Shown: positions 1 through 44,015 of the stretch, one piece after another
Numbering within the stretch: the first letter of the stretch is position 1
Layout of the letters: each line of letters opens with the position of its first letter
DNA from: Escherichia phage vB_VIPECOTPH05B
Reading direction: 5' to 3' (one strand)
Sequence record: PQ429080.1
Length of the DNA stretch: 44,015 bases
Program-made: the position numbers and the translations under genes
The notes under the pieces: model-generated
Told to the model about the DNA's origin: nothing
Seen by the model: the letters and a program-made list of their open reading frames with translations, nothing else
Database searches by the model: none

Positions 1-1857
1 TTATCTTCTTCCTCTATGTTGTTTACCTCTGCCCCGGCTCTGCAGCCGAGCAGCTACACCCCGAAGGCCCTTAGACACTTTGCTCTGTGCCCAATCCAAC
101 GGGTTCTCAATGAAGGCCCGAGCCATCTTCTCAGACTCACGCTCAGCCACTACTTTCTCGTCTTCCACCAGGTGCCCGTTCAGCGTAGCCACCATCATGG
201 CGATTGCGTCTGCTCGGTCATCCTTAGCCAGGCTACCGCGGTCGTACGTGATACCAGCCAACTGTGTGAACGCAGAGTACAGCCAACGTCTATCGCGGGA
301 GTACGCCATACAGGTACTGATATCGTCGTGAACCGCACGCTCATGCACCACCAGGCGGTGACGGCGAGTAACTGGGCTGATTGTGTCGATTATACGACGC
401 TCTTTCTGCGTGGAGTTGTTCAGGTCCCTTACACCGATACCGGCGAGACGTCGCTCCCGTAACCGGTTCAGGATAAGCATAGACACGGTGCCGTGCCCCA
501 TGTTGCTCTCCACCACCATATCCGGGATGTCTAACTCTACGCACAGGTCAATCAGTTTATCAATGTTCTCTTCGCTGATACCTCCTTGGAAGCCGCCTAC
601 GGAGAATAGGTGGATGTACGAGTTCGCAGCACCACCAGCAGCGTAGGACACTTCGTCTCCGCCACAACCAGCCGGGTCCACCACCAGCACCTTATGCTGG
701 TACGGCAGGTGCATATCCCCGTAGAATGCTGGGAAGTACATCTGCTGACCCATAATCCCCTCATGCTCGTGCTGGTACAGGTACCGGCGGTCTGCAATGT
801 AAGAGAACGTCTCGGGAGAGGAATCCTGACTGCCTGAGTAAACCAGCATATCCGAAAGCTTGATGCGTGTACGCATCTGGTCGGACAGGGTGGTATCGAG
901 CATGTACTGTAGCTGGAAGCCCTCCGGACCGAAGTCCAGCTCCTTCTCAATCAGTGCATCCTCATCATAGCGCCCAGTGTCTGTGCTCTCGCCTAGCGTC
1001 CCGTCGACGCCGAAGCCGGTGCGTTTATAGCCGCGCTCAATAAGCTCCAGTATATAAGGAGCAAGTGTACTTCCATATCGCTCTTCCATTTCAACAGATG
1101 GAATGCGCCCAGGCCACACGCGGACCTCAAAGCCACGTCCCGGCAGGGTTTTATAGATGCTGTCCTTGGTCTGCGGTGTGCCAAGGTACAGTATGTCCCC
1201 ATGCGTACAGATAGCTGCGAAGTCCTTCGAAATCATCAGCAGCTGCTCACGCTGGGTTTGCGTTAAGCCGTTCTTGGTGGTCTCGATATCGTCTGGAATC
1301 AGCAGGTCCGCACGCTTCCCCTGCAGGGATGCAGTGATACCTACACAGGCCACGCTGGCGGACTTATCCAGTGGTTTCAGGTCGCAGTTGACATCATAAC
1401 CTTCGAATGAAGTACGGTCCCCACGAGTAGGGTCAGCCTTCAAGTAGCACAGCAGTGGCCAGGTTTCCAACATACGAATGATTAGGTTCGCTACATCGGA
1501 CGCCTGCTTCTCTGCACCAGACACAATCAGAATACGGCAGGATTGGTCCTGGATAAGCCTCCAGACGGCATAGAGTGCAGCCAGTGTAGACTTAGCTTCA
1601 CCACGCTGTGCGGCCACCATGCGCTTCCTAGGGCCCTTCTGCATGTACTCTGCAATGTCGGCCTGCATGTCCGTCAGCGTAAAACCCAGGAATCGCATAC
1701 CGATGTACGCGAATTCCCGGAAGTCACTTAACGCAGCGGCCATCATCATCGCGATGTCCTCGCGCTCCTCTTTGGGAATACTGCGCGGATTCGCACTATA
1801 ACCAGTAAGTTTCTGGTTGAGCATGCGCAGTCTTCGCGCAGTCTTCACCGATACCAT
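1..1857 (-). CDS. Terminase large subunit (T7 gp19-like packaging ATPase/nuclease)
   Basis: 618 aa; ATPase-like N-terminal half and nuclease-like C-terminal half typical of T7-group large terminases; last gene of the structural block; stop codon (TAA) occupies window positions 3..1. Confidence 0.88.
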   Translation of the reverse strand: MVSVKTARRLRMLNQKLTGYSANPRSIPKEEREDIAMMMAAALSDFREFAYIGMRFLGFTLTDMQADIAEYMQKGPRKRMVAAQRGEAKSTLAALYAVWRLIQDQSCRILIVSGAEKQASDVANLIIRMLETWPLLCYLKADPTRGDRTSFEGYDVNCDLKPLDKSASVACVGITASLQGKRADLLIPDDIETTKNGLTQTQREQLLMISKDFAAICTHGDILYLGTPQTKDSIYKTLPGRGFEVRVWPGRIPSVEMEERYGSTLAPYILELIERGYKRTGFGVDGTLGESTDTGRYDEDALIEKELDFGPEGFQLQYMLDTTLSDQMRTRIKLSDMLVYSGSQDSSPETFSYIADRRYLYQHEHEGIMGQQMYFPAFYGDMHLPYQHKVLVVDPAGCGGDEVSYAAGGAANSYIHLFSVGGFQGGISEENIDKLIDLCVELDIPDMVVESNMGHGTVSMLILNRLRERRLAGIGVRDLNNSTQKERRIIDTISPVTRRHRLVVHERAVHDDISTCMAYSRDRRWLYSAFTQLAGITYDRGSLAKDDRADAIAMMVATLNGHLVEDEKVVAERESEKMARAFIENPLDWAQSKVSKGLRGVAARLQSRGRGKQHRGRR

Positions 1858-2159
1858 TAGACAATTCCTTCTAGTAAGTCCTCAGAGTCTGAACCACCAA
1901 CTTTATTTAGAATCTCTTGCTTACGCGCCTCTCTGCGCGCCGCCAGTTCGTCATCGAACTCGTCACGAAGGTCCTGCATCTCCTCGGAATCTGCATCCGC
2001 GGTAATGTCATTGTCCTTCAAGAACTTAGCGATAACTGATTTATCTGCGGCGGGGAGCGGCACCTCATCTTCCTTAGACTGCTTGATTTCTTCAATCAAG
2101 GCCTCGGTGAACATGCGGTGCAGCTCCGAGAGGCGACTGCGTTTAGCCGCCCCTGCCAT
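1857..2159 (-). CDS. Terminase small subunit (gp18-like)
   Basis: 100 aa, charged and helical, immediately upstream of the large terminase; its TAA stop overlaps the large-terminase ATG (TAATG). Assigned by position and size. Confidence 0.55.
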   Translation of the reverse strand: MAGAAKRSRLSELHRMFTEALIEEIKQSKEDEVPLPAADKSVIAKFLKDNDITADADSEEMQDLRDEFDDELAARREARKQEILNKVGGSDSEDLLEGIV

Positions 2160-2183
2160 AATTATACCTCGTGGTTGATGCTA

Positions 2184-4430
2184 CTACATTTTAACTTTTA
2201 CAAACCCGTTAGCGTCCCTATACAGCCGCCCAGCAACTGTCGGTACTGTGTCGGTCAGTGATGGGAACGATACGTCATCGTCTGCACTAAACAATCCACT
2301 GGCGCTTATGTTTGCAAATTGCACATCACCAGCATTTATGGAGAATTCAGGCATTGTCAAGTTCGCTCCTAACCTGTTAGTGGAGTACTGGGGTGACATC
2401 ACGAACAGGTGCTCGTTTGTGGGAATGCTGCCTGTGATGATAGTACCCACCCCGCTAACCCCCGATACATTCAAGTCACCCTGTATATTGATGATGTTGC
2501 GCCCCGCGCTGCCAACATAGTTTATAAACTTACACCCGTATACGTAGGCATTAAACGAGCAGTTTTTTACCTGAGAAGAGGCGTCAGTACCCAATTGCAG
2601 CGCGTGCACAGCCGTAGCTGGCGTACTGTTCATTGGCGCCCCAACAAATCCGTGGAACATGTTAGCATCGCTAGCCATAATAACAGCTGCGCCCGCTTGC
2701 CAGTTCGAATACACTCGGGTATTTATTACGGAGTTTCTAGCACCCTCAAAATACACCTGAGCGCTTGCTGCGCCCTCAAAATGGCAGTTGCTAATAAAGG
2801 TGTCGTAGCCTGCCACGTACAGCCCGTAGCGCATACGGTTACTGTATAGAGGTGTCACGTTGGCATCCCCGAAAGCCCACACATGCATCTGAGAGCCGCG
2901 AGTACCCCCACCACCACCATAACGGATACCATCATAGGTGTTGTGTGCTAGCAAACCTGCGCTACGCACCATCAAATGGTCTGATTGGTTGTCGGAAGAA
3001 CCACCAATAACTATACCATGTTGCCCAACCATATCTACTCGGATATCCGAGTACTTGCTTGGAGCCATGTATTTTATACTGGTATTACCCCTGCCCCCCA
3101 GGTTTACCCCCACGCCTCTGCAGTACCCAGCACGGATGCCTTTTAGATTTGTACCCGCCCCGTAAATCCGGAGGCACTCAGTATGCGACCGAGTATTTTC
3201 AGCGGTCCCATCCCAACCTCCCTCAATTATAAGGTCCTCTATGTAGATGGAATTCACCATAGCCGAGGGCACGTTTACCGTAAGATAATCTCCGGCTGGC
3301 GCGTTGCGCGACTTAACTATAGCATCATCCCAACTGCTTAAAGCCAAAACCCTAGAGATGCCTTCCACCCCAACAACTTTTACGCTGTCAGGTAAAATCC
3401 AGGGGCCGGACGTGGCGTAGGTTTTGGGCCCCAGATAGATTGGGAGGGACAGGCTCGCAGCGTATTCCGCAGCCGAGTTTAGGGCTGCAATGTCATCTGT
3501 GACCCCATCCCCGACGGCCCCAAACTGTTCCGGAGTTATAAACCACAGTACCAGCTTAGGTATAATTGAACCCGCTTTATAGTCTAGCGCGGACTGTACT
3601 GTGCCGCCCTGCGAAGTTCCAATGTAACCGGCACCAGACGAGCTGCTCAGCATGGCGAGTATATTGGCTAACGCAGACGTATCTGCCTCTGTGTCTATGC
3701 CAATAGTACAATCCACCAAGGTGCCCGCCGGTAGTACTGAGGTGAATTTAATAGACCCATCAATGACATCGTAAGAGTACCCAGCTGTCTGGGTTACACC
3801 ATTTACGCGAACCTTAGCCTTAGTGAAAGGCATGCCGGGAGTTACGGTATCCGTAGCAGTTGTCAGTACAGTCCACCAAGGGAAGCTGTTAGTGTTTGCA
3901 TTGAAGTGAGTCTGCTCCAGATTCACTATACGCGTATCCAGTTCAGCGTCAGCAGCCTCACGAGCAGCTGCCTCAGCATCTACTCGCACATCCAGCCGGG
4001 CATCCCCGGCATCGACGTATTGCTTGTTCGCAGCGTCCTGTGCATCTACTGGGTCGCCCAGGTTCGTGATGCGGTAACGATGCATATTAATGTCGCCATA
4101 GAAGCCTTCGATATAGCGGCCCTCAACCAGCTCTTGAGCCAGGTGCAGGAGCTGCATATTCTGGGTATCTACGTTTACTTCGATGAACGGAGCACCACTA
4201 GCAAATTCAATGTAGAGGTACTCTCGTTCAGTCTTACGAATGAGCAGTACCTCCGTCTCTGCAGATAGCGCCGAATTCAGTCGAATATTGGTGGAGCTGG
4301 TCCAAGTAAAGGCGGTGGTCTCGACGCCATCCAAATAAACGTGAATATAGGACTTATCCAGGTACTCAATATCGCACTGGATATCCTGAGTACCTGCAGG
4401 CTTTACCGACTCTTGCCAGCTGAATGCCAT
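2184..4430 (-). CDS. Tail fiber / tailspike protein (T7 gp17-like N-terminal adaptor plus beta-helix-like C-terminal domain)
   Basis: 748 aa; N-terminal about 150 aa resembles the conserved gp17 tail-attachment domain; the remainder is Gly/Asn/Ser/Thr-rich in a way typical of right-handed beta-helix receptor-binding or depolymerase domains. Confidence 0.75.
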   Translation of the reverse strand: MAFSWQESVKPAGTQDIQCDIEYLDKSYIHVYLDGVETTAFTWTSSTNIRLNSALSAETEVLLIRKTEREYLYIEFASGAPFIEVNVDTQNMQLLHLAQELVEGRYIEGFYGDINMHRYRITNLGDPVDAQDAANKQYVDAGDARLDVRVDAEAAAREAADAELDTRIVNLEQTHFNANTNSFPWWTVLTTATDTVTPGMPFTKAKVRVNGVTQTAGYSYDVIDGSIKFTSVLPAGTLVDCTIGIDTEADTSALANILAMLSSSSGAGYIGTSQGGTVQSALDYKAGSIIPKLVLWFITPEQFGAVGDGVTDDIAALNSAAEYAASLSLPIYLGPKTYATSGPWILPDSVKVVGVEGISRVLALSSWDDAIVKSRNAPAGDYLTVNVPSAMVNSIYIEDLIIEGGWDGTAENTRSHTECLRIYGAGTNLKGIRAGYCRGVGVNLGGRGNTSIKYMAPSKYSDIRVDMVGQHGIVIGGSSDNQSDHLMVRSAGLLAHNTYDGIRYGGGGGTRGSQMHVWAFGDANVTPLYSNRMRYGLYVAGYDTFISNCHFEGAASAQVYFEGARNSVINTRVYSNWQAGAAVIMASDANMFHGFVGAPMNSTPATAVHALQLGTDASSQVKNCSFNAYVYGCKFINYVGSAGRNIINIQGDLNVSGVSGVGTIITGSIPTNEHLFVMSPQYSTNRLGANLTMPEFSINAGDVQFANISASGLFSADDDVSFPSLTDTVPTVAGRLYRDANGFVKVKM

Positions 4431-4431
4431 A

Positions 4432-7400
4432 TTAATCGTCTCCGAAGTTATTGATGATAGCTCGCGTAGGTGCGAATTCCTGTATTAGCGGCACCTGCTT
4501 AGTGAAGGTCTTTATATCCATATTACCGGTAGCCAGGTCCTGTACGGCCCCGAGCAACCCTGTGACGTAACCCATAGATGCCAACGAGTGACGAGGGGAA
4601 TCTCCCAGGAAGATATCCTGCAGTAAGGATACCCCGCCGATGGCACTCATACCCATTACGGACTCGCTGATGAGTTTCTGAGTGTCTACGTCCTTACCAT
4701 CCATGCCATGCTTAGCCATAGTAGCCAGCAGCATTAACGGGAACTGGTACGCCATAATATGGGCTACGCCAATCCACCCAGCGTCGTTCAGCTCTCTGCG
4801 CAGAATCTTGTTAGTGGCTGCCAGTGCGAAGCTCTGGTACCCTACAATGACTTTGCCGATAGGATTGAACTGTGCAAAGTGCGAGGTCTCTCCAGTACGA
4901 ATCTGCTGTACCAGGTAGTCCATCATACGCGTCCCCACAACCTCAACTTGCATCTGCAGGTCCGGCTGGAACATAGCGCCCGGGTTAGCCTTGTTGGCAG
5001 CGATAGCGCGGTCAGCAACATCGCGAGTAAGCCCGAAACGCTCCAGACGCTTAAACGCCTCAGCATCGCCCTTGAACATCTGAGTAAGCTCGTCCGCCAC
5101 AATACCGGAGTTCAGGTTCACCTGTAGCCGGTGCACCATGCTCATACCGTTGACGTGACGGGCAGCCTGCCCAACGTTCTGGGTGACGTTGAACCAGGAG
5201 GCCTGACGGGTCAGGTCCAGGTTATCGTCAGCGTACGTATTCAGCCAGCGGAAGCGCATCTCCTTCTGAATATTACCCCGCAGCACGGTATCTAGACGAG
5301 CAGCCATATCCGGGGTCTTGATAGCCACGGCACCTTCCTTGAACCAAGGCTGGTCACGCATACTGCGCAGCACTCTAGCCATACCGAACTCCTTCATAGC
5401 CAAAGCAGTATCGGTCAGCTGATACAGGCCGGAGTTCTTAAGCATAGTGGCGTTTGCCATATTCCCAGCTGCACGCAGCAAGTCCGGAAGCTGCCCAGCG
5501 TCAGCAGGTGCCCCACCCAGGATAAAGTCGATGGTGTCATTGACGGTCTTCTCCCACTTGGCGGAATCCGCTAGTACGTGCTTAGACTCATCAATCATCT
5601 TGGCGAGCTGTCCCAGGTCCTGTACGCCTGCATAGGCCATACCTACACGTCCAGACATACGGTTAGTGTACCCGTGCATAACCTTGGCTACGTCAGTATC
5701 CATCAGGTCCTGCATGCGCATGCTCTTACCGTTCACCAGATACTCTTTATCCATGTTGAACCGAGTACGCTGGCGCAAGTTCCGCGCAGGGGATGTGCTG
5801 CCGGATTCGCGTACGTTACCAGCCAGGAAGCTCTGGATTGCAGACTCTTCTACACCGGCGCTGCGCATAGCCATAACGACCTCGTCGTTACCCATGCCGT
5901 TAATCAGCTGCTTCCACATAGGGCCAGCCTGCCCAGCACGGCCATTGTAGATGCCGTCAACCATCTCCTTAGCAACACGCTGCACTACCTCTGACTCCAT
6001 GCTCGGGTACACATCCCGCAGGGCGGACCGGAACAGGGCGCGGTAGTCATCCAGGGTATTGCCTTGTGCGATACCTTGGCGCATCTTGTCGTAGCTGTAC
6101 TGGCGCGGGAAGTAGTAGTCGGATTTAACCAACGCACCATCATCCACTAAACCGGCATTGAGCATATGCTCGTGCCACTTGCTAGCCCAGCCAGAGCGGC
6201 GATAGGCGTCAACCAGTGGAGCAATCTCTGCGTCCGGCACCGGCACAGCGCGGCCGTTTACGTCAGCGCTGTAGGCAGCATCCAGGTACTTGCTCAGGCG
6301 GTCTTCCAGCGCAGCCCGCTCAGCGCGGAAATTACTACGATGGAAGAAGCGTGAGAGTACACCTACACCCTTATCCTTCAACGCGCCCAGGATAGCATCT
6401 TCCACTACGCTGGCGCGAGCATCCATCTCCAAAGTTAGGTTACGCTTGTAGTCTACCACTGACGGGCGACGGCCGCCTACTGCGGACGCATCCGACACTA
6501 GCAGTTTAGCCAAGTCTTCGTTGCCTTGGGCGATATTATCGTACAGGGCAAACATAGTGGAGAGCTTCTTCTTAGCGCCGTCCAGCATAGCTTGGGCGCG
6601 CTTAGCCTCATTGAGGGTGGTGCTGCCCGCCAGGTCCTGGAAGGCTTCGCTACGGAAGCTCTGGGCTTGGTCTGCATAATCCTTAGCTGTCCACTTAACT
6701 GCGTCCTCATACGCATCCAGGACATCTTCCAAGGCAGAGCCTTTTGCCTTGATGCCCAGAGCGTTCATGATGTACTCACCCAGTTGGCGGAGCATACTCT
6801 TACCGGTGGGAGACTGCGTACGTGCCAGGTGCTCAACCCACTCAGGGCTGTCGCCTAAGCCTGCCAGCATCTCATGCACATTACTTGCGTAATACCGCAT
6901 ACGCGGTGTCAGGGTGGAGTCAGCCGCAATAACAGCGCGCACTTCCTCCAGGCGTTTAGCAATCTCGGGATTACTGTCAATGGCGCGCGCAGTAGCAGCA
7001 TGAATCAGTTCGTGCACGGCCACCTTGCTTGTATCTGCATCCATAGCGCGCAGCGCATCGCCGACTGTAGTCCAGGTGCTGCCGTTAGCTTGCTTAGGCG
7101 CACGCAGGGATATCTCTCCCCGCTTAGCTAAATCTTGTTGTGCGTAAGTGTAGCGGCTACGGTTTGCGGAGCCTGCTACCAGTTTAAAATCAATGTCATT
7201 TACAGCATCGCCCAGCGTGTACAGAATAGCCTTCTGTCCTGCTGTCAAGTGCTCAGACTTCTTCAAGAACTGAACTACGTGCTGTGCTTTCATGTTCACG
7301 GAGGCGGTATTGTTTCTCGATACTTGGATGCTTTCATCCAGTGTCTTAGTGAGAATTTCCTCTCCCTCTCCTACTCCGGTAACATTAGCATCCCTCGCTG

Positions 7401-8130
7401 TACGAGTTGTAGGCGCTTCTGGGTCGAACATGGGCTCACGCCCAGTACGAGCCTTAGCGGCAGCTTTAGCAGCCCTAGACATATCCCAGAGCTGGTCTAA
7501 CCCAGCTACGCCCGCTATCAGTGCAGTTACCGCGGCGGACTGGCCCAGTTGGTCCTGTGCATAGAACGCAGTGCCTACATCAGCAGCGCGGATAGCGGTA
7601 CGTGCAGCTAAGCCCGCGCGGCCAGCAATACCGGCGGCAGACATCGGGGCCAGGATGAACGGGGAGTCGCCTACCAACATACCCGCGAACCCGGCTACTG
7701 TGTTGTCGGCCATTAAGCGGTCACGGTCACGTTGCTCAAGCATCTGCTGCATGCGGTAGTTGTAATCTTCCACAGACACGGAGTCGTGCAGGTACTCAAT
7801 CTCTTCCTGATTCGGAGCATACAGCTTAGCCCGAGTATCGCTACTCAGGGTCTGCTTAGCATTAAAGTTCGGGTCTCGGTCAAATGCCGGAGCAGAGGCC
7901 TTGCGGATAGCTGCGGCGATTATGCTGTTGCCCATACCTGACGCAAAGCTCTCTGCGGCTGTAGTAGCCGGAGTCTTGGCTTGCGCTAGTAATGAGGCAC
8001 GCTCCAGTGCGTTCAGGCCGTTGTCCCCGGCATCGTTCCAATCTACGCGCTCAGGCGCAGGTTTAAGTGTTGCGCCCTTAGCAGAATCCTTTTCCTGTGG
8101 ATTCGGTTCTTGGTTCAGAAACTGAGCCAT
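4432..8130 (-). CDS. Internal virion (core) protein, largest (T7 gp16 / phiKMV gp37-like)
   Basis: 1232 aa, Ala-rich and predicted helical; third of three consecutive large genes between tail tube B and tail fiber. No transglycosylase motif recognised by eye. Confidence 0.7.
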   Translation of the reverse strand: MAQFLNQEPNPQEKDSAKGATLKPAPERVDWNDAGDNGLNALERASLLAQAKTPATTAAESFASGMGNSIIAAAIRKASAPAFDRDPNFNAKQTLSSDTRAKLYAPNQEEIEYLHDSVSVEDYNYRMQQMLEQRDRDRLMADNTVAGFAGMLVGDSPFILAPMSAAGIAGRAGLAARTAIRAADVGTAFYAQDQLGQSAAVTALIAGVAGLDQLWDMSRAAKAAAKARTGREPMFDPEAPTTRTARDANVTGVGEGEEILTKTLDESIQVSRNNTASVNMKAQHVVQFLKKSEHLTAGQKAILYTLGDAVNDIDFKLVAGSANRSRYTYAQQDLAKRGEISLRAPKQANGSTWTTVGDALRAMDADTSKVAVHELIHAATARAIDSNPEIAKRLEEVRAVIAADSTLTPRMRYYASNVHEMLAGLGDSPEWVEHLARTQSPTGKSMLRQLGEYIMNALGIKAKGSALEDVLDAYEDAVKWTAKDYADQAQSFRSEAFQDLAGSTTLNEAKRAQAMLDGAKKKLSTMFALYDNIAQGNEDLAKLLVSDASAVGGRRPSVVDYKRNLTLEMDARASVVEDAILGALKDKGVGVLSRFFHRSNFRAERAALEDRLSKYLDAAYSADVNGRAVPVPDAEIAPLVDAYRRSGWASKWHEHMLNAGLVDDGALVKSDYYFPRQYSYDKMRQGIAQGNTLDDYRALFRSALRDVYPSMESEVVQRVAKEMVDGIYNGRAGQAGPMWKQLINGMGNDEVVMAMRSAGVEESAIQSFLAGNVRESGSTSPARNLRQRTRFNMDKEYLVNGKSMRMQDLMDTDVAKVMHGYTNRMSGRVGMAYAGVQDLGQLAKMIDESKHVLADSAKWEKTVNDTIDFILGGAPADAGQLPDLLRAAGNMANATMLKNSGLYQLTDTALAMKEFGMARVLRSMRDQPWFKEGAVAIKTPDMAARLDTVLRGNIQKEMRFRWLNTYADDNLDLTRQASWFNVTQNVGQAARHVNGMSMVHRLQVNLNSGIVADELTQMFKGDAEAFKRLERFGLTRDVADRAIAANKANPGAMFQPDLQMQVEVVGTRMMDYLVQQIRTGETSHFAQFNPIGKVIVGYQSFALAATNKILRRELNDAGWIGVAHIMAYQFPLMLLATMAKHGMDGKDVDTQKLISESVMGMSAIGGVSLLQDIFLGDSPRHSLASMGYVTGLLGAVQDLATGNMDIKTFTKQVPLIQEFAPTRAIINNFGDD
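7369..7388 (-). promoter_or_regulatory. Conserved element TTACCGGAGTAGGA, copy 3 (inside the largest internal virion protein gene)
   Basis: 14-nt exact match to the core of the other two copies, same orientation, followed by GAGGGAGAGG. Confidence 0.25.
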
Positions 8131-8180
8131 AATATCTCCTAAAAGAATTTTGATAAGGGGAGGCCCCGAAGGGCCTCTGG

Positions 8181-10865
8181 TTAGTGCGTTGCTTCAAAGA
8201 GCCAATCGCGTAGGTTTTGTTCCAGGTACTTCTTACGCTCAGGTTGGGCCTGCTTGTACGCCGGGGTATTCCGCAGCGCTTGCCAAGCCCTACCCTGGGC
8301 CTCAGATACAGGGTACTGATACGCCCCCACCGGGGACTTAGCAGCCTTGCGTACCTGTGCCATCGCCTCTGCTACAGGGCCAGAGCTACCATTACCACCG
8401 TGATAGTTCAGGTCCACCATTACCTTTAACGCCTCGTCGGAGGCATTCAAACCCTGCCCCTTGAGTTGCTTCTGCACGTTCGGGATGTACTGCTTCTCCA
8501 GGGAGGACTTGAGGATACTGATGCCGTCATCAATGGTCACTTTCTGTGGGACTGGCATGCCAGAGTTAACGTGCAGACCGAAGCCTACACTGCCCTTGCC
8601 CTTACCTTCTCGGAACCCTTCGAACTTCATAGTGGTGGCGAGAATGTCACTAAACAGTGATGGTTCCAGCCCTACCGAGTTACGGCCGTTGACCTGTACG
8701 CTGACAGCGCGCCCGTTGTCGTGGTCGTAGAAGGTGGCGGGACGTACACCTACTTGCTCGCTTCCAATCTTCATCTCCCCAGCCAGTGCTGAGTCATACG
8801 CAGCCTGAGCAGTAGCCTGAACGTCACGAAGATTCACAGACATATCCTGGAATTTGCCCTTCTTGTCAATGACGATTACGGACATGTTCTGGCCCGCGTT
8901 ACCGGCCGTGGCCGCCTGTATCACCACTCGCTCTATGTTGCTGGGGTCAGACAGGTACTGAACTTGATTCTGGATATGCTGCTGCAGCGATGCTGTAAAC
9001 TGCTCCACATCACCTTTGTAGTCCCCCATAAGGGACTGCAGGGAAGTGCCTGGTGGCAGGTACACATGCCTAGGCGCACCAGCAACCTCCAGCTCCAATT
9101 TACGGGATTGGATGTTGCCTTTGAGCATCTTATTAATATCGTCAGCATCCTTACCAGCGAAGGACTCTGGGTTATGGGTTTTAAGGTAGCGGAACTCCTC
9201 CACCATCGCCGCCCGTGCCTCTTGTCGCTGAGCATCAGCATCCCCGAAGAAGCTAAACCAGTTAGCGGTACCGCTTGGGTCCACCATCTTATCTGTCGGA
9301 GTTTCTGGGATATCAGTATAGCGCCCACTGGCCTTGTTACGCGCCTGGCGGCGCAGGTCGTCCAAGATGGTGTTGCTGGCGTTACTGGGGTTCTGGGCAA
9401 TAGCCGACTGCACCACTCCACGCCACTCAGACGGGACCTCGGATAGCAGCGCCATCTTGCCCAAGTCCGTACTAGTGCTATACGCCTGTGCCCACAAGTT
9501 GATGCTGTTGACGTTCTCCCGGGAAACCTCACCGTCCTCGCCGAGCTGGTCCAGCGTAGTAAGCGTACGTGCCATATCCGAAGACATACGCTTGTGCGCT
9601 TCGTTGACTGCCCACGCATCCTTGCTGTTGCTCCCGTATGACAGCAGCTGCAGGTTCCCTTCCGGGGTATCCGGAAAGCTCTTGAGCAGCCGAGTACGTG
9701 CCTTATCTAAGTCTCCCTTGAACATCCCCGCCAGAGTGGAGCTTGGCATATTCCCAGTAATTGCTGTGCGCAATGCTTGGGCGTCTGCTGCCTTCTCTCG
9801 AATGGTCTGGGCTTTGTTCCAGAACTCCATGCTGGTCCCGGCGCTAAGTACATCAGATGCCGACAGCTCAATGACACGACTACGAATACGCGCCATGGTC
9901 TGTTCTTGCTGCTCAGGAGTCTGCCCCTCAAGAGACTGTATTGCATCAGAGATTTCGAAACGGGCTTGGGTCTCAATCTGAGCACCAGCTCGCTTGAACT
10001 CCTGATACAGCGCTGCGTTGACATCCACGGAGTTGACGCCGAGTTCCTTGGTGGCCATTTCCTGCAGCTGGTTGATTACCAGCGGGTCCTGTGTCTGCTG
10101 CGCTACGCTGACCAGATACTGCTTGGCCCGGTCCAGCTTCTTGCTCTTATCCAGGTGCTCAGCAGCCAGGATACTGTCTAAGCCCGTCTTAATGGACATC
10201 TGCGCAGCGGCACCCTGTCCTGCCTGCAGACGCTGATAGAACTCATCGCTGGACGCACTCAGTCCACGGTCGAGGGCACGGTCAGCCTGGGCCAGGGCGA
10301 ACGCAGCACGTCCTTTCTGGAAGGCTGTGTAGTTCGCCATGCTGGTGGCACGGAGCTGCTGCAGTATATTCGTAGCAGACTGCTTGGACATATCCGGGAG
10401 ATACATACCGAGCTTGTCTGACATTGCCTGGACGTGCTCTTGCTCCTGCTGCTGAAATTCCTCGTCAGTCAGGCCAGACTCAGCAGCTTTTTTAGCTCGT
10501 GCGATACTGCTTGTGCGCCACTTGGCTAGCGAGTCATACGCAGCAGCAGATACGTAGCCGTCCTGGTAGGCTTCGCGCACGAAGATGTTTTGCTTCTGTA
10601 CAGCCTCGTCCTTGGAGGCCATTGCATCCACTGCACCCTGAGCATCCATAGCGCCGCGCACGGTGGCCGCCGCTGCATTTTCTTTTACTGCCTCGTCAAA
10701 GCCCACGCCGAAGTCCTGCACAAACCCAGACAGGGCAGCTAGGCGTTTTGCTTTGGAGGTATCAACAGACACTTCACTCACCGTTGACGGCAAGCTAACA
10801 TCGTTGGACTGCAATTGTACGCCGCCGATATTTAGCCCCTGTCTATTGGGTTGAATCACAGGCAT
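8181..10865 (-). CDS. Internal virion protein (gp15 / phiKMV gp36-like), possible C-terminal lysozyme-like domain
   Basis: 894 aa; syntenic with T7 gp15; C-terminal about 150 aa (FEGFREGKGKGSVGFGLH ... VTIDDGISILKSSLEKQY ... ALKVMVDLNYHGG) loosely resembles a T4-lysozyme-type fold. Domain call is tentative. Confidence 0.65.
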   Translation of the reverse strand: MPVIQPNRQGLNIGGVQLQSNDVSLPSTVSEVSVDTSKAKRLAALSGFVQDFGVGFDEAVKENAAAATVRGAMDAQGAVDAMASKDEAVQKQNIFVREAYQDGYVSAAAYDSLAKWRTSSIARAKKAAESGLTDEEFQQQEQEHVQAMSDKLGMYLPDMSKQSATNILQQLRATSMANYTAFQKGRAAFALAQADRALDRGLSASSDEFYQRLQAGQGAAAQMSIKTGLDSILAAEHLDKSKKLDRAKQYLVSVAQQTQDPLVINQLQEMATKELGVNSVDVNAALYQEFKRAGAQIETQARFEISDAIQSLEGQTPEQQEQTMARIRSRVIELSASDVLSAGTSMEFWNKAQTIREKAADAQALRTAITGNMPSSTLAGMFKGDLDKARTRLLKSFPDTPEGNLQLLSYGSNSKDAWAVNEAHKRMSSDMARTLTTLDQLGEDGEVSRENVNSINLWAQAYSTSTDLGKMALLSEVPSEWRGVVQSAIAQNPSNASNTILDDLRRQARNKASGRYTDIPETPTDKMVDPSGTANWFSFFGDADAQRQEARAAMVEEFRYLKTHNPESFAGKDADDINKMLKGNIQSRKLELEVAGAPRHVYLPPGTSLQSLMGDYKGDVEQFTASLQQHIQNQVQYLSDPSNIERVVIQAATAGNAGQNMSVIVIDKKGKFQDMSVNLRDVQATAQAAYDSALAGEMKIGSEQVGVRPATFYDHDNGRAVSVQVNGRNSVGLEPSLFSDILATTMKFEGFREGKGKGSVGFGLHVNSGMPVPQKVTIDDGISILKSSLEKQYIPNVQKQLKGQGLNASDEALKVMVDLNYHGGNGSSGPVAEAMAQVRKAAKSPVGAYQYPVSEAQGRAWQALRNTPAYKQAQPERKKYLEQNLRDWLFEATH

Positions 10866-10882
10866 TTAATATTCCTCTTAAG

Positions 10883-11470
10883 TTACCAGGTGTGAACTGA
10901 GCTGTTACCCTTACTCCCCCATAAGTCATAGGAGGCTGCTGTGCTCTGCGTAGCCGACGCACCACTACCAGGAGATGAGTCGCCAGAGTCAGAAGATGAC
11001 GCAGCGTTACCAGCGTATTTCCCAACAGCGGATGCCCCGACACTCAACAACGAGTTAAACATGTTATCGTACGGGTCCTCCATATCCATGTTAGCCAGGC
11101 CGCTGTCCACGGCCTTGTCCGTCATTAGACGGAAACCCTCTTCCTGAGTTGCCTGCTGGTCACGCACGCTGGCCTCTTGCCGCCCGGCTACAGTGTTCAC
11201 CGTGGCTACGGCGTCTTTAACAGAGGCTCCCATAGTGCCGGAAGCTGCTGCCTGCAGTCCTACTTGGCTCTGTGCCTGCAGCTTCTGCTGCTGGATGTTA
11301 AACAGGGAAACCTCAGTCCGGTCCCTGGACTGGGCGCGCTGTAGAGCGATGTCGTTTAGCTGTTTGGCTGTCTGTTGAATCACAGCCTTGTTCCTGGCCT
11401 TGGACACTTCAATCTGAGCACCCTGCCCCAGAACGGTCTTAGCGGCCATGGCCGCAACCATCCACCACAT
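10883..11470 (-). CDS. Internal virion protein (gp13/gp14-like)
   Basis: 195 aa, hydrophobic N-terminus, Q/A-rich; located between tail tubular protein B and the large internal virion proteins. Confidence 0.5.
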   Translation of the reverse strand: MWWMVAAMAAKTVLGQGAQIEVSKARNKAVIQQTAKQLNDIALQRAQSRDRTEVSLFNIQQQKLQAQSQVGLQAAASGTMGASVKDAVATVNTVAGRQEASVRDQQATQEEGFRLMTDKAVDSGLANMDMEDPYDNMFNSLLSVGASAVGKYAGNAASSSDSGDSSPGSGASATQSTAASYDLWGSKGNSSVHTW

Positions 11471-11471
11471 A

Positions 11472-13832
11472 TTAGATTCTCCGTCTGCGTTGGTTGTAGC
11501 GCAAGATATACGAGATATCCAGCACGTTCAGTTCCATAGAGCCCTCAGTAAACAGTGTAACCTCGGTCGTGTCTGCATTAGTACGGCACGGTACTGTAAT
11601 AGTTGCCAAGTCCATAAGCAGCGCCTGCCCAAGAGTCAGCTCTTTGGAGTTCATTAGGATTCCGGTTAGTTCCCCGTCCCAGCTTACATCGCGCGGCGTA
11701 TCTAGAACTTGCACGTCGAAGTGCCCAGAGTTACGCACAGCAACATCCAGGCGCAGTAGACGCACGTGCCCGCTACCCACTAGCTTATCATTCTGGTCAC
11801 GCAGGATAGGCGTAGTGAGGGTGAACGTGCTCTTGTAGCGCCTACCCAGTACGTAGGTACCATCTGGCACACCCCGGACGACACTCAAGGTGTTCTCCCC
11901 GGCAATCTCCTCGATGCCTACCTCAGTAGGTCCCATTGCATCACTAGAGAGATATGTAAGGATAAGGTCGTCCTTGTAACTATCAACCCAATCAGTCGGA
12001 CGCAATACCTCCGGAACCTCGAATACGCCGTCCTGCACTTGCACTTGCTTCTGCAAATCCGAGTAGGCTTCGCGGTATTCTGAGCCCAGCTGATAACCTT
12101 CACGCGGGTCCATAGACACAATCAGGAGCTTGTTGCTGGGACTGGGCCCTTGCATGTACAAGAACACCTCGTCCTCCAGCGCCTGTACGCTCAGGATTGG
12201 ATACGGGAACGACCACTTATGCCACGCCGCCTGCATCTTAGAGCCGTCACTTCCGCCCCACATGAACTCGTAGACCAGCAGGCTATTACGCTCTCCAGAC
12301 ATGCGCGAGAAGGCCATATTGGTGACACTGGAGTTTTGCATCTGCAATACCCTGCCCGGGATATACCGAGGTAGGTGCACCGTGGCATCCTGCGTAGTGT
12401 ACTGCGCCGCGGTGTAAGGTGATGGGATTAGCTCCAGTATACCAGCGTAGCTGTCGTTGCGCTTGTTCGGGTAGATTACTGTCTGACCAGCCATTACCGG
12501 GATAACGCGGCTGTCACAATCGTAGGTGCTGGTAATACTAATACTTGCGTTAGTTGGCGTGAGTACTGCCGAACCCGGCACAACCGCCTGCATGCTGTTA
12601 GCAAACAGGACCAAGTCCCGGTTGAACTGCACAGCGGTGCGGTACACAGAGTCCTGTGCAGACGCAGAGCTAATGCTGATACGGTCCGTATCCAGCAGTG
12701 ATGTCACAGTAGAGCGGTAGAAGCGCTGATACAGGCCCGAGGCGGACATATCCACGGAGCTACCACTAAGCAGAACCAGGCGCCCCTGGAAAGCTGCGAT
12801 TCCTGTGATGTAACCATTCTCGACGAATCCTGGATTGCTGTTGTTATCGTCGTTACCCGCTAAGCGCCCCTCCCAATCCCTCGCGATGATGTTGTCATCC
12901 GCGGCGAGCTCTCTGGGCATGTTCGTAATCTTAGTGATGCTGCCGTACGCCCCCACCTCAGACCAGGTGCGGGTGCTGTAGCTGAACTGGTACCATGCTG
13001 TCTCAGATGAGGCGGTACCTACACGGCACATTGCCCCGTCAGCTTGCGCCGGGAGCTGTGCAGGAAGGTCCTGCTCCTGGTCTACACGAGACTGGTTGGA
13101 TACCACGGCATAAGTATCTCCAGCGTCAGAGGACACCACGCAGTTGCTCAACCCGTAGAAGAACAAGTATGCTCCGCGTACGCTCACGTTCCCAGAAGGC
13201 AGCCCATTCTCTACAAGAGAGTCACGCAGTTGCTGAGCAACGTAAGCACCTGATACCTCCTCAGCATTACCGCTTGTGCTACCAGCAGCTGGGGCGGTGT
13301 AGTCTCCTGAGTAGTCTACCCCTGCCGAGGTAACGGTGACGTTCCAGCGTTTCTGGAATGCTGCGGATTTAACGTAGAAGAACCCCGTGGTGCTGGGGTC
13401 GATGCGCCCAGTGTTGTCCACGGTCGTGCTTGGGGCCATCTCCGTATTCAGGATATAAGTCAGTCCGGCAATACTTGCCGTCTGCAAAGACGTCTGACCC
13501 ACGGTGGTAATAAAGTATGAGTCATTGCCAGAGTTAAGGATGGTCTTGCCATTCTTAGACAGCAACCACCAGTTACCGTTGCTGGTGTTAATCAGCAGGT
13601 GCCTACCATCAGTCCCACGCTCTACGTATTCAGTGAACAGGGAATCAAGCCCAGGGTTATCGATTGTGCTTTCCCATACAATCTCACCCGGCGGTCTACG
13701 GCGGATACCGGAAACCGGGTCGCTGAGCATATTCAGCTGCGCCCCCAGTTGCCCGGGCTGGCGCTCTCTTGGAACCTGCTGGGAGACGCCCTGCAGCAGG
13801 CTCTGAATGGTACCATCTAGGGACTGGGCCAT
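11472..13832 (-). CDS. Tail tubular protein B (T7 gp12-like)
   Basis: 786 aa (T7 gp12 is of similar size), directly downstream of tail tubular protein A in conserved order. Confidence 0.8.
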   Translation of the reverse strand: MAQSLDGTIQSLLQGVSQQVPRERQPGQLGAQLNMLSDPVSGIRRRPPGEIVWESTIDNPGLDSLFTEYVERGTDGRHLLINTSNGNWWLLSKNGKTILNSGNDSYFITTVGQTSLQTASIAGLTYILNTEMAPSTTVDNTGRIDPSTTGFFYVKSAAFQKRWNVTVTSAGVDYSGDYTAPAAGSTSGNAEEVSGAYVAQQLRDSLVENGLPSGNVSVRGAYLFFYGLSNCVVSSDAGDTYAVVSNQSRVDQEQDLPAQLPAQADGAMCRVGTASSETAWYQFSYSTRTWSEVGAYGSITKITNMPRELAADDNIIARDWEGRLAGNDDNNSNPGFVENGYITGIAAFQGRLVLLSGSSVDMSASGLYQRFYRSTVTSLLDTDRISISSASAQDSVYRTAVQFNRDLVLFANSMQAVVPGSAVLTPTNASISITSTYDCDSRVIPVMAGQTVIYPNKRNDSYAGILELIPSPYTAAQYTTQDATVHLPRYIPGRVLQMQNSSVTNMAFSRMSGERNSLLVYEFMWGGSDGSKMQAAWHKWSFPYPILSVQALEDEVFLYMQGPSPSNKLLIVSMDPREGYQLGSEYREAYSDLQKQVQVQDGVFEVPEVLRPTDWVDSYKDDLILTYLSSDAMGPTEVGIEEIAGENTLSVVRGVPDGTYVLGRRYKSTFTLTTPILRDQNDKLVGSGHVRLLRLDVAVRNSGHFDVQVLDTPRDVSWDGELTGILMNSKELTLGQALLMDLATITVPCRTNADTTEVTLFTEGSMELNVLDISYILRYNQRRRRI

Positions 13833-13841
13833 ATACCCTCC

Positions 13842-14402
13842 TTAAACCATAAAACGAGCACGGCGGATTCTGCGTGCAAAGCGGGTCTTGCTGGTGCTGA
13901 ACTTCTGATTGCGCAGATGCTCGCGCAGCACCATGCTCTTGTAACGTTCAGCTTCCTGTGCGTAATTAGCGTAGTTGCTGTCGCCGCCCAGGTCGTTGAG
14001 GTACACCTGTGCAGTGGTGTAGTGAGCCACCCACATAGCGGCGTGCTCCGGCAGGTCCCCAAAGGCCAAGTCAAGGACTATCTTGAGCTTAACTGGGCTA
14101 TCGAAGTATTGGTTCTGCTCTACCAGGTCGTATAGGTTCCCGTCACGTACCCCGTACTTGGATTCTGAGCAGGCGTCATATACAGCCAGCTGGTTCCACG
14201 GTACCTTAATCAGGCCGTCGGTGGTGGGCGTAACTTCACGCTCGACCACGTTAAACCAGAACCCTGTGCTGAGCAGCCCACGACGATTGCGTGCAAGCGC
14301 AGAGCGAGCTAACCCTGCACTGGGGTTACTGGTGTTGATGTCCATAACGCGAGACTCCCCAAGGGCTTCCAGCGTCAGGTTCACAGCGTCTAATTCTCTC
14401 AT
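13842..14402 (-). CDS. Tail tubular protein A (T7 gp11-like)
   Basis: 186 aa (T7 gp11 is of similar size); follows the capsid gene and terminator, precedes tail tube B. Confidence 0.7.
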   Translation of the reverse strand: MRELDAVNLTLEALGESRVMDINTSNPSAGLARSALARNRRGLLSTGFWFNVVEREVTPTTDGLIKVPWNQLAVYDACSESKYGVRDGNLYDLVEQNQYFDSPVKLKIVLDLAFGDLPEHAAMWVAHYTTAQVYLNDLGGDSNYANYAQEAERYKSMVLREHLRNQKFSTSKTRFARRIRRARFMV

Positions 14403-14447
14403 ATTTGTTCCTCTATTAAAGACCCCTTGGACCTTTAAGACAGGGAC

Positions 14448-14482
14448 AAAAAAAAGCCCCTGGCACCCGAAGGCACCAGGGG
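14448..14482 (-). terminator. Rho-independent terminator downstream of the capsid gene
   Basis: On the minus-strand transcript: 11-bp stem (CCCCTGGTGCC / GGTGCCAGGGG, two G-U pairs) closed by a UUCG tetraloop and followed by eight U. The stem is poorer on the plus strand, so it is oriented with the genes. Confidence 0.7.
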
Positions 14483-14488
14483 CGCGTA

Positions 14489-14671
14489 TTACTCTTCCGT
14501 AGTGTCGGCGGCTACGTCAGCCGCCTTGCGGGTTTTCTTGGTAACCTTGCGGCCAGACTCGACCGAGGCCACCTGGATGTTCTTAGCTACATCGGTGGCG
14601 GCCTTAACCGCCTCCCGCTGAGCCGCATTGGCCTGGAGAGTCTCCAGACCGAACATAGCGATTACTGCCAT
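14489..14671 (-). CDS. Small hypothetical protein downstream of capsid (60 aa)
   Basis: ATG start with GGAGG 6 nt upstream; sits between the capsid stop and the terminator. Confidence 0.45.
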   Translation of the reverse strand: MAVIAMFGLETLQANAAQREAVKAATDVAKNIQVASVESGRKVTKKTRKAADVAADTTEE

Positions 14672-14682
14672 TGAACCTCCAA

Positions 14683-15702
14683 TTAGGACTTGGTGGTGAA
14701 GGTGAACTTGGTCACTGCAGCGGTGTCCGGACGACGCAGACCGATGTTGTACATCGCGTAGCAGTCCAGCACGTTGCTGAACTCACGCTCATCGTCCCAG
14801 ATACGGGAGGTGAACGGCTTAGCTTCAACAGTCACCAGAGTCTTGGACTTGCTGAAAGTCACCATACGGCACAGCGCGTCGTCAGCGGTGACGGTGTAAG
14901 CAGAGCCCAGAGGGTGTGTACCAGCCGAGGTCGGGAACTCGGTGCACTCTACTACAGGCACGCCGTTCATCTTCACTACACGACGGTCTTTGTAACCGTC
15001 GTTGTTGGACGCACCGAAGTCCAGGTTAAGGAGCTTCGGATGCTCCAGCAGACGCGAATAGGTATCGACATCCACCAGGGTAATCATGTCCGCCAGCGGG
15101 GTCTTGCGCTTGATGAGTTCATCAATACCAGCCTTGTGGGCCAGGTTGATGTTCATGGCGTTAGCCTCCATCTCAGCCTGGGTCAGCTGAGTGGCGGTAG
15201 TGGTACCCGGAACCAGGATAGCTGCACCTACCTCGATACCGTCGTTGAACGCAGGTTTCAGGTGCGCCGGTGCAACCCAGGAGCGGCCCTTGATGAGCTG
15301 AATCAGGTGCGCCTGGTCGAAGGTCTCTGCGAACTCGGAGCCGTTGTTCTGACCCATCTCGGTCAGGAAGTCCGGACCGGTCCAGTCATCCTGGTAATCA
15401 ATCGGGTTACGGATATACAGCACCGTATCCACCACGATAATCATCTTATCGTTACGGACCGGGGTGCTATCCAGCGCCTCACCGGAGCGACGACCCTTCA
15501 CCGAAGAGGTGTTCAGGCGGTCAATACGGTAGGTGTTGGAACCGCTGATAGAGCGCTGGCTGGAGAGGCCCAGGAATAGAGCCTGGTACTGGAAGCGGGT
15601 ATCCACTTCGTTCTGGTACACTTCCAGGTGAATATCTACGTCAGACGCCGCGCCGCCCCAGTGGGCTCTTGTCAGATTACCTTTATAGATAGTGTCGGCC
15701 AT
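14683..15702 (-). CDS. Major capsid protein (T7 gp10-like)
   Basis: 339 aa; size, composition and position (after scaffold, before terminator) match T7-group major capsid proteins; AAGGAA 8 nt upstream of ATG. Confidence 0.88.
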   Translation of the reverse strand: MADTIYKGNLTRAHWGGAASDVDIHLEVYQNEVDTRFQYQALFLGLSSQRSISGSNTYRIDRLNTSSVKGRRSGEALDSTPVRNDKMIIVVDTVLYIRNPIDYQDDWTGPDFLTEMGQNNGSEFAETFDQAHLIQLIKGRSWVAPAHLKPAFNDGIEVGAAILVPGTTTATQLTQAEMEANAMNINLAHKAGIDELIKRKTPLADMITLVDVDTYSRLLEHPKLLNLDFGASNNDGYKDRRVVKMNGVPVVECTEFPTSAGTHPLGSAYTVTADDALCRMVTFSKSKTLVTVEAKPFTSRIWDDEREFSNVLDCYAMYNIGLRRPDTAAVTKFTFTTKS

Positions 15703-15714
15703 ATTTTACTTTCC

Positions 15715-16191
15715 TTATTTAAGTACATTAGCAGATGCATAGGTGTGCATCTTCGCTTTAGCTTTTAGATAGGCATCCCGCGCTGCTTGTTTGCAGTCAA
15801 AATGCCCGAGGTGTGTTGTCTTACCGCCTAGCTTTATGTAGGCCCGCCACTTGTTAGCGCGGGAATCCCAACAATAACCTTTCCACACAGAGTTCTGAGC
15901 ATTGCCTGATTTATCAACTAGGCGCAGGTTCTCGATTCGATTGTCTGCTTTATCCAGATTAATGTGGTCCACCATCATTCCCTCGGGTATATCCCCATGG
16001 TGCATGAACCAAATAAGCCGGTGCGCATATTCTCGTACCCGACCCAGTGCCCCACGGTCCCAGGTCACGCGGCGATATCCCCAGTTATTCTGGTAGGTAT
16101 CCCCTAAGCGTCCAGTAGCCTTGTTAATCAAGCGCCCATCTTCTGTGTAGGTATAGCGATTGGCTAGTTCTTGCAAGAGATTAATCTCCAT
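15715..16191 (-). CDS. HNH homing endonuclease with C-terminal AP2-like DNA-binding domain
   Basis: 158 aa; HNH motif (HRLIWFMHHGDIPEG ... DHINLDKADNRIENLRLV ... NAQN) and AP2-like C-terminus (WRAYIKLGGKTTHLGHFDCKQAARDAY); inserted between scaffold and capsid genes. Confidence 0.8.
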   Translation of the reverse strand: MEINLLQELANRYTYTEDGRLINKATGRLGDTYQNNWGYRRVTWDRGALGRVREYAHRLIWFMHHGDIPEGMMVDHINLDKADNRIENLRLVDKSGNAQNSVWKGYCWDSRANKWRAYIKLGGKTTHLGHFDCKQAARDAYLKAKAKMHTYASANVLK

Positions 16192-16203
16192 TATTGGTAA
16201 GTA

Positions 16204-17046
16204 TTAAAGACCTACGCGCTTACCAGCCTCACGGCGTGCGAGCAAATCATTATAACGTTGACTGAACTGCGGAGATGCCAAGCTACGGTTGCCCGCTTCC
16301 TGACGGAGTTTGGTATATTCTGCGCGGAATTCCGCAGCAGACAGAGCATTGTTGCTGGCCACGCCTCGTACCATTGGGTTCTGTGTCTTGATAAGACCCA
16401 TATCCCGGCAGAAGCTTGCTACCAGCTCGGCGGCCTGCTTGAGCTCACCCGAGTTAGCGAGTACACGAGCTGCATTACGCAGAGGTTCAGGGGCCTTGGA
16501 ATTAAACAGCTGCGCTGCTACCCCCCAGTTCTCCTTGCCGCCCACGATATCGTAAGCTTCCTGCACTGCTTTGGTGGCTTGACCAACCTGGTCCTCCAGG
16601 TACGCCTTAGCCAACAGCTCTGCATAAGCAGCGTGCTCGCCGAAACGTTCCTTAATGAAGGCCGTATCGATTAGGTTAGGGTCCTGATACTCCAGGGCCT
16701 TACCAAGTGCCCGCACCATATCAGAGTCAGTTAACCCAGAGACTCTCTGCAACATAGCTACACCGGCGTCAATCGTCGGGTTGCCTGTCTTAGCCAGCTC
16801 CTGAGGCTGCTCTTTAGCGCTATCGCCACCCTTATCCAGGGCCGCTTTTAGGGCTTCGATATCCAGAGGAATCTTAGCAGGGTCAGGGGAATCTTTGCCC
16901 TGTTGCTGCTGGGTAGTGGTCTGTGCATCCTGCACGCCTTGATTGTTCGGGGCGCTAAGGGGAGCACCTAGGCCCGGAATCTTAGGGCCGCCTTGGTTCT
17001 CTACCTGTGTAGTTTCTACGTTTTGACCGTTTTCTACGTTATCCAT
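16204..17046 (-). CDS. Scaffolding protein (T7 gp9-like)
   Basis: 280 aa, acidic, Q/A-rich, low complexity; between portal and capsid. Confidence 0.65.
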   Translation of the reverse strand: MDNVENGQNVETTQVENQGGPKIPGLGAPLSAPNNQGVQDAQTTTQQQQGKDSPDPAKIPLDIEALKAALDKGGDSAKEQPQELAKTGNPTIDAGVAMLQRVSGLTDSDMVRALGKALEYQDPNLIDTAFIKERFGEHAAYAELLAKAYLEDQVGQATKAVQEAYDIVGGKENWGVAAQLFNSKAPEPLRNAARVLANSGELKQAAELVASFCRDMGLIKTQNPMVRGVASNNALSAAEFRAEYTKLRQEAGNRSLASPQFSQRYNDLLARREAGKRVGL

Positions 17047-17060
17047 CTATGCCTCTGTTG

Positions 17061-18656
17061 TTAACTTGGTAATAAGCCCAGCTGCTTACCTGCTACTGTC
17101 GGGTCTGCTGCTGTCAAGCCCTGGAGTTGGTCCTGTGTTGCACCTGCGGATACATCGGCAGACGCATCTTGAACCTGTTGCTTCTTCTGCAGCTGCTCTT
17201 CGGTGTACATGAACGGCTCGCTGACGATACCATAGGCGTCGAAGTACCAGTCTACACACGCATCCTTGTTGAAGCGCGGAGTAATCTGCTCAAGCACCGG
17301 GATAGCCAGCTGCATGGACTGTGCCGCCTCTAACAGCTTGTCAGCTGCCGCGGCTTTAGCCAGTGCAGAAGTACCCACCGTAACGTTGATGCTCACTACA
17401 CCTTCGCTGAGGTACAGCTTAAAGCGAGGATACACAAGTGCAGTGTACAGGTACGCCAGCTTACGCAGCCAGGTGTCGCTTAGGATACTGAACCCGCCAC
17501 CCATAGCAGCTTCCGCCTCTTTGGCATTCTGGCGAATCTCGTAAGCCGTGACACGCTCGCCTTGCCGGGAGTTACCAGTGTACATAAACGCACGAGACAG
17601 TTTCTGTTCGAGCATCTGAATGTTGCTGGCAATCCACTGAATCTTCTGGGCAGAGCCACCCTCGTAAGCAGTGACGGGGGATTTGCTGTTCCCGTTGGAA
17701 CCACCACCACCCACCTGCACAGCCTCACCTGTCTCCGACGTTGAGAACTCGTCCACGTCTAACCCAGAGCTTGCGTCAATCAGTGGGATTAACCTCGCAG
17801 ACTCAACCTCGTAGTTAGTCAACGCTTCCGACAGTACCGATAATCGGGCGAAGTCCCCGGCGTAGTCCTCTACCAAGCCGCGCCCGTAGTGTTCACCGCT
17901 AACAAGGTTCCACACCAGCACGTTGTAGGGAAGCTCCAGCTCCGGGTAGGTGCTGCTGGCCCCAATGCGGTGTCCATCTGCTTCTTGGTACACCTCGTAG
18001 CTTACTACCTCTACGCCTTCCTCTGTCCGCTTAACCTTGCGACAAGCGGCAGTGTAGATATCAACGTCGCCGTATGGGTCTTTGTCACGGTAGAAGGTGC
18101 CGCGGAAATCTTCTGGCAGGTCCTGGACGCTTGCGCGCTCTCTGATAATGAGTCGCAGGACGTTACCGCTGCCATCCCTTCGAACGGTAAAGTTACGGAC
18201 TGAGTAGACGATGGATTTACCTGTCCGCTCATCAATATACTCCAACGCGTTACCTGTAACCAGCAGCAGCTTCACAGCTTGCAACTTCGCAGCATAACCG
18301 TCTTTCTCAAATACTTTCTGTGACGCCGTGTTCTCGACCTCGGCCAGCTTAGATTCTGCTGTAGCTGCACTGCCAAGCGAACTAATGAACTCGTCCAGGT
18401 CCGAACTCTTGGAGAACCGGAAGAAGCTAGTGCCTTGCGGGAACAGCGCGCCTACAATCTTAGTGGCTGCAGTGTTGACCAACTGTGCGCCGGTGCTCTG
18501 GTAATCACGCTCCAGGGGCCTGCGTCTACCGTCCAGGGAATCGTCCCGGGTAAAGATAGTGCTGAGCGTCCACTGCGCGAACTTCTCAGAGGCATCCAAG
18601 ACACCTGCGTCCTGGTCCTTCTTAAAGAGTTCTGCTAATGTTGCTTTTTGTTCCAA
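17061..18656 (-). CDS. Portal (head-tail connector) protein (T7 gp8-like)
   Basis: 531 aa; first large gene of the structural module; apparent TTG start preceded by AAGGGGG 4 nt upstream. Confidence 0.85.
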   Translation of the reverse strand: MEQKATLAELFKKDQDAGVLDASEKFAQWTLSTIFTRDDSLDGRRRPLERDYQSTGAQLVNTAATKIVGALFPQGTSFFRFSKSSDLDEFISSLGSAATAESKLAEVENTASQKVFEKDGYAAKLQAVKLLLVTGNALEYIDERTGKSIVYSVRNFTVRRDGSGNVLRLIIRERASVQDLPEDFRGTFYRDKDPYGDVDIYTAACRKVKRTEEGVEVVSYEVYQEADGHRIGASSTYPELELPYNVLVWNLVSGEHYGRGLVEDYAGDFARLSVLSEALTNYEVESARLIPLIDASSGLDVDEFSTSETGEAVQVGGGGSNGNSKSPVTAYEGGSAQKIQWIASNIQMLEQKLSRAFMYTGNSRQGERVTAYEIRQNAKEAEAAMGGGFSILSDTWLRKLAYLYTALVYPRFKLYLSEGVVSINVTVGTSALAKAAAADKLLEAAQSMQLAIPVLEQITPRFNKDACVDWYFDAYGIVSEPFMYTEEQLQKKQQVQDASADVSAGATQDQLQGLTAADPTVAGKQLGLLPS

Positions 18657-18665
18657 GCTACCCCC

Positions 18666-18929
18666 TTACAGGCCCAGAGGATTGCTCTGCCCTGCTTGTC
18701 GCCGTTTCTTCTGCTCAGATGTAATTGCATCTGCAGATGCAGAGGCAGCCCCTGCTGGGTCAATCTCAGCGATGTTATCTGCGGCGCTATTAGCCTCTAA
18801 GGCAGCCTGTTGTTTCTGTGCAGCTGCAGCTTGTTCTGCTTGCCGCTGCTGTTGTTCTAATCCTGCGTTGTCCGTAAGGCCGAGCATATCCGTGGCCTTG
18901 CCTAACAGTTTACCTAAACCACCACTCAT
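18666..18929 (-). CDS. Hypothetical small protein (87 aa), Q/A-rich
   Basis: ATG start overlaps the stop of the upstream gene (ATGA); position just before the portal is where T7-like phages carry small virion-associated proteins. Confidence 0.4.
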   Translation of the reverse strand: MSGGLGKLLGKATDMLGLTDNAGLEQQQRQAEQAAAAQKQQAALEANSAADNIAEIDPAGAASASADAITSEQKKRRQAGQSNPLGL

Positions 18930-19366
18930 TCTGACCTCACTAAATGATAAGTTGTATTGTATGTGTTATCCGATGCACCTCGGCTAATGGCGATACGCCC
19001 AGCCCGCATACTCTTAGCTATTGCGCGAAGGCCCTGCATAATCACAAGTACCGCCTTACTGTTACCCGGCTTCAATACGAAGAAGTCTGTATACAGCACA
19101 GGCTCTACGTAATGACAGTCCTCTACAGCTTCTGGGTAGTAGCTGACAGCACCGACTAAGTCGCCTTGGGAGTCATAGACTCCTAGTATATACTGTTTAC
19201 CCAGTATGCTGCCCAGTACTCTCCAGTAGTGCTGCTCTGGAGCTAGGCCCCGACTAATGCCGTGGCCCAGTTCGTGCAGTTGCCTCACTGCGTCTGTAAT
19301 GTCGTTAGACTTATACAGAATCTTGAGAGTGTAATCGGAAGTTTTACTAGTGTGTTTTAACTTCAT
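18926..19366 (-). CDS. Hypothetical protein (146 aa), first gene after RNAP
   Basis: ATG with GGAGTAGGA immediately upstream; that upstream sequence is part of a repeated element (see findings). Confidence 0.45.
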   Translation of the reverse strand: MKLKHTSKTSDYTLKILYKSNDITDAVRQLHELGHGISRGLAPEQHYWRVLGSILGKQYILGVYDSQGDLVGAVSYYPEAVEDCHYVEPVLYTDFFVLKPGNSKAVLVIMQGLRAIAKSMRAGRIAISRGASDNTYNTTYHLVRSE

Positions 19367-19388
19367 TCCTACTCCGGTAACTTCATTT
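19367..19388 (-). promoter_or_regulatory. Conserved element AAATGAAGTTACCGGAGTAGGA, copy 2 (candidate phage-RNAP promoter)
   Basis: Between the RNAP stop and the first late-side gene; 21 of 22 nt identical to the copy at 41059..41080. Confidence 0.35.
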
Positions 19389-19389
19389 A

Positions 19390-21858
19390 TCAGCAGAAGA
19401 AGAAAGGTGATTCCAATACCTGCCGGATGTCCAGAGTACCAACCTCAGGCATATCCAGGTCCGTCAAATCCGCCCCGGCGGCTGCCGCCGCGCGAGTGAT
19501 ATCCCCAAGCAGGTCGTGCTCTTCATAGAGGCGCACAAACTGTTCTCGGATGTGTCGGTGCAGAGCGTCAACATCGGCTGCATGTGTAGCCAGGGAGTCG
19601 TGAATCGGCACAATGTCCAGACCCTCGGCGGCACATAGAACCATCATCAAGTGTGTACTATCCAGGCTATGCACAAAGTTCGGGGCAATCCCAGAGGCTG
19701 CCTTGCGCTTGTTGCAGGTCTTGAAATCCCGATTATGCACGCGCATGATTGTGAGGTTCATACAGTCAATTCGTACCCGCACTTCTTCACGCTGTGTGTA
19801 GCGGTTCATTACGAGCCCACCCAGTGGCGTATACCACTGCAGGTGCTGGCTTGCCGGTACACGCCTAGCGAGGTTCTGCAAGTACGACATAACTGCCGCA
19901 GCAGCAGGGTTTGCCTCCTCGATAGCGGCGCGCATACGCGGAGCCAGGTAGCACGACAGATTCCATAGACTGTTAGTGTCGGTACCTTCATACCCCTCAG
20001 CGCAAGCGCCTTCAAAGATGTAGTCACTGCAGCTGCGCACCGTGGCGCTGTAGAAGTAGGTCATACTGGGGCGCTTGGTCATACTGCGGGTGATTTCGTT
20101 CTCTCTCCAGTACGTACTTTGGATAACGAAATCCTCCTTGTCCAGGTCCAGTATCACCTTCTCGTCCGTACGGCGCTTCACGTCCATGTACAGGTCCGCT
20201 TTCTTGTCGTTACCCTCCCAGTACAGGTTCGTTAGACGACCTCCCACAGGGTCTCTCAGGAGCGCTGAGAGGTGTTGCCCACCTGAGTTTGTAGCGTCCA
20301 TAGCAACTGGGATTCGGCTAATATGCTCTTCTGGGCATCCAGAACGCACAGCATTAACCAGATCGATAGCGGCCGCCAGAAAACACCAGGGGCTGTCTGC
20401 CTCGGCAAAAGCATGGCAATCAAACGGTGAAACCACAAGCTCTTCGAGCGCTGCAAAGTTCGCATCAACCCAAGCTGCGCGGTCTTCGAATAGGGTTTTG
20501 TCATAACCAAAGCATGTGGCGACGTGTACCTTGAGCCAGAATAGTCCCCGCTCACCCAGAGGTTTTCCTCTGCCAAACTCAAGAAGGGCTTTCTGCAAAT
20601 CAGAACCTTGGGGGTGCAGCGAGGACTTGAAGTACAGGCGGTAGCGCCAGTCCACACAAGTCGGGAAGTACAGTGCTTTCTCATCTTTGAATTCCTCTGC
20701 CATTTCCAACGTAGTCAGAAGGCTGCGCAGTTGCGATACACGCTTACGGTCGGCGCTGTACCATAGGGACATACGCGTCTTCCACTCACCGAAGCGGTCA
20801 AGCTCTTCCTCGGTGTAGTTCTCTTTCGGAACCCCGTCCAGATACCACTCCGGTTTCGGCTCCGGTACTGAGCGAGGCATACCTATCCCAACACCCAGGG
20901 CCCGTGCTTCTTGCACCAGTTCAAGTATGCGCTTATTAATACGGTATGGGGTTTCCTGTGCCTTATTAAGCGCTTTTTTGATGCCATCCGCGGACTTAAA
21001 TGCTTCCGCTACTTCACGGAGACGAGCTCTGTCAATGTGCGAGTTATGATAGGTTCCGCGATTGTCGATAGTGGTGAGGTACCCACCGTCCCACAGAGTA
21101 GTGTGCTGCACCGGCGGTACCAGCATAGGCGGCTTCATGGTTACAGTGTCAGCGGACTCTACCAGTTTCTGGAAGGCCTCCATAACGTCGTCAGCCGGAT
21201 AGAGCATGCTCAGATTCCCGCTACAGTTCTTCCACTGGAACAGTCCCGTCTCAAACACTGCGGCACACAGCAGACGCCCTACGGAGATGTTCTGGGCATT
21301 GGTCCAAGGCTCGTGCCCGTAGTGTACGTTCTCGGCACTGGCACGGAGCGTACGCAGGATGTGCGTAGGGGACTTCGTACGGCGCTCTGTGAGGTACTCA
21401 TACACGCGGTCCATGTACGCTGGGGCTACGTTGCGTAACTGCAGAGCCAGTAGCTCTGACTGTACGTTTCTGCCTAGTGCGGACATTACAGCCTGTGCAG
21501 TCTGACGGCGACTGGCGGACTCGCCGGGGGCGACGCTGAACGCCTCAAACATTGTGCACAGGCTCAGGGTGGTCAGGACATCCAAGGGGATTAAGCGCAG
21601 GAACCGGCGGTACTTCCCACCTATGCCAGGGGCTTTGACATTTCGCATCTCATCTATAGCGGCAGCAGCCACTTCGTATGCCGAAGTGAGCATACGCTGC
21701 GTCATAGGCAGGTTCATAATACCACCGTTCTGCAACGCGTCCGTAATCAGCTTACGTGCCCGCTCGATTCCGCGAATCTTATAGGCCTCTTCAAGCTCCA
21801 GCTGGCGTTTCACCAGTGCTTCCTCTGGTACTACAACCGTATTCAGGGCGCTAATCAT
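19390..21858 (-). CDS. Single-subunit DNA-dependent RNA polymerase (T7 RNAP family)
   Basis: 822 aa; T7-RNAP-like motifs (VAMDATNSGGQHLSALL; late PNFVHSLD/H-D region); located at the end of the replication block, directly upstream of structural genes. Confidence 0.95.
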   Translation of the reverse strand: MISALNTVVVPEEALVKRQLELEEAYKIRGIERARKLITDALQNGGIMNLPMTQRMLTSAYEVAAAAIDEMRNVKAPGIGGKYRRFLRLIPLDVLTTLSLCTMFEAFSVAPGESASRRQTAQAVMSALGRNVQSELLALQLRNVAPAYMDRVYEYLTERRTKSPTHILRTLRASAENVHYGHEPWTNAQNISVGRLLCAAVFETGLFQWKNCSGNLSMLYPADDVMEAFQKLVESADTVTMKPPMLVPPVQHTTLWDGGYLTTIDNRGTYHNSHIDRARLREVAEAFKSADGIKKALNKAQETPYRINKRILELVQEARALGVGIGMPRSVPEPKPEWYLDGVPKENYTEEELDRFGEWKTRMSLWYSADRKRVSQLRSLLTTLEMAEEFKDEKALYFPTCVDWRYRLYFKSSLHPQGSDLQKALLEFGRGKPLGERGLFWLKVHVATCFGYDKTLFEDRAAWVDANFAALEELVVSPFDCHAFAEADSPWCFLAAAIDLVNAVRSGCPEEHISRIPVAMDATNSGGQHLSALLRDPVGGRLTNLYWEGNDKKADLYMDVKRRTDEKVILDLDKEDFVIQSTYWRENEITRSMTKRPSMTYFYSATVRSCSDYIFEGACAEGYEGTDTNSLWNLSCYLAPRMRAAIEEANPAAAAVMSYLQNLARRVPASQHLQWYTPLGGLVMNRYTQREEVRVRIDCMNLTIMRVHNRDFKTCNKRKAASGIAPNFVHSLDSTHLMMVLCAAEGLDIVPIHDSLATHAADVDALHRHIREQFVRLYEEHDLLGDITRAAAAAGADLTDLDMPEVGTLDIRQVLESPFFFC

Positions 21859-21978
21859 AGGCGCTTAGTCTCCTTGGTTATGTCCGGTACTTCTAACTAC
21901 TGATTGCGACTTACCCAGAGATTGTACATCTCCAGGTAGTTTTTAGCGGCGAGTTCGTCGCCGCGCTCTACTGCTTTC

Positions 21979-21995
21979 TGCCACATCATGTGGCA
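21979..21995 (-). promoter_or_regulatory. Perfect 17-bp palindrome (TGCCACAT-C-ATGTGGCA) upstream of the RNAP gene
   Basis: 8-bp arms; lies 4 nt downstream of the stop of gene 22000..22461 and about 120 nt upstream of the RNAP start. Confidence 0.3.
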
Positions 21996-21999
21996 CCAC

Positions 22000-22461
22000 T
22001 CACTTGGCGTCAATGCACTTACCTCGGTGCTGCTCGTACAGTTCTGAGTACTTGTCGGACTTGGCAATGTCCTGCTCCAGCTTATCCTTGTTCCCGGCGC
22101 GCAGTCTGTACTTGAGCCGATTCCCTAAGCAGTAGCCGTAGAACTGCTCTTGTGTCATGCTGCGTGCAATGACCTCAATCGCCTCCAGGTCCGGGAAGAA
22201 CTGGTAGTGCTGAGGGGAGTTTACTGCGTCAGGCGCTTTCGGAGTACTTTTCGGCAGTCTCGTCGTACTAATCAGTTGGAAGCAGTCAGGGTCCCACGTG
22301 TGACCGTTACAGCCCTCCAGTATTAAAAGGCCGTGAAATGTGTCTGTAACAACAAGAGGGTGCCCGTCCGACATGCCTAGTTCGTGGCAGAATTGAGCCC
22401 AGTGTGGTTTCCTATGTTGTGCAAGGCGCATAACTACATCACCTTCTTTGAACTTACTCAT
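22000..22461 (-). CDS. Hypothetical protein, member 3 of the MSKFK-G-D-VV paralog family; C-terminus DUF3310-like
   Basis: 153 aa; N-terminus MSKFKEGDVVMR shared with two other genes; C-terminal HYQFFPDLEAIEVIARSMTQEQFYGYCLGNRLKYRLRAGNKDKLEQDIAKSDKY recalls the phage DUF3310 pattern (from memory, unverified). Confidence 0.5.
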   Translation of the reverse strand: MSKFKEGDVVMRLAQHRKPHWAQFCHELGMSDGHPLVVTDTFHGLLILEGCNGHTWDPDCFQLISTTRLPKSTPKAPDAVNSPQHYQFFPDLEAIEVIARSMTQEQFYGYCLGNRLKYRLRAGNKDKLEQDIAKSDKYSELYEQHRGKCIDAK

Positions 22462-22880
22462 TTAATAGTCTCCCGTGCTTTGCGTCGTGCCCGGGCCTTG
22501 CGGGCCTTGAGCTTCTGTGCCTGTGCCAATTCTTCCGGCGTCTTGTGCGTATAGTATAGCATATCCGTGGGTTCACGGTCTAAGTAATCGGCGACCCTAC
22601 GTAGAGATTCAGCAATAGCCCTAGAAGATTGCATGCTACCAACAATCCAGCGCCCAGCGGCAGATGCCACTTTGCCTTCCCCTCCATTGCATGAGCGATG
22701 AAGAGCACCCCGAATACGCCCAGTAATATGATCGTGGTCAACGACAACAGAATCACCAGTTACCCCCTTTATTGTGAAGTCCAAAGGTTTGCCACAAAGG
22801 AGGCATATGCCTCCTTGGTCTTTGGCAAGCTTAATAGCCACGGAGCGAATCTGTGCCCGTGTAATCTTACGTAGGCTCAT
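22458..22880 (-). CDS. Endonuclease VII-like (Holliday-junction resolvase type)
   Basis: Cys-rich zinc site plus DHDHITGRIRGALHRSCN motif, basic C-terminal tail; start taken as the first in-frame ATG (M4 of the track ORF), which overlaps the upstream stop as ATGA. Confidence 0.7.
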   Translation of the reverse strand: MSLRKITRAQIRSVAIKLAKDQGGICLLCGKPLDFTIKGVTGDSVVVDHDHITGRIRGALHRSCNGGEGKVASAAGRWIVGSMQSSRAIAESLRRVADYLDREPTDMLYYTHKTPEELAQAQKLKARKARARRKARETIK

Positions 22881-23080
22881 GCAATACAATCCTCCACCGC
22901 CAAGATTCTGCGGTAGGTGCGCTGCACCCTGCGAAGTTGCTTCTTAGTAGGGCGCGCCCAGAAGAACCAGTAGTAGGTTTCGCTAGGGCTACTGACGGTC
23001 CACATGTACGTAAAGGGATATGGGTTGCAGTTTACGCACTCCCGATGCTTTTTACGTGGTGCTTCAACGTTCAAATTCAT
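22877..23080 (-). CDS. Hypothetical protein (67 aa), Cys/aromatic-rich
   Basis: ORF with ATG start, tightly packed between neighbours; CVNCNPYPF may be a small zinc-binding element. Confidence 0.4.
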   Translation of the reverse strand: MNLNVEAPRKKHRECVNCNPYPFTYMWTVSSPSETYYWFFWARPTKKQLRRVQRTYRRILAVEDCIA

Positions 23081-23274
23081 AGTTCAATCTCCCCGACTAC
23101 ATCCAGCAGAGCATTGTCGTGAATGAGAGAATCCAAATGCTCAACCGTTCTTCGATGTGTTTTGGGTGCCCGTTCACGCAGCGCATCCAGAATAGTTTCA
23201 AGTTCATCATGTTTCCCCTCATAGTATAACTCAATCGCCCGCAGGCTCATTTCCTTCGCAGACATCTTCGCCAT
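23077..23274 (-). CDS. Hypothetical protein (about 65 aa from internal ATG)
   Basis: Track ORF extends to 23343 but would overlap the exonuclease 3' end by over 100 nt; the ATG at 23274 has AGGAG about 11 nt upstream. Confidence 0.4.
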   Translation of the reverse strand: MAKMSAKEMSLRAIELYYEGKHDELETILDALRERAPKTHRRTVEHLDSLIHDNALLDVVGEIEL

Positions 23275-24199
23275 TGTCTGGGTGCTCCTGTATCCACTGT
23301 ATATGCTGTTTATGGTACTCGTGCAGCGAATGCACCCAGTCACGTAGACTGGGAGTAGTCAACAGTGACATCAGATACAGATACGCTGAATCTGATTGGG
23401 AGCGTCTCAGCCACAGGCATTCTGCCTCTGCGAGTACGTCTTGGTTGTTTCGAGCATAGGCCGCTACAACGAATTCTGCGGCGTCCTGCTCCGAGGTAAT
23501 AGGGTAGATAGCATCAAAGGCCGTTCGCTTCCCACAGAGCTTCCCATCAAGCAATGTGATGCCTTTGACATTATCCGCGTCATCCCCTGCTAGCATTTGC
23601 CACCAGAAGAACTTAGTGCCGTGCGCTCGTACCGGCATAGCCTGGGTATCGTCCCACTTAATCCAGCCGAATGGGTTATCCAAGGCAGGCCACACGGTTC
23701 CGGTAGGGATATCGAACCGAGCCATAGGGCTTAGCCAGGAATCCTTGTCCTGCGACATCAGGATTCCCCGGTCCCCGAAGCTGTACGAATCCATTACAAA
23801 GAGGTCGTCGGCCTCAAAGTAGTCACTGCTTACCACCTGTATGCCATGCTCAGAATACTGGTCCGGGTTCTCAATCAGGTGCCGCTTCAACGGTGCCTTG
23901 AGTGGCAGCTCCTGACGCTTATTGCGGTTCCCTTGGTACGGCTTAGCCGTAGGCAGGTGCCAGCGCAGGCACTTAGCACACCCCGTAGGCGTCAGATACG
24001 CCACTGCTTCTGAGCAGCCGACCAGGAACATGTCCTCAAGCAGTAGCTGATAGAAGCGGCGGATTGCGGTGTCCAAACGTTTCACTGTAGCGGCAGATTT
24101 ATAAACTGTGAAATCCGCGTCATACAGCAGAATCTTCCCAGAGTTCTGTGGAGCTAACTGCTCCCCGAGCTGGGACAAGTCAACCCCGTTGATAATCAT
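23231..24199 (-). CDS. 5'-3' exonuclease (T7 gp6 / FEN-like)
   Basis: 322 aa; acidic clusters typical of the FEN/PIN-like fold (YDADFTVYK, FEADDLFVMD, GDDADNVKG). Confidence 0.85.
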   Translation of the reverse strand: MIINGVDLSQLGEQLAPQNSGKILLYDADFTVYKSAATVKRLDTAIRRFYQLLLEDMFLVGCSEAVAYLTPTGCAKCLRWHLPTAKPYQGNRNKRQELPLKAPLKRHLIENPDQYSEHGIQVVSSDYFEADDLFVMDSYSFGDRGILMSQDKDSWLSPMARFDIPTGTVWPALDNPFGWIKWDDTQAMPVRAHGTKFFWWQMLAGDDADNVKGITLLDGKLCGKRTAFDAIYPITSEQDAAEFVVAAYARNNQDVLAEAECLWLRRSQSDSAYLYLMSLLTTPSLRDWVHSLHEYHKQHIQWIQEHPDNGEDVCEGNEPAGD

Positions 24200-24357
24200 T
24201 AGCGCCCCGTAATATCACGGGCCTTCTTGTCGGCCCAGTTAACCCAACGCTCTGCCCACTTTGCCTTGCTGAGCTTGTCGCCCAGGTAGCATAGTCCCGC
24301 CAACGGAATCAGTGGGAGAATCAAAGCTACGTAAATTGCGCGAGATACGTACAGCAT
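24199..24357 (-). CDS. Small putative membrane protein (52 aa)
   Basis: Hand-translated (below the 60-aa track cutoff): MLYVSRAIYVALILPLIPLAGLCYLGDKLSKAKWAERWVNWADKKARDITGR; one hydrophobic helix; TAA stop overlaps the exonuclease ATG (TAATG). Confidence 0.3.
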   Translation of the reverse strand: MLYVSRAIYVALILPLIPLAGLCYLGDKLSKAKWAERWVNWADKKARDITGR

Positions 24358-24359
24358 AA

Positions 24360-24557
24360 TTAAATCTCCAGTCTAGCTACTGATTTAGCTGCCAACTTCA
24401 CCTGCTTGCGGGTAGGTTTAGCGGCCCAGCGCACCACATACATGGTGCCAGGGTCGTCCTCCCGGATAAAGGTTACGTACCAGCGGTTGCAGGCATGTTC
24501 AGCATAAGGTGCCATAAAGCTGTGTCTAGGTGCAGACACCTTTACACGTACGCTCAT
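24360..24557 (-). CDS. Hypothetical protein (65 aa)
   Basis: ATG start; tightly packed between two small membrane-protein ORFs. Confidence 0.4.
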   Translation of the reverse strand: MSVRVKVSAPRHSFMAPYAEHACNRWYVTFIREDDPGTMYVVRWAAKPTRKQVKLAAKSVARLEI

Positions 24558-24559
24558 GC

Positions 24560-24721
24560 TTAAATCTCCAAATTGGCGGTAAAAGCACGGATTGCACGGG
24601 TTAGCACAGATACACCCTTTGCGCCGCCTACCACACTAAGCGCCAATGCCATTAACGTCAAGCCAACTGCGAGTAGCGCCAGCGCAGGAACTAAGATTAT
24701 GTAGGATATAAGTTTACGCAT
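24560..24721 (-). CDS. Small putative membrane protein (53 aa)
   Basis: Hand-translated: MRKLISYIILVPALALLAVGLTLMALALSVVGGAKGVSVLTRAIRAFTANLEI; hydrophobic core consistent with one or two TM helices; ATG overlaps the upstream TGA stop. Confidence 0.3.
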   Translation of the reverse strand: MRKLISYIILVPALALLAVGLTLMALALSVVGGAKGVSVLTRAIRAFTANLEI

Positions 24722-25095
24722 CATTCACCCTCCAGTTCAGAAAGCACCAGCACGGTGCCGAGCATGTCCCCGATTACTTCCGGAGTACGCAGACTCTGGT
24801 CTGCATCGTAAATACAGGAACCAATCTCCGCCAGCCCGATGCTGAGCGTGCCCACTACACGGATAATCACGAGGTCATCACCTCGCAGCTTATCGGCATG
24901 TGCCGCCAGGTCGTTGTGCTCTTTGAAGGCAGTGGCGGCCAGCTCCAGGTCCATGCCGTATAGGGCCGCTAACTCATCTAATGCGTTGTAGATATCATCC
25001 AGGCTAATGTTGCGTACACTGTACGCTGCTGAATCATATACTGCAGCACTAACTGTGATAGCCAGATTCTTGTATGCGTCTAATACTTTATCCAT
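24721..25095 (-). CDS. Hypothetical protein (124 aa), acidic
   Basis: ATG start, four nucleotides after the stop of the upstream gene. Confidence 0.45.
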   Translation of the reverse strand: MDKVLDAYKNLAITVSAAVYDSAAYSVRNISLDDIYNALDELAALYGMDLELAATAFKEHNDLAAHADKLRGDDLVIIRVVGTLSIGLAEIGSCIYDADQSLRTPEVIGDMLGTVLVLSELEGE

Positions 25096-25098
25096 TGC

Positions 25099-25353
25099 TT
25101 ATACCCCCAGGAAGTTAACTACTTCATCACGCTTAGCGCGCAGTTTATCGGCCTGCTCGGCATGCTTCGCCGCTTCATCTTTGCTGTGCTTGGAGGCTTC
25201 TACGCGCGCCTCAGATTGAGCGGCCAGACGCACGGCGTCGTCTGCGAACTTAACTGACAGCTGCTCGTTAAACTGCGCTTTGGCATCGGCGCGTTTAGCT
25301 TCTGCTGTGTAGGCTGCACTCAGGAGTTTGATGAGAATGTTGATGATGTTCAT
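25099..25353 (-). CDS. Hypothetical protein (84 aa), likely coiled-coil
   Basis: ATG with GAGGAAG 5 nt upstream; A/K/E-rich heptad-like sequence. Confidence 0.45.
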   Translation of the reverse strand: MNIINILIKLLSAAYTAEAKRADAKAQFNEQLSVKFADDAVRLAAQSEARVEASKHSKDEAAKHAEQADKLRAKRDEVVNFLGV

Positions 25354-25564
25354 AGGCTTCCTCTAAGGCCCCATGCGGGGCCATATTAGTTTAGATTAGT
25401 GTCGTTTAGCTTTGTGTGCAGAGTGCACTTCGGGGCTAGTAGACTTCTCCGAAAGCAGGGAGTCGCGTCTGGCTTTCATATCAGCAACAAGCCCGTTAAG
25501 GCGCACAGCTAAAGATAGCATGTATTCAAGGCTTCTTTGTCTGTTCACGGATACCTCCGGTATA

Positions 25565-26398
25565 TTAGGCTTGAGGTGCAGCAGGCGCTGCTGGCGCTAC
25601 AGGAGCCGCGGGGGCCACTGGAGCAGCTGGGGCTGCCGGTGCTTGCGGTGCAGCGGGAGCCGCCGGTGCAGAAGGAGCAGCAGGTGCCTGCATAGCTGCC
25701 GGACTCGGAACAGAGCCAGCGTTCAGCATAATATCCAGAGCACTGCCCGGGAAGTCAACAGCCTTGTACATGTCTTCCTGAATCCAGTTCTTGCTCTTAC
25801 CGTCGTCGAAGGTGCCTTCGATGTGCAGGCTATCCCAGGTCTCTTTGGTTGGGTTGTTCCACAGGAACAGCTTAATCTCAGAGGCATCCAGGGCTGGCAT
25901 CTTGATAGGCTCGCCGGTGTTCGGGTCGAACTTCGGAATCGGGCGGATACCGGACAGGTCCACGATGTTAGACTTCTTGCCCGCGGCACTGGTGTGCTCA
26001 TCAATCGGGAAGGTGAAGGCCTGCCCCAGACGCTGTGCCGCATGCTTAATGCTGTTGTCGTAATTGAGCTTGTCGAAGAACTTCTTGAAGCCTGCTCGCT
26101 CAAAGTTACTGATAGCCATCGGGTACGGGCGGATACGCTTCACTTCGCCGTTAGGGCCGAACACTACAATGCCAATGCGTACGTTAGACACTGCAGGCTT
26201 ACCAGTAGGCTTACCACCCTTAGTCGGCAGGCGCTTACCGATTTCCACGTACTCGGTGAAGTAGCCGTAGTACTCACCCTTCGGAAGCAGCACATCCTCG
26301 TACGCACCACCCTGTGAGGTCTCGGTCATATCAACATCTTGCGTTTCGATCGCAGCAGCTACCAGGGAGTTCAGAGTGTCCAGTGCATTCATAGTCAT
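25565..26398 (-). CDS. Hypothetical protein with C-terminal Ala-Pro repeat tail (possible ssDNA-binding protein)
   Basis: 277 aa; GAGGA 10 nt upstream of ATG; ends in about 40 residues of (A/P/Q/V/S) repeats; sits in the replication block where T7-like phages encode SSB, but no diagnostic motif was recognised. Confidence 0.5.
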   Translation of the reverse strand: MTMNALDTLNSLVAAAIETQDVDMTETSQGGAYEDVLLPKGEYYGYFTEYVEIGKRLPTKGGKPTGKPAVSNVRIGIVVFGPNGEVKRIRPYPMAISNFERAGFKKFFDKLNYDNSIKHAAQRLGQAFTFPIDEHTSAAGKKSNIVDLSGIRPIPKFDPNTGEPIKMPALDASEIKLFLWNNPTKETWDSLHIEGTFDDGKSKNWIQEDMYKAVDFPGSALDIMLNAGSVPSPAAMQAPAAPSAPAAPAAPQAPAAPAAPVAPAAPVAPAAPAAPQA

Positions 26399-26453
26399 AT
26401 AATTACGTCCTCGTTTATTTCAAATGATATTTACGTGCAGATGCAGGCCCAAC

Positions 26454-26651
26454 CTAGCGGTTCTTGAGTGCGGACTTAATGCCGATAGCCGCAGCTGCCG
26501 CCACTCCACCCGCCGCCAGAATTGCCAACAGCAAGGCGATGCCGCCGTAGAATGGAAGCAGTACCCACCACCAGGACCAGGCGATAACTCCGGTCAGTTT
26601 CAGGGTTACAAAGATAAGGCCCAGTACAGAACAGATTCCCATTTTCATCAT
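26454..26651 (-). CDS. Small membrane protein (two predicted TM helices)
   Basis: Start taken at the internal ATG cluster (ATGATGAAAATG) just after the phosphoesterase stop, with GAGGTG upstream; sequence GICSVLGLIFVTLKLTGVIAWSWWWVLLPFYGGIALLLAILAAGGVAAAAAIGI. Confidence 0.45.
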   Translation of the reverse strand: MMKMGICSVLGLIFVTLKLTGVIAWSWWWVLLPFYGGIALLLAILAAGGVAAAAAIGIKSALKNR

Positions 26652-26661
26652 CACCTCGATA

Positions 26662-27687
26662 TTATTTAGAACGACCAACCCAACGACCATCGTCGTCGAG
26701 CAGCATCGGAATTAACTGCGGGCAACCCTCAGTGATTACCATCACACCCAGGATTGGTTTCTTGCGGGTGAGCCTGCCATAAGCAAAGGCCATACTCTTG
26801 CGGTCAATTAGACACCCTGCGTACGCCCCGAAGTACAACGCCATGCTGCTAGCCGCATATTGGACCTCGAAGCGGCCATGCTCATGCCCCAACACCAGAG
26901 AGGTGCGCTCATGGGATGCATTGAGCATGAAATCACCGCTGACTTGATGCTGGAACCGTACAGGCCCCAGCGGTGTATTGAGCACCCAAGCATCGGCCCA
27001 CGACCACGCCGGAGCACCGTGCTCAGGGAATAGGATATCCCGGTACTTCTTGATAAATTGCACTGGCAAACCGTGAGCTTTAGCGCGGCGATATACGAGT
27101 GAACCATGATTGGAATCGCAAACCAGTAGGTTCGGGAATAGTTCATGCAGCTCCTCCAGTACGAGCTTGGCTTTCTCCAGCTCAACCCCGGCGCTGTCCA
27201 GGTTAGGGTCAGAGTCATGGAAGCTGATAGCGTGCCCGTCGGTTTCGTCACCAACCTGCACTACCATGTCCGGGCAGTACGCATCACGTACGCTCTCAAG
27301 GAATGGCATAGCGTCTACGTGGGTATACGGAGCGTGCAGGTCTCCTACCACCAGGATGCGGTGGCACATGTCCGGCACCTTTGTATTCCCGATATCGTCC
27401 GTTGGGCTTGGTTGGATTAGCTTACGCGCCGCCTGCAGCCCGCGGTTGGCACTGGCCTTGCTGCCCTTGTTATCCATGAATATGCTGCGCCAGTAGCGCA
27501 CAAGCTGGCGGGATACACTAATGTCCGTATCCACATCCCCACGGTTGTCCAGCTCCTGGTTGTAGTACTGCGCGGCCAGGGCGTTGTCAAGGTACTGACC
27601 TAGGATTGCCTGGTGCTGCTCTTTGGTGAATAGTTTTATTAGACTGACTCTAGCCAAGGTTGCCTCTCTTGTGTTGTTCCTACTCAT
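26662..27687 (-). CDS. Calcineurin-like metallophosphoesterase with an N-terminal extension of about 100 aa
   Basis: 341 aa; motifs VVGDLHAPY, GDETDGH, DSNHG, GHEHGRF match the metallophosphatase signature; no obvious SD before the ATG. Confidence 0.75.
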   Translation of the reverse strand: MSRNNTREATLARVSLIKLFTKEQHQAILGQYLDNALAAQYYNQELDNRGDVDTDISVSRQLVRYWRSIFMDNKGSKASANRGLQAARKLIQPSPTDDIGNTKVPDMCHRILVVGDLHAPYTHVDAMPFLESVRDAYCPDMVVQVGDETDGHAISFHDSDPNLDSAGVELEKAKLVLEELHELFPNLLVCDSNHGSLVYRRAKAHGLPVQFIKKYRDILFPEHGAPAWSWADAWVLNTPLGPVRFQHQVSGDFMLNASHERTSLVLGHEHGRFEVQYAASSMALYFGAYAGCLIDRKSMAFAYGRLTRKKPILGVMVITEGCPQLIPMLLDDDGRWVGRSK

Positions 27688-27818
27688 ATCACATTAATTT
27701 GCTGAGAATCACAGAATCAAGCCAGAGTCAACAAATAATTTTATTTAATTATTTAGTTGACCCTAGTGTATTTCCATGCTACCCTAACCCCCTACACCAC
27801 TCAAGGATCCACCTATCA
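27688..27818 (-). promoter_or_regulatory. AT-rich intergenic region with imperfect inverted repeat (GTCAACAAATAA ... TTATTTAGTTGAC)
   Basis: 131 bp with no ORF in a genome where most genes overlap; AT content well above the rest; repeat arms at about 27727..27738 and 27749..27761; TTGACT/TTGATT -35-like hexamers on the minus strand. Confidence 0.35.
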
Positions 27819-28037
27819 CTATTCCACGATAAGCTTGTACTCCCCGGCGAAGAAGGTAACACCATCCCCTGGTTCTTCTGAACCGCCTGGGTTAACAAGC
27901 TCCACCTCCCACGTGACGGGGTCGTACCCGATAACCCGATGCTGTGTGCCCGGGGCGTAATACAATGCCAGCTTAGGGTCGATTGGCTCTGGCCCAAGTT
28001 CCAACATCTCCACAATACTGCCAGGTTTGATAGTCAT
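27819..28037 (-). CDS. Hypothetical protein (72 aa)
   Basis: ATG overlaps the DNA polymerase stop (ATGA). Confidence 0.45.
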   Translation of the reverse strand: MTIKPGSIVEMLELGPEPIDPKLALYYAPGTQHRVIGYDPVTWEVELVNPGGSEEPGDGVTFFAGEYKLIVE

Positions 28038-30391
28038 TCTACTTTCTCCTTACTGTACATACTCGTACCCATCTCAGCCTCTGCTGGGAACGGGACCTCA
28101 CCAATGATACCGTAGTTAGGCCAGAGCTGGTGGATACGCTTAGGTGCGTCCTCCATGCACTGCTTAACCAGCAGGCTCGCCTCACGTCCAACCTCCGGGT
28201 TGGCGCTGTCCAGATACAATGCATCGTGTACGTTCGTAATCAGGCACACCTGATTGTCGAACCAGTCACGGGCCAGGAGTGCACGCAGAACCATACCAGC
28301 CGCCACCGCCATCAGGAAGAATGCTTCCCCCTGGCACCAGTAGTTAGCCATCTCGGTTTCCTTGTAGTCCATGACCTTCTGCTTACGCTGCCCAGGCACA
28401 ACCTCCTTCCACTGCTCCTTCTGGCGGAAGCTATAGCGGGCACCGGCTGGGCTGGTCCACGTCCCAATGCGATACAGTCGGTAGCTGCCGTCGTCCGCCT
28501 GCTCGCGGTACATGCGCCCCTCGTTCCCGGTACGCTCTACCTCTTCCTTGACAACAGCACGGAATCCGATGGTGTCTGGAAACAGCTTCGCCTCGTTATC
28601 CAGGAACGACTGCGCATACTCCACTGTACAGCCTGTAGCAAACGCGATCCCTTTAGCCGTAGCCCCGTACTGTGCAGCAAAGCTGGGCGGCTTAATATCA
28701 GTACGCTGCTGCTTCCAGTACTTGTAGTCCGGTCCGTCTGGGTTATGGCAGAGGTCGTACATCTCCTCGTACGTCTTACCTTCCTTGAACGCTAGGCGAT
28801 AGCAGTGCATGTCCGTGCCCGCCTGTAGTAACCCCAATAATTTGCGGTCTCCAGTGTGAACACAAGACATAACCACTTCCAGGGCAGAGTAGTCAACCTC
28901 AGTGATACGACCAGCTTCTCCGAAACGAGAGGTGAACATCTGCTTAACCCGGCTTGTGCCATCGCGCGGTAGATTCTGGAGGTTCGGGTTAGAGCCCGAC
29001 AGTCGCCCGGTGACAGTGGCACAGGTGTTAAGACGGTGGTGGATAATACCTGAACCATCAGGGTTCTGAGGTATGACGTATTGAAGCATGCCCGAGGTCT
29101 TTTTAACTGACCCATCTTCGTTGTACTCCGTTCTCAGGTAATAGGTCCCTGTGTCTTTCTCTAGAGCACCTAACTCGTTTACCAATCGGCAGAGCTCGAA
29201 ACCTTGGCGAGCCAGTGCCTCCATTGCGTCAGTGCTGGTGCTGTATACTGGCGTACCGTCCTGCAGGGTGCGCGCCTGTCGGAACTCTCCGCGCTCTGCG
29301 TACTTCTCCCGGATAACTTCCGGAAGCTCCTGTATGTTCACCAGTCCCGGGCAGAAGTAAAGGTCATCCTCCCACTTGAGCTTCTCCTCGTCAGTGTCCA
29401 CTCGGAACACTTTAGGTAGGCCCTTGTTCTTCCCTGCTTTGTAGACTACGTAATTGTGAGGTCCAGAGACGTCCGTGCTTTCACATGGTACGAATGTTCC
29501 ATCAGTGCCCTGTACCAGATATGCGTCATACTTAACGTACTGCGGAGGGTCATAGGGTACCTTCTTGCGGTACTTGATAGGCCCGCCGTATACCAGTGCA
29601 GACATATGGAAGTCCGAGCCGAAGTTGAAATCCAGTGTCTCCGGCAAGTCCTTCGGGATGTACTGCTGCAGCTCCTGCTTAATCTCACGGATGCGCTGCT
29701 CCTGCTCCTCCTGGTTCTTGCGCGCAATTGGCATGTTCACGAACAGGCCGAACCATTGACAATAGCTCCAAGCTAGTACTGCCTCCATCCGTTCGTAGAC
29801 ATATTGCATCTGGTTGCGTTCGGCGAATAGGGCGCATTGCCCATAGAAGCACAGCCCGGTATTTGGCACGTCACCGTTGACAAGGTAATCGTGAAGCAGG
29901 TACGGGTCAATTTCGGAAGTCCGCTTTCCTTGCTCCCACAGTATCTTTACCCCATCGACTTTGTGCTGACCACCCCATTTTGGGGCGGTCTCATCTAGCC
30001 CCGGATACATCTCCTGGAAATCTGAGGCTATGTACTGCCCATGCTGCGTACAATATACGCGCCCGCCGCGCTTTAGGAAATCCTCAAAATGTTTTCTCTG
30101 ATATGAGAGGAACCAAGACACCTCGAAGCTGCTGTTGTGCGCGACTATCATAGTGCAGTGTTCTGGTATGGAAAACCACTGGTGCGGCCCCTCGTTGTCC
30201 GCCAGAAACTCAGCCTTGTTGTTGAAGCGAATACTGAATACGTCCCCTATATGCAACTGCCCGGCATCGTCCACCGTGTCTATGCGGTATGCGCTTTCTA
30301 CAACATAGTTATCGGGGCAGTACGGGGATGCTACGTTGCCGTAGTACTCAAAGTTCTCGACCTCTAAATCCACTATCATAATCTGGTACAT
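28034..30391 (-). CDS. DNA polymerase, family A (T7 gp5-like) with N-terminal 3'-5' exonuclease domain
   Basis: 785 aa; DnaQ-like exo motif near the N-terminus (IVDLEVENFEY) and Pol I-type polymerase motifs in the C-terminal half. Confidence 0.95.
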   Translation of the reverse strand: MYQIMIVDLEVENFEYYGNVASPYCPDNYVVESAYRIDTVDDAGQLHIGDVFSIRFNNKAEFLADNEGPHQWFSIPEHCTMIVAHNSSFEVSWFLSYQRKHFEDFLKRGGRVYCTQHGQYIASDFQEMYPGLDETAPKWGGQHKVDGVKILWEQGKRTSEIDPYLLHDYLVNGDVPNTGLCFYGQCALFAERNQMQYVYERMEAVLAWSYCQWFGLFVNMPIARKNQEEQEQRIREIKQELQQYIPKDLPETLDFNFGSDFHMSALVYGGPIKYRKKVPYDPPQYVKYDAYLVQGTDGTFVPCESTDVSGPHNYVVYKAGKNKGLPKVFRVDTDEEKLKWEDDLYFCPGLVNIQELPEVIREKYAERGEFRQARTLQDGTPVYSTSTDAMEALARQGFELCRLVNELGALEKDTGTYYLRTEYNEDGSVKKTSGMLQYVIPQNPDGSGIIHHRLNTCATVTGRLSGSNPNLQNLPRDGTSRVKQMFTSRFGEAGRITEVDYSALEVVMSCVHTGDRKLLGLLQAGTDMHCYRLAFKEGKTYEEMYDLCHNPDGPDYKYWKQQRTDIKPPSFAAQYGATAKGIAFATGCTVEYAQSFLDNEAKLFPDTIGFRAVVKEEVERTGNEGRMYREQADDGSYRLYRIGTWTSPAGARYSFRQKEQWKEVVPGQRKQKVMDYKETEMANYWCQGEAFFLMAVAAGMVLRALLARDWFDNQVCLITNVHDALYLDSANPEVGREASLLVKQCMEDAPKRIHQLWPNYGIIGEVPFPAEAEMGTSMYSKEKVE

Positions 30392-30392
30392 A

Positions 30393-30866
30393 CTAAACCT
30401 CTAAATATCCCAGAGAATTGGCGGCCGCCTTTCTGGCAGCAGCGGCCTCTTCCAGTGAGTGGAATCTTCCCAAACGCACTTGCTTTCCGTCCCGGTTTAC
30501 GTATGCCGACCAGCGTTTCCGCCTGGCATCGTATGACACCCCGGGGACTCCAGAACTATTGCGCTTATCCGTGGTTTTGTTTCGGTTATTTAGTGTCACC
30601 GGAACTGCCCTGAGATTGTCAATACGGTCGTCTTCCCGGTTTCGGTTTATGTGGTCTATAACGCACCCACTAGGAATATCCCCGTAGTGCATTTCCCAAA
30701 CAATCCTTGCGCGTTTGTACGCCCTTCCATTTAACCCCACAACCCAGCGGTTGTGGTGCCTTTCCAGGTACCCCGCCAATTTACCAGGCTGACACGCGCC
30801 ATTTGGGCTGGTGTGGGTCCAGTATAGTTTACCATCCTTGTACGTGAAGTGTTCTTTCCAGTTCAT
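30393..30866 (-). CDS. HNH homing endonuclease with AP2-like domain (paralog of 15715..16191)
   Basis: HNH motif (RIVWEMHYGDIPSGCVIDHINRNREDDRIDNLRAV) and AP2-like C-terminus (WSAYVNRDGKQVRLGRFHSLEEAAAARKAA); track ORF begins at GTG 30872, first ATG is 30866. Confidence 0.8.
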   Translation of the reverse strand: MNWKEHFTYKDGKLYWTHTSPNGACQPGKLAGYLERHHNRWVVGLNGRAYKRARIVWEMHYGDIPSGCVIDHINRNREDDRIDNLRAVPVTLNNRNKTTDKRNSSGVPGVSYDARRKRWSAYVNRDGKQVRLGRFHSLEEAAAARKAAANSLGYLEV

Positions 30867-31018
30867 TTCCACTTAGCCCTCCGAGCCTTGTTGATAGCCA
30901 GATGCACAATCAGCTGGCTGCTATCCAGTGCGAATCGTTTACGGAAAGTACCTGCAGATGCAGCGTACGCCTTGATTACCTCGTCGTCGAGGTAGTTAAT
31001 GTCTGACGGTTTAAGCAT
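30863..31018 (-). CDS. Small hypothetical protein (51 aa)
   Basis: Hand-translated: MLKPSDINYLDDEVIKAYAASAGTFRKRFALDSSQLIVHLAINKARRAKWK; AGGAGG 6 nt upstream of ATG; TGA stop overlaps the HNH ATG. Confidence 0.3.
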   Translation of the reverse strand: MLKPSDINYLDDEVIKAYAASAGTFRKRFALDSSQLIVHLAINKARRAKWK

Positions 31019-31040
31019 AATCTCCTCCTGTGTACCTACA

Positions 31041-31063
31041 TAGCGCCCTCGTAGAAGGCGCTA
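31041..31063 (-). promoter_or_regulatory. Conserved intergenic hairpin, copy C
   Basis: Inverted repeat TAGCGCC / GGCGCTA around a loop containing GTAG; same architecture as copies at 38491 and 39519. Confidence 0.4.
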
Positions 31064-31069
31064 GGGAAG

Positions 31070-31396
31070 TCACTTGATTGGCGGAATATCAATAGCCTCT
31101 AGCAGCGGCTGCTGCAGCAGGTACGTGTTATATTCCTGTATCGCCTGCACCGCCAAGCCTCGCAGTCGCAATGCTTCGTTTACGTCCCAGCTAGTGCCTG
31201 GCGATTCCAGGACGAACGCTTCCTCATCAAAGTGGAATGTAGTCTCCTTAGATTCGGCCAGTCTTATGGAAGCGTCCCTGTCGCTTACGGCACACACAGT
31301 GTATACCGTACCCACCCGCACTCCAGTGCGGCGTTTTATTTCGGGGCTAACCTTGCCGGTCCGTACAACTTTATCACCAACTTTAAATTTAGACAT
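31070..31396 (-). CDS. Hypothetical protein, member 2 of the MSKFK-G-D-VV paralog family
   Basis: 108 aa from internal ATG (M47 of the track ORF); begins MSKFKVGDKVVRTG; ATG overlaps the last codons of the helicase (8-nt overlap). Confidence 0.5.
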   Translation of the reverse strand: MSKFKVGDKVVRTGKVSPEIKRRTGVRVGTVYTVCAVSDRDASIRLAESKETTFHFDEEAFVLESPGTSWDVNEALRLRGLAVQAIQEYNTYLLQQPLLEAIDIPPIK

Positions 31397-32669
31397 TAAC
31401 CTGACCCTCATCAAATCTACAACGTCCAGGCTCGAATCCCACCTCGAATTGCAGGAGCGACTCTTTACCAGATAGTGCCATCTTGTTCTTAGGAGTACTG
31501 ATACCGCGGACGTTTTGCATGTGCGGCTGCTCATTTCTGTCCAAGCACCCCATCATAATCGCCAAGTCCAAGGCACCCTGTACGCCAATCTTGCTCTGCT
31601 TCATAGCGGTGAGCGGAGGAAAGAGCATGTTGTAACCTTCGAGTGAAAGCTGCATAGTGCCTACTATAGCGCAGTCATTCTCGCACCCAAGTATGCGCAG
31701 CTCCTGCCATTTCGCTTCGAGGTTCTGGTGCTCGGTCTCCATAGTACCGCCACGGATGTTAGCCACCATGTCGATGATGATTACCGCGGGGCGCATCTCC
31801 TCCATGAGTGTGGATATCTGGGCCATCGTCAAGGAGTGCGCAGCCTTAACACGAATCCGGTCAGCCCTGCCTACTTTCTTGAGGTAGGCTGGCACGAACT
31901 CTTGCTTACTGTGCCGGTCCTTAATCTCAGCCAGAGTCCAGTGTAGCGCCGCTTGATATACCCTCGGCACTGTGCGCGTCGCCGGACCCTCGTTAACCAG
32001 CCAGAGGATAGGGCGGTCCCCGTACACTTCCGGCTGCTGCTGCATTTGCTCAGCAAAATCCACAGCAATAGCAGCAAGCAGACTAGTTTTACCAGAGTCC
32101 ACAGGAGCAGCCACTGCGATGCAGTCCCCGCCACGTAGACCTCGGATGTTGCTAGCGAGTTGCTCGAACACGCCCAGTTTAAGACCGCCGCTCTCATCAG
32201 TCGCGGCAAGTATCTCGTCAACACTACCGCTCTCCCATTCAAGCAGCGAATCATGCACCGCAGCGCCATCACCGTACTTGCGCTGCAGGTGCTTCATCTC
32301 CAGTAGGTAATCAATCTCCTCGCCGTCTTGGTAGCGTTGCGTAAGCGCCGCAACCTCCCCACTATAGGCCAGCTCGTTCAGGGTCTGGACAATCCCTACC
32401 ACAGAATCCTGCGGCACGGCTTGTACCCCCCGCATAAGCTCATCCATGATTACCCGCTCTTCCCGGGATAAGTGCCCGGCCCGGAGATTGAGCATGCTCT
32501 GCATCGCATCCCACTGCACCTCCTGGTGCTCCGGATACGTGTTCCAGTACAGCCCCACCCAGTCCAGAAGGTTCGAAGTATCCGGAGCAAGCATCGACTT
32601 AGGTATCTGCTCTCTCAGGCGGCTCCATACCTTCTGCGTGCACATTGCACGAACAACTATAAGGTCCAA
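31389..32669 (-). CDS. Replicative DNA helicase (DnaB-like / T7 gp4 helicase-domain-like)
   Basis: 426 aa; Walker A (VDSGKTSLL) and RecA-like core motifs; apparent TTG start with AAGGAGGT 6 nt upstream (first ATG would be 32645). Confidence 0.85.
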   Translation of the reverse strand: MDLIVVRAMCTQKVWSRLREQIPKSMLAPDTSNLLDWVGLYWNTYPEHQEVQWDAMQSMLNLRAGHLSREERVIMDELMRGVQAVPQDSVVGIVQTLNELAYSGEVAALTQRYQDGEEIDYLLEMKHLQRKYGDGAAVHDSLLEWESGSVDEILAATDESGGLKLGVFEQLASNIRGLRGGDCIAVAAPVDSGKTSLLAAIAVDFAEQMQQQPEVYGDRPILWLVNEGPATRTVPRVYQAALHWTLAEIKDRHSKQEFVPAYLKKVGRADRIRVKAAHSLTMAQISTLMEEMRPAVIIIDMVANIRGGTMETEHQNLEAKWQELRILGCENDCAIVGTMQLSLEGYNMLFPPLTAMKQSKIGVQGALDLAIMMGCLDRNEQPHMQNVRGISTPKNKMALSGKESLLQFEVGFEPGRCRFDEGQVNV

Positions 32670-32797
32670 TTCTTACCTCCTTCCAAAGCCTCTTGCACCA
32701 GTCTGGCTATTACTGCCCGAAGCTGCTGTGTCCCATGATAGAGAACAGCCGCGTCTCTTAGTTTGTTAACTAGCTCCCGCTGGATGTGTGGTTGCAT
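32657..32797 (-). CDS. Small hypothetical ORF (46 aa)
   Basis: Hand-translated: MQPHIQRELVNKLRDAAVLYHGTQQLRAVIARLVQEALEGGKNWTL; ATG overlaps upstream stop (TGATG); its 3' end contains the helicase SD. Could be untranslated leader. Confidence 0.25.
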   Translation of the reverse strand: MQPHIQRELVNKLRDAAVLYHGTQQLRAVIARLVQEALEGGKNWTL

Positions 32798-32991
32798 CAA
32801 ACCTCCTTCGGAATGCAGATTGCCTTAGCGGTATACACCCGGAATGTGTTGAACTTCTCTTCGAACGCCTTAGCTGCCTTGTTGCAGGCGGCCTCAGTTG
32901 TGAACTCTTGTGTAGTCAGGGCGGCGAAATCTGTATCGCTAACCGCGCTGCCATTAATCGCCATGATTAAAACCCAGATACCCGTAGTCAT
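32797..32991 (-). CDS. Hypothetical protein (64 aa), hydrophobic N-terminus
   Basis: ATG overlaps the primase stop (ATGA); MTTGIWVLIMAINGSAV may be a signal peptide or TM segment. Confidence 0.4.
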   Translation of the reverse strand: MTTGIWVLIMAINGSAVSDTDFAALTTQEFTTEAACNKAAKAFEEKFNTFRVYTAKAICIPKEV

Positions 32992-33773
32992 TGTAAAGCC
33001 TCCAGAATCTCTTTGATTGTTGCATCCTTAGGGTCCGCAGCGAAGTAATGCTCACGGCACTGCATGAACGGACGCAGTGCTCGACGTGCTGCTGCTACCC
33101 CAGCGTGCCCTGCCGGGTCATTGTCCAGCATCAGAATCACTTCCGGGCGATTCTGAATCAGCCAAGCCCTCAGCGGCGTGGGCAAGCGTGTACCCAGCAT
33201 AGCTATAGCCTGCACGTTCAACGCACTGTAGTTCGTAACTGCGTGCTGTATCTTCCGGGCTGAGAGTAAGTCCTCGGTAAGCACGACCTTTAGAGGCGCG
33301 GCCGCAGCTACAGCCGGTGCTACGGCAGGTGCCGCGACAGCGAAAGCTATTGGCTGGCCGTACATTACCCACTTCGGTTGCTGCCGAGCATGCACTGCAC
33401 GGCCCAGAGCAGCGCTTCCGACACGGAAGATTATCCGCTGTTTCTCTTTGCTCCATTCTGCATCCTCCACCATTTCAGGCATGATTCCCTTTGTGGTCAG
33501 GAATCCGTAAATAAAACTCTGCGTTTCCGCAGGCGCTTGGCTAATGCAAATTGCATCTGCAGGTGCAGAGGGCTGCACCCTCGGCTCTTCCTGTAACTGT
33601 ATGCGCTGGTACTGCTTGTGCTCCTTGCCCACCTGCTTGCAGCGGTGGCAATAATATTCCCAGGCATCCGGGTTATTGTAGAGCACCCCGGCTTCGTCCC
33701 TGCCGCAGCACCGAAAGCGCGCCCTCTGCCCCACGGCCAGGCGCTTGCACGCTCTAAGCCAGGGTTGGTCCAT
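32988..33773 (-). CDS. DNA primase (zinc-binding domain plus TOPRIM)
   Basis: 261 aa; Cys pairs in the N-terminus (CCGRDEAG ... CHRCK) and TOPRIM-like acidic motif (VILMLDNDPAG); encoded separately from the helicase. Confidence 0.8.
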   Translation of the reverse strand: MDQPWLRACKRLAVGQRARFRCCGRDEAGVLYNNPDAWEYYCHRCKQVGKEHKQYQRIQLQEEPRVQPSAPADAICISQAPAETQSFIYGFLTTKGIMPEMVEDAEWSKEKQRIIFRVGSAALGRAVHARQQPKWVMYGQPIAFAVAAPAVAPAVAAAAPLKVVLTEDLLSARKIQHAVTNYSALNVQAIAMLGTRLPTPLRAWLIQNRPEVILMLDNDPAGHAGVAAARRALRPFMQCREHYFAADPKDATIKEILEALQ

Positions 33774-33991
33774 TACGGCACCTCGTGCAGCACTATCCCT
33801 TGGTAGTTCTCGTAGATGCCGCAGCGGTCCCCCACGTCATCTACAAGCTCGTAGAATGTGAAGCAATTAACATACCCCATGGCGTATTCACCCACCTCGG
33901 AACGGGTAGCTGGGTAAATCTTGTTCAAGGTTAAGTCCGCTGCAGCAGGGTTGCGTCCCTTGTCAGTTACTACAATATTAACAGCCTTCAT
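33773..33991 (-). CDS. Hypothetical protein (72 aa)
   Basis: ATG overlaps upstream stop; its TAA overlaps the primase ATG (TAATG). Confidence 0.4.
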   Translation of the reverse strand: MKAVNIVVTDKGRNPAAADLTLNKIYPATRSEVGEYAMGYVNCFTFYELVDDVGDRCGIYENYQGIVLHEVP

Positions 33992-34470
33992 TGTGCTTTC
34001 TCCTTACGCTTGATTTCCATAGCCATGCGGCGCAGGTCGTGGGCCAACTGCAGTGCAGCGTCAGGTTCCAGGTTGATAGCCAGTATATTGCCGTAAGCTA
34101 GGGGATCAAACTTTTTACCGCTCTTCACTATGGCAATACTTAGGTGCCCCTCTAACTCCCAATGTGGCTGCACTAGCATGTGCTGGAAGTTGTCTTCACT
34201 GCTAGTGCTGTTATAGTACATAACGCTATCCGGAACCGGCGGCAGTTCGTCCTCTGGTTCTTGGTACAGCTCAAAGTTGCAGGCGGCCCAAGGATGTTCA
34301 TCATACACCTTAGACACACCATTTACCTGCAACCAGTAGCCCCCGGAAGGTACCGACGTAACTGTATAGTAGGCAGAGTCTCCGAGCATATGCAGAAAGT
34401 CTTCATCTTTACGGCCGCCTACTGTACGTACAACCTTATCACCAACTTTAAACTTAATAAACTTAGACAT
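33988..34470 (-). CDS. Hypothetical protein, member 1 of the MSKFK-G-D-VV paralog family
   Basis: 160 aa; begins MSKFIKFKVGDKVVRTVGG; ATG 2 nt after the stop of the peptidase-like gene. Confidence 0.5.
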   Translation of the reverse strand: MSKFIKFKVGDKVVRTVGGRKDEDFLHMLGDSAYYTVTSVPSGGYWLQVNGVSKVYDEHPWAACNFELYQEPEDELPPVPDSVMYYNSTSSEDNFQHMLVQPHWELEGHLSIAIVKSGKKFDPLAYGNILAINLEPDAALQLAHDLRRMAMEIKRKEKAQ

Positions 34471-34472
34471 AA

Positions 34473-35528
34473 TTAACCATCCACAATATTATCGTATCCG
34501 CCCCAGTCCTCTACGACTCTGGTGCCTAGTTCAATCAGTTCTTCTTTGAAGCCGTAATCGGAGAACACCATGATGTACTCCGCCGCCTTCGCTGGATTCT
34601 CCTGCACCCAGCTAACCAGCTGCTGTTTAGAAAGCTGTGACACTACACGGAACGCAGCCAGCAATTGCGGGTCCTCGTCCGGCGGCATATCCCACGGCTG
34701 CCGTAAACTGAGCGTCGAAGCAGAGAGCCACTGGTCTGGCTCCAGTACCTTCGGGTCCCGCTCAATCGGAAGGTGCGAGAACGTACCATCTTGCAGTACC
34801 CGCTCAAGCACTTGCCCCAGGATGTTCAGGTCCAGTACCTCATCCGGAGTGTGTTCGTGCATGTACCCTACGCCGACGTTGGTGCACTCAGGTATAATTC
34901 CAACGAACTCGGCTGAGTCAGTGTACACCCCCTTCTGTAAGTGCTGCTCCGTGCGTCCCAGGCGCTCTGCTAGGGTCTTTGCAAAGGTATCAGAGCAGCA
35001 GCGCATATACCTTTGATGCGTAATGATTCCGTCGCCGCGTCGGTCGAAGCTAATCATTGCCTTGACCCCAGTCCAAAATCCAGAGTCATCCTTGACCGAT
35101 GCAGCGCTACCCTCGCAGCCTACCTCTTCATCCACGAAGAAGCAGTAGCGTCCATGCACACCCCGTCGCAGCATCTCCAGCATCAGATAGATACCGGCAC
35201 CACAGTCAGCACCCAAGCAGTCAGCTTGTTGCGGATTCTTTACGAACAGTACACCCTTGTTAGTGCAGCCGACGTCCGGCGCAGCGCTGGTTGGCCTCGC
35301 CACTGTGTCGAGATGAGACGTAAACGCTACGTCACTTTGCTCTGAGTCCCCCACCAGCACGAAGTAGTTCCCGTGCTTGTCCTTTACGTAGTGCATACCA
35401 CTACCCAGCGCCTGTAAAGACTGCATAAGCAGCGGCTCAAACCACTTAGTGCTTGCCCAGCTAGGCCGGTGCGTTTGCAGTATCTGCAAGAGCAGCTGCA
35501 CATCAATCCCGTGCGGATTCAAGAACAT
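34473..35528 (-). CDS. Putative zinc metallopeptidase / deacylase (M20/M28/M42-like)
   Basis: 351 aa; candidate metal ligands in the expected order: FTSHLDTV, GADCGAG, DEEVGCEGS, YMHEHT. Family from motif pattern only. Confidence 0.5.
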   Translation of the reverse strand: MFLNPHGIDVQLLLQILQTHRPSWASTKWFEPLLMQSLQALGSGMHYVKDKHGNYFVLVGDSEQSDVAFTSHLDTVARPTSAAPDVGCTNKGVLFVKNPQQADCLGADCGAGIYLMLEMLRRGVHGRYCFFVDEEVGCEGSAASVKDDSGFWTGVKAMISFDRRGDGIITHQRYMRCCSDTFAKTLAERLGRTEQHLQKGVYTDSAEFVGIIPECTNVGVGYMHEHTPDEVLDLNILGQVLERVLQDGTFSHLPIERDPKVLEPDQWLSASTLSLRQPWDMPPDEDPQLLAAFRVVSQLSKQQLVSWVQENPAKAAEYIMVFSDYGFKEELIELGTRVVEDWGGYDNIVDG

Positions 35529-35869
35529 TAAGCTGCCTCCTCTACTTCTTCTTCATCATCGTTTCCAAGGTACTTCTCTCCCAAGCAATCGGCTGCATGC
35601 TCAGTTAGAATTAACCCGTGCACTGGATGTTCTTCTGCGTGCTCAATAAGCACCTGCCGGTCCTGTGCATACACCAGTTCTTCTTGGTCGTGCACTACCC
35701 CTTCTACCGAACAGTGCTCAATGTCCGCGTCATATACATAGGCGTCGTGGTAATCAGACCAGGTGCAGTTCCAGCGACTATGCAGCCCTTCTCGGCCAAC
35801 TACATATACAAAGTCCCCATCTTCGACACAGCCGTCGCAGACCATTTCACCGTCGGCGGTTTCGTGCAT
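35528..35869 (-). CDS. Highly acidic small protein (about 113 aa), possible DNA-mimic-type host-takeover protein
   Basis: By my count about 31 D/E against 4 K/R in 113 residues, C-terminus NDDEEEVEEAA, plus CDGC/HC Cys-His pairs; start uncertain (alternatives at 35941 and 35974 overlap the upstream gene). Confidence 0.45.
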   Translation of the reverse strand: MHETADGEMVCDGCVEDGDFVYVVGREGLHSRWNCTWSDYHDAYVYDADIEHCSVEGVVHDQEELVYAQDRQVLIEHAEEHPVHGLILTEHAADCLGEKYLGNDDEEEVEEAA

Positions 35870-35873
35870 ATCA

Positions 35874-37202
35874 TCAGTGGAGTAACGCCCCCCCGCAGCA
35901 GCAGCACCGAGCAGACTCTGTACCTGCGTAGATGTATCCATCGGCTTCTTGCGCCTCGTACTCGTAGTCATCACGGATTACAAAGGCGTCATCCTCATAC
36001 TCATCTACGCCGCGCTGGCTGCTATCTAGGTATGGCATCAGCACTGCGCCGTTGTATGTTGGGTGCGGTATCCGCGCCAGCATGACCCCTTCGAGACACT
36101 CAGTGTTTCTGGTGTACCCATGCCCCCGCAGGATTGCATCCGCAGCGTTGCCATAAGCACGGACGTACTCTTTGGTTTCAGGTTTTACGATTGCTCGTGC
36201 CTGCACTTCGAAGTCGTCCCCGAACAGCTCCCCGGTATACTGGATGAATAGGCGCAACCCGTTATCCGGCAACCCGTGGCTAGTAGTAGCGTACGTCCGC
36301 ACAGGGCTATACTCAAATGAGTACCCGCTCATGCAGCTACTTGGGCCGTTCTCGTAGGCGTCGTACCACTCCTGCTCGGTCTTGCACAGGTACACTGTAG
36401 GCTCTACGTTCATAGCCTTGAGGTCTTCGATAGCATCGCGGAAGTCCACCCCGTTGCCATAGTAGTTAGCGAGCCACTTACCTACGCGCATCTCCACGCA
36501 GCGGTACTCAGTAACTGCGGCGAAGTCCTTGTGCATCCGCGGCTGCCCCAGCATCACGATGGGCTCGCCGTTGCGGAAGCCAAAGCCCAAAGGCACGGCG
36601 AATCTAGACACTACGAAGCCGTGCAACTTCATGAGCAGGGCAGCAGTATAACCATCGCGGATGCATCTGCTGTAATCGTAGCCAGTGTATAGGCGGCGCT
36701 GATTATCTTCTGGTGCAAGCATAATGCGCTCGAATAATTGCACGGCCTGCTTGTGCACCTTGTAGCCGGTTAACTCTTCGACGCGAGCAACTACGCGCTC
36801 AACCACTACATCATCACCATCATAGAAGTCTCGGCGCTGTTCCCAGAACTTGCTATCAATGGTGCGCCGCGCCGGGGCAAAGAGTTCGTAGAAAGTTCCG
36901 CTGTTATACAGGTCCACCTTTTGCAACGGGCCGAGAGTCCTCATCAACCCGCGGTATTTTGGGTGCAGTGCCCCGCCTATAGTCACCTCTAAGCCGGGAG
37001 TGAGCATGCTCACAGTGCGGAGACCCGTAAGCGCCTGCAGTGGACCTTCGGTGTGGGGGTGGTCAGCGCCCTGCATTTGCAAGTCCTGGAACGGGGTCCA
37101 GTAATCACCGCTGGAATACATTGATTCTTTCATCGGCAGTGCGTTTGCACCTTCCGGTAACACTACTTTCCATTCGATAGGTGCTGTGTTAGTCTCTTGC
37201 AT
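35874..37202 (-). CDS. Large early protein of unknown function (about 442 aa), C-terminus ends in CCCC
   Basis: Track ORF reaches 37496 but overlaps the upstream gene; the ATG at 37202 has AGGAG 9 nt upstream (alternative ATG at 37259). No kinase, ligase or Walker motif recognised. Confidence 0.5.
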   Translation of the reverse strand: MQETNTAPIEWKVVLPEGANALPMKESMYSSGDYWTPFQDLQMQGADHPHTEGPLQALTGLRTVSMLTPGLEVTIGGALHPKYRGLMRTLGPLQKVDLYNSGTFYELFAPARRTIDSKFWEQRRDFYDGDDVVVERVVARVEELTGYKVHKQAVQLFERIMLAPEDNQRRLYTGYDYSRCIRDGYTAALLMKLHGFVVSRFAVPLGFGFRNGEPIVMLGQPRMHKDFAAVTEYRCVEMRVGKWLANYYGNGVDFRDAIEDLKAMNVEPTVYLCKTEQEWYDAYENGPSSCMSGYSFEYSPVRTYATTSHGLPDNGLRLFIQYTGELFGDDFEVQARAIVKPETKEYVRAYGNAADAILRGHGYTRNTECLEGVMLARIPHPTYNGAVLMPYLDSSQRGVDEYEDDAFVIRDDYEYEAQEADGYIYAGTESARCCCCGGALLH

Positions 37203-37248
37203 TTTAATTTGCTCCTGGGTTAGTTGTATTTCATCGTACGTTAAGAGT

Positions 37249-37593
37249 TCAGCGTGCATACCACGCAGCGAGCTGTCTTTGCTTATAATACGAGCGCACA
37301 GCCGCCTTAAATCTAGTATAGGCTCCACGATATCCGTACCGTAGTAGTGCTGCAACCACATCGAACTGAATGTGCTCTTGCAACTGCCGCGCGGCAGCTT
37401 CTGTATACTCGCGGTACGTGGTGAGCACCACCGTAGAGTCCTGCCTACGAACTCGGAGGAGTCTACGCTCGACCGGTATGATTTGCTTGAGTTCATTAGG
37501 AACCTCTTTGAATGTTTCCCAAGTGCAGCCGCACTTGCCCTGTGTTTCCAGCAGACGCCAGCACAGCAGCGCTGTTTCGTCTACTGTGAGCAT
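37249..37593 (-). CDS. Hypothetical protein (114 aa), basic
   Basis: ATG start; overlaps upstream gene by 13 nt. Confidence 0.4.
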   Translation of the reverse strand: MLTVDETALLCWRLLETQGKCGCTWETFKEVPNELKQIIPVERRLLRVRRQDSTVVLTTYREYTEAAARQLQEHIQFDVVAALLRYGYRGAYTRFKAAVRSYYKQRQLAAWYAR

Positions 37594-37799
37594 GAGCAGT
37601 CCCTGAATATTACGTTCCGGGCCACTAGGGTGCTGCGGTCACTAGATATTAACCCACCAACCTTGTGCCCGGATGGTATCCACCGCTGCAAACGCTCTGC
37701 ATAGAACTCCGCGCGCTTATGCAGTGGGCCATCAAGTACAACCCTGTATAGTAACCCATTCGGGCGCTTGTATACGTCATACAGGTTCTGTTTGCTCAT
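37581..37799 (-). CDS. Hypothetical protein (72 aa)
   Basis: ATG overlaps the stop of the upstream small ORF (ATGA). Confidence 0.45.
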   Translation of the reverse strand: MSKQNLYDVYKRPNGLLYRVVLDGPLHKRAEFYAERLQRWIPSGHKVGGLISSDRSTLVARNVIFRDCSCSQ

Positions 37800-37975
37800 A
37801 CAATACCCCTTACATTAAACCGTAAGCAGTAGCCGCGCAGGGTCATACCCAGGCGCTGCGCTTGCTTCTCATAGTGCTGGCGCAGCGCTGCCTTCGCGTT
37901 GTACTCGCGCGCCAGTCCGTCTATTGTTGGTTGCTGCTTATGCATCAGCAGCGTCTCAGGATTCTTTCCGTGCAT
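37796..37975 (-). CDS. Small hypothetical protein (59 aa), basic
   Basis: Hand-translated: MHGKNPETLLMHKQQPTIDGLAREYNAKAALRQHYEKQAQRLGMTLRGYCLRFNVRGIV; GAGGT 7 nt upstream of ATG. Confidence 0.3.
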   Translation of the reverse strand: MHGKNPETLLMHKQQPTIDGLAREYNAKAALRQHYEKQAQRLGMTLRGYCLRFNVRGIV

Positions 37976-37983
37976 ACCCTACC

Positions 37984-38247
37984 TCAAATATCGTTGTTGC
38001 TCTTACCGTCCACCGTGAGCGTTACAGCGGCGTCCGGGTACTGCTCTTGCACCGCCGCAAGGATACGTGCGCCCAGCTCTTTGCAACCACCGTCCGGGTT
38101 CTCAAAGAGGTCATAGTCAGGGCGTGACTGCGGCTCCTGCGCCGCCGGTTGCTGTAACTGCACTGTGCAATATGGCACCGGGTTGTTTACGTCGTTGCCC
38201 AGCACCAACATAGCGCTAGTCACAATAATGTTGAATACGTTAACCAT
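37984..38247 (-). CDS. Small protein with N-terminal hydrophobic segment (about 87 aa)
   Basis: Start at internal ATG (M11 of the track ORF) with GGAG 9 nt upstream; MVNVFNIIVTSAMLVLG resembles a signal peptide or TM anchor. Confidence 0.4.
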   Translation of the reverse strand: MVNVFNIIVTSAMLVLGNDVNNPVPYCTVQLQQPAAQEPQSRPDYDLFENPDGGCKELGARILAAVQEQYPDAAVTLTVDGKSNNDI

Positions 38248-38461
38248 AGAGTTGTCTCCAGTCGTTGATAATACCAAGATTCACGGCGTCCAGCACAGTG
38301 CGGGCAGCCATTTCGGTGTAGGTATCCACAAATTCTAAAGGGGATTCCTGATTAGTGTCTTTGTCAGAGAATATAACCACAGTGTAGTTGTATTCCTCGT
38401 ATACCCGATTGCACCACACAGGCCAGAGTTCATGGCCCGGATAGACCAGTATTGCTTTCAT
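38240..38461 (-). CDS. Hypothetical protein (about 73 aa)
   Basis: Start at second ATG (M5) with GAGG 6 nt upstream; immediately downstream of hairpin copy A. Confidence 0.45.
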   Translation of the reverse strand: MKAILVYPGHELWPVWCNRVYEEYNYTVVIFSDKDTNQESPLEFVDTYTEMAARTVLDAVNLGIINDWRQLYG

Positions 38462-38490
38462 ATGAAACCTCATACTCCAGTTGCATTCAC

Positions 38491-38512
38491 ATAGCGCCCC
38501 GTAGGACGCTAT
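38491..38512 (-). promoter_or_regulatory. Conserved intergenic hairpin, copy A
   Basis: Minus-strand RNA AUAGCGUCC-UACG-GGGGCGCUAU: 9-10 bp stem with a UACG tetraloop; about 27 of 30 nt identical to copy B. Confidence 0.45.
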
Positions 38513-38522
38513 AGGCTTGCTA

Positions 38523-38696
38523 CTAAAGCACGCTTATACCGATACGTGAATAGAAGTCGCTGAGCTTAATCAAGCCCGCCGTGATGGTGTTCTGGAGGCT
38601 AGGCCGCGCCAGCGACTTCTGTGCAGCACTGGGTTTACGCTTGCTACGCATTTCAGCAGCATCAGCACGACGTTGGGCACGGTTACGGTATGGCAT
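38523..38696 (-). CDS. Small basic protein (57 aa)
   Basis: Hand-translated: MPYRNRAQRRADAAEMRSKRKPSAAQKSLARPSLQNTITAGLIKLSDFYSRIGISVL; AAGGAGAG 7 nt upstream of ATG; Arg/Lys-rich. Confidence 0.35.
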   Translation of the reverse strand: MPYRNRAQRRADAAEMRSKRKPSAAQKSLARPSLQNTITAGLIKLSDFYSRIGISVL

Positions 38697-38895
38697 AGTT
38701 TACTCTCCTTTGTTGTGGCATGATTGCCCTCTAGGGTACTCGTTAGAATACCCTATGAGAAATCACGCTAGAGATACTCACCCAATCCCTCGTACACCCA
38801 TTTTTGAGCGATTGCCCGCATAGGGATATCGAAGGCGTCCGCATCGTTCGCTGCGGGGCACAGGGCCCACCACTTGATAACCGGGACTTTATAAA

Positions 38896-39471
38896 TCATG
38901 CTGCCACCTTCAAAGTTGCGTCCAGTACAGCGCGTACATCCACGCCCTGATTGATAAGCATGCTCACCAAATCAGAGTCGCTTACGCCAGTCTCTTTAGC
39001 CTTCTTGATAGCGTTTTTAACGCGCCCCAGCGCCTGCAGGCGCACTGCATCGGCATCCAGTGCGTCATTCTTCACCTGCTCCGCTTCGGCGGCGTACAGG
39101 GCCATACAGGAGCTATAGAAGCTGGCTACAATCACTTCGCGGCCCTGCTTGTCAGCTTGTTTATAGTCCAGACGCATAGTGTCCAGTTCAATGCCCAGCT
39201 TCTCTGCCGAGGCGTAGCACTTCTTCGCGTTGAATTCGTACTTACCGGACTCTTTATTGAACTTGATAGGCAGCAGAGTACGCAGCACCATATCGAAGTC
39301 AGCAGCATCACTGCGCTGCATATCCGTAGCCCATGAGATGTTGCTGCTAATCAGGCCGTGAAAGAGCGCGCTGATAGTGATGTTACGTTTTGCTTCCACT
39401 ACGTCACCCAGCGCTTTGCGAATGCTGCCCGCAGCAGTGAGCTTGAATACTTTACCAGTTGAATGAGTCAT
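38896..39471 (-). CDS. Hypothetical early protein (191 aa)
   Basis: ATG with GAGGTG upstream; downstream of hairpin copy B; no recognisable motif. Confidence 0.5.
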   Translation of the reverse strand: MTHSTGKVFKLTAAGSIRKALGDVVEAKRNITISALFHGLISSNISWATDMQRSDAADFDMVLRTLLPIKFNKESGKYEFNAKKCYASAEKLGIELDTMRLDYKQADKQGREVIVASFYSSCMALYAAEAEQVKNDALDADAVRLQALGRVKNAIKKAKETGVSDSDLVSMLINQGVDVRAVLDATLKVAA

Positions 39472-39518
39472 AATGCACCTCGTTGATTGTTGGTTGTTTA
39501 CTTATCGAATTACTTCAC

Positions 39519-39540
39519 ATAGCACCCCATAGGATGCTAT
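39519..39540 (-). promoter_or_regulatory. Conserved intergenic hairpin, copy B
   Basis: Same stem-loop as copy A; one stem base pair is G:C in A and A:T in B (both partners changed), so pairing is preserved. Confidence 0.45.
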
Positions 39541-39549
39541 AGGCTGTAA

Positions 39550-39765
39550 TTAACGTCCGAACTGTCCGGCAGTGTACCAACCTTGCGGAGCCTTGCTGCT
39601 GCCCTTTGTTTTGGTCTTACCACGCACATTCGTGCTGAACGTGGCGGATTGCTTAGTCCGCATATACCCTGCGCGGTTCAGTGCATCCCGGCGCTTTCTC
39701 AATTCCGAACCGGATAACTTCTCCAGCCCAGCGAATTGCTGCGCTAACTTCTCACGATATTTCAT
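39550..39765 (-). CDS. Hypothetical small basic protein (about 71 aa), first gene after the ORF-free leader
   Basis: Start at first ATG (M6 of the track ORF) with AAGGAG 6 nt upstream; K/R-rich. Confidence 0.45.
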   Translation of the reverse strand: MKYREKLAQQFAGLEKLSGSELRKRRDALNRAGYMRTKQSATFSTNVRGKTKTKGSSKAPQGWYTAGQFGR

Positions 39766-40033
39766 TGCGTACTCCTTCAAAGTTAATGATTAACGCCCTA
39801 GCAGTATCTAGCAGGACGCTAACTCTTAACCTTGTTACCCACTGCACTACCGTGGAACCTGTGGTCAGGTCTCGGCGCTATTCTTTTAAGGGGCAGCGCC
39901 TCAGCGCCCCAGCCGTTTGTCGTCTCTGCTCTTGACGTTACATCTTTAATGCTACTGATTGTCTAGGATTGGTCGTCATCGTACCAGTCAAGGTACTGGG
40001 CCTCCCCGCAAACCAGCTTACTGCTTGCTATCT

Positions 40034-40062
40034 AAGTTACTCAGTGAATCAGAACTTGTCAA
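40034..40062 (-). promoter_or_regulatory. Candidate sigma70-type early promoter (TTGACA - 17 nt - TAACTT)
   Basis: Perfect -35 hexamer, 17-nt spacer, weak -10; in the ORF-free leader about 250 nt upstream of the first early gene. Confidence 0.3.
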
Positions 40063-40263
40063 GCGTTTATTTCTTACTGCATCGGGAGCCTGTTAACCTC
40101 CCCTGTGAGCTGTAGCCCCTCAGCGGGCGACTCTCTGGCTCCTGCCTTGCTCCACCACGGTGGGACACTTGCCGGGCTAGTCACGCCCTTGTTGGGTTGT
40201 AGTACCCTTCGGAACTGCTACCGTGGGAGCCGGTAGCGACCCTTACTACTTACTTCGGGATTC

Positions 40264-40292
40264 AATCTAGCTTATGTTCTTCGCGGTGTCAA
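40264..40292 (-). promoter_or_regulatory. Candidate sigma70-type early promoter (TTGACA - 17 nt - TAGATT) with A-rich upstream tract
   Basis: Minus strand reads GATAAAAAGAG-TTGACA-CCGCGAAGAACATAAGC-TAGATT; perfect -35, 17-nt spacer, 4 of 6 at -10. Confidence 0.4.
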
Positions 40293-40461
40293 CTCTTTTT
40301 ATCGAGTATCTAACCCTTCACACTATCTAGCCTTAATCCGGCGGAGCCTCCCGGCTAGGCCCCGGTTAGCCTAGCTAGTCGCTAGTGCCTCCCGGTGATT
40401 GAACTATAGCCCTATAGAACCAAAAGAAGCAAGCACTATTTTCAACTTTTTATCTCTGAGA

Positions 40462-40494
40462 GCAAAAAGGGTAAGCAGACCCCTAAAGGTCTGC
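40462..40494 (-). terminator. Possible terminator-like hairpin at the 3' end of the HNH gene
   Basis: GCAGACC-6 nt loop-GGTCTGC stem overlapping the HNH stop codon, followed on the minus transcript by UUACCCUUUUUG. Confidence 0.3.
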
Positions 40495-40869
40495 GTGCAG
40501 TAAGCTATTGTAATCCCCATAGGTTACGTCGAACTCTCGCCAGTTAGTGTCGTAGTCCGGACTAGCCAATAACTCCTCTTTTGTGAAACATCTCCCCTCC
40601 TTAATCTGCGCTAGGTGAATGGCGCGGTGAGTGTCGGCGCTAACCAATATCAGGTTATCAAAGGCGCAGTTAAGACGGTTACTGTCACAGTGATGTACAT
40701 GGTAGCCAGAGCCGTAGCTAGTGATACCCAGTGCATCCATAACCACGGCTCTATGCAGCGCCATAGTCCTACGGTCCTTTTTACCGTTCTTACGTATACA
40801 CGCTGGACCAGCACCGTTAATCACTGGATAGCCCTCTTTATCAACCACAATCTTAAATGTTCTAGCCAC
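40483..40869 (-). CDS. HNH endonuclease (third HNH gene in the window)
   Basis: 128 aa; HVHHCDSNRLNCAFDNLILVSADTHRAIH motif; apparent GTG start with TAAGGAG 8 nt upstream; flanked by the two longest ORF-free stretches. Confidence 0.7.
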   Translation of the reverse strand: MARTFKIVVDKEGYPVINGAGPACIRKNGKKDRRTMALHRAVVMDALGITSYGSGYHVHHCDSNRLNCAFDNLILVSADTHRAIHLAQIKEGRCFTKEELLASPDYDTNWREFDVTYGDYNSLLHADL

Positions 40870-40879
40870 AACAATAACT

Positions 40880-41694
40880 CCTTACATAGTGATGAGTAGC
40901 GTAACCATAGCGACGATATCCCGGAGGGATAGGAGCGGAGGTTACAAGATTCTAGGGATAGCAGCCTACTGCGTAGGCACAGGGCTATCCTAGTGAATAC
41001 CTAGTAGGGACTAGTAAGGACTAGTATTAAGTAGTGTGTATATAGTGCCCTAAAACCCTCCTACTCCGGTTACTTCATTTCATAATAGCTTTCGAATGAA
41101 AGTAAGAGCAAAGGGATAGCATTGGGATAGCGCTGGGATAGCGGCAGAGTGTGGATGTGCGCCCTAGTGGGGAGCGCGCAGCGTAGCATATAATTAGCAC
41201 AATGTAAAGCCCCAAGGATAGCCAGTGGATAGCCTAGTGCATACTAGGGATAGCACTAGGGATAGCACCACAGCGCACTAGCTGGCCCACTAGGCAGGCA
41301 CAAAATAAGCAAGGCAGAGCGCACCCCTATGGCCCACAGGGAGCGCACAGGGAGCGCCTAGTGAACGCACAGGGATAGCACCAGTGCCCCATAGAGCGCA
41401 CAGGAAGCCCTACAAGGCACGCACAGGCAAAGCCATAGGGTAGCACTAGCAATAGCCCTAGCGCAGCGCAGAGAGCCACTGAGGCCCACTGGTGCGCCCT
41501 AGCAGGCCCACCCAGTGCCCCCCCCCTAAATTGGCGCTAGGCACCCCCTATGGGGGCAATTGGGCGCGCTGAGGGTGAGGGACCCTGCCGCGTGAGTATA
41601 ATAAATTTCGGGTTCAGGTATAGACGTGCACCCGGATAGCCCCAGATAGCCCCACATAGACGCCCAGTGCTTACTCTAGTACTTACCCTAGCAC
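40880..41694. repeat. ORF-free repeat-rich region: at least 10 copies of GGATAGC plus CACAGGG/CACTAGG motifs, a C9 homopolymer and short tandem repeats; probable genome-terminus region
   Basis: No ORF of 60 aa or more on either strand across about 800 bp; GGATAGC at about 40956, 41114, 41125, 41136, 41216, 41227, 41248, 41259, 41373, 41634 (first three tandem copies spaced 11 bp); C-run at 41518..41526. Confidence 0.6.
41059..41080 (-). promoter_or_regulatory. Conserved element AAATGAAGTAACCGGAGTAGGA, copy 1 (candidate phage-RNAP promoter)
   Basis: 21 of 22 nt identical to the copy after the RNAP gene; lies in the repeat region upstream of the HNH gene. Confidence 0.35.
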
Positions 41695-41880
41695 TTATTC
41701 TGCGATAGCCCCGGAGGCCCGCAGGGACGCTAACAGGGCCGCCAGAGTAACCGCCAGTGCCTCTGCCGTAGTATCGGTAGCATCAGCTACAGCAACCCCT
41801 TGCAGTACCCCGCCGATAGAGTCCGTAGTAGCTTCCGGTAATACCGGTGCCTTTGCTTGTACAAGCTCAACCAGTGCCAT
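41695..41880 (-). CDS. Hypothetical small protein (61 aa) at the distal end of the lysis cassette
   Basis: ATG 1 nt after the endolysin stop; Ala/Val/Thr-rich with a hydrophobic C-terminal stretch; no lipobox. Confidence 0.4.
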   Translation of the reverse strand: MALVELVQAKAPVLPEATTDSIGGVLQGVAVADATDTTAEALAVTLAALLASLRASGAIAE

Positions 41881-41881
41881 A

Positions 41882-42490
41882 TTAACCTCCTACCCCTTTA
41901 AGCGCAGCGATTGCTGCATTCACATTCTTGTACTGGTTCCCAATAGCTTTGCTCTGCCACTGCCTGCGCTCCCATAGGCCCCAGCACACTTTATTGCGCT
42001 GCCCGTTAACGTATTGGGAACAGTCGAAGGTCCAGCGGTTGCCGCCCTTGTACACCCAGCCAGTGCCGGGGGACTTCTGCTGGTACTTGCTAATATAGCG
42101 CCAGTCCAGCACAGCCTTCGCGGCCGATGCATAATCAAGGCTTTTGAGGTGGCGCTTCACGGAGCTTCCGTTGAAACCCGCCACGCCTACGTTGTACGTG
42201 AAGTCCAGGGCACCTAGCAGGGCCACGTCAGAGAGCTGCATAGGAAGCCCGTCAAGAGCTTTTGCATGCTCCCCTGCTGATTGTATCAGTTGCTTCTGAC
42301 AATCGCTCAGCGTGGCTCTCTGGCCCATTTTGACGCCCTTTGTCTCACCGTAGCAGATAGTCGGGACACCGGCGCTATCCTTATAGGCAGTAAGGCTCAA
42401 CCCCTCGTTATGCTGCACCACCCCGGTAATAGCGCCGCCAAGCATAGTGGCCCCCGTAAGGGCCGCCACAACCTTAGTCCTTAAACTCAT
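41882..42490 (-). CDS. SAR endolysin, T4-lysozyme-type muramidase (GH24-like)
   Basis: 202 aa; weakly hydrophobic Gly/Ala-rich N-terminus (KVVAALTGATMLGGAITGVV) followed by the catalytic E-x8-D-x5-T pattern (NEGLSLTAYKDSAGVPT); start overlaps the holin 3' end. Confidence 0.85.
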   Translation of the reverse strand: MSLRTKVVAALTGATMLGGAITGVVQHNEGLSLTAYKDSAGVPTICYGETKGVKMGQRATLSDCQKQLIQSAGEHAKALDGLPMQLSDVALLGALDFTYNVGVAGFNGSSVKRHLKSLDYASAAKAVLDWRYISKYQQKSPGTGWVYKGGNRWTFDCSQYVNGQRNKVCWGLWERRQWQSKAIGNQYKNVNAAIAALKGVGG

Positions 42491-42725
42491 ATTTAATAGT
42501 CCCCTTACGTGCCTGCTCCTCTAGGAGCTTGAATGTACGCCGCTTGTAATACGCATTCCACGCCAGGGTTAGCACTGCGCACACCGTCGCAGTGATGAAG
42601 CTGATAGTGCTCCAGTTCCAGCTCATTACTTCTGCCACCCAACCTCCAGATACAGCCGCTGTAGTGGCTGTAGTCCCTGCCTTGGTGATTACGTCAGTAG
42701 ACACTACATCCGAAACCTTAATCAT
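42474..42725 (-). CDS. Holin (pinholin-like)
   Basis: About 83 aa from first ATG; weakly hydrophobic first segment, strong TM helix (WSTISFITATVCAVLTLAW), charged C-terminal tail; immediately upstream of and overlapping the SAR endolysin. Confidence 0.55.
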   Translation of the reverse strand: MIKVSDVVSTDVITKAGTTATTAAVSGGWVAEVMSWNWSTISFITATVCAVLTLAWNAYYKRRTFKLLEEQARKGTIKYEFKD

Positions 42726-42733
42726 GTACACCT

Positions 42734-43099
42734 CTATACAATTATCAGTGACTGTGAGAACACAGGCATCGGATAGTTAGTATCTTCCGCCGGGTAGAAG
42801 CCGTACCAGGGGCACCATATATCTCGGTTAGGGTACAGTATCACCCAGTGACTGTGACTTGTACCGCGTTCGCATCTAGCCCTCGTTATACGAGTAGCAT
42901 TCGATTTCGACCACCACACCCTGCCCAGACTCACCCCGCAGGTCCTCGCCACTTTAATTAAATCGCTAAAGGTGCTGGCATCTGTAGGACGTTTAAGGGT
43001 GCTTAGCCATGCGGCCTCAATATCCTCATAAGGGATATCTAAAAGGGATGACAGCGCGGCCGCGCCGCAATCGTCGTCCTTACGTTGTAGCGTCTGCAT
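42734..43099 (-). CDS. Small cysteine-peptidase-like protein (papain/C39-like Cys...His...Asp arrangement) in the lysis cassette
   Basis: About 121 aa from ATG with AAGGAA 8 nt upstream; N-terminal DDDCGAAALSSLL and downstream HSHWVILYPNRD resemble the Cys and His/Asp motifs of C39-type peptidases. Motif-level call only. Confidence 0.45.
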   Translation of the reverse strand: MQTLQRKDDDCGAAALSSLLDIPYEDIEAAWLSTLKRPTDASTFSDLIKVARTCGVSLGRVWWSKSNATRITRARCERGTSHSHWVILYPNRDIWCPWYGFYPAEDTNYPMPVFSQSLIIV

Positions 43100-43499
43100 C
43101 TTCTCGTTCCTTACTTTTACCAAACACTCTGCGCATCACCAGGATGACCACTAGGAAGATAAGTGGAATACTGGCCCCGGCTAATCCCGCCAGGATTAGA
43201 CTGTAGCTGTCGTTGTTTACTACCTGTAAACGGTCAGCCTGGATAGTACCAGTACTAATAGTCTGGACCTGCTTCTTACTAGAAGTGTCCAAAGTCCCAA
43301 CTGTAGAATCGGTTACGTCAGTCTTATTGGTGGTGCTGGCATCCACCTTGTTATTCAAGCCAACGGTTTGTTTGGTGTTCTCGGCACCAACCTGAGCAGA
43401 TACATCCGGCTTAGAACCAACTAAGCCGGTGAGTGCAGAGGTCGCCGAGCAACCAGTCAGAGTAACCGCGAGCAGTAACCCAGCGACCAGTTTACGCAT
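43080..43499 (-). CDS. Candidate unimolecular spanin: outer-membrane lipoprotein with C-terminal transmembrane helix
   Basis: 139 aa; lipoprotein signal with lipobox LTGC and Ser at +2; Ser/Thr-rich middle of about 80 aa; C-terminal TM helix (LILAGLAGASIPLIFLVVILVM) followed by RRVFGKSKERE; no Rz/Rz1 pair seen elsewhere. Confidence 0.5.
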   Translation of the reverse strand: MRKLVAGLLLAVTLTGCSATSALTGLVGSKPDVSAQVGAENTKQTVGLNNKVDASTTNKTDVTDSTVGTLDTSSKKQVQTISTGTIQADRLQVVNNDSYSLILAGLAGASIPLIFLVVILVMRRVFGKSKEREDADATT

Positions 43500-43681
43500 T
43501 AGCTTGCCGCCTTCACTGCGGCTACCGCGGCTTCAAGCGCAGCAATCTTGGTATCGAAGTCTGCGCCAGTCTGGGCAACGTTCTGCGGCTGCGTAAGGAT
43601 AGCATACAGGTCCTTACCGAGAATGTTCAGCTGGCGCAGCAGCTCCTGCTGTTGCGCTGAGGTTGCTTTTGCAATTGCCAT
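43499..43681 (-). CDS. Hypothetical small protein (60 aa), helical
   Basis: ATG with AAGGGG 8 nt upstream; TAA stop overlaps the ATG of the lipoprotein gene (TAATG). Confidence 0.4.
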   Translation of the reverse strand: MAIAKATSAQQQELLRQLNILGKDLYAILTQPQNVAQTGADFDTKIAALEAAVAAVKAAS

Positions 43682-43692
43682 AGTATTACCCC

Positions 43693-44015
43693 TTACTCAA
43701 TAGAGATTGCTGTGATTACACCGTCTTCTACAGTGATCGTCGCTGCTACGGTAGCAGTAGCTCCCGCCTCCCGGGCGGTGGTAAACGTAATGGGTACGGT
43801 TACTTCTGCGCCATTACCTACAACCACTACAGCGCCACCATCAGAGGCGCCTGCAGCAGCCAGTGCAGCTACTGCTACAGCCCCTGCTGCATCTACGTCC
43901 GGACCAAGAGTATCTAGCGGGCCGGTATCATGTGCCAAGGTTGTTGCTTTATCAAGTGCTACCGCTGCATTACGTACTGCCTGGCGCTGTGCCAGTGTTG
44001 CTTCTGCAAATGCCA
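43693..44015 (-). CDS. Hypothetical Ala-rich protein, 5' end runs off the window edge; likely starts at an ATG formed by position 1 plus 44015..44014
   Basis: Reading frame is open to position 44015; under circular wrap the codon (1, 44015, 44014) on the minus strand is ATG, in frame, overlapping the large-terminase stop as TAATG, giving a 107-aa protein. Confidence 0.5.
   Translation of the reverse strand, partial: AFAEATLAQRQAVRNAAVALDKATTLAHDTGPLDTLGPDVDAAGAVAVAALAAAGASDGGAVVVVGNGAEVTVPITFTTAREAGATATVAATITVEDGVITAISIE

Follow-up and report, generated by a model that had tools for sequence, protein, structure and literature searches.

Does a nearly identical protein start in three genes of one phage mark a shared domain, or merely a shared beginning? 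The window analysed here, 44,015 nucleotides from Escherichia phage vB_VIPECOTPH05B (PQ429080.1), contains three open reading frames, hereafter genes A, B and C, that a preliminary description had grouped by their N-termini. All three were found where it had placed them, on the minus strand, and the deposited record annotates the same ORFs (Table 1); the plus-strand translations at these coordinates are nonsense. For gene B, a longer ORF reaching to 31534 would overlap the helicase gene, and the conserved segment begins at the Met at 31396. We collected 1143 homologs of gene A, KP34 gp12 among them, 110 of gene B and 545 of gene C. Gene A was present in 11 of the 11 Drulisvirus loci checked, each time flanked by peptidase and primase genes. 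Gene C was present in 8, other nucleotide-metabolism genes taking its place in some relatives, and gene B in only 2; in the window, B is an accessory gene immediately downstream of that for the DnaB-like helicase.

Table 1. Positions of genes A, B and C and of their parts within the window.
Feature	Position	Strand	Description
Gene A	33988..34470	(-)	160 aa, starts MSKFIKFKVGDKVVRT; KP34 gp12 ortholog; phrog_4317; annotated hypothetical
A module	34261..34470	(-)	aa 1-70; SH3-like small beta-barrel
A C-terminal part	33988..34260	(-)	aa 71-160; linker, variable beta region, conserved basic helix
Gene B	31070..31396	(-)	108 aa, starts MSKFKVGDKVVRT; phrog_19629; annotated hypothetical; module and short acidic helical tail
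B module	31211..31396	(-)	aa 1-62; aligned by hhalign to the A and C modules
Gene C	22000..22461	(-)	153 aa, starts MSKFKEGDVVMR; annotated nucleotide kinase; phrog_2585/1689; module and DUF3310
C module	22258..22461	(-)	aa 1-68; body hypervariable among relatives, flanks conserved
C effector domain	22015..22230	(-)	aa 78-149; DUF3310; homology with T7 gp1.7 (C-terminal region)

Pairwise alignment, which had been proposed as a check, was too weak to decide the matter: by BLASTP, A and B matched over 11/11 residues only (E 6e-5), A and C at 26% across 147 aa (E 8e-5), and B and C not at all. Profiles built from 110-120 orthologs per family were used instead, and they revealed a clear homology of the N-terminal segments (hhalign; A-B, 98.4% probability, E 9e-15, 49 aligned columns; A-C, 98.9%, E 1.7e-17, 61 columns; B-C, 98.0%, E 1.5e-13, 45 columns). 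When the start motif was deleted the remainder stayed in register (A-C 94.7%, A-B 85.8%, B-C 57.8%), while the C-terminal parts showed no mutual alignment (probability <1%). The preliminary description had spoken of 12-14 nearly identical residues followed by divergence. The shared start is there, but the likeness runs on through a whole domain of ~65 residues, with about 25-35% identity among the three lineages. Its broader idea, a common N-terminal module on different and mutually unrelated C-terminal domains, is borne out by these profile alignments.

We then asked how many such modules the window holds. Against its 814 six-frame ORFs, each family HMM ranked the remaining two families first after its own (E 3.8e-9 to 0.11, every other ORF >0.3), and when the module profile was run by hhalign against all 85 minus-strand ORFs, A, B and C scored 99.3-99.7% and no other ORF exceeded 4.3%. 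Both scans single out A, B and C alone, and the family therefore has exactly three members here. The same scans ruled out a 72-aa ORF at 27819..28037, whose start, MTIKPGSIV, is superficially alike, as a fourth copy. All three N-termini also match one segment, 206-284, of the phrog_4317 profile, with alignments beginning at 206-208 (A aa 6-159, E 2e-50; B aa 1-62, E 1.6e-6, profile segment 206-266 as for A; C aa 1-82, E 2.6e-7). In effect phrog_4317 is a catalogue of the module, but one that clusters whole proteins (455-position profile) and carries no annotation or domain definition; B and C themselves belong to other PHROGs.

The common start might nevertheless be no more than a translation-initiation context that was copied, or the trace of a recent gene conversion, since A and B are identical at 30 of 33 start nucleotides, with a 17-nt exact run, and the first 39-48 nt are A/T-rich. 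Against this, the upstream sequences of the three genes are unrelated, and ~50 further homologous residues follow the motif. The Ser2 codon is TCT in A and B and AGT/AGC in C, which are non-interconvertible, and synonymous changes are frequent among orthologs throughout the motif. The starts of A, B and C also differ within genomes, and the modules cluster strictly by family, never by genome, the nearest neighbour of every module lying in its own family (347/347). Family-wise clustering, differing within-genome starts and the Ser2 codons rule out gene conversion, concerted evolution and recent duplication. The copied-start explanation is refuted, its probability being close to nil, and with it fall two doubts that the preliminary description had attached to its own proposal, namely that the likeness is confined to the first residues or reflects a duplicated RBS/start context. 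Each of the three copies belongs to an old paralog lineage of its own. The low GC content at codons 2-13 of A, B and C (25-39%, versus 51-54% for the remainder of the genes) was considered as a special signal and rejected: 28 neighbouring genes show the same general trend (mean 45% at codons 2-13 versus 53% elsewhere in the gene), and A and B are low but inside this distribution. In the A lineage, a 9-nt tandem duplication has produced the start MSKF-IKF-KVGD.

What kind of domain is this? The AlphaFold2 model of the module (pLDDT 88.6) is a compact structure of ~60 residues with 4-5 antiparallel strands and with SH3, KOW, Tudor and chromo domains as neighbours, placing it among the SH3-like small beta-barrels; its best structural neighbours are HERC2 and MIB1. 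In a full-length model of A the N-domain folds as in the isolated one. The start M-S-K-F-K-V-G-D-K-V-V-R corresponds to strand 1 and its lead-in (AlphaFold2 strand 1 at residues 12-15, DKVV), and the remaining strands come from the further conserved blocks YTVTxV, xIxL and W..xF. Core positions invariant across 46 diverse sequences are G7, D8, V10, R12, W/F and F. The products of genes A, B and C all open with versions of the same SH3-like small beta-barrel of ~65 residues, and we are highly confident that this anatomy, SH3-like heads on unrelated tails, is correct. The modules of families A and C have a median net charge of 0 and those of B one of +2, and the median pI is 6.6 (229 modules); the basic charge signature of nucleic-acid binding was looked for in them and is absent, as is the KOW glycine motif.

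A, B and C fall below the gathering threshold of every Pfam SH3 family. SH3_15 (PF18346), the Mind bomb/HERC2 repeat, shares with the module the habit of tandem repetition, and it is matched by 15 of 147 module-bearing proteins; its gathering score of 24 bits is passed by the distant members P0404 (58 bits) and P0437 (38.8 bits), and in P0404 and P0353 the match overlaps a module copy. However, A, B, C and the 46 diverse modules gave no SH3_15 match at E<=1, and the MIB repeats occur in large eukaryotic E3 ligases, unlike the A, B and C modules, each of which stands alone at the N-terminus of a small phage protein. Phage_ProQ_C_like (PF24203) is a phage family that has, as the module does, a Tudor/SH3-like fold. 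It matches aa 1-55 of B (E 0.0016, 19.5 bits, below the 27-bit gathering score) and 5 of the 46 modules at E<=1 (best E 0.0011), just over the first half of its 112-position profile, but neither A nor C. Among the Tudor-like barrels of CarD/TRCF-RID, the CarD matches were not significant (E about 0.5-1). [quoted passage not shown] 2025, PMC12152347). With the T4 N-terminal barrels our module profile gave hhalign probabilities of only 0.3% (GoF), 2.6% (MotB.1) and 0.6% (Frd.2), indicating no homology, and the module differs from them by its strict MSKFKVGDKVV start and its frequent tandem repetition. The module is an undescribed family of a familiar fold.

The preliminary description had regarded such an arrangement as unusual for a genome this small, and had proposed an HMM search with the shared segment. 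The module profile matched 860 protein clusters at E<=1e-3. Among the best 147 of these, the module lies at most 10 residues from the N-terminus in 132, two or more copies are present in 68, and 109 match phrog_4317; clustering by BLAST places the 115 tails that are 40 aa or longer in 70 tail clusters. Among the fused domains are DUF3310 (8 proteins), dGTP_diPhyd_N and one that is Tad2-like, and one T7-like contig encodes a gp1.7 homolog with three modules. Drulisvirus relatives carry 1, 2 or 3 copies per genome. Given this spread, the ~70 unrelated tails and the published T4 trio, the arrangement is not unusual: the module is a real and common uncharacterised domain that stands atop hundreds of other phage proteins. 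A eukaryotic multi-repeat protein was also scored by the module profile. The genomic contexts that we looked at were phage DNA-metabolism blocks. In the window itself, the adjacency to primase, helicase and RNAP genes to which attention had been drawn is uninformative, because the entire 19-35 kb region is devoted to DNA metabolism and nearly any gene in it adjoins a replication or transcription gene.

Each copy of the module is fused to an unrelated tail. That of A consists of a Pro-rich, acidic linker (EPEDELPPVPxSVxY) and a basic helix (PDAALQLAHDLRRMAMEIKRKEK), both conserved, together with a variable sheet; Pfam and PDB sequence searches with the A C-terminal domain returned nothing significant. 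The A tail is possibly a dimerising or nucleic-acid-binding beta/alpha domain. The candidate folds considered for it were those of the PC4, Pur-alpha, Whirly or COMM type, in which four (or three) antiparallel strands precede a helix within an intertwined dimer; PC4 and PUR domains bind ssDNA or RNA. The tail of C is a DUF3310 domain (PF11753; aa 80-139, E 8.8e-21, 74.2 bits against a cutoff of 24), a family that includes the lactococcal SaV and to which A and B have no counterpart. Over aa 78-149 it is 63% identical to aa 120-194 of T7 gp1.7 (BLASTP, E 6e-31), a nucleotide kinase that phosphorylates dGMP and dTMP. Gene C sits at the equivalent position of the Autographiviridae DNA-metabolism block, but where C has the module, gp1.7 has an unrelated region of 119 residues, for which no match to the module was found. 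As a nucleotide kinase gene C is putative: the name comes from annotation only, and the N-terminal 119 residues of gp1.7 are missing. The module also explains at least one probable annotation error, an ortholog of B called 'Nucleotide kinase' though it is without DUF3310.

The three families differ in how variation is distributed along the gene. In family C the module is 41% identical and the tail 94%; the corresponding values in family B are 55% and 84%, and in family A variability extends across the whole gene without singling out the module. Averaged over 8 phages, the nucleotide identity of the C gene is 95-99% upstream, 35-58% at nt 31-225 and 81-95% in the DUF3310 part. The C modules fall into 15 allele groups at 60% identity, while the DUF3310 part forms 1 group, and synonymous difference in the module is also high (pS 0.81 versus 0.39). 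Hypervariability in gene C is confined to the module body, a cassette whose borders with the conserved flanks are sharp. Because its synonymous sites are saturated, the dN/dS of ~0.3 is unreliable and says nothing on positive selection. Genes A, B and C all belong to the variable loci within an otherwise conserved backbone.

What might the module do? SH3-type barrels serve as docking units in the MIB/HERC2 repeats. The phage protein Nip, which has two SH3-like domains, is found in complex with SpbK, a defence protein (PMC11984713). From the fold class and the architecture we tentatively propose, at a little below an even chance, that the module works as a portable docking domain, or adaptor, through which effector tails of different kinds would reach one shared partner. 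Within the infected cell, variable loops held up by the conserved core would bind this partner, a protein or peptide, and the various tails (the nucleotide kinase-like domain, possibly the dimerising or nucleic-acid-binding beta/alpha domain, and others) would thereby be brought to the same place in early or middle infection. Recombination at the conserved borders could swap the module body between phages and so retune partner specificity. A net charge of about 0 and a core that is conserved while the rest varies favour a binding surface over a catalytic or nucleic-acid function, and the promiscuous use of the module, singly or in tandem, at the N-terminus of ~70 unrelated tails and the cassette behaviour in gene C are likewise consistent with docking. 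That A, B and C have one partner in common is an assumption, and with module lineages only about 25-35% identical their binding targets may differ; the hypervariability could also reflect relaxed constraint instead of retuned specificity.

An unlikely alternative is nucleic-acid binding: as a barrel of the KOW, Tudor-like ProQ C-terminal domain or Sm type, the module would tether the tails to DNA of the phage, to replication intermediates or to transcripts. This would suit the location of A, B and C in the replication/transcription block, residues K3, K5, K9 and R12 of the start motif, and the RNA-directed role proposed for the T4 N-terminal barrels (PMC12152347), and PF24203 is the sole recurrent Pfam near-match. 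Yet every Pfam match is sub-threshold, the modules as a whole lack a basic character, no KOW glycine signature is present, and a surface that is hypervariable outside the core would be unusual for generic nucleic-acid binding. Rather less probable is a module that has no external ligand and acts in oligomerisation, folding or solubility, in autoinhibition of toxic tails, or as a reused stable N-terminal scaffold. Overexpressed DUF3310 proteins are indeed toxic, as with SaV and Waterfoul gp47 (PMC8306868, PMC9339283), tandem arrays suit a scaffold, variable sequence around a conserved core fits weak functional constraint, and an A/T-rich MSK... start favours expression. But A/T-rich starts are general in this genome, T7 and many other phages have DUF3310 proteins that function without the module, and purifying selection persists, with the module kept across the 860 clusters and its core positions invariant.

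The variable body of the module bears on two further readings. That the module is a recombination-swappable specificity cassette, a hypervariable SH3-like head exchanged to retarget conserved effectors such as the gp1.7-like DUF3310 domain or to hide them from host immune sensors of, for example, the Avs5 or AbiV type, with the conserved start motif and the conserved linker or effector domain as borders, we consider improbable. That the variable body serves mainly to evade host immune sensors, masking or diversifying the surface of conserved effectors that defence systems recognise while an arms race drives the recombinational exchange of alleles, seems slightly more doubtful still. T7 gp1.7, the homolog of the C tail, does activate the defence protein Avs5 (PMC11897194), SaV sets the sensitivity to the abortive-infection system AbiV, and a Tad2-like anti-defence domain occurs on one module-bearing protein; the allele groups, saturated synonymous sites and well conserved flanks of the C cassette, and the place of A, B and C among the variable loci, would also agree with immune evasion. 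However, gp1.7 activates Avs5 without having a module, and in family A the variability reaches beyond the module.

For phage biology, the module gives 'hypothetical' early and middle proteins, until now linked by a PHROG number only, a fold, boundaries and a conserved core, and one binding partner of the proposed docking domain, once identified, could annotate hundreds of proteins together. In therapeutic Klebsiella phages, the sharply bounded hypervariable module of C is a place to look for determinants of phage-host specificity or of immune evasion. If the swappable-cassette reading were true, it would be an intracellular, protein-level analogue of exchangeable receptor-binding tips.

Over the 14 kb tested, the window is 100% identical to Klebsiella phage vB_VIPKPNMC07C (PQ505478.1), which is classified in the genus Drulisvirus (Autographiviridae, Slopekvirinae; KP34-like group). 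Relative to the record the window is reverse-complemented, and all genes of its DNA-metabolism block at 19-35 kb, including the three paralogs A, B and C, therefore lie on the minus strand. This block also carries an HNH endonuclease gene adjoining the DNA polymerase gene; it is missing from 10/10 compared Drulisvirus loci (0.01 aligned) and is probably a lineage-specific homing-endonuclease insertion. The phrog_862 protein is annotated as a "large tegument protein" or a "DNA polymerase" depending on the record, and one related record places a "single strand DNA binding protein" in its region.

Coordinates of the genes and features discussed (window positions unless a compared locus, L-number, is named)
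Feature	Location	Strand	Description
Gene A	33988..34470	-	160 aa; start MSKFIKFKVGDKVVRT; annotated in the record with identical limits
Gene B	31070..31396	-	108 aa; start MSKFKVGDKVVRT; annotated in the record with identical limits
Gene C	22000..22461	-	153 aa; start MSKFKEGDVVMR; annotated in the record with identical limits
Gene A, codons 3-8	34447-34464	-	9-nt tandem duplication, AAGTTTATT then AAGTTTAAA; adds I-K-F, giving MSKF-IKF-KVGD
A tail	33988-34260	-	Linker, beta region, basic helix
HNH endonuclease gene	30393-30866	-	
phrog_6862 ORF	27819-28037	-	72 aa; start MTIKPGSIVEM
phrog_862 gene	25565-26398	-	C-terminal PAAPxAP repeats
ORF opposite the phrog_862 region	25412-26317		301 aa, opposite strand; probably an artefact of this region
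C-slot replacement genes	L003 701-1506; L009 399-1204; L011 701-1506		Between endonuclease VII and RNA polymerase gene
gp1.7 homolog, T7-like metagenomic contig	L018 1360-2232		Three tandem modules ahead of DUF3310
RNA polymerase, KpV71 record	L008 1-559		Single-subunit T7-type; oddly named "N4-like RNA polymerase"

The preliminary description had A, B and C sharing 12-14 residues and then diverging. Pairwise BLASTP taken alone is unconvincing: A and B matched in 11/11 residues (E 6e-5), A and C with 26% identity over 147 aa (E 8e-5), and B and C gave no match. When 110-120 orthologs were gathered for each protein, the start motif was found to be kept in all three families, and profile-profile comparison aligned the N-terminal segments of A and B (probability 98.4%, E 9e-15, 49 columns), A and C (98.9%, E 1.7e-17, 61 columns) and B and C (98.0%, E 1.5e-13, 45 columns), whereas the C-terminal parts gave no alignment (probability <1%). 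With the start motif removed, the rest aligned in unchanged register (A-C 94.7%, A-B 85.8%, B-C 57.8%). The three N-termini have a common PHROGs match, positions 206-284 of the phrog_4317 profile. Each family HMM retrieved the other two families and no others from the 814 six-frame ORFs of the window, and hhalign of the 85 minus-strand ORFs scored A, B and C at 99.3-99.7% and every other ORF at most 4.3%. The three-member family is thus real, far beyond chance, and was rightly described as a common N-terminal module with different C-terminal domains; only its extent was understated, since what the three proteins share is a domain 62-70 residues long. The phrog_6862 ORF, fully conserved among relatives, has a start resembling an SH3-type first strand; as a relative of the module it was rejected, showing no detectable relationship in the hhalign comparison.

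A duplicated ribosome-binding site or start context does not explain the common start. The upstream sequences of the three genes are unrelated, each belonging to another preceding gene whose end is conserved, and the Ser2 codon is TCT in A and B and AGT/AGC in C. Orthologs often differ synonymously within the motif, the nearest neighbour lay within the own family for 347/347 modules, and in other genomes the three starts differ within one genome. These observations together indicate that the paralogs are old and that it is the protein that is conserved. In this genome the A and B starts agree in 30/33 nucleotides because their peptides are identical and A/T-ending codons are shared. The tandem duplication in gene A gives a form found in only 3/120 A orthologs.

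AlphaFold2, given residues 1-70 of A and an alignment of 46 sequences from all three families, produced a confident model (pLDDT 88.6, pTM 0.76) with strands at 12-15, 35-39, 46-49 and 66-68 and a short helix (23-29) in the first loop; the full-length A model reproduces this fold. A, B and C share a homologous SH3-like N-terminal domain carrying unrelated tails. Pfam searches with the three proteins and the 46 modules gave no family at threshold for the module, the only recurrent near-match being PF24203 Phage_ProQ_C_like (B at E 0.0016, below cutoff; 5/46 modules at E<=1), and PDB sequence searches with the module gave no significant match. Viral structure library matches were uncharacterised phage proteins, together with a "Nucleotide kinase" of Klebsiella phage F19 and "SaV-like" entries. 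The module is an undescribed sequence family with a very familiar fold.

The C tail contains DUF3310 (aa 80-139, E 8.8e-21) and over aa 78-149 shares 63% identity (E 6e-31) with aa 120-194 of the T7 nucleotide kinase gp1.7, whose N-terminal 119 residues are unrelated to the module. The A tail conserves an acidic Pro-rich linker, ELPPxPxSVxY (strict), and a basic terminal helix, PDAALQLAHDLRRMAMEIKRKEK, separated by a beta region variable in sequence and length. Its model, four strands and a helix at low confidence (pLDDT 52-71), resembles the strand-plus-helix domains of Pur-alpha, PC4, Whirly and COMM; as a lead only, such a domain may dimerise and may bind ssDNA, and Pfam and PDB sequence searches with this part gave no support for it. 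The B tail is acidic, helical and 46 residues long. One 106-aa B ortholog, from Klebsiella phage Hope (P0201), is named "Nucleotide kinase" in UniRef, yet the B family lacks DUF3310; the name was probably transferred via the shared module.

The arrangement had been thought unusual, which the wider search does not bear out. Among 1.84 billion representative proteins the module profile matched 860 clusters at E<=1e-3 (49 at E<=1e-10). In the best 147 of these 860, the module begins inside the first 10 residues in 132, MSK is the most frequent start, 68 have at least two tandem copies and 109 match phrog_4317. BLAST groups their 115 tails of 40 aa or more into 70 clusters, and the three largest (14, 11 and 7 members) include tails from families C, A and B, respectively. 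Pfam found SH3_15 in 15 of these 147 proteins, NHase_beta_C in 11, DUF3310 in 8 and PF24203 in 3, with dGTP_diPhyd_N and a Tad2-like domain occurring once each; in two (P0404 and P0353) the region matched by SH3_15 overlaps one of the module copies, which loosely links the module to the MIB/HERC2 repeat family. The top-scoring multi-repeat match is a eukaryotic gene. The genomic contexts inspected were mostly phage DNA-metabolism blocks: the three-module gp1.7 homolog adjoins a gp2-like RNA polymerase inhibitor and a DNA ligase, a module-dGTP_diPhyd_N fusion lies beside endonuclease VII and polynucleotide kinase/phosphatase, and other module genes are close to ligases, PhoH and primase-helicase genes. 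The module is thus used widely and promiscuously, N-terminally and in tandem, in such regions. [quoted passage not shown]

In sequenced phages, tblastn with the module consensus matched 238 records, mainly Drulisvirus. Gene A is present in 11/11 Drulisvirus loci, C in 8/11 and B in only 2/11, so that three copies are the upper end of a range rather than an oddity. The remaining three loci hold, in the place of C, a polynucleotide kinase and a dATP/dGTP pyrophosphohydrolase, both without the module; this is an exchangeable nucleotide-metabolism slot. As A, B and C sit in a DNA-metabolism block, no particular meaning can be given to their adjacency to replication genes. The way in which phages use the module is typical of their domain shuffling.

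Module and tail evolve differently. Mean pairwise identity is 41% for the module against 94% for the tail in family C, 55% against 84% in B and 56% against 65% in A; the start motif retains 70-86%. Among 8 phages, mean DNA identity is 95-99% upstream of gene C, 79% in its first 30 nt, 35-58% in the module body (nt 31-225) and 81-95% in the DUF3310 part. Synonymous differences are saturated in the C module (pS 0.81) and unsaturated in the tail (pS 0.39), and the C modules form 15 allele groups at 60% identity (minimum pairwise identity 21%), the tails one (minimum 73%). This pattern is what recombination between conserved borders leaves when it shuffles module alleles that are old and divergent, and not what rapid recent point mutation leaves. 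A, B and the C module are among the variable loci on an otherwise conserved backbone. The module combines a conserved core with variable surfaces and appears to be exchanged like a cassette.

The module would act as a docking domain through which the various effector tails reach a partner inside the infected cell. We tentatively favour a protein or peptide as this partner, since the modules are not basic, MIB/HERC2-type SH3 barrels bind peptides, and variable loops around a fixed core would serve as a specificity surface. It is less likely that the module tethers the tails to nucleic acid, a role suggested by the fold class, which takes in KOW, Tudor and ProQ C-terminal domains. Less likely again is a ligand-free scaffold or regulatory domain, a role with which the possible toxicity of DUF3310 proteins would be consistent.

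That the variable module body might serve immune evasion seems the least probable: T7 gp1.7, the homolog of the C tail, is reported to activate Avs5 (PMC11897194) and SaV to govern AbiV sensitivity, but these reports concern gp1.7 and SaV, not the module itself. A single binding experiment on the module could supply an annotation for hundreds of proteins, and in the gp1.7-like gene C the hypervariable cassette with its sharp bounds offers a testable lead.

Follow-up and report, generated by a model that had tools for sequence, protein, structure and literature searches.

The closest characterised relatives of the protein considered here are the gp47-type phosphoesterases of phages, which have been described as weak or real DNA nucleases that are required for phage DNA replication (PMC11795197, PMC12287305). 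The nuclease activity of Bxb1 gp47 is weak, with contamination not excluded (PMC11795197), and gp47 moonlights as a serine-integrase directionality factor, a role in which it works by contact with the integrase; it was also proposed to need partners (PMC11795197). A10ZJ24 Gp48 is reported to destroy host DNA selectively and so to shut off the expression of defences. Both are stand-alone cores of ~255 aa without an N-terminal domain. The gene studied here lies in a stretch of 44,015 nucleotides (the window) from Escherichia phage vB_VIPECOTPH05B (PQ429080.1), whose genome is that of a Drulisvirus, i.e. a KP34-like Klebsiella podophage. Its product (the window protein) shares with gp47 and Gp48 a homologous core, a phage origin and a place in a DNA-replication gene block, and the fold neighbours Mre11, PolD DP1 and LpxH are common to the gp47 type (PMC11795197) and the window protein. 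The directionality role of gp47 is irrelevant to this strictly lytic podophage, whose 60 annotated genes do not include an integrase.

The profile of the family (A2) matched Bxb1 gp47 at 38.8 bits and over its full length (profile positions 11-214 on gp47 residues 2-223), with all of the motif blocks in register. Judged by this comparison the kinship is remote, i.e. at the level of the superfamily or family and not one of orthology, and since gp47 lacks the histidine of motif I (DTQ in place of DxH), its function may not transfer to the window protein. The reading that we favour, with a probability of about 0.5, is that of a DNA phosphodiesterase or nuclease tethered by a helix-turn-helix (HTH) in the replication and recombination gene block of the phage. 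The C-terminal 232 residues form a binuclear metallophosphoesterase (MPE) of the family of Bxb1 gp47 and A10ZJ24 Gp48, and the basic third and fourth helices of the N-terminal domain would bind nucleic acid and thereby hold this core on DNA, where it would hydrolyse phosphodiester bonds in a Mn2+- or Mg2+-dependent manner, as an exo- and/or endonuclease. Its role would then be in phage DNA replication, in the processing of ends or intermediates, and/or in the breakdown of host DNA. The boundaries of gene and domains, the intact motifs, the fold, the homology to gp47 and the recurrent joining of the family to DNA-binding modules come from the analysis itself; that the N-terminal domain binds DNA, that the core acts on DNA, and what the enzyme does for the phage are what we infer; the parts of the protein that enter into this reading are collected in Table 1.

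Table 1. Coordinates of the gene and of its sequence features in the window (residues in 331-aa numbering)
Feature	Position	Strand	Basis
Complete gene, HTH-like + metallophosphoesterase protein, 331 aa plus stop	26662..27657	-	ORF, deposited CDS, homologue N-termini, start-region alignment, phrog_221 match
TTG start codon	27657-27655	-	deposited CDS start; homologue N-termini
Shine-Dalgarno GAGAGG, 5-nt spacer before TTG	27663..27668	-	read directly
N-terminal helical domain, aa 1-78, putative diverged helix-turn-helix	27424..27657	-	AlphaFold2 model, hhalign chain
Hypervariable loop RGDVDTDIS, aa 39-47, inserted at the HTH turn right after the conserved Gly	27517..27543	-	homologue alignments
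Putative recognition helix VSRQLVRYWRSIF, aa 48-60, most conserved part of the N-terminal domain	27478..27516	-	N-terminal domain alignment (A3)
Conserved interdomain linker KLIQPSPTDDIGNTKVPDMCH, aa 79-99	27361..27423	-	homologue alignment
Metallophosphoesterase catalytic core, aa 100-331	26665..27360	-	standalone core in family, Foldseek MPE fold, gp47 match
Motif I GDLH, metal ligands Asp106 and His108	27334..27345	-	at least 90% conserved, 147 members
Motif II GDETDGH, Asp137 invariant, Asp140 nearly invariant	27232..27252	-	family alignment, translation
Motif III SNHG, Asn183 and His184 invariant	27103..27114	-	family alignment, translation
Motif IV His237, invariant	26947..26949	-	family alignment, translation
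Motif V GHEH, His258 nearly invariant, His260 invariant	26878..26889	-	family alignment, translation

The first-pass annotation had opened the reading frame at an ATG at 27687 (minus strand, 26662..27687, 341 codons including this ATG). Translation in fact starts 30 nt further downstream, at the TTG at 27657, which gives a product of 331 aa rather than 341. In 16 out of 16 aligned homologues the N-terminus falls at residue 11 of the 341-aa numbering, and the CDS in the deposited record PQ429080.1 begins at the same TTG. In a start-region alignment with four relatives, the position of the upstream ATG is an ACG in CX1 and IME323-1 and falls within another gene in P252 and VLCpiA1o, while an ATG or TTG stands at the position of 27657 in all four; the GAGAGG is kept in CX1 and IME323-1, and P252 and VLCpiA1o have GGAGAA at the equivalent site. 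From the homologue N-termini, the deposited start, the Shine-Dalgarno sequence and the codons of the relatives it follows that the gene spans 26662..27657 and that the segment preceding the core counts 99 residues. Although the start thus does lie downstream, the N-terminal segment is translated: it is conserved at the protein level in 430 phage records and is confidently folded in the predicted structure. The gene has a conserved leader of ~90 nt, and a scan for promoters and terminators around it gave nothing beyond the shuffled expectation.

All five signature motifs of MPEs (DxH, GDxxD, GNH-like, H and GxH) are present in the core, and over 147 diverse family members their metal ligands are either invariant or conserved to at least 90%. 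The earlier placement of the phosphoesterase motifs some 110 residues into the protein agrees with motif I at residues 115-118 and with the sole Pfam match (Metallophos, residues 110-167), both in the 341-aa numbering of the first reading. This match has 18.7 bits (E=0.0025) and stays below the gathering score of 21.5, but 92 of the 147 family members match Metallophos at E≤0.01 (best E 2.5e-13), so that the window protein is a divergent branch of the MPEs rather than a non-member. An AlphaFold2 model built on a 147-sequence alignment (mean pLDDT 94.7, pTM 0.81) superseded a first run on a shallow alignment of 17 sequences, in which the N-terminal domain was confident and the core reached a pLDDT of 58. 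With the deeper model, Foldseek found 80 matches in the PDB at E≤0.001, the best 50 of which are all proteins of the MPE fold (a two-sheet sandwich with flanking helices), led among the solved neighbours by the DNA-acting MPEs Mre11 (bound to DNA) and PolD DP1 and by LpxH, Vps29 and YfcE. Since the TM-scores of these neighbours on the query are low (0.34-0.38, and up to 0.44 for PolD DP1) and LpxH and Vps29 are not nucleases, the fold does not identify the substrate. Searches by sequence added little: the PDB gave nothing useful for the single protein and only chance matches to CRASP-2 for the family profile, and NCBIfam only a meaningless match to Tom40. Taken together, the five motifs, the MPE fold and the match to phrog_221 (see below) bear out the identification as a metallophosphoesterase, and the core is, judging from these features, a catalytically intact binuclear enzyme and a predicted metal-dependent hydrolase.

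Two of the solved neighbours deserve comparison. Mre11/SbcD shares the MPE fold (MjMre11-DNA is the best PDB match, E=5.4e-7, TM ~0.34) and has a binuclear metal centre that acts on DNA, as we infer for the window protein. The Mre11 capping domain is however missing, as the core ends ~70 residues past motif V, a Rad50/SbcC-type ATPase is absent from the 60 genes annotated in the 44-kb genome, and contact with DNA would here be made via the N-terminal HTH-like domain. The archaeal PolD subunit DP1, a polymerase-associated 3'-5' exonuclease of MPE fold, has the highest query TM-score in the PDB list (0.44), and the window gene likewise adjoins a polymerase gene, but DP1 has an OB fold and an obligate DP2 partner, both of which the window protein lacks. 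There is no obvious need for an editing subunit of its own in this phage, given that its family-A polymerase has a DxE Exo I-like motif at the start. A relationship to T5 A1, as suggested by PMC7824862, was rejected, the profile giving 2.9 bits at motif III only.

The gene is an ordinary one that is widely conserved in KP34-like Klebsiella phages, and what it encodes is predicted to be an intact metal-dependent phosphoesterase. Its product matches phrog_221 ('metallo-phosphoesterase') with E=2.5e-112 and 376.7 bits (residues 7-340 aligned to positions 10-359 of the 367 in the profile), a gene that is annotated across hundreds of phage genomes, and phrog_221-type proteins were matched in BFVD down to E=1.5e-47. 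The members from Autographiviridae (K1E gene 22, Pseudomonas phage Andromeda, Pectobacterium phage PP1) have the same two-module architecture, with K1E gp22 scoring 325 bits, and nothing essential sets the window protein apart from a typical member. In the literature library searched, no experimental study of what this gene does in Autographiviridae came up. The idea that in K1E the N-terminal domain and the core are separate genes (suggested by BFVD) does not hold in general, the RefSeq K1E entry having one ORF of 336 aa, and the short 'stand-alone N-domain' matches from a search of 5.8 billion proteins were contig-end fragments or frameshifted copies.

In the window the gene comes after that of the DNA polymerase, in K1E after those of an exonuclease and endonuclease VII, and in Bxb1 the gene of gp47 lies between polymerase and primase, i.e. 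a DNA-metabolism block is the genomic setting in all three lineages. Further family members adjoin a 5'-3' exonuclease and RNR, or a Prim-Pol, and certain others lie outside replication modules, for instance beside terminase or lysis genes.

The domain-boundary check divides the protein (331-aa numbering) into a basic helical N-terminal domain (1-78), a conserved linker (79-99) and the core (100-331). The first-pass annotation had left the segment ahead of the motifs without a function, and indeed the first ~109 residues (341-aa numbering) on their own match nothing in Pfam; the AlphaFold2 model and the conservation among homologues confirm it as a separate, translated and folded module without database annotation. 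Its predicted helices are 6-9, 12-21, 25-38, 50-62 and 67-78. In the alignment of N-terminal domains (A3), W56 of the putative recognition helix is invariant, and Q51, V53 and Y55 are nearly so. The loop at the turn has a mean identity of 6% among 119 close homologues; the helix2-helix3 segment is 17 aa long here and 9-36 aa in these homologues, and in relatives the loop can be longer by as many as ~25 residues. As a whole the N-terminal domain has diverged far more rapidly than the core (49-64% versus 87% identity). The linker has a mean identity of 77%, with 57% of its columns conserved at 90% or more, and P93, S94, D97, D98, G100, T102 and P105 (341-aa numbering) are invariant in the homologue alignment (A1). 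The segment of helices 3-4 carries a net charge of +6 (mean +4.8 and minimum +2 in close homologues), and the protein outside this segment is acidic.

The N-terminal domain is most likely a diverged HTH, which is suggested by a chain of profile comparisons. It follows the pattern AAxxYN..G..VSRQLVxYW, with three helices at 12-21, 25-38 and 50-62 in the A3 alignment and the AlphaFold2 model. In hhalign it matched an intermediate group, comprising the K1E-type domains with a tighter HTH turn than that of the window protein, at 98.8% (E=8e-17), and these intermediates matched bona fide HTH extensions at 70% (E=3.9e-5), with three helices in register and a score of 24.4, where controls with shuffled columns reached 6.3±1.2. 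Compared directly, the N-terminal domain and the HTH extensions gave a probability of 8%, with a score (16.4 versus 7.7±1.5) above all 30 shuffles, and in the hhalign alignments the helix VSRQLVRYWRSIF lies opposite the recognition helix found in extensions of the HTH_23 type. The HTH models of Pfam matched neither the N-terminal domain alone nor any of 30 N-terminal domain sequences at E≤10, a profile search of the PDB with the domain gave nothing significant, and the best Foldseek match of the shallow 17-sequence model (confident in this domain, poor in the core) had an E of 0.2, i.e. noise. Because a Pfam, PDB or structural match is lacking, the assignment rests on the transitive chain (with 70% as its weakest link), the direct link of 8% and the charge. 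The domain probably holds the enzyme on DNA. The loop inserted at the turn could alter or even abolish canonical DNA binding.

The wider family provides the context for this assignment. Among its 150 best representatives, 83 lack an extension and consist of the core alone, and 64 have one of more than 40 aa. Among the extensions are HTH_23, HTH_psq and HTH_3, all above Pfam thresholds and ahead of the core, as well as an HNH-associated repeat (49.7 bits); 'zinc-ribbon' (P0192) and 'AP2-like' (P0213) extensions were visual calls that Pfam did not support, and were dropped. In the wider family, fusions are thus concentrated at the N-terminus, to which DNA-binding modules have been joined recurrently. 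The earlier suggestion that the extension may target the enzyme gains from this, in so far as it fits both the DNA-binding extensions elsewhere in the family and the apparent basic HTH here.

Against this background, a different view of the N-terminal domain has to be weighed, namely that it is a protein-protein adaptor that docks the enzyme to a replisome component (DNA polymerase, helicase) or to a host protein, its fast evolution and its loop being the result of co-evolution with the partner. The low identity of the domain relative to the core and the divergence in sequence and length of the loop are what this would predict, a direct match to an HTH model is lacking, the gene comes after that of the DNA polymerase, and gp47 acts by contact with the integrase when it serves as a directionality factor and was proposed to need partners (PMC11795197). 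However, what other family members carry as extensions can be recognised as DNA-binding modules and not as adaptor domains, and the conserved basic segment of helices 3-4 and its in-register alignment to HTH recognition helices favour nucleic acid, which leaves the adaptor a rather doubtful option. It is improbable that the enzyme acts instead on small nucleotides (cyclic nucleotides, Ap4A-type dinucleotides or (d)NMPs), by which it would destroy host immune signals or reshape nucleotide pools, with a regulatory or vestigial HTH-like domain. Cyclic-nucleotide phosphodiesterases do exist among MPEs, cAMP hydrolysis is reported for D29 gp66 (cited in PMC12287305), a role as counter-nucleotide defences has been put forward for calcineurin-like enzymes of phages (PMC7824862), and a dNMP kinase gene directly follows that of the MPE in K1E and one metagenomic phage. 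Yet D29 gp66 belongs to another MPE family (3.7 bits), the adjacency was seen in just these two examined contexts (so that a general link between MPE and dNMP kinase was rejected), the repeated fusion to DNA-binding modules is left unexplained, and the closest characterised relatives work on DNA.

The gene order of K1E (phosphoesterase, nucleotide kinase, DNA ligase) might rather point to end healing, in which a phosphatase or 2',3'-cyclic phosphodiesterase like the MPE of Pnkp would repair RNA or DNA ends together with a phage kinase and ligase; the healing phosphatase of bacterial Pnkp is indeed an MPE. The present genome does have a 'nucleotide kinase' (phrog_2585), but at ~4 kb from the phosphoesterase gene, none of the 60 annotated genes of this 44-kb Drulisvirus is a ligase, and similarity to Pnkp was absent from the PDB searches by sequence and by fold, all of which makes end healing quite unlikely. 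Least of all do we expect a Ser/Thr protein phosphatase like λ NinI, the substrate proteins of which would be chosen by the N-terminal domain. NinI is a phage-encoded MPE with superfamily motifs in common, and the family profile matched it locally over motifs I-II (10.5 bits, ~46 residues), but it has no N-terminal domain, a different genomic context, and motifs II and III unlike those of the window protein. The signatures of PPP phosphatases are GDxHG, GDxVDRG and GNHE, in place of which the window protein has GDLHA, GDETDGH and SNHG; moreover, no PPP enzyme is present in the best 50 of the 80 PDB fold matches, and no PPP-specific model of Pfam or NCBIfam was matched. Of the two roles that the first-pass annotation had offered, DNA repair or protein dephosphorylation, the latter is therefore not supported, whereas a role of the DNA-repair type is nearer to the evidence, since the closest characterised relatives are the gp47-type enzymes of DNA replication and nuclease activity.

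The present result is a refined annotation (including a corrected start codon) of an ordinary conserved phage gene, and not a surprise. The gene occurs in hundreds of therapeutic-candidate podophages of Klebsiella, Pectobacterium, Pseudomonas and Aeromonas, labelled only 'phosphoesterase', and the link of the core to gp47 and Gp48, combined with that of the head to DNA-binding modules, turns this label into the cheaply testable hypothesis of a DNA-tethered nuclease for replication or the breakdown of host DNA. Should the enzyme degrade host DNA or counter defences as Gp48 does, this would matter for the host range, safety and efficacy of phage-therapy candidates. Very tentatively, one may go further and see in the gp47-like phosphoesterases modular DNA-targeted nucleases with swappable heads (HTH_23, Psq, HNH-associated repeats, and the fast-evolving HTH of Autographiviridae with its hypervariable loop), of which the KP34-like head would give host- or sequence-specific targeting, for instance in a selective destruction of host DNA by which the expression of defences is shut off, as reported for A10ZJ24 Gp48, with the loop tracking differences between hosts; we consider this extension unlikely rather than likely. 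In distant members of the family, motif II is the insertion point of an intein, which counts in favour of a DNA-acting enzyme. Such insertions are typical of enzymes of nucleic-acid metabolism.

The 341-codon open reading frame at 26662..27687(-), which the first-pass annotation took for the phosphoesterase gene, is present, but ATG 27687 is not borne out as its start, since homologue N-termini, the deposited CDS, the Shine-Dalgarno sequence and the relatives all place the start at 27657. All homologues in the alignment (16/16) begin at the residue-11 position (341-codon numbering), with MAK or MPK, and the deposited CDS starts at TTG 27657, with GAGAGG 5 nt upstream. Phages CX1 and IME323-1 have ACG in place of the 27687 ATG, and the matching stretch of P252 and VLCpiA1o falls in an inserted Gp5.5-like gene; position 27657 is TTG in the former pair and ATG in the latter, with a Shine-Dalgarno sequence in each. 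The gene is therefore 26662..27657 (331 aa, the numbering used unless stated otherwise). Of the objection named beforehand, that the real start might lie downstream and leave the extension untranslated, only the first half applies: the shift amounts to 10 codons and 99 residues still precede the core. As had been noted, the phosphoesterase motifs begin about 110 residues in, with a sub-threshold Pfam Metallophos match at residues 110-167 of the 341 codons (18.7 bits for the target protein versus a cut-off of 21.5), and the segment before them carries no annotation, its first 109 residues alone matching nothing in Pfam. Since the PHROGs match to phrog_221 'metallo-phosphoesterase' (E=2.5e-112) spans residues 7-340 (341-codon numbering), this segment belongs to the family profile.

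The upstream gap (27658-27818, minus, 160 nt) holds a ~90-nt leader with TTGACT that is near-identical in CX1 and IME323-1. In P252 and VLCpiA1o a Gp5.5-like 'host H-NS inhibition' gene fills the same slot, abutting the phosphoesterase start, and the slot is therefore a variable accessory-gene site. A consensus promoter scan around the phosphoesterase gene gave nothing above chance.

A structure model from a 147-sequence alignment of diverse family members (mean pLDDT 94.7, pTM 0.81), which superseded a poor one from a shallow alignment, has helices at 6-9, 12-21, 25-38, 50-62 and 67-78, a non-regular linker (79-99) and an α/β core (100-331). The active-site motifs are intact (see table): D137, N183, H184, H237 and H260 are invariant in all 147 sequences, conservation of D106, H108, D140 and H258 is 90% or higher, and the enzyme should be catalytically competent. 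Among close homologues mean conservation climbs from N- to C-terminus (helices 1-2 49%, helices 3-4 64%, linker 77%, core 87%). Six distant members of 470-637 aa (P0125, P0127, P0175, P0177, P0247 and A0A514CY74 of Proteus phage RS8pmA) carry a large insertion, Cys first, directly after GDE of motif II; that of P0175 contains a LAGLIDADG_3 domain above the Pfam threshold (30 bits), and these insertions look like inteins in an active-site motif.

Active-site motifs of the phosphoesterase and the two genes downstream of it
Feature	Position	Domain or strand	Remark
GDLH	aa 105-108	core	
GDETDGH	aa 136-142	core	
SNHG	aa 182-185	core	
His237		core	
GHEH	aa 257-260	core	
64-aa protein, phrog_1374	26454-26648	minus	very hydrophobic; gene just downstream of phosphoesterase
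277-aa protein, phrog_862	25565-26398	minus	unassigned function; Ala/Pro-rich low-complexity C-terminal tail PAAPSAPAAPAAPQAPAAPAAPVAPAAP...

Across the family the extension behaves as a module separable from the core. Exhaustive searching of 1.84 billion representatives yielded 1562 relatives; in the best 150 of these, the core is preceded by 15 residues or fewer in 83 and by more than 40 in 64, and phmmer detects likeness to the target's extension in only seven. Pfam recognised Metallophos in 92 of 147 members, and also HTH_23 (n=8), HTH_28 (n=4), HTH_3, HTH_29, HTH_38 and HNH_repeat (n=3 each), HTH_psq, HTH_SB and others. The helix-turn-helix (HTH) matches lie at residues ~2-50, before the core, in the ten members inspected individually, and pass gathering thresholds in representatives such as P0148 (HTH_23, 33.7 bits), P0140 (HTH_psq, 39.9) and P0265 (HTH_23, 29.3); P0156 has an HNH-associated repeat (49.7 bits). 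With such heads before the core, the family N-terminus is a recurrent attachment point for DNA-binding modules. The target-type N-domain (aa 1-78) is restricted to podophages of ~40-45 kb (hosts Klebsiella, Pectobacterium, Pseudomonas, Aeromonas, Escherichia and others) and occurs in 430 records, every time under a phosphoesterase gene; a profile search of 5.8 billion proteins turned up neither a fusion to a different partner nor a credible gene for the domain by itself. One representative, P0122 (407 aa), has two tandem N-domains (LFTxAEHxxI...AAxxYN...) before one catalytic core. For Escherichia phage K1E, BFVD lists core (A0A2I4Q1Y4, 237 aa) and N-domain (A0A2I4Q1Z7, 104 aa; 93 columns, rmsd 1.0 and 47% identity to the target's) as separate proteins and RefSeq (NC_007637) one 336-aa gene 22, the isolates probably differing by a frameshift or in their annotation.

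It is rather probable that the N-domain is a diverged HTH which would bind nucleic acid. Its alignment (helix 1 FTKEQHxxIL, helix 2 AAxxYN, a conserved Gly, then VSRQLVxYW with invariant Trp) mirrors the xxxAAxxLGVSRxTVxxW of bona fide HTH extensions. By hhalign it matches an intermediate group, including K1E/SP6-type proteins, at 98.8% (E=8e-17, 53 columns), and this group matches the bona fide HTH set at 70% (E=3.9e-5), with three helices in register and a score of 24.4 versus 6.3±1.2 for column-shuffled controls. Compared directly with the HTH set the N-domain reaches 8% probability, Gly and recognition helix being aligned and the score of 16.4 exceeding 30/30 shuffles (7.7±1.5). A hypervariable insertion sits exactly at the HTH turn (loop identity 6% among close homologues), where the helix 2-helix 3 segment measures 9-36 residues (mode 12, target 17), the shortest versions having a canonical tight turn. 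Pfam HTH models were matched neither by the target N-domain nor by 30 N-domain sequences at E≤10, a PDB profile search with the N-domain gave no match, and a structural search aimed at it, using the shallow-alignment model, returned noise only. A further indirect sign in favour of nucleic-acid binding is the charge: helices 3-4 carry a net charge of +6 (pI 11.8) in a protein that is acidic elsewhere, and are basic in 120/120 close-homologue sequences (mean +4.8, minimum +2). An adaptor role for the N-domain, which heads the rival readings, seems rather unlikely.

As to the kind of phosphoesterase, sequence profiles tell more than fold. Foldseek against the PDB gave generic metallophosphoesterase neighbours only, at low TM-scores (Mre11-DNA, E=5.4e-7, LpxH, Vps29, YfcE, PolD DP1), and no close relative among solved structures. 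Membership of Mre11 fails, as capping domain and Rad50/SbcC partner are missing, and a DP1-like editing role is unattractive, because a DxE Exo I-like motif stands at the start of the phage's family-A polymerase and there is neither an OB fold nor a DP2 partner. The family profile scores 325 bits against K1E gp22 and 38.8 bits against the mycobacteriophage Bxb1 enzyme gp47, a full-length match (profile 11-214, gp47 residues 2-223) in which all motif blocks align, compared with 10.5 bits for λ NinI (motifs I-II only), 2.9-3.7 for T5 A1 and 3.7 for D29 gp66. A protein phosphatase is highly improbable. The gp47 gene, like the target, belongs to a replication block, where polymerase and primase genes flank it. 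Gp48 of A10ZJ24, a cluster A homologue, is reported to be an early protein with phosphodiesterase activity (PMC12287305). In vitro it breaks down linear DNA, plasmids and genomic DNA, and the motif-I mutant D10G is inactive; in vivo it damages the DNA of the host, and phage DNA replication in M. tuberculosis depends on it.

The target gene itself lies within a DNA-metabolism block, in the order primase, DnaB-like helicase, HNH, DNA polymerase, 72-aa ORF and phosphoesterase, followed 3' by seven small ORFs of unassigned function, 5'-3' exonuclease/RNaseH, endonuclease VII, nucleotide kinase and RNA polymerase, the genes around it all being on the minus strand. For the family, a replication-module setting is common, not universal: the metagenomic contexts examined were all phage (7/7), some of them replication or nucleotide-metabolism surroundings, with the gene beside 5'-3' exonuclease and RNR, beside AAA_24 and Prim-Pol, or before a dNMP kinase, and elsewhere beside terminase genes or lysis and integrase genes. 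Hydrolysis of small nucleotides is improbable. In K1E (L002 10096-12829) a nucleotide/dNMP kinase gene and then one for DNA ligase come directly after the phosphoesterase; an unrelated metagenomic phage (L012 8001-9799) likewise has a nucleotide/dNMP kinase directly after its HTH_23-headed enzyme. The kinase adjacency is absent in five other contexts, and the window's kinase gene lies ~4 kb from the phosphoesterase. End-healing together with kinase and ligase is still less probable.

Taken as a whole, the reading of the target as an HTH-tethered DNA phosphodiesterase has about even odds (~0.5). Basic helices 3-4 would let the HTH-like head bind DNA, its conserved linker to the core would position the binuclear metal centre, and the core would hydrolyse DNA phosphodiester bonds, serving replication or the processing of recombination intermediates and/or the breakdown of host DNA. 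The analysis shows the boundaries of gene and domains, the intact motifs of the active site, the fold, the gp47 homology, the pattern of modular fusions and the genomic setting; that the head binds DNA, that DNA is the substrate and what the enzyme does for the phage are inferred. As a typical member, the gene belongs to a phage family annotated before; it is probably an HTH-fused form of a familiar enzyme type and will not surprise specialists, and the literature yielded no functional study of it in Autographiviridae. The additions made here are a corrected start codon, domain boundaries, interchangeable DNA-binding heads family-wide, evidence that the unannotated head is probably a diverged, basic HTH whose turn bears a hypervariable insertion, and homology between the core and the gp47/Gp48 enzymes, which together make a reasonable and testable hypothesis on a common gene relevant to phage therapy.

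Over 2.1 kb around the gene, the window is 100% identical to Klebsiella phage vB_VIPKPNMC07C (PQ505478; Autographiviridae, Slopekvirinae, Drulisvirus) and 88-92% identical to many other KP34-like phages. PQ505478 (44 kb, 60 genes) has three annotated HNH endonuclease genes, one of phrog_7545 and two of phrog_99, the first immediately preceding the DNA polymerase gene and the second lying between those for scaffold and major capsid, a sign that homing endonucleases may be moving actively among these phages. Downstream of the phosphoesterase, the phrog_1374 protein has two apparent transmembrane segments, and its ORF reaches 26690 in the mechanical ORF list, over the phosphoesterase stop, with the annotated start at 26648. 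The label 'large tegument protein' given to the phrog_862 homologue in some GenBank records is almost certainly spurious, driven by the low-complexity tail.

Follow-up and report, generated by a model that had tools for sequence, protein, structure and literature searches.

A conserved intergenic region beside the DNA polymerase genes of a Drulisvirus genome as a candidate compound region of transcription control

The intergenic gap between the DNA polymerase operon and the metallophosphoesterase gene of Escherichia phage vB_VIPECOTPH05B is best read as a compound transcription-control region, in which a promoter for the phage RNA polymerase, an antisense promoter of host type and a conserved box would lie side by side; we put the probability of this reading at roughly 0.6. 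It draws on sequence matches, conservation patterns, covariation between genera and the dispensability of some of the parts, from which we infer the start sites and activity of both promoters in this phage. The T7-type RNA polymerase of the phage would recognize TAATGTGATATGAGTA on the minus strand and initiate at a G at 27680, producing a sense transcript with a 23-nt leader and a strong Shine-Dalgarno sequence ahead of the TTG start of the phosphoesterase gene. A GC-free tract and the left arm of an inverted repeat would form the upstream element and the -35 box of a backward promoter on the plus strand (TTGACC, 17-nt spacer, TGn, TACCCT), yielding a C-rich RNA opposite the 3' end of the polymerase operon, and the right arm would belong to a 26-nt conserved box. 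The phage promoter would head the block of genes that begins with the phosphoesterase gene and extends to that of the phage RNA polymerase, and could in this way exert feedback on synthesis of the polymerase.

The stretch analyzed here (the window; 44,015 nucleotides, record PQ429080.1) is a complete genome of Drulisvirus (KP34-like, Autographiviridae, Slopekvirinae) with all of its genes on the minus strand. It is the reverse complement of GenBank PQ505478.1 in another circular permutation, with the terminase gene at 1-1857 on the minus strand; since the permutation differs, the ends of the window are assembly break points and not physical genome ends, and terminal repeats like those annotated in KpV48 were not located. 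The 1.5 kb surrounding the gap are 100% identical in Klebsiella phage vB_VIPKPNMC07C and four sibling isolates, and show 87-92% identity to many further Klebsiella phages. In transcription order, the DNA polymerase gene (28034-30391) is followed by a 72-aa ORF (27819-28037), the gap, the metallophosphoesterase gene (26662-27657) and, after about 14 small and nuclease genes, the phage RNA polymerase gene (19390-21858), all on the minus strand.

An earlier note on this DNA had singled out 27688-27818 as an unusually long AT-rich gap and the only sizeable AT-rich spacer of the replication module. Both descriptions hold: GC content is 36.6% across these positions against 53.8% for the genome, and in the annotation of an identical GenBank record the spacer measures 161 bp, the largest between the primase and RNA polymerase genes, where the others reach 55 bp at most. 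The lower limit of 27688 was misplaced, since the phosphoesterase gene starts at TTG 27657 and the gap is hence 27658-27818 (minus strand). The ATG at 27687 lies within a conserved non-coding element and arises from a C-to-T change at a place where relatives carry GATACGAGTA (none of about 50 related loci has an ATG). TTG 27657 is preceded by the Shine-Dalgarno sequence AAGAGAGG and annotated as the start in GenBank, and it aligns with an ATG in relatives, which confirms it; the phosphoesterase gene of this strain should thus be annotated from TTG 27657 instead of ATG 27687. The substitution itself (27685-27687, minus strand) converts the conserved GATACGAGTA to GATATGAGTA, creating an in-frame ATG 30 nt before the real TTG that misleads ORF callers choosing the first ATG; it falls on position -6 of the putative promoter and is absent from all other loci examined, and five 100%-identical GenBank isolates share the stretch. 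Small ORFs within the gap, considered on both strands, were rejected as not conserved.

Across 39 unique Drulisvirus sequences, aligned and compared by mean pairwise identity, the non-coding stretch 27658-27760 is far more conserved than the adjacent genes. Mean pairwise identity is 0.994 in the promoter-like element (27681-27696), 0.982 in the leader (27660-27680), 0.961 in 28 nt that include the conserved box (27705-27732) and 0.912 in the inverted repeat and AT tract (27727-27760), as against 0.65-0.72 in the coding DNA that flanks the gap. The value is 0.79 in the 8 nt around a variable linker (27697-27704); the linker itself, which runs from the conserved box to the promoter (about 27700-27705, minus strand), occurs in many variants of constant length (0 indels in the 39 unique sequences). 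Because conservation exceeds that of the flanking genes, with a freely varying patch of fixed length in between, several selected elements must reside in the gap. Some 240 GenBank records match the stretch, mostly in the part from GTTGACTCTGG to the start codon and nearly all at 90% identity or more.

The most conserved of these segments resembles a promoter for the phage's single-subunit RNA polymerase (TAATGTGATATGAGTA, then GG; 27681-27696, minus strand; genus consensus TAATGTGATACGAGTA). The strong promoter of KP34 has been mapped as T(A/G)ATGTTACAGGAGTA, with +1 at the next base, that is, after ...GAGTA (Lu et al. 2019, PMC6834552), and the KP34 map comprises three strong sites (near the left genome end, directly after the polymerase gene and in the structural region) and one weak site, the gap site not being reported (PMC6834552). 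When the KP34 16-mer was searched for with up to three mismatches, the window yielded three matches where 0.21 are expected. All three lie on the coding strand; those at 7372-7387 and 19370-19385 correspond as orthologues to sites mapped in KP34, and the third is the gap element. The gap element agrees with KP34 S1 at 13 of 16 positions and with the phage's own copies at 12 of 16; the mismatches fall at -10, -8 and -6 and, relative to the phage's own copies, also at -7. It is intergenic, on the coding strand and just upstream of a gene, with G 27680 at +1, 23 nt before the TTG. Four GAGTAGG sites occur on the coding strand of the window; all four are promoter-like and each is followed by GGA, and together with the KP34 start rule this points to the G at 27680 (minus strand) as the transcription start. 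The predicted 23-nt 5' leader (GGAACAACACAAGAGAGGCAACC; 27658-27680, minus strand) carries its Shine-Dalgarno sequence at 27663-27670, ahead of TTG 27657. The fourth canonical copy, with four mismatches, lies just upstream of the GAGTAGG at 41066 (about 41062-41077). The three canonical strong promoters of KP34 type, at about 41062-41077, 19370-19385 and 7372-7387 on the minus strand, read TGAAGTAACCGGAGTA, TGAAGTTACCGGAGTA and TAATGTTACCGGAGTA, each followed by GGA, and have C at -7 in this phage where KP34 has A.

Positions -10, -8, -7 and -6 are specificity positions in T7 promoters, and by this analogy use of the gap element by the phage polymerase may be poor or even absent. Since it deviates from the strong consensus at three of these positions, or at four by comparison with the phage's own copies, the gap element is probably a weaker, class II-like promoter. 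It shares with the KP34 strong promoters its genus, its length, the TAATGT upstream half, the GAGTA end, the +1 G followed by GA and a location on the coding strand shortly before a gene. Three bases set it apart, G in place of T at -10, T in place of C at -8 and, in place of G at -6, C (T in the window); it lies upstream of the polymerase gene in the DNA-metabolism module, and is more conserved than the strong promoters are. T7 class II promoters are likewise weaker consensus variants among DNA-metabolism genes, but they lie downstream of the polymerase gene, whereas the promoter proposed here lies upstream of it and would drive it. The earlier note had offered a strong promoter as one use of the gap and had pointed to the inverted repeat. 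A promoter is what we also favor, although at the downstream edge of the gap (27681-27696, partly beyond the limit of 27688 first given) and not by way of the repeat; its strength is contradicted by the three to four deviations at specificity positions and by the weakness of the one orthologue assayed (PMC9596486). Two published motifs were rejected as equivalents of the gap element, as they occur elsewhere: the KP34 "weak promoter" at 19418-19437, and the Eriksson 32-nt motif (AGCCTATAGCGTCCTACGGGGCGCTATGTGAA, palindrome-containing) as two minus-strand copies at 38486-38517 and 39514-39545. The latter motif was once proposed as a "Kp34likevirus" promoter or nick site, and in KP34 it gave no transcription by the KP34 polymerase in vitro.

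Of about 50 Drulisvirus loci examined, KP34 among them, only two do not read TAATGTGATACGAGTAGG at the gap element: this window, with its C-to-T change, and a single locus that has TGATG, a type of variation that also separates KP34 S1 from S2. Some relatives carry an additional inserted gene, for a Gp5.5-like H-NS inhibitor in KP34 and for HNH proteins elsewhere, which separates the phosphoesterase gene from the element; the element is then 316-466 nt upstream of the phosphoesterase gene and keeps its leading place in the operon. The strong promoter, represented by its post-polymerase copy, changes across the genus at -15, -13 and -7, and the gap element does not follow these changes but is fixed; this lack of covariation points to some extra constraint on the element. 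In the window itself, the gap element matches the phage's own strong promoter at 14 of 20 positions (P about 0.03 for a 140-nt segment). Our search of the literature found no mapping of transcription starts or of an origin in any Drulisvirus.

Between genera, the element does follow the polymerase. The sister genera have polymerases 60-65% identical to that of the window, with different promoters, and at -36 to -41 from the phosphoesterase start they carry an element resembling their own post-polymerase promoter: AGAAGTATCACTATAAGATA and AGAGGTATGACTATAAGATA in PAS7 (18/20), GAATTCCACGGTATAGTACG and GTGTTACACGGTATAGTAGG in L116 (16/20), AAGTAACACGTATAGGACAA and AGGTTGCACGTATAGAACAA in L159 (16/20), TAGAAGTATCACGAATAGGA and TAGAGGTTGCACGTATAGAA in phiKDA1 (15/20) and AAACATACTATAAGATAACA and AGTCACACTATAAGATAAGG in EM1 (locus L086; 15/20), the gap element being given first in each pair. 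These matches of 15-18 in 20 at the same position amount to covariation with polymerase specificity between genera, and in a comparison of 22-mers cognate pairs average 15.3 matches and non-cognate pairs 12.1. L086 is an elephant-dung scaffold and the source of the cloned EM1 polymerase, and the "ORF53 promoter" primer of that work, AATAGAAACATACTATAA, is exactly the L086 gap element. With EM1 polymerase this sequence had low but real activity in vitro, and two other candidates had none (PMC9596486); the orthologous site is thus a weak promoter in one relative. The EM1 element is a positional orthologue of the one described here, at the same intergenic site about 36 nt before the phosphoesterase start and with a TTGAC box and a hairpin upstream in common, but it belongs to another genus and to a polymerase of other specificity (SP6-like, ...ACTATAAG). 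An apparent SP6-like promoter consensus can also be seen in phiKDA1 (TAGAGGTTGCACGTATAGAA; L084, about 20735-20755, 21060-21080 and 395-415) and PAS7 (AGAGGTATGACTATAAGATA; L085, about 19215-19235); the three phiKDA1 candidates of the EM1 study are different sequences, inactive with EM1 polymerase. SP6 itself was rejected as a mapped reference, as its gene order differs and its phosphoesterase gene has no preceding promoter.

Upstream of the linker lies the conserved box (TTGACTCTGGCTTGATTCTGTGATTC; 27706-27731, minus strand; mean pairwise identity 0.961), which contains the right arm of the repeat. Conservation of this 26-nt box, which lies between the two putative promoters, extends to four or more lineages of related phages. 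In the window, phiKDA1 and PAS7 the pattern TTGACW-N12-YNTGAW has a single occurrence in the genome, at the box, and it is also readable in the gap sequences of EM1 (L086) and L116. In phiKDA1, PAS7-like phages and EM1 the box is followed by a stable hairpin of the sense strand, with its 3' arm adjoining the promoter. Its TTGACT was rejected as the -35 of a sense sigma-70 promoter, because no TAnnnT stands 15-19 nt downstream in Drulisvirus, phiKDA1, PAS7, EM1 or L116; the 17-nt position falls in the variable linker, and a consensus scan lists no site with TTGACT as -35. With no -10 hexamer at a usable distance in any lineage, the box is not a normal sigma-70 promoter. The scan's sole sense match (TGGAAA-17 nt-AATAAT) was also discarded, its -35 not being conserved in relatives. 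Sites for sigma-54, sigma-32, sigma-E, CRP, FNR, LexA and IHF, with consensus sequences compared by eye, did not fit the box across lineages, and its resemblance to the T7 class II pause signal ATCTGTT and to the phiKMV nick consensus is only partial and inconsistent.

A different sense promoter could nevertheless be drawn here for the host polymerase, with TTGATT (27720-27715), an 18-nt spacer and TAATGT (27696-27691), perhaps overlapping the phage promoter; it would drive the downstream genes, including the phage polymerase gene, before any phage polymerase exists. The GenBank record of KpV48 annotates a "promoter" here (TTGTTGACTCTGGCTTGATTCTATGAT), L116 has TTGAAT-18 nt-TAGAAT at the same place, and the variable linker, of constant length in the 39 unique sequences, would lie inside the proposed spacer; such an overlapping function could also account for conservation of the element beyond that of the strong promoters. 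The proposed hexamers, however, meet consensus at 7 of 12 positions and went unlisted by the scan, most of the supposed spacer is invariant, unlike a spacer, and phiKDA1, PAS7 and EM1 have no -35 there yet keep the downstream element. In every lineage, moreover, the TTGACT box is without a -10 hexamer 16-18 nt downstream. We regard a host sense promoter as unlikely.

On the plus strand, a candidate sigma-70-type promoter faces backward toward the DNA polymerase operon (27757-27785): a -35 TTGACC (27757-27762), formed by the left arm of the repeat, is followed after a 17-nt spacer by an extended -10, with TG at 27777-27778 and TACCCT at 27780-27785, and the predicted start lies at about 27792-27794. 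Directly upstream of the -35 is a palindromic 22-nt tract without G or C (AAATAATT-AAATAA-AATTATTT; 27733-27754), in the position of an UP element. The hexamers thus stand 17 ± 1 nt apart, with a TGn and an UP-like tract, as in sigma-70 extended -10 promoters with UP elements, which share the 17-18-nt spacer, near-consensus -35 and AT-rich upstream tract. The pattern recurs in 38 of the 39 unique Drulisvirus sequences, with TTGACC (once TTGACT), an invariant TACCCT and an invariant TG whose next base is C, T or A, around spacers of 17 nt (26 sequences) or 18 nt (12 sequences) that comprise 25 different sequences. Judged from the alignment, fixed hexamers and TG around a variable spacer are the pattern expected of an extended -10 sigma-70 promoter. 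It is unique in the window when both strands are considered (0.165 expected), and the Providencia phages PS3, whose polymerase is 51% identical, and PSTRCR_114, filed under the genus Kakivirus, have the same arrangement (TTGACT, 17 nt including TGC, TACCCT). The -10 matches consensus at 3 of 6 positions, and the scan did not list this promoter.

Conservation continues over the 35 nt downstream of the -10. The segment 27786-27818 (C-rich on the plus strand, G-rich in the sense) is conserved at 90% or more at nearly every position, with a mean pairwise identity of 0.78 against 0.65 in the adjacent coding DNA, and may represent the leader of an antisense RNA or else 3' untranslated sequence belonging to the gene upstream. 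We found neither a terminator nor a conserved ORF for the predicted antisense RNA, and a search for trans targets gave no other place in the genome with 10 nt or more of complementarity to it. In running opposite to the genes and facing the 3' end of an operon, the arrangement resembles lambda pO and its oop RNA; LUZ19 P001 is likewise an antisense promoter in a lytic phage, but of phage-polymerase type and at the genome end (PMC10914365). Elsewhere in the window, two near-consensus sigma-70 early promoters on the minus strand (TTGACA-17 nt-TAGATT, about 40292-40264; TTGACA-17 nt-TAACTT, about 40062-40034) match host promoters listed for other KP34-like phages.

Not all of these parts are needed. 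In five IMG/VR loci and twelve isolated phages, NTUH-K2044-K1-1 among the latter, an HNH endonuclease gene has taken the place of the AT tract together with the left arm and the antisense promoter; its TGA stop codon falls within the TTGAC box, and conservation restarts exactly at GTTGACTCTGG. The twelve isolates thus lack the antisense promoter entirely. Because the gene stands in their place in viable isolates, the AT tract, left arm and antisense promoter are dispensable and the inverted repeat is non-essential, and the conserved box and the phage promoter-like element are retained in every HNH-replaced phage. The loci with an HNH gene ending in TTGAC are L020, L033, L052, L065 and L075, with NTUH-K2044-K1-1, IME308, KMI3/5/6 and Kpp-9 in GenBank. 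As a hotspot of insertion, this intergenic site has taken up genes in other relatives too, there immediately downstream of the promoter: either an HNH gene or one for a Gp5.5-like H-NS inhibitor.

A more elaborate and tentative version of the preferred reading, to which we assign clearly less weight than to a compound control region as such, is that the gap acts as a two-way switch between two polymerases. A host promoter would fire backward into the DNA polymerase operon, its antisense RNA tuning or cleaving the replication-gene transcripts or priming leftward DNA synthesis; back to back with it, a fixed phage promoter of "ancestral type" would let the polymerase amplify its own gene; and the box would bind a regulator. 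The phage-specific promoters found in the phiKMV-like LUZ19 were confined to sites downstream of its polymerase gene, in the structural region, and to antisense orientation (PMC10914365), which weighs against the gap element as a phage promoter. If the gap element is a promoter, it would revise the view that the phage polymerase acts only downstream of its own gene in phiKMV/KP34-like phages, and would imply self-amplified expression of the polymerase. KP34-type polymerases are under development for RNA synthesis, and a fourth, fixed variant upstream of the polymerase gene would add a natural promoter variant of lower strength. If it is active, the host-type promoter on the antisense strand would be a rarity in the phage family. 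Apart from the promoter and annotation points, the gap is ordinary phage regulatory DNA, and its elements, as judged by resemblance, would belong to kinds already known, one being a variant promoter of the KP34 class and the other an antisense promoter of sigma-70 type.

The GC-free tract is also the feature that invites a reading of the gap as a replication origin, which the earlier note had proposed by analogy with T7. At 0% GC over 22 nt, 27733-27754 is the lowest point of the genome and would, like the AT-rich region of a T7-type origin, melt easily, and more so than any other place in the genome; among all 34-nt and 131-nt windows of the 44 kb, those of lowest GC content fall at the gap or overlap it. 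As an origin, the tract would be a DNA-unwinding element activated or primed by nearby transcription. It lies within the replication module and is flanked by two putative promoters; the repeat arms GGGTCAAC and GAGTCAAC put GTC on opposite strands and are possible primase sites, GTC-containing arms resembling those of T7 primase; and the sense strand just upstream is G-rich, as at some origins primed by R-loops. The likeness to the T7 primary origin is that of a phage promoter beside an AT tract in the early/middle region. At that origin, however, phi1.1A and phi1.1B transcribe into the AT-rich region downstream of them and the RNA is handed to DNA synthesis, whereas here the tract lies upstream of both promoters, is not transcribed from the phage promoter and has neither promoter reading into it. 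We found no iterons or direct repeats at the gap, sister genera that have the promoter lack the inverted repeat, and twelve viable isolates, NTUH-K2044-K1-1 included, have the HNH gene in place of the tract and left arm. The GC-skew analysis that had been suggested as a check gave a monotonic cumulative curve with no inflection at the gap, but in phages with unidirectional transcription such skew is not informative. Since T7 can do without its primary origin, a non-essential or redundant origin would be compatible with loss of the tract; with promoters that read away from the tract and no positive support for initiation here, we consider an origin very improbable.

The inverted repeat itself (27722-27765, minus strand) is real. 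Its outer arms (27724-27735 and 27753-27764) are 12 nt long, 83% complementary and separated by 17 nt, and the inner pair, AAATAATT and AATTATTT, is perfect over 8 nt with 6 nt between. The potential hairpin folds at -17.3 kcal/mol as a sense single strand (z = -8.0; equaled by 0 of 200 shuffles) and at -12.8 kcal/mol on the antisense strand. An imperfect inverted repeat had thus been correctly noticed, although the AT spacer of 10-14 bp ascribed to it is 6, 17 or 22 nt, depending on the choice of arms. On the promoter reading, the repeat is largely a by-product of two outward-facing TTGAC boxes that share an AT tract.

Read-through transcription could alternatively give the repeat a role as RNA, as an 18-bp AU-rich hairpin acting as an attenuator or as a processing or 3'-stabilizing site (RNase III-like) that would separate the polymerase operon from the promoter that follows, which is compatible with a promoter region. 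The greater stability of the fold on the sense strand, which is due to G-U pairs, counts in favor of such a role. In phiKDA1 and PAS7, too, a stable hairpin directly precedes the promoter (z -5.8 and -6.7), and pairing of the stem is complete (100%) throughout the PAS7 group, despite two double compensatory and three wobble changes. The covariation comes from only four PAS7-like sequences, however, and 16 of 500 shuffles score as high; between genera the hairpins differ in register and lack column-by-column homology, so that covariation can be assessed only within that group. The left arm is dispensable, and in L112 and L121 a changed base beside it breaks a pair of the stem and leaves TTGACC intact; because the change spares the -35 box and disrupts the pairing, the promoter reading is favored over the hairpin for the left arm. 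The stem is AU-rich, with neither a GC-rich stem nor a U tract, and is followed by UCUGGCUUGAUU; a scan for intrinsic terminators found none on either strand of 26500-29000. Rfam covariance models gave only chance-level microRNA matches (17-19 bits against gathering thresholds of 52-100). We doubt that an RNA hairpin is the function of the repeat. Far from the gap, in the short space before the gene for the large internal virion protein, there is a GC-rich hairpin (GAGGCCCTTCGGGGCCTC; about 8130-8180, minus strand) that, although without a clear U tract, is a possible terminator or processing site and is conserved in kind in phiKDA1 (GGGGCCTCGGCCCC).

Follow-up and report, generated by a model that had tools for sequence, protein, structure and literature searches.

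The closest described systems are the RNase III sites of phage T7, which punctuate its early mRNAs. Escherichia coli RNase III needs at least 11 bp between the loop and the cut, its distal box is U:A followed by U.G, with the U.G at position 2 being stringent, G:C or C:G at positions 2 and 4 of the proximal box act as antideterminants, and the sequence of the loop is irrelevant to the enzyme (PMC1540722). Our literature search found no RNA-end or cleavage data for any KP34-like phage.

A repeated motif in the early region of Kp34likevirus, AGCCTATAGCGTCCTACGGGGCGCTATGTGAA, was described as a 'putative phage promoter' with two copies per genome, and nick sites were offered as an alternative to the promoter (Eriksson 2015, PMC4411677). 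KP34 RNA polymerase made no RNA in vitro from a template that carried the motif, in a test that used linear PCR DNA only (Lu 2019, PMC6834552). The motif is the same sequence as the element described here. It was read there as DNA, whereas here it proves to be an RNA hairpin that forms on one strand, covaries and has a lower stem, and it occurs well beyond Drulisvirus.

Results

Genome setting of the hairpins

The window, which means the whole stretch of 44,015 nt analysed here, is a complete Drulisvirus (KP34-like) genome in reverse-complemented orientation, and its minus strand carries all genes. The repeated hairpin in it is a conserved RNA structure separating early genes of a KP34-like Klebsiella phage. 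The following features were identified:

40264..40292, minus strand: host sigma-70-type early promoter, TTGACA-17-TAGATT (promoter scan, 10/12 matches)
39508..39551, minus strand: element B, 68.5 bits on covariance model R1 (E=3.5e-17), fold -17.1 kcal/mol, z=-3.6
38718..38768, minus strand: element D, a third hairpin class, absent from the sequence-only reading and found by folding the intergenic gaps
38471..38532, minus strand: element A (core matched by the model 38480-38523), 69.1 bits on R1 (E=2.3e-17)
31030..31075, minus strand: element C, a related second hairpin class, fold -21.2 kcal/mol, z=-4.4

Each of the four hairpins separates two minus-strand cistrons, and the intergenic position had been noticed before for the sites of A, B and C. 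All are downstream of the early promoter. The promoter has the same sequence as the Kp34likevirus host promoter in Table 3 of PMC4411677; it would give a polycistronic early transcript carrying B, D and A, and element B starts about 720 nt downstream of it. An intrinsic terminator was rejected at A, B and C: the sequences after the stems (GUGAAUGC, GUGAAGUA and GUAGGUAC) have no U-tract, in agreement with the earlier observation, and a terminator scan reported none of these sites. Homologues of the KP34 polymerase promoter T(A/G)ATGTTACAGGAGTA were found at 7372-7387, 19370-19385 and 41062-41077. A phage RNA polymerase promoter was rejected because these homologues are absent at the hairpins and no transcript was obtained in vitro (PMC6834552).

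Structure of the elements

Elements A and B are two members of one element. Element B has the lower stem AAUUAC/GUAAUU, the internal loop AGCC/UGAA, an upper stem of 10 bp (UAUAGCAUCC/GGGUGCUAUG) and the loop UAUG, and the UAA stop of the 76-aa gene upstream (39552-39550) extends into its lower stem. The core of element A is GUAGCA-AGCC-UAUAGCGUCC-UACG-GGGCGCUAUG-UGAA-UGCAAC, and the element is identical to the consensus of Eriksson 2015. In this phage A has 11 extra lower-stem pairs, about 25 pairs in total, and in the RNA fold this extended stem sequesters GGAG and the first AUG (38473-38471), while the UAG stop of the gene upstream is at 38525-38523. The two copies show three differences, namely one loop base and both partners of one stem pair. 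This compensatory change, G:C in A and A:T in B at the same stem pair, had been claimed by the sequence-only reading for copies at 38491..38512 and 39519..39540. The change is correct and the copies are real, with a repeat that spans 32 nt and is identical at 29/32 positions (91%). The 22-nt hairpin that was taken there as the functional unit was too short; the unit is really about 44-62 nt, including the lower stem and the internal loop. Pattern CACATAGCRCCCCRTAGGAYGCTATAGGC matched only 38488-38516 and 39516-39544 in the window, with 0 matches in 100 shuffles.

Element C is a related hairpin class, distinct from A/B. It reads GUGACUU-CCC-UAGCGCCUUC-UAC-GAGGGCGCUA-UGU-AGGUACAC, and a UGA stop (31072-31070) lies inside its lower stem. 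On the minus-strand RNA its stem has 10 pairs counting G.U, closed by a 3-nt loop; counted from the loop the pairs begin with C:G, U:A and U.G, pairs 8-10 are G:C, A:U and U:A, and C.U stands at pair 11. The site 31041-31063 had been proposed as a third, diverged copy of the repeat. Its 7-bp Watson-Crick stem is confirmed, but its status as an A/B-type member was rejected because it reached only 8.8 bits (E=5) on model R1, compared with 69 bits for A and B. The 11-mer GGGCGCTATGT is common to C and A, and the sequence shared between C and A/B is limited to CCUAGCG and GGGCGCUAUGU. Of the 15 distinct Drulisvirus sequence contexts that were recovered, 13 kept element C, with variation confined to the loop, and the region of C is conserved in 245 phage records, where homology begins about 10 nt ahead of the hairpin. 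The cores of A, B and C start 7-10 nt past the upstream stop, which overlaps the lower stem or sits inside it.

Element D reads GCGUGAUUUCUC-A-UAGGGUAUUC-UAAC-GAGUACCCUA-GAGG-GC-AAUCAUGC, with about 22 pairs, and its first base is the G of a UAG stop (38770-38768). The lower stem is retained in its homologues from KP34, Lidtsur, Peggy and Gaspode, whose upper stems are unrelated and still paired. RNAalifold predicted 18 pairs from six D sequences, 7 of them with double changes. In Peggy, a D-type lower stem is joined to a C-type upper stem.

Strand specificity and folding

Plain hairpins of at least 9 pairs are not rare, with 89 in the window compared with about 49 in shuffles, and the significance rests on repetition, conservation and covariation. 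The sense strands of A, B and C folded with -20.9, -17.1 and -21.2 kcal/mol (z=-4.4, -3.6 and -4.4), and 0 of 200 shuffles were as good; the antisense strands gave -14.4, -12.8 and -15.8 kcal/mol (z=-1.8, -3.1 and -2.0). The covariance model scored 69 bits on the sense strand versus 12.5 on the antisense strand. This preference for one strand arises because the G.U pairs of the fold turn into C.A mismatches on the opposite strand.

Conservation and covariation

The A/B family comprised 45 distinct sequences, drawn from Enterobacterales phages of four or more subfamilies or genera, and in this family only the sense strand folds. In the common fold, the lower stem takes in the upstream stop codon, and its sequence varies with strong covariation. 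It is followed by a 4x4 internal loop and a 10-bp upper stem in which two G.U pairs are conserved, and the helix is capped by a tetraloop, UNCG in most cases, which is the most variable part. Among the 45 sequences 95.5% of cells were paired and 10 of the 17 pairs showed double changes, which 0 of 500 shuffles reached. The 32 distinct IMG/VR instances, aligned without gaps, gave 94.7% paired cells versus 28-49% with the partners slid, and double changes in all 6 lower-stem pairs and 3 upper-stem pairs (matched by 0 of 500 shuffles). RNAalifold independently predicted the same structure, and no family in Rfam matched the element. With a strand-specific fold and clear covariation in 45 distinct homologues, the RNA-structure reading is strongly supported.

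In the upper stem, pairs 1 and 4 vary, flanking the equivalent of the distal box, and pairs 5-10 stay nearly constant even in a search that does not constrain them. Phages of Slopekvirinae, Bonnellvirus and Melnykvirinae share one and the same version of a near-invariant core of 25-31 nt, and Corkvirinae phages have nearly the same one. The 25-nt upper hairpin does not differ even between subfamilies in which the neighbouring proteins are only about 50% identical. This conservation is tighter than the known need of RNase III, and it could reflect a sequence-specific reader or recent horizontal spread. The internal loop differs between genera (AGCC/UGAA, CACC/UGAG and CUGC/UCGG). Because its sequence changes while the C.U mismatch and the helix are kept, recognition of shape is favoured over a protein that reads the loop. 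The genes flanking the element also vary among phages, including SAMase, primase and various small ORFs, so a general intergenic processing signal fits better than an operator of one gene.

Signs of recombination were found as well. In the hybrid contigs L023, L036 and L047, the flank upstream of B is combined with the flank downstream of A, the contigs L032, L035 and L040 carry three copies, and the B-to-A spacing varies from 647 to 1182 nt.

Match with RNase III determinants

The helices span about two turns, with about 25 pair positions in A, 20 in B, 20 in C and 22 in D. In A, B and C the spacing of at least 11 bp between loop and predicted cut is provided by the 10-bp upper stem and then C.U, one Watson-Crick pair and one mismatch, the same series as in T7 R1.1. 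The register of the boxes on the elements was set by analogy with T7. In this register U.G stands at pair 3 in all four elements and in 42 of the 45 distinct family members. Position 1 of the distal box (pair 2), placed by analogy with R1.1, is U:A in C and D and C:G in A and B. Proximal-box position 2 (pair 9) is A:U in all four, which is no G/C antideterminant. At pair 11, A, B and C have the C.U that R1.1 also has, and in D a bulged A makes this position ambiguous. Position 1 of the proximal box is the canonical G:C in C and D, but A and B are off the optimum, with U:A instead of G:C at this position and U.G at position 3.

Discussion

Proposed function

The earlier reading had suggested a processing or protein-binding site and not a terminator. 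The part on terminators stands, and for RNase III it is the anatomy that speaks. On balance we lean to the view that the elements would be T7-like processing and stabilising signals of early mRNAs, used by host RNase III. They would act in cis in the sense (minus-strand) early and middle polycistronic transcripts, which in this phage group come mainly from host RNA polymerase. Each element is a quasi-continuous, roughly two-turn helix that sits precisely where two genes meet; the upstream stop overlaps the lower stem or falls within it, and the next gene's ribosome-binding site comes after the 3' arm. Host RNase III would bind this helix, and the internal loop (C.U at pair 11, Watson-Crick at pair 12, mismatch at pair 13) would limit cutting to the 3' strand.

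The T7 cleavage coordinates used here reportedly go back to Dunn and Studier in 1983, and in three sites of locus L058 they all fall on UAU|GA. Counted from the T7 sites, the cut is predicted about 13 nt past the loop, each to within about 2 nt: between 38487 and 38486 in A, between 39515 and 39514 in B (UGA|A), and between 31038 and 31037 in C (UGU|A). The upstream mRNA would be left with a very stable, mostly UNCG-capped 3' hairpin of 10 bp, which may block 3'-to-5' exonucleases, and cutting would fix the 5' end of the downstream cistron. For A, cleavage would also free the sequestered Shine-Dalgarno sequence and AUG. The enzyme, the position of the cut and the consequences for stability and translation are what we infer from the match with the T7 sites and the published determinants.

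Alternative explanations

A GC-rich top of the stem, loops that are mostly UNCG, a stop codon in the lower stem and a Shine-Dalgarno sequence close behind would also suit an exonuclease barrier or a translational spacer working without RNase III. As a barrier, the stable UNCG-capped hairpin would halt 3'-to-5' exonucleases that follow an RNase E cut or readthrough decay, like REP-type stabilisers. As a spacer, the element would use its lower stem to link termination in the upstream cistron with exposure of the next ribosome-binding site; the extended stem of A does pair GGAG and AUG, and cleavage of the elements by RNase III is itself a prediction. But both versions leave unexplained the conserved geometry of the internal loop and the two-turn length, as well as the conserved U.G at pair 3 and the A/U-rich pairs 7-10, which match RNase III boxes and T7 sites, and the invariant sequence at pairs 5-10 is needless for a simple barrier. 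We regard this explanation as unlikely. There is also only a small chance, in our view, that the elements are sequence-specific sites of a dedicated phage or host protein, either nut- or put-like antitermination elements or translational operators. The extreme conservation of the upper-stem sequence across subfamilies would be expected for such a site, the elements lie in early RNA transcribed by host polymerase downstream of the early promoter, and an element precedes the same conserved 190-aa gene in Drulisvirus and Phimunavirus (50% identity). However, the loop varies freely, the internal-loop sequence changes between genera, the flanks have no boxA-like conserved sequence, the neighbouring genes differ in Bonnellvirus, Wanjuvirus and Peggy, a search of the flanking proteins found no RNA-binding domain, and the elements are positioned anywhere from 0.5 to 5.8 kb into the genome.

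Very unlikely, in our estimate, is a function at the DNA level. The sequence could then be a phage promoter (perhaps active only when extruded as a hairpin) or a site-specific nick site, serve in priming or as an origin, or be a hotspot of recombination. The GenBank records of SU503 and SU552A annotate the motif as 'promoter', the promoter test in vitro was limited to linear PCR DNA, nick sites had been proposed in Eriksson 2015 (PMC4411677), and the copies do recombine. Yet KP34 RNA polymerase made no transcript from the motif region and its real promoters are elsewhere, and recombination between repeats is a consequence of repeats and not necessarily a function. The consensus of the site-specific nicks of phiKMV-type phages is CGACNNNNNCCTACTCCGG; it had no match at the hairpins with up to 3 mismatches allowed. 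A duplex site or a cruciform is disfavoured by the covariation in the lower stem, by the mismatches of the 4x4 loop and by the conserved G.U, which is C.A on the opposite strand. These features point to one single strand, the mRNA-sense strand, whereas a hairpin promoter of the N4 type would be on the template strand. What is the only long repeated motif of KP34-like phages moves here from a GenBank 'promoter' to a testable RNA function.

Comparison with known systems

PeSL (promoter-early stem-loop) cassettes of T4-type phages were reportedly described by Arbiol et al. in 2010. Like them, the elements here are repeated intergenic stem-loops bounding variable early genes, and recombination between copies deletes or inserts small ORFs. 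They differ from PeSL in that no sigma-70 promoter is associated with the element and the conserved part is the hairpin itself. It may be that a dedicated sequence-specific factor reads the core as a portable module, and that the core doubles as a recombination joint for early-gene cassettes between subfamilies, though we find this rather doubtful; if true, the core would be a PeSL-like mobile regulatory cassette of phiKMV-type Enterobacterales phages. The hairpin of Peggy, which mixes halves of two classes, fits this idea. The elements are also defined, portable RNA parts with predicted cut sites, which could help in engineering expression in such phages and in interpreting their transcriptomes.

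The lambda nut site (boxA and boxB), HK022 put and the elements here are all hairpins in early transcripts below early promoters of the host polymerase. Unlike nut and put, the elements have no boxA-like flank and no conserved loop, and they form a single long helix with an internal loop at variable distance from the promoter.

The resemblance to T7 bears on RNase III processing, the reading we prefer. The T7 intergenic regions R0.3, R0.5 and R1.1, when folded here, have the same layout as elements A, B and C. Their lower stem is variable (5-7 bp), and that of R0.5 holds a UGA stop, as the lower stems here take in the upstream stops. Their internal loop, ACUC/UAUGA, is conserved and has C.U at pair 11, as here, and both have a conserved upper stem (9-10 bp in T7) with G.U pairs and a short variable terminal loop. 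Both T7 and this phage belong to Autographiviridae, carry several sequence classes per genome, and place helices of about two turns between the genes of polycistronic early mRNA. The elements have no sequence similarity to these T7 signals or to R1 and R1.3, the internal loop is 4x4 here and 4x5 in T7, and the A/B class deviates from the boxes at distal position 1 and proximal positions 1 and 3. The number of sites per genome is only 2-4 here, confined to the early/middle region, compared with about ten in T7, where they are distributed over the genome. These likenesses suggest that the phiKMV-type branch of Autographiviridae, which includes many Klebsiella therapy phages, also has its early mRNAs punctuated by RNase III in the manner of T7.

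Genome and placement of the hairpins

A 3-kb query around the hairpins showed 100% identity to Klebsiella phage vB_VIPKPNMC07C (PQ505478.1, 44,014 bp; Autographiviridae, Slopekvirinae, Drulisvirus), and KP34 and its relatives showed 87-91% identity to the same query. The window is a whole genome, reverse-complemented and rotated, so all genes read on the minus strand. The hairpins are the following:

38480-38523 (extended, 38471-38532), minus strand: copy A
39508-39551, minus strand: copy B, same family as A
31030-31075, minus strand: copy C, a related second class
38718-38768, minus strand: hairpin D, a third class

Copies A and B are in the early region. Copy C is in the DNA-metabolism region, at the border of a variable gene slot 3' of the helicase gene. 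Directly upstream of C lies an accessory gene (31070-31396, minus strand; longer ORF to 31534) which is present in only some Drulisvirus genomes, and its product has a sub-threshold Pfam match to a phage ProQ C-terminal-like domain (18.9 bits, cut-off 27). ProQ proteins are binders of RNA hairpins. Apart from this match, comparison of the flanking proteins with Pfam and PHROGs gave unknown function only. Directly after B, 38896-39471 (minus strand) encodes a 191-aa protein of unknown function, with 50% identity to the product of 2071-2640 in Pectobacterium phage Gaspode (L054, Corkvirinae). Because the Gaspode homologue also directly follows the element, the hairpin and the 191-aa gene are a module common to subfamilies.

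Hairpin structure and covariation

Hairpins of comparable size numbered 89 in the window and about 49 in shuffled sequences; they are common by chance, and therefore a hairpin alone proves nothing. Copies A and B were the sole matches to their joint pattern in the window, and none was found in 100 shuffles. They form a 32-nt repeat with 29 of 32 positions identical; of the three differences, one is in the loop and two are the partners of a single stem pair (G:C in A, A:U in B), bearing out the compensatory change described in the sequence-only reading. That reading also counted C as a third copy. Its 7-bp Watson-Crick stem is present, with 10 pairs including G.U on the sense RNA; A and B stand as one family, while C scored just 8.8 bits against the A/B covariance model and cannot be kept as a third copy. 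When the window was searched with this model and filters off, only A and B rose above noise. The intergenic position and the absence of a U-tract hold for A, B and C, and a scan for sigma-70 promoters and terminators gave no match at the hairpins, in agreement with the claim that they are not terminators.

In an ungapped alignment of 32 distinct IMG/VR sequences, 94.7% of cells were paired, compared with 28-49% when the partners were slid. Each of the six pairs of the lower stem had double changes, as did three pairs of the upper stem, a level reached in 0 of 500 shuffles. With other genera added (45 distinct sequences), the paired structure was kept in 95.5% of cells and 10 of 17 pairs had double changes, including U:A to C:G in the outer upper stem. 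RNAalifold independently predicted the same fold. The sense strand folded 5-6.5 kcal/mol better than the antisense, the A/B model scored 69 bits on the sense and 12.5 on the antisense, and on the plus strand the conserved G.U pairs become C.A mismatches. The lower stem is variable yet always paired, and there are wobble pairs and UNCG loops; these point to an element that acts as RNA and not as a duplex DNA site.

Earlier reading of the motif as a promoter

Copy A on the minus strand reads AGCCTATAGCGTCCTACGGGGCGCTATGTGAA, letter for letter the sequence that Eriksson et al. 2015 gave as the "phage promoter consensus". They found two copies of the motif per genome in five KP34-like phages, and nick sites were the alternative that they named (PMC4411677). 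Lu et al. 2019 obtained no RNA by KP34 RNA polymerase from a PCR fragment of the motif region, and defined the promoters of this polymerase as T(A/G)ATGTTACAGGAGTA (PMC6834552). These two papers were the only literature found that carries the motif sequence, and the label "promoter" persists in some GenBank records. A KP34 RNA polymerase promoter at the hairpins was rejected, as the homologues of the defined promoter lie elsewhere in the window:

7372-7387, minus strand: TAATGTTACCGGAGTA, structural region
19370-19385, minus strand: TGAAGTTACCGGAGTA, directly after the RNA polymerase gene
41062-41077, minus strand: TGAAGTAACCGGAGTA, near the left genome end

The antisense of these homologues is TCCTACTCCGG, which we take to be the conserved half of the phiKMV nick-site consensus (Kulakov 2009). 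A phiKMV nick site at the hairpins was rejected, since this consensus has no match there with up to 3 mismatches.

Anatomy and spread of the A/B-type element

The A/B-type unit is about 44 nt or longer and has four parts, with pairs numbered outward from the terminal loop (upper stem, pairs 1-10; internal loop from pair 11).

Table. Parts of the A/B-type element
Lower stem: 4-7 bp (14 paired positions in copy A of the window); sequence different in each genomic context
Internal loop: 5'-AGCC, 3'-side UGAA; central C:G
Upper stem: 10 bp, UAUAGCGUCC/GGGCGCUAUG; two conserved U.G pairs
Tetraloop: mostly UACG, UGCG, UUCG, CACG or UAUG

Lower stems are, for example, AAUUAC/GUAAUU, GGUUAAU/AUUAACC, UGAU/AUCA and AAUGGUA/UACCGUU, and the upstream gene's stop codon is inside or abuts them. 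The internal-loop letters change with genus (AGCC/UGAA, CACC/UGAG, CUGC/UCGG), with the C.U mismatch and the helix kept. Even with pairs 5-10 left free in the search, they are TATAGC/GCTATG in 73 of the 78 genuine instances. A hairpin ribozyme or K-turn was rejected for the AGCC/UGAA loop, as a second domain is missing and the sequence of the loop differs between genera.

A scan of IMG/VR gave 51 loci with 83 instances, and 299 records of a phage database contained the element, with Klebsiella, Pectobacterium, Escherichia, Shigella, Dickeya, Cronobacter, Enterobacter and Pantoea as hosts. Among whole and partial genomes it occurred in Slopekvirinae (Drulisvirus), Corkvirinae (Phimunavirus, Kotilavirus), Bonnellvirus, Melnykvirinae (Wanjuvirus) and an unclassified Cronobacter phage. 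Rfam gave no match, either for the whole window at the gathering threshold or for 38400-39650 at E<=10. A scan of one genome each from 100,044 bacterial and archaeal species found no host counterpart; host mimicry was rejected, as its six matches were all chance, in unrelated taxa and without a hairpin.

The 3' end of the core reads as a start codon followed by a stop, AUG-UGA in A (38490-38485) and B (39518-39513) and AUG-UAG in C (31041-31036), all on the minus strand. As the AUG is base-paired, this reading is probably a coincidence.

Further hairpin classes

Within Drulisvirus, copy C was conserved apart from its loop (UAC, UAU, CUA), and no C-type copy was found in other genera. A UGA stop is inside its lower stem. 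Hairpin D, long with about 22 pairs, came to light when the remaining gaps between genes were folded. Drulisvirus, Bonnellvirus, Peggy and Phimunavirus share a conserved lower stem, GCGUGAUUUCU/GGGCAAUCAUGC; each has a wholly different upper stem that is still paired, with double changes at 7 of 18 pairs among six sequences. Peggy carries a C-type upper stem on a D-type lower stem, so halves have been exchanged between classes.

Recombination and other features of the genome

In three hybrid contigs (L023 9963-10006, L036 9135-9178, L047 210-253) the upstream flank of B is joined directly to the downstream flank of A and the genes between are deleted. Three others (L032, L035, L040) have an extra copy 88 nt after B, with a 7-codon mini-ORF (MVGYGEG) between, and the B-to-A distance across related contigs ranges from 647 to 1182 nt. 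From these arrangements we conclude that recombination between copies does occur, and the elements thus bound a recombining, variable gene slot. Such recombination can be a by-product of having repeats.

Other features were observed in the window:

27724-27763, minus strand: AT-rich near-perfect palindrome GGGTCAACTAAATAATTAAATAAAATTATTTGTTGACTC, in a 160-nt gap (27657-27819), the widest between genes in the DNA-metabolism region; a possible origin, operator or terminator
27681-27696: weak phage-promoter match TAATGTGATATGAGTA (3 mismatches), after the palindrome
41250-41410: cluster of short direct repeats, e.g. AGGGATAGCACC... and CCACAGGGAGCGCAC..., close to where the genome end and the terminal-repeat region are presumed to lie

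Possible function

The sequence-only reading proposed processing sites of RNase III type or protein-binding sites. The anatomy agrees with the former. The analysis shows the structure, its strand, its conservation and the anatomical likeness; the enzyme, the cut positions and their consequences we infer. Host RNase III would recognise the two-turn helix and cut the 3' strand in the internal loop, with cuts predicted (to within about 2 nt) after 38487, 39515 and 31038. This would leave the upstream mRNA with a stable hairpin at its 3' end as a shield against exonucleases, a known consequence of single-strand cleavage (PMC1540722), and would give the downstream cistron a defined 5' end. Cutting of copy A would also release a paired GGAG and AUG. 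We favour this mechanism at somewhat better than even chances. Literature searches gave no transcriptomic or RNase III findings for KP34-like phages, and no paper that connects phages of KP34 or phiKMV type with RNase III.

A pure exonuclease barrier or a translational spacer is unlikely, as it leaves the box-like conservation unexplained. A dedicated RNA-binding or antitermination factor would explain the striking 25-nt hairpin identity across subfamilies, where the neighbouring protein is only 50% identical; however, the terminal loop varies freely, the internal loop is not constant, the flanks have no boxA-like sequence, neighbouring genes differ and no RNA-binding domain was found beside the element, and we give such a factor the same low chance as the barrier or spacer. 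An operator for one downstream gene was rejected, because the neighbouring genes differ between genera. Roles at the DNA level (promoter, nick or origin) are the least probable: they conflict with the in-vitro result (PMC6834552), the strand asymmetry and the mismatch loop, and a nick also with the absence of its consensus.

The motif itself is already known. What appears to be new is the reading of it as a covarying RNA of the sense strand, the full length of the element, its occurrence in several subfamilies, the RNase III anatomy of T7 type and the two further hairpin classes.

Comparison with RNase III sites of phage T7

We folded the T7 intergenic regions with early RNase III sites (locus L058). 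R0.3, R0.5 and R1.1 have the same plan as the window hairpins: a variable lower stem of 5-7 bp (in R0.5 the UGA stop of gene 0.4 lies within it), an internal loop (ACUC/UAUGA) and an upper stem of 9-10 bp with G.U pairs, both conserved, and a short terminal loop. We take the cleavage coordinates to be 890, 1468 and 5887, respectively (Dunn and Studier 1983). Thus placed, each of the three cuts falls on the 3' strand, 12-13 nt beyond the loop, at one and the same U of UAU|GA.

Table. Pairs counted from the terminal loop
T7 R1.1: C:G, U:A, U.G, A:U, C:G, U.G, G:C, G:C, A:U, A:U, C.U, U:A, C.U
Copy C: C:G, U:A, U.G, C:G, C:G, G:C, C:G, G:C, A:U, U:A, C.U, C:G, C.U
Copies A/B: C:G, C:G, U.G, G:C (A:U in B), C:G, G:C, A:U, U:A, A:U, U.G, C.U, C:G, G.A, A.A

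Escherichia coli RNase III requires at least 11 bp between loop and cut, and the tetraloop sequence is irrelevant to it (Pertzev and Nicholson 2006, PMC1540722). Its distal box is U:A then U.G, of which U.G is stringent; its proximal box is G:C, A:U or U:A, A:U, and A:U or U:A, with U.C at position 4 in R1.1, and G:C or C:G at positions 2 and 4 is an antideterminant (PMC1540722). In the A/B family the varying upper-stem pairs, 1 and 4, flank the equivalent of the distal box. Under this register, U.G at pair 3 and A:U at pair 9 are present in all four window hairpins, C.U at pair 11 in A, B and C, and U:A at pair 2 with G:C at pair 8 in C and D.

Follow-up and report, generated by a model that had tools for sequence, protein, structure and literature searches.

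A predicted lid-less clan MH metallopeptidase of KP34-like phages and its conserved upstream partner gene

Introduction

KP34-like Klebsiella phages possess an early gene for a putative peptidase, which was named as such for gp11 in the original description of phage KP34 (PMC3082699) and belongs to the core genes of the proposed genus Kp34likevirus (PMC4411677). In the PhiM1-like Pectobacterium phages, the peptidase gene is the sole early gene with a predicted function (PMC6115819). The searched literature contained no functional study of KP34 gp11, of PHROG 4191 or of related phage M20/M28 enzymes. KP34-like phages are common candidates for Klebsiella phage therapy, and the peptidase is a conserved early enzyme among them.

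Here we analyze the corresponding gene of Escherichia phage vB_VIPECOTPH05B (PQ429080.1), the 44,015-nt sequence of which is referred to below as the window. The gene is already known as 'putative peptidase' from hundreds of KP34-like Klebsiella phages, and calling it again adds nothing: the same ORF has been deposited as a peptidase, and it has been a KP34-like core gene since 2011-2015. Only two points go beyond the existing annotation, i.e., the conserved pairing of the peptidase gene with the gene upstream of it (hereafter the partner gene) and a frameshift of the partner gene in this phage clade. We consider it probable (about 0.6 for the statement as a whole) that the peptidase is an active cytoplasmic two-metal hydrolase of the exopeptidase type, which is made early and is coupled to, and works with, the partner protein.

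The peptidase gene and its relatives

The peptidase ORF starts with ATG and has 351 codons; its end coordinate (Table 1) takes in the stop codon. An earlier note on this DNA, made from the sequence alone, had assigned a peptidase-like gene to this ORF and had placed it in the early region. Both statements agree with our data. The ORF is genuine, as it matches the PHROG 4191 profile over the full length (E 4.1e-157; residues 7-349 aligned to positions 2-341 of the 342 in the profile) and has dN/dS values of 0.04-0.09 against seven orthologues, implying strong purifying selection on the peptidase. The gene lies between small early ORFs and the block of primase, helicase and DNA polymerase genes. 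Its ATG shares bases with the TAA of the upstream gene (TAATG, 35526-35530), and its Shine-Dalgarno sequence is situated within the final codons of this gp10-like gene. The TAATG overlap indicates that the two genes are translationally coupled.

Table 1. Features of the peptidase locus in the window.
Feature	Position	Strand	Basis
Peptidase CDS, 351 aa and stop; KP34 gp11 orthologue, PHROG 4191	34473..35528	minus	ORF list, Pfam, PHROG, megablast
Catalytic domain, ~residues 1-260, clan MH alpha/beta fold	34749..35528	minus	model and alignment
C-terminal region, ~residues 261-351; low-confidence linker, then helical module	34476..34748	minus	model
Shine-Dalgarno sequence GAGGAGG, 7 nt before the peptidase ATG	35536..35542	minus	read from sequence
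Partner gene, C-terminal fragment; Cys-rich repeats and acidic tail ending in -EEAA	35528..35869	minus	
Partner gene, N-terminal fragment; KP34 gp10-like, phrog_6980	35874..37202	minus	ORF list, PHROG, HMM
G7 homopolymer, frame change of the partner gene	35888..35894	minus	sequence and relatives

In megablast searches the gene matched 244 phage records, five of which are identical across the gene. The protein of Klebsiella phage vB_VIPKPNMC07C (PQ505478.1; locus VIPKPNMC07C_00020, annotated as 'peptidase', phrog_4191), a Drulisvirus (Slopekvirinae, Autographiviridae), is 100% identical to the window peptidase. The other matches were mostly Klebsiella KP34-like phages with ~94% nucleotide identity, and most other Klebsiella Drulisvirus orthologues, including those of KP34 and NTUH-K2044-K1-1, have ~93-98% protein identity. 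KP34 gp11 (PHROG 4191) is thus the same gene in the same place, between gp10 and gp12 and upstream of the primase gene; there is no substantial difference to the window apart from the frameshifted gp10-like gene in the window clade.

Using tblastn, the peptidase was found in 401 phage records, only nine of them 'Escherichia' records. The hosts include Vibrio (Maculvirus) and Pectobacterium (Phimunavirus), and Thermus P23-45, Bacillus and Cellulophaga phages were found as well. The view of the earlier note that this is not a standard T7-group gene is correct for T7 proper, where the gene is absent, but does not apply to the phage's own group, where these searches show it to be standard. The family profile recovered 8474 clusters (50% identity) at E<=1e-3 and 2577 at E<=1e-30.

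The closest entry in the viral structure database, BFVD A0A6M5CDE3, is 76% identical over the peptidase and yet has 534 aa, which implies that the gene model is longer, or the gene fused, in some relative. Many of the distant members of the family are fusions with an extension of 250-550 aa at the N- or C-terminus (in the representative search P0162, P0175, P0212, P0164, P0194, P0198, P0202, P0204, P0209 and P0239). The extensions are of low complexity and AT-rich type, and 'DF.(E/D)W(I/V)..N' helices recur in them. A Pfam search with ten long fusion proteins revealed no informative domain, only a sub-threshold match to a DnaJ Zn-finger.

Fold, family and predicted active site

The only Pfam family above threshold for the window peptidase is Peptidase_M28 (PF04389; 23.0 bits vs 21.3 gathering threshold, E 7e-5), with a match restricted to profile positions 6-98 of 193; Pfam M20 and Pfam M42 were not matched in this search. 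Among 41 diverse homologues, 30 match M28, six M20 and two M42. A profile built from these 41 sequences retrieved from the PDB the PepT-like M20B structure 3gb0 (4e-14) and 3rza, together with TET1 (M42) and PepD. The AlphaFold2 model (pLDDT 82.6 overall, pTM 0.81) is confident for residues 1-260 (blocks mostly at 87-98, with dips to 78-81) and poor past residue ~268. Structure prediction had been proposed as a check in the earlier note, and the confident part has the alpha/beta catalytic fold of clan MH. The reading as an M20/M28/M42-type zinc peptidase is thus supported, with Pfam M28 above threshold and the best profile and fold matches in M20B and M42.

The four motifs highlighted in the earlier note are all present and in the order given there: HLDTV (residues 72-76), GADCGAG (106-112), DEEVG (133-137) and YMHEHT (222-227). 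HMMER pairs SHLDTV, GADCGAG, DEEVG and EHT with SHMDTV, GADDKAG, GEESG and IHT of 3gb0. Read in this way, and together with D162 (see below), the motifs represent the canonical series of His, bridging Asp, general-base Glu with ligand Glu, Asp and His. H72, D74, D108, E134, E135, D162 and H226 are invariant in the 41 homologues, down to 35% identity, and the ordered ligand set and the general-base Glu expected for clan MH are thus present. The predicted metal ligands are H72, D108 (bridging), E135, D162 and H226, with E134 as the predicted general base and D74 predicted to orient H72. The ligand list of the earlier note can accordingly be refined. The motifs fit the pattern, but in YMHEHT the invariant His is H226, H224 being variable, and the fourth ligand had been missed: D162 is part of the invariant F-D-R of SFDRRG. 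Other invariant positions of the family are R163, Q172, C177-C178-S179, T203-D204 and E214-C215-T216-N217. A superposition at 2.4 Å and the location of the ligand sites at strand ends and a helix start suggest that the ligands cluster in space. The enzyme very probably belongs to the co-catalytic two-metal hydrolases of clan MH.

PepT-like tripeptidases (MEROPS M20B; 3gb0, 3rza, 1fno, 1vix) are the best matches in both sequence profile and fold, and their motifs correspond one-to-one to those of the phage enzyme: SH(L/M)DTV, GAD(C/D)xAG, (D/G)EExG and (E/I)HT. However, PepT-like enzymes have a lid/dimerisation domain of ~150 residues between the fourth and the fifth ligand, which the phage enzyme lacks. 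In the alignment with 3gb0, query residues 142-182 stand against chain residues 149-302, only 64 residues separate D162 from H226, and the secondary structure of the model contains no extra domain. The phage enzyme, on the other hand, has its own C-terminal helical module that is not found in PepT-like M20B enzymes. From M42 aminopeptidases of the TET/FrvX type (2cf4, 1y0r, 1ylo, 3cpx) it differs in that the inserted PDZ-like dimerisation domain is absent in alignment and model, and just two of its 41 relatives touch the Pfam M42 model. M28 aminopeptidases (PF04389; Aeromonas AAP 1rtq, Streptomyces SGAP 1cp7) are single-domain enzymes like the phage protein and likewise have no insertion between ligands 4 and 5. 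The architecture is therefore single-domain and M28-like, although sequence and fold are closest to M20B/M42.

The clan MH fold alone does not fix the substrate, and many non-peptidase amidohydrolases belong to this clan. The protein could be a small-molecule amidohydrolase or deacylase (similar to DapE, ArgE, CPG2 or aminoacylase) that serves as an auxiliary metabolic enzyme or destroys an amide-linked metabolite or signal. M20 enzymes rely on the lid/dimerisation domain for substrate binding and transition-state stabilisation, and this is the very domain that the phage enzyme does not have. None of the NCBIfam equivalog models for DapE, ArgE and PepT reached its curated cut-off: the best one, PepT-like TIGR01883, scored 16.6 bits vs a cut-off of 274, and [LysW]-lysine hydrolase scored 11.4 bits vs 363. 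Furthermore, the closest neighbours in sequence and fold are of the tripeptidase and aminopeptidase types, and tight coupling to a partner of ~450-700 aa would be needless for a stand-alone metabolic enzyme. We therefore regard a deacylase function as unlikely.

The C-terminal region (pLDDT 38-75, with predicted helices at residues 287-341) contains a motif that reads LVSWVQENPAKAAEYI...GFKEELIELG in the window and can be generalised as 'LVxxxPxxVAxxLxxxGxxxxxLxxE'. It is conserved in peptidases that are paired with the partner, whereas the unpaired marine subfamily described below lacks it (31 paired and 14 unpaired homologues compared).

The partner gene and its frameshift

The partner gene spans 35528-37202 and is split into two ORFs in the window by a single additional G (G7 vs G6). 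The open frame of the N-terminal fragment extends further upstream, to position 37496, and the fragment contains the core YxNGPxSCM ... RxYG ... MPYLD. In the family as a whole, the invariant positions are YxNGPxSCM ... P..Y ... R ... YG ... PYxD; Cys-rich repeats and an acidic tail come after this core. This tail often ends with Ala or Ala-Ala, e.g., ...EEVEEAA, ...DLALAA and ...EEGLAA (window 35531-35545; IMG/VR loci L079, L084, L092, L103), and the ending is retained even where an intervening gene abolishes any overlap with the start of the peptidase gene. It is similar to the C-terminus of the ssrA degron; alternatively, it may partly reflect the embedded Shine-Dalgarno sequence.

The partner belongs only to PHROGs of 'unknown function' (phrog_6980/13313), and it had no match in Pfam, NCBIfam, the PDB (searched with single sequence and profile) or PADLOC. 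Two large protein searches with the partner were saturated by near-identical orthologues from Klebsiella phages. In KPPK108.1 the partner has 559 aa and is labelled 'putative DNA mimic protein' in GenBank; we could not substantiate this label.

In the IMG/VR relative L048 the run is G6 and the partner is in frame, and KPPK108.1 has GAGTGGCG at the corresponding site, i.e., no G run, and an intact partner. Among 40 sampled records, a two-piece match to the partner was found only in the vB_VIPKPN row (H72, TPH10). The G7 may reflect a shared sequencing error in the homopolymer, a true frameshift or slippage at this site. If the frameshift is real, the full-length partner is not essential in the window phage. 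An independent disruption of the partner is found in L041 (IMG/VR UViG_3300045988_002414, ~3630-3640), two codons past the CCCC motif, where TGA is present in place of the TGT of the relatives L037, L038, L043 and L056. Since both breaks occur at the same domain boundary, the partner may tolerate a separation of its N-terminal core from its Cys-rich C-terminal part.

Conservation of the peptidase-partner pair

The partner homologue of Vibrio phage OY1 (32% identity, E 7e-36) is located directly upstream of the peptidase gene, and the same arrangement is present in PhiM1. A scan of one genome per species detected peptidase homologues in (pro)phage-like regions, one locus having genes for an integrase and a tail-collar protein nearby. 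The ORF preceding the peptidase gene encodes a partner homologue in both Microvirga and Bradyrhizobium (E 1e-11 to the protein of the Klebsiella phage, 8e-45 between the two). Moreover, the partner HMM matched the gene immediately upstream in four loci outside its training set, from Bacteroidota, Proteobacteria, Burkholderiaceae and Rhizobiales (E 4e-18 to 4e-41).

The pairing was quantified in phages, prophage-like loci and viral contigs, with 79 IMG/VR loci added; peptidases were clustered at at least 70% identity, and a locus counted as unpaired only if its upstream sequence extended over at least 1.5 kb. Out of 50 peptidase clusters, 31 are paired with the partner, 16 are unpaired and three are undetermined. 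Partner and peptidase gene have the same strand in the paired clusters and usually overlap or lie within 4 nt of each other, the exceptions being a few clusters with one intervening gene and one with the partner downstream. The unpaired clusters comprise mainly the marine subfamily, encoded on contigs of ~45-460 kb (most >80 kb) and characterized by C-terminal tails that are long and of low complexity; Thermus P23-45 and a few further divergent loci are likewise unpaired. As sixteen clusters lack the partner, the enzyme can work without it.

The neighbours of the unpaired marine homologues vary (ThyA, NUDIX, PhoH, RimB-like), and no consistent association was found among them. In one JGI metagenome contig (L003), which in addition encodes thymidylate synthase and a family-B DNA polymerase, a RimB-like (PF05618) gene is present at 7059-7457, two genes upstream of the unpaired homologue; this association was not seen in the other unpaired locus.

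The enzyme might also be a stand-alone aminopeptidase for amino acid scavenging, with a neighbour that has been retained by inherited gene order only. The nearest relatives are indeed the broad-specificity PepT and TET aminopeptidases, and the large unpaired subfamily of marine large-genome phages fits this explanation. Inherited gene order, however, does not account for the persistence of the pair beyond the other neighbours: genes similar to gp09 and gp12 are conserved among Autographiviridae relatives only, whereas the partner is still adjacent at 26-38% peptidase identity in prophage-like loci of Alphaproteobacteria, Burkholderiaceae and Bacteroidota. The pairing is thus not simple synteny. 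In addition, the C-terminal motif common to the paired peptidases is missing in the unpaired ones. A purely scavenging role thus appears rather improbable. The peptidase-partner module is much older and more widespread than the Autographiviridae, and the pairing provides a concrete handle on the enzyme, as it names a second protein to be studied together with the peptidase.

Possible function

In the reading that we prefer, an early cytoplasmic exopeptidase-type hydrolase working with its partner, two metals would be held by the five predicted ligands, and E134, by analogy with the family, would serve as general base to activate a metal-bridging water. The lid-less single-domain form would leave an open active site, as in M28 aminopeptidases, which may accept the termini of peptides or proteins. 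The peptidase would be made in the cytoplasm before or together with the replication proteins and would, jointly with the partner or under its direction, remove a terminal residue or an acyl group from a peptide or protein. As a replacement for the missing lid, the partner may confer the substrate specificity, or it may be the substrate, and the C-terminal helical motif of the peptidase is a candidate docking element for it. This role of the partner is a guess, since the partner has no recognisable domain.

The earlier note also considered a cell-wall-related enzyme. Some enzymes of clan MH act on peptidoglycan-related substrates, e.g. DapE, and hydrolysis of peptidoglycan peptides would have this precedent; our analysis revealed no direct evidence for it. 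The modelled N-terminus is a confidently folded and well-packed helix rather than a signal peptide or transmembrane segment, the gene lies among early and replication genes, and the genome has a separate endolysin/holin/spanin cassette, annotated at another place. A cell-wall function is thus very unlikely. A catalytically dead scaffold that has retained only the fold, for which nothing specific speaks apart from a Pfam score just above threshold, is hardly credible in view of the strong purifying selection and of the invariance of the five ligands, the general-base Glu and the Asp of HxD in 41 sequences.

The preferred reading of a peptidase working with its partner can be extended to a specific, though doubtful, proposal, in which peptidase and gp10-like protein (phrog_6980/13313) form a dedicated two-component module for host takeover or counter-defence. 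The partner would choose a particular protein of host or phage, or would itself be processed (e.g., at the ssrA-like tail), and trimming of a terminus would be left to the lid-less metallopeptidase; such a module would have spread across podoviruses and prophages of Proteobacteria and Bacteroidota. If true, its mode of action is not described for any phage early protein. Neither the peptidase nor the partner fragment nor the gp12-like protein matched any PADLOC defence model.

Genome context

A scan for promoters and terminators between 32.5 and 39.5 kb gave counts equal to the shuffled expectation. According to the annotation of an identical GenBank record, the genes for endolysin, holin and spanin lie on the right side of the early region (~40480-43500, minus strand). 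Relative to the canonical KP34-type map, the window is therefore circularly permuted, and the terminal repeats that mark the physical ends of the genome are probably inside it, near 40.9-41.7 kb. In the same record, two genes for HNH endonucleases are annotated on the minus strand, one at ~30390-30865, between the helicase-side ORFs and the DNA polymerase gene, and the other at ~40480-40870, at the start of the early region; both are likely homing endonucleases.

Follow-up and report, generated by a model that had tools for sequence, protein, structure and literature searches.

A conserved early gene of KP34-like phages, probably split naturally by one inserted nucleotide in a Klebsiella Drulisvirus genome

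Comparative analysis of the whole 44,015-nt stretch of PQ429080.1 (hereafter the window, to which all coordinates refer) revealed that the minus-strand open reading frame of 442 codons at 35874..37202 is the 5' fragment, the front three-quarters, of a conserved early gene of about 557 aa. In our view this accessory early gene, conserved among KP34-like phages (PHROG 6980), is probably present here as an allele that was split in nature. The window represents the genome of a Klebsiella Drulisvirus (Autographiviridae), and the split gene is one of its early genes, encoded upstream of the primase. At the split site 53 relatives were compared, and 58 loci were scanned for the length of the open reading frame.

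The 442-aa frame reported in the initial annotation is present with the C-terminal sequence given there; the product, hereafter the N-part, ends in ARCCCCGGALLH and reads ESARCCCCGGALLH before the stop. Its start at the ATG at 37202 is likewise upheld, both by the codon-position variation in 57 relatives and by a Shine-Dalgarno sequence, AGGAG, read from the sequence at 37212..37216 (minus strand), 9 nt upstream. Taken mechanically, the open reading frame extends to 37496 (540 aa). However, third-position variation over 37252..37496 in the 57 relatives peaks in the frame of an upstream early gene of 114 aa (0.29 versus 0.12 and 0.08), which occupies 37249..37593 on the minus strand according to the codon-position analysis and a match to PHROG 6167, and the N-terminal extension is interrupted by a stop in 5 of the 57 relatives. 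The codon-position analysis thus rules out the longer start at 37496. As the coding frame in this region is that of the 114-aa gene, the 98-codon extension (37203-37496) carried by many 655-aa database homologues is spurious, and the 655-aa GenBank versions should be read as bearing a spurious 98-aa N-terminus.

The disruption maps to a G7 homopolymer at 35888..35894 of the minus strand (C7 on the plus strand), which measures 7 nt in the window and its sibling and 6 nt in all 53 relatives, pointing to a +1 insertion. In each of these 53 relatives the 442-aa frame and the acidic frame downstream of it form a single frame of about 557 aa. In agreement with this, residues 1-438 of the family member SU552A gp09, which comprises 557 aa in one frame (the VLC3 homologue is a single CDS as well), aligned in a tblastn search to 37202-35889 in frame -1, while residues 438-549 aligned in frame -2 to the downstream frame, so that the reading frame switches at 35889/35890. 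This downstream frame (35528..35869, minus strand; hereafter the C-part) encodes 113 aa comprising the rest of a predicted zinc ribbon, a beta-hairpin domain and an acidic C-terminal tail, LGNDDEEEVEEAA (35531..35569, minus strand), with an Ala-Ala end. Only 4 nt separate its ATG from the stop of the N-part, no Shine-Dalgarno sequence being read before it, and third-position variation within it peaks in its own frame (0.231 versus 0.071 and 0.09). Both parts matched PHROG 6980, the N-part with E=1.3e-293 and the C-part with E=4.3e-71, profile positions 532-655 corresponding to residues 25-148 of the downstream open reading frame; the long open reading frame covered profile positions 1-536 (E=0), and a single uninterrupted frame over profile positions 99-655 was not found in the window. 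Among the 58 loci, 52 carried an open reading frame of at least 540 codons, the remaining six being a re-assembly of the window lineage (L060), two further split alleles (L061, L062), a nonsense allele (L022), a deletion (L055) and a locus truncated by the end of its contig (L043).

Since one G was inserted in the G-run right after the first CxxC, the N-part consists of family residues 1-438 followed by an out-of-frame tail, GCG TTA CTC CAC TGA (A-L-L-H-stop; 35874..35888, minus strand), created by the insertion, whereas any full-length product would be predicted to read CCCCGGRYSTDD at the in-frame junction. The proposal of a native C-terminus ending in a cysteine tail does not stand, since the last four residues and the stop are out-of-frame additions resulting from the 1-nt insertion, and the supposed overlap with a separate acidic gene dissolves likewise, as collinearity on PHROG 6980 and the tblastn alignments identify the acidic frame as the last quarter of this gene. 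The alternative, an early protein complete at 442 aa with a native Cys-rich metal-binding tail and overlapped by a separate acidic gene, could be argued from the good Shine-Dalgarno sequence and start and from the GenBank record with its two separate CDSs (PQ505478.1 annotates the N-part and the C-part in this way). However, both CDSs match one PHROG collinearly, the in-frame relatives all run on through CCCC into the "acidic" sequence, the ALLH end is out of frame, and the second CxxC is found in the downstream frame. We regard this reading as hardly credible; it is already refuted by the PHROG collinearity, the in-frame 6 nt of the relatives and the tblastn frame change.

The four TGC codons that gave the impression of a tail (CCCC; 35895..35906, minus strand) supply with their first and fourth cysteine the first CxxC knuckle, while the second, C-D-G-C within VCDGC (35828..35839, minus strand), provides the cysteines numbered C455 and C458 in the uninterrupted protein. 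C433, C436, C455 and C458 are conserved in at least 90% of 114 family sequences and invariant in alignment A3. The knuckles are flanked by beta strands in an AlphaFold2 model, with pLDDT values of 91-97 for 10-residue blocks across residues 420-470. By sequence, CCCC is thus one half of a predicted internal zinc ribbon (C433-x2-C436...C455-x2-C458) and not a tail: as the second knuckle is encoded in the downstream frame, the cluster is internal rather than terminal. The earlier idea of a metal-binding cysteine tail therefore holds in part, in that the cysteines are very probable metal ligands, while the terminal position does not apply. Assaying the 442-aa product for metal binding would probe just half a zinc site, and the "CCCC tail" frame and the "overlapping acidic gene" ought to be merged in annotation as one disrupted gene.

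We infer that the extra G arose by replication slippage in the phage itself and is not a sequencing error. Of about 50 SU552A genes searched by tblastn, gp09 alone is split in the window, five GenBank sibling records are 100% identical to the window across the split site, an independent Logan assembly of SRR30790004 matches the window without a difference (100%) over 7.3 kb, and 4 Logan contigs encode the 442-aa product in identical form. Alternatively, the phage could truly be G6 with an intact 557-aa gene, and the miscall could be shared by all sibling assemblies. It speaks for such an artefact that the split-site run is among only three homopolymers of at least 7 nt in the 44-kb window, and that the siblings differ from one another only at an intergenic homopolymer (C8/C9/C10; 41518-41526), which indicates that homopolymers in these data are either noisy or hypervariable. 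However, G7 is constant in the window, the five siblings and independent k-mer assemblies of the reads, no variation in tract length was found between close isolates (all siblings and re-assemblies being G7), and the remaining genes of the genome are unshifted. The same laboratory has used an Illumina MiSeq, SPAdes and Pilon pipeline for other phages (PMC10508110), presumably applied to this phage as well, and this platform rarely miscalls 7-mers. Unrelated data sets moreover show +1 alleles in which a run of only G4 has become G5, making a miscall there very improbable. An artefact is thus considered quite unlikely. A 557-aa homologue on a 44,014-bp Logan contig (P0275) was evaluated as an intact version of the same phage and dismissed, as it belongs to a different relative with an in-frame G6.

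The intact family corresponds to PHROG 6980, with SU552A gp09 (YP_009204798), fHe-Kpn01 Gp12 and the KP34 homologue among its members and PHROG 13313 as a remote relative, and has a wide distribution among phages, forming 325 clusters at 50% identity. In the protein of about 557 aa, a lineage-specific, mostly helical region (residues 1 to about 200) precedes a conserved alpha/beta core (residues about 230-420) with invariant Ser289-Cys290-Met291, Arg336, Tyr350 and Asp393, which is followed by the zinc ribbon, the beta-hairpin domain and the acidic tail. The AlphaFold2 model reached a pLDDT of 82, residues 270-540 being mostly above 90 (10-residue block means of 89-98). An Ala-Ala end is present in 47 of 114 family members (41%) and a final Ala in 59 of 114; the C-part of the window ends in ...EEAA. 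Gp12 (556 aa) of fHe-Kpn01 was detected by LC-MS/MS in virion preparations and for this reason excluded from the fHe-Kpn01 screen, no other screen of a close relative having been published (PMC7291057). The toxic Gp10 of the same phage was rejected as a homologue, since it is an unrelated protein of 69 aa and the true homologue is Gp12.

Family and fold searches identified no relative of assignable function, in line with the original description of a large early-region protein without an assignable motif. Pfam, NCBIfam and PADLOC contained no family match for the window protein, and when these databases and PDB sequences were searched with the window protein, an intact homologue and as many as 69 diverged family proteins, sub-threshold zinc-finger matches were all that emerged. 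Foldseek against the PDB returned nothing at E<0.1, and the structural matches in BFVD were exclusively uncharacterised phage proteins. A link to a structural or replication protein, which had been named as evidence against a novel activity, emerged from neither the sequence nor the structure searches. The label "Putative DNA mimic" given by one depositor (KPPK108.1) was set aside, as nothing lies behind it beyond the acidic tail. A weak and tentative resemblance to the GNAT-like fold, in topology only, was noted, the comparison including GNAT-fold acyl-CoA N-acyltransferases (e.g. PDB 3i9s, 7n1l, 2dxq) and the GNAT-like aminoacyl-tRNA transferases FemA (1lrz) and ATE1 (8tzv).

Directly downstream, a 351-aa M28-type di-zinc metallopeptidase is encoded at 34473..35528 (minus strand; PF04389, PHROG 4191), the ATG of which shares one base with the stop codon of the C-part. 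The match to Pfam PF04389 scored 23 bits (cut-off 21.3), and the set of co-catalytic metal ligands (H72, D74, D108, E134, E135, D162, H226) shows no variation among 7 peptidase homologues of 29-55% identity; for fHe-Kpn01 Gp13, an HHpred match to DapE at 99.78% has been reported (PMC7291057). All 6 distant relatives examined carry a peptidase homologue (E 1e-37 to 1e-135) as the next gene after the family gene. This synteny is based on the 6 distant loci and the Drulisvirus set, as profile scans found no sufficiently conserved stretch. Tentatively, the intact protein might be a putative Cys-dependent GNAT-like enzyme acting early in infection with the translationally coupled M28 peptidase on a host substrate, in takeover or counter-defence, an assignment we regard as possible rather than probable.

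Disruption of the gene is not restricted to the window. Within a survey of split alleles that amounts to a partial census (234 GenBank records exist), +1 G alleles were encountered in three other unrelated lineages, L061 (GAGGGG to GAGGGGG), L062 (AGGGGGG) and L071 (G7), which share an ALL[HR]-stop ending, while L022 carries a TGT to TGA nonsense change two codons past CCCC. The nearest neighbours of every split allele are intact alleles, and the N-part ends at codons 437-443 in five independent lineages. Larger losses occur as well, with deletions that take most of the gene and part of the peptidase gene (L072, L073) or the core of the gene (L055). The gene and the peptidase thus form a demonstrably dispensable module. 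Nevertheless, slippage alone does not readily account for the clustering of point truncations at one codon position, one of them by nonsense. The pattern hints at selection for the split, or at least at functional tolerance of it, as opposed to plain inactivation.

One reading of this clustering is functional fission, in which both halves would be made, the N-part from its own Shine-Dalgarno sequence and the C-part by restart at the ATG 1-4 nt past the new stop, and would act separately or re-associate at the zinc site, or in which loss of the C-terminus would stabilise or activate the N-part. The stops at codons 437-443 in five independent lineages, one via nonsense and not slippage, would fit this reading, as would the absence of point truncations elsewhere among the other disruptions on long contigs (in the fragment classes examined), all of which are large deletions. 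The start Met of the C-part is also present in the sequences inspected, and the N-part retains the whole of the predicted catalytic core (residues 283-393). On the other hand, the cut falls inside the zinc ribbon and not in a linker, the ATG of the C-part is devoid of a Shine-Dalgarno sequence, the partial census was biased towards 442-aa and 113-aa products, and simple loss of function would suffice for a demonstrably dispensable module. We therefore consider functional fission possible, although rather improbable.

The G-run could also be read as a programmed site, at which +1 ribosomal frameshifting or transcriptional slippage would give both a 442-aa and a 557-aa product. On G7, tRNA-Gly could re-pair perfectly once it has slipped by +1, or RNA polymerase could slip, the frameshift stop lies just 4 codons downstream, and similar alleles occur in several lineages. 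However, conservation is lacking here, as the codon pair past CCCC varies freely (GAGGGG, GAAGAG, GAATGT, GGTGAG and others), and 53 of 53 relatives are in frame without any slippage. No downstream RNA structure was predicted (121 nt; MFE -34 kcal/mol versus a shuffle mean of -36.8, z = +0.88), no Shine-Dalgarno-like stimulator is present upstream except the G-run itself, and GCG, the 0-frame A-site codon, is not a slow codon, which also counts against recoding. Programmed recoding is accordingly judged very improbable.

For the preferred reading of a naturally split allele, we propose the following sequence of events. Replication slippage would have added one extra G (G6 to G7) and shifted the frame just past the first CxxC. 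The open reading frame with its strong Shine-Dalgarno sequence would still be translated into a 442-aa N-part with a foreign ALLH end and an intact putative catalytic core, while the C-part would be made, if at all, via termination-reinitiation. Since the zinc ribbon would be severed, the protein may be at best crippled, a state that would be tolerated because the gene and its partner peptidase constitute a dispensable accessory module.

Repeated breakage at one spot or deletion is a pattern typical of accessory host-interaction or counter-defence genes, and it occurs here in natural Klebsiella phages that are therapy candidates. A bolder proposal, which we consider unlikely, is that PHROG 6980 and M28 proteins constitute an unrecognised two-enzyme early module found across numerous podophage lineages and in some other phages, and that truncations between the zinc knuckles are selected rather than neutral decay. 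If they are selected, they could allow the phage to evade a Klebsiella defence triggered by the C-terminal domain of zinc ribbon and acidic tail. Alternatively, they could stabilise the catalytic N-part by removing an Ala-Ala degron or an autoinhibitory domain. The split phage and its intact relatives provide a natural allelic series for testing the role of the module. The family is a good target for characterisation, being large, with enzyme-like invariant residues, tight M28 linkage and a conserved Ala-Ala C-terminus.

Comparison with known systems places these features in context. Apart from the tentative topological resemblance, the family differs from GNAT enzymes in that no Pfam GNAT match was obtained for the window protein, the intact homologue or the 69 members, the place of the Q/RxxGxG/A motif, which in GNAT enzymes follows strand beta4 and binds the pyrophosphate of CoA, is taken by a consensus YVRxYGDxxxLxxxLxxxGY without GxG, and the invariant Ser-Cys-Met, Arg, Tyr and Asp are not GNAT signatures. 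With zinc ribbon and treble-clef modules the family shares a pair of CxxC knuckles on beta-hairpins, spaced by 18-20 residues; LIM, RING, DZR, FmdE and TFIIB-type zinc-finger families gave weak matches, none passing the family-level HMM threshold, and, unlike in known zinc ribbons, the two knuckles in the window are encoded in different open reading frames. C-terminal Ala-Ala degrons of the ssrA type are recognised by ClpXP/ClpAP. The family resembles them in the Ala-Ala-COOH that follows an acidic stretch in 41% of its members, even in some only 20-25% identical, whereas AA is mostly preceded by E, K, I or V and not by L. Slipped-strand or contingency loci and frameshift pseudogenes offer parallels in the +1 change in a G-run, the premature stop, the recurrence across lineages and the dispensability of the gene. 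In contrast to contingency loci, the tract is not conserved, most alleles having no run beyond G4, its length is constant among the sibling isolates, and one truncation at the same spot is a nonsense substitution. The closest counterparts are the PHROG 6980 phages themselves, with 84-92% aa identity to more than 200 phages in GenBank and IMG/VR and the gene flanked, as in the window, by the 114-aa gene on one side and the M28 peptidase gene on the other; unlike the other members, the window gene is cut by the +1 G into frames of 442 and 113 aa.

The open reading frame at 35874..37202 on the minus strand, which encodes 442 amino acids and ends in ...GTESARCCCCGGALLH*, is real, and the start codon chosen for it in the initial annotation, the ATG at 37202 with an AGGAG 9 nt upstream, is right. 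The longest mechanical ORF extends to 37496 (540 aa) and many database homologues are annotated with this longer start (655 aa), the 98 in-frame codons that precede the true start (37203-37496, minus strand) recurring in many GenBank, UniProt and PHROG entries. This extension overlaps a real 114-aa gene (37249..37593; PHROG 6167), and alignment of 57 relatives revealed that variability across 37252-37496 is highest at that gene's third codon positions (0.29 vs 0.12 and 0.08); in the extension's own frame, the peak is on position 2. As 5 of the 57 relatives also carry a stop codon within it, we concluded that the extension is non-coding, and the start at 37496 was rejected for want of coding constraint in its own frame.

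Analysis of the 3′ end revealed that the ALLH-stop, previously taken for the native C-terminus, is produced by one additional G. The PHROG 6980 profile (655 positions, function not assigned) is collinear over two ORFs, with positions 1-536 matching the long ORF and positions 532-655 matching the 'acidic' ORF downstream (35528..35974) at its residues 25-148. The equivalent gene of phage SU552A, gp09, is a single 557-aa frame that adjoins the peptidase gene, that of VLC3 is also one CDS, and a tblastn comparison of gp09 with the window passes from frame -1 into frame -2 at 35889/35890. The coding strand of the window reads TGC TGC TGC TGC GGG GGG GCG TTA CTC CAC TGA. From the last TGC to CGY-TAC, exactly six bases (GAGGGG, GAAGAG, GAATGT, GGGGGG and others) are found in each of the 53 GenBank and IMG/VR relatives alignable here; the window and its sibling carry seven G at the same site. 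With six bases, the protein reads on ...CCCCGGRYSTDDMHETADGEMVCDGC... straight into the 'acidic gene', and the ALLH-stop is therefore frameshift sequence, while the supposed overlap with a separate acidic gene is one gene in two frames. The complete 442-aa protein with a Cys tail thereby gives way to a by-product of the frameshift. On this comparative evidence, it is almost certain that the 442-aa ORF and the 113-aa ORF downstream (35528..35869, minus strand) are one gene split by a +1 G, belonging to a family that is already catalogued but unstudied.

The cysteines themselves acquire a different context. Among 114 aligned family members, whose identity to the intact homologue P0014 ranges from 20 to 64%, C433 and C436, equivalent to Cys 1 and Cys 4 of CCCC, show at least 90% conservation, as do C455 and C458 (VCDGC); a nine-sequence alignment shows no variation at any of the four. 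In the AlphaFold2 model they sit on beta-hairpins (block pLDDT 91-97), and they make up both CxxC knuckles of a predicted zinc ribbon. As the frameshift lies two codons past the first knuckle, the second (35828-35839, minus strand) falls in the 113-aa ORF, and the alignment shows the tail cysteines to be half of a conserved four-Cys motif.

A sequencing artefact would be an alternative, as the G7 site (35888-35894) is among only three homopolymers of at least 7 in the genome, and the sole difference between the window and its siblings is the length of another run, an intergenic C-run (G-run on the coding strand) at 41518-41526 that is C9 in the window, C8 in PQ505478.1 and C10 in PQ505480.1 and reflects either hypervariability of the tract or noise in homopolymer calling. 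However, gp09 alone is split among ~50 genes compared between the window and SU552A, and G7 is constant in all five sibling GenBank records of one Philippine study (PQ505478, PQ505480, PQ505481, PQ505483, PQ505484), in which the region of the long ORF is 100% identical, compared with 80-91% identity to >200 other Klebsiella phages. Moreover, an independent Logan assembly of SRR30790004 reads matches the window at 100% identity across 7.3 kb, the exact 442-aa product occurs on four Logan contigs, and an earlier paper from a group with the same phage naming scheme used Illumina MiSeq, SPAdes and Pilon (PMC10508110), a pipeline that was presumably applied to these genomes as well. Since the same truncation event also recurs in other lineages, the extra G is very probably a real mutation.

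A search for other truncated or fragmentary products, favouring 442-aa and 113-aa products, revealed four further truncated lineages. L061 (SRR26874784) reads TGC TGC TGT TGC GAGGGGG CG (G4 to G5), L062 (SRR8506066) TGC AGGGGGG CG and L071 (ERR13957332) TGC GGC TGC TGC GGGGGGG CG; in L022 (IMG/VR UViG 3300045988_002414, locus about 3809-3814), TGT has become TGA two codons past CCCC (TGT GAA TGA CGC). In every frameshift case the upstream part terminates in ALL[HR](R)-stop; 1-4 nt past this stop, the Met within ...DDM(H/Q)E... opens an ORF of 113-116 aa. The nearest neighbours of every split allele are intact (87-99% nucleotide identity), whereas identity between split alleles is lower (82-87%), which argues for independent events, and all point-type truncations found by this search cluster at one place. 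Single deletions in L072 (ENA ERZ23867024) and L073 (Logan SRR30463208) removed most of the gene and the 5′ part of the peptidase gene, joining the 5′ end of the former to the 3′ part of the latter, and L055 (IMG/VR) is without residues 284-479, the conserved core. These natural deletions show that the module of both genes is dispensable in some lineages.

Programmed recoding at the G-run is probably not the explanation, as the two codons past CCCC are not conserved, relatives have no need of a frameshift, and the downstream RNA shows no folding advantage over shuffled sequences (z = +0.88). Some +1 slippage may take place at a low level on GGG-G, or RNA polymerase may slip along the G7 run. 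Termination at UGA is leaky when a C follows, and some read-through to full-length protein is conceivable in L022. Overall, we lean towards the split being a null allele; a tolerated or selected fission is possible yet distinctly less probable, and the small remainder falls to artefact. The insertion would have arisen by replication slippage, translation of the upstream part would continue from its own SD, the downstream part would be obtainable solely via termination-reinitiation, and the severed zinc ribbon would leave a crippled protein.

Directly downstream, an M28-type metallopeptidase gene (34473..35528, minus strand; Pfam PF04389 above cut-off, PHROG 4191) shares one base of its ATG with the stop codon of the 113-aa ORF. 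HHpred related the fHe-Kpn01 homologue to DapE (PMC7291057). A peptidase homologue is the next gene downstream in 6/6 distant relatives examined (blastp E 1e-37 to 1e-135), which are 21-39% identical and stem from marine sediment, other metagenomes and other podophage lineages, and in which the two reading frames often overlap. H72, D74, D108, E134-E135, D162 and H226, the residue set that binds the co-catalytic metals in M28 enzymes, are invariant in seven peptidases; RCCSD and IPECTN motifs are likewise invariant (window 34473-35528, L063-L069). With identities of 29-55% for the peptidase vs 21-39% for the family gene, both form, as judged from sequence, a conserved two-gene module with the peptidase as the better-conserved partner.

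The window is a complete, reverse-complemented Klebsiella Drulisvirus genome (KP34-like; Autographiviridae, Slopekvirinae) of 44,015 bp with every gene on the minus strand. In the sibling record, three genes (15715-16191, 30393-30872, 40483-40869, minus strand) carry an HNH homing-endonuclease annotation; one separates the scaffolding gene from the major capsid gene and another directly precedes the DNA polymerase gene. The SU552A annotation has no corresponding ORFs at those positions. The tail fibre (2184-4430, minus strand) aligns with SU552A gp46 through its N-terminal 353 residues alone (69% identity), and the second tail protein of SU552A, gp54, has no match in the window, differences that are the usual swap of receptor-binding or depolymerase modules. 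A 59-aa early protein (37796-37975, minus strand) matches Pfam DUF7267 (E=1.6e-24), a domain that the distant relatives L064, L065, L071 and L072 also encode, a few genes before the family gene.

The description as an uncharacterised early protein holds for the intact product. Its gene belongs to the early region and is located upstream of those for primase, helicase and DNA polymerase, and Pfam, NCBIfam, PADLOC and PDB-sequence searches with the window protein, the intact homologue and up to 69 divergent members gave no match, zinc-finger hits all being sub-threshold. For the homologue fHe-Kpn01 Gp12 (556 aa), HHpred found nothing, and LC-MS/MS detection in purified virion preparations, which led to its omission from a toxicity screen, shows that the protein is made (PMC7291057). 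An exhaustive HMMER search (E<=1e-3) yielded 325 clusters (50% identity) with a common core equivalent to residues about 232-475, the first ~190 residues being confined to close relatives. Among 69-114 sequences, S289, C290, (M291), R336, (Y350) and D393 are invariant and Y283, G286, P300, Y304, G351, G362, P390, Y391, G422 and the zinc-ribbon cysteines near-invariant; the motifs are GPxSCM, HPxRVYA, ARAxVN, YVRxYGD and MPYLDG. Such a pattern resembles a cysteine-centred active site, and comparison across the family shows a conserved core linked to the peptidase. The intact protein would then be a Cys-dependent transferase- or hydrolase-like enzyme that joins the M28 peptidase in acting on a host target at an early stage of infection, an enzymatic reading that we regard as rather doubtful.

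The AlphaFold2 model is confident (pLDDT 82.4, pTM 0.74, 10-residue block means 89-98 over residues 270-540), and BFVD contains the fold in Shigella, Vibrio, Pectobacterium, Pseudomonas, Caulobacter and Lactococcus phages, always labelled uncharacterised. The C-terminus is Ala-Ala in 47/114 members, against about 1% expected by chance (our own estimate from amino-acid composition), and Ala in 59/114, usually after an acidic stretch, and the Ala-Ala enders include members only about 20% identical (A1 family alignment; window 35531-35536). Interest now lies in the recurrent break point, the conserved peptidase pairing and this terminus. Compared with known systems, the core is not classed as a member of the GNAT family but may be GNAT-like in topology, and the Ala-Ala ends resemble ssrA-type C-terminal degrons, by analogy with which they may serve as a C-terminal degron or recognition tag.
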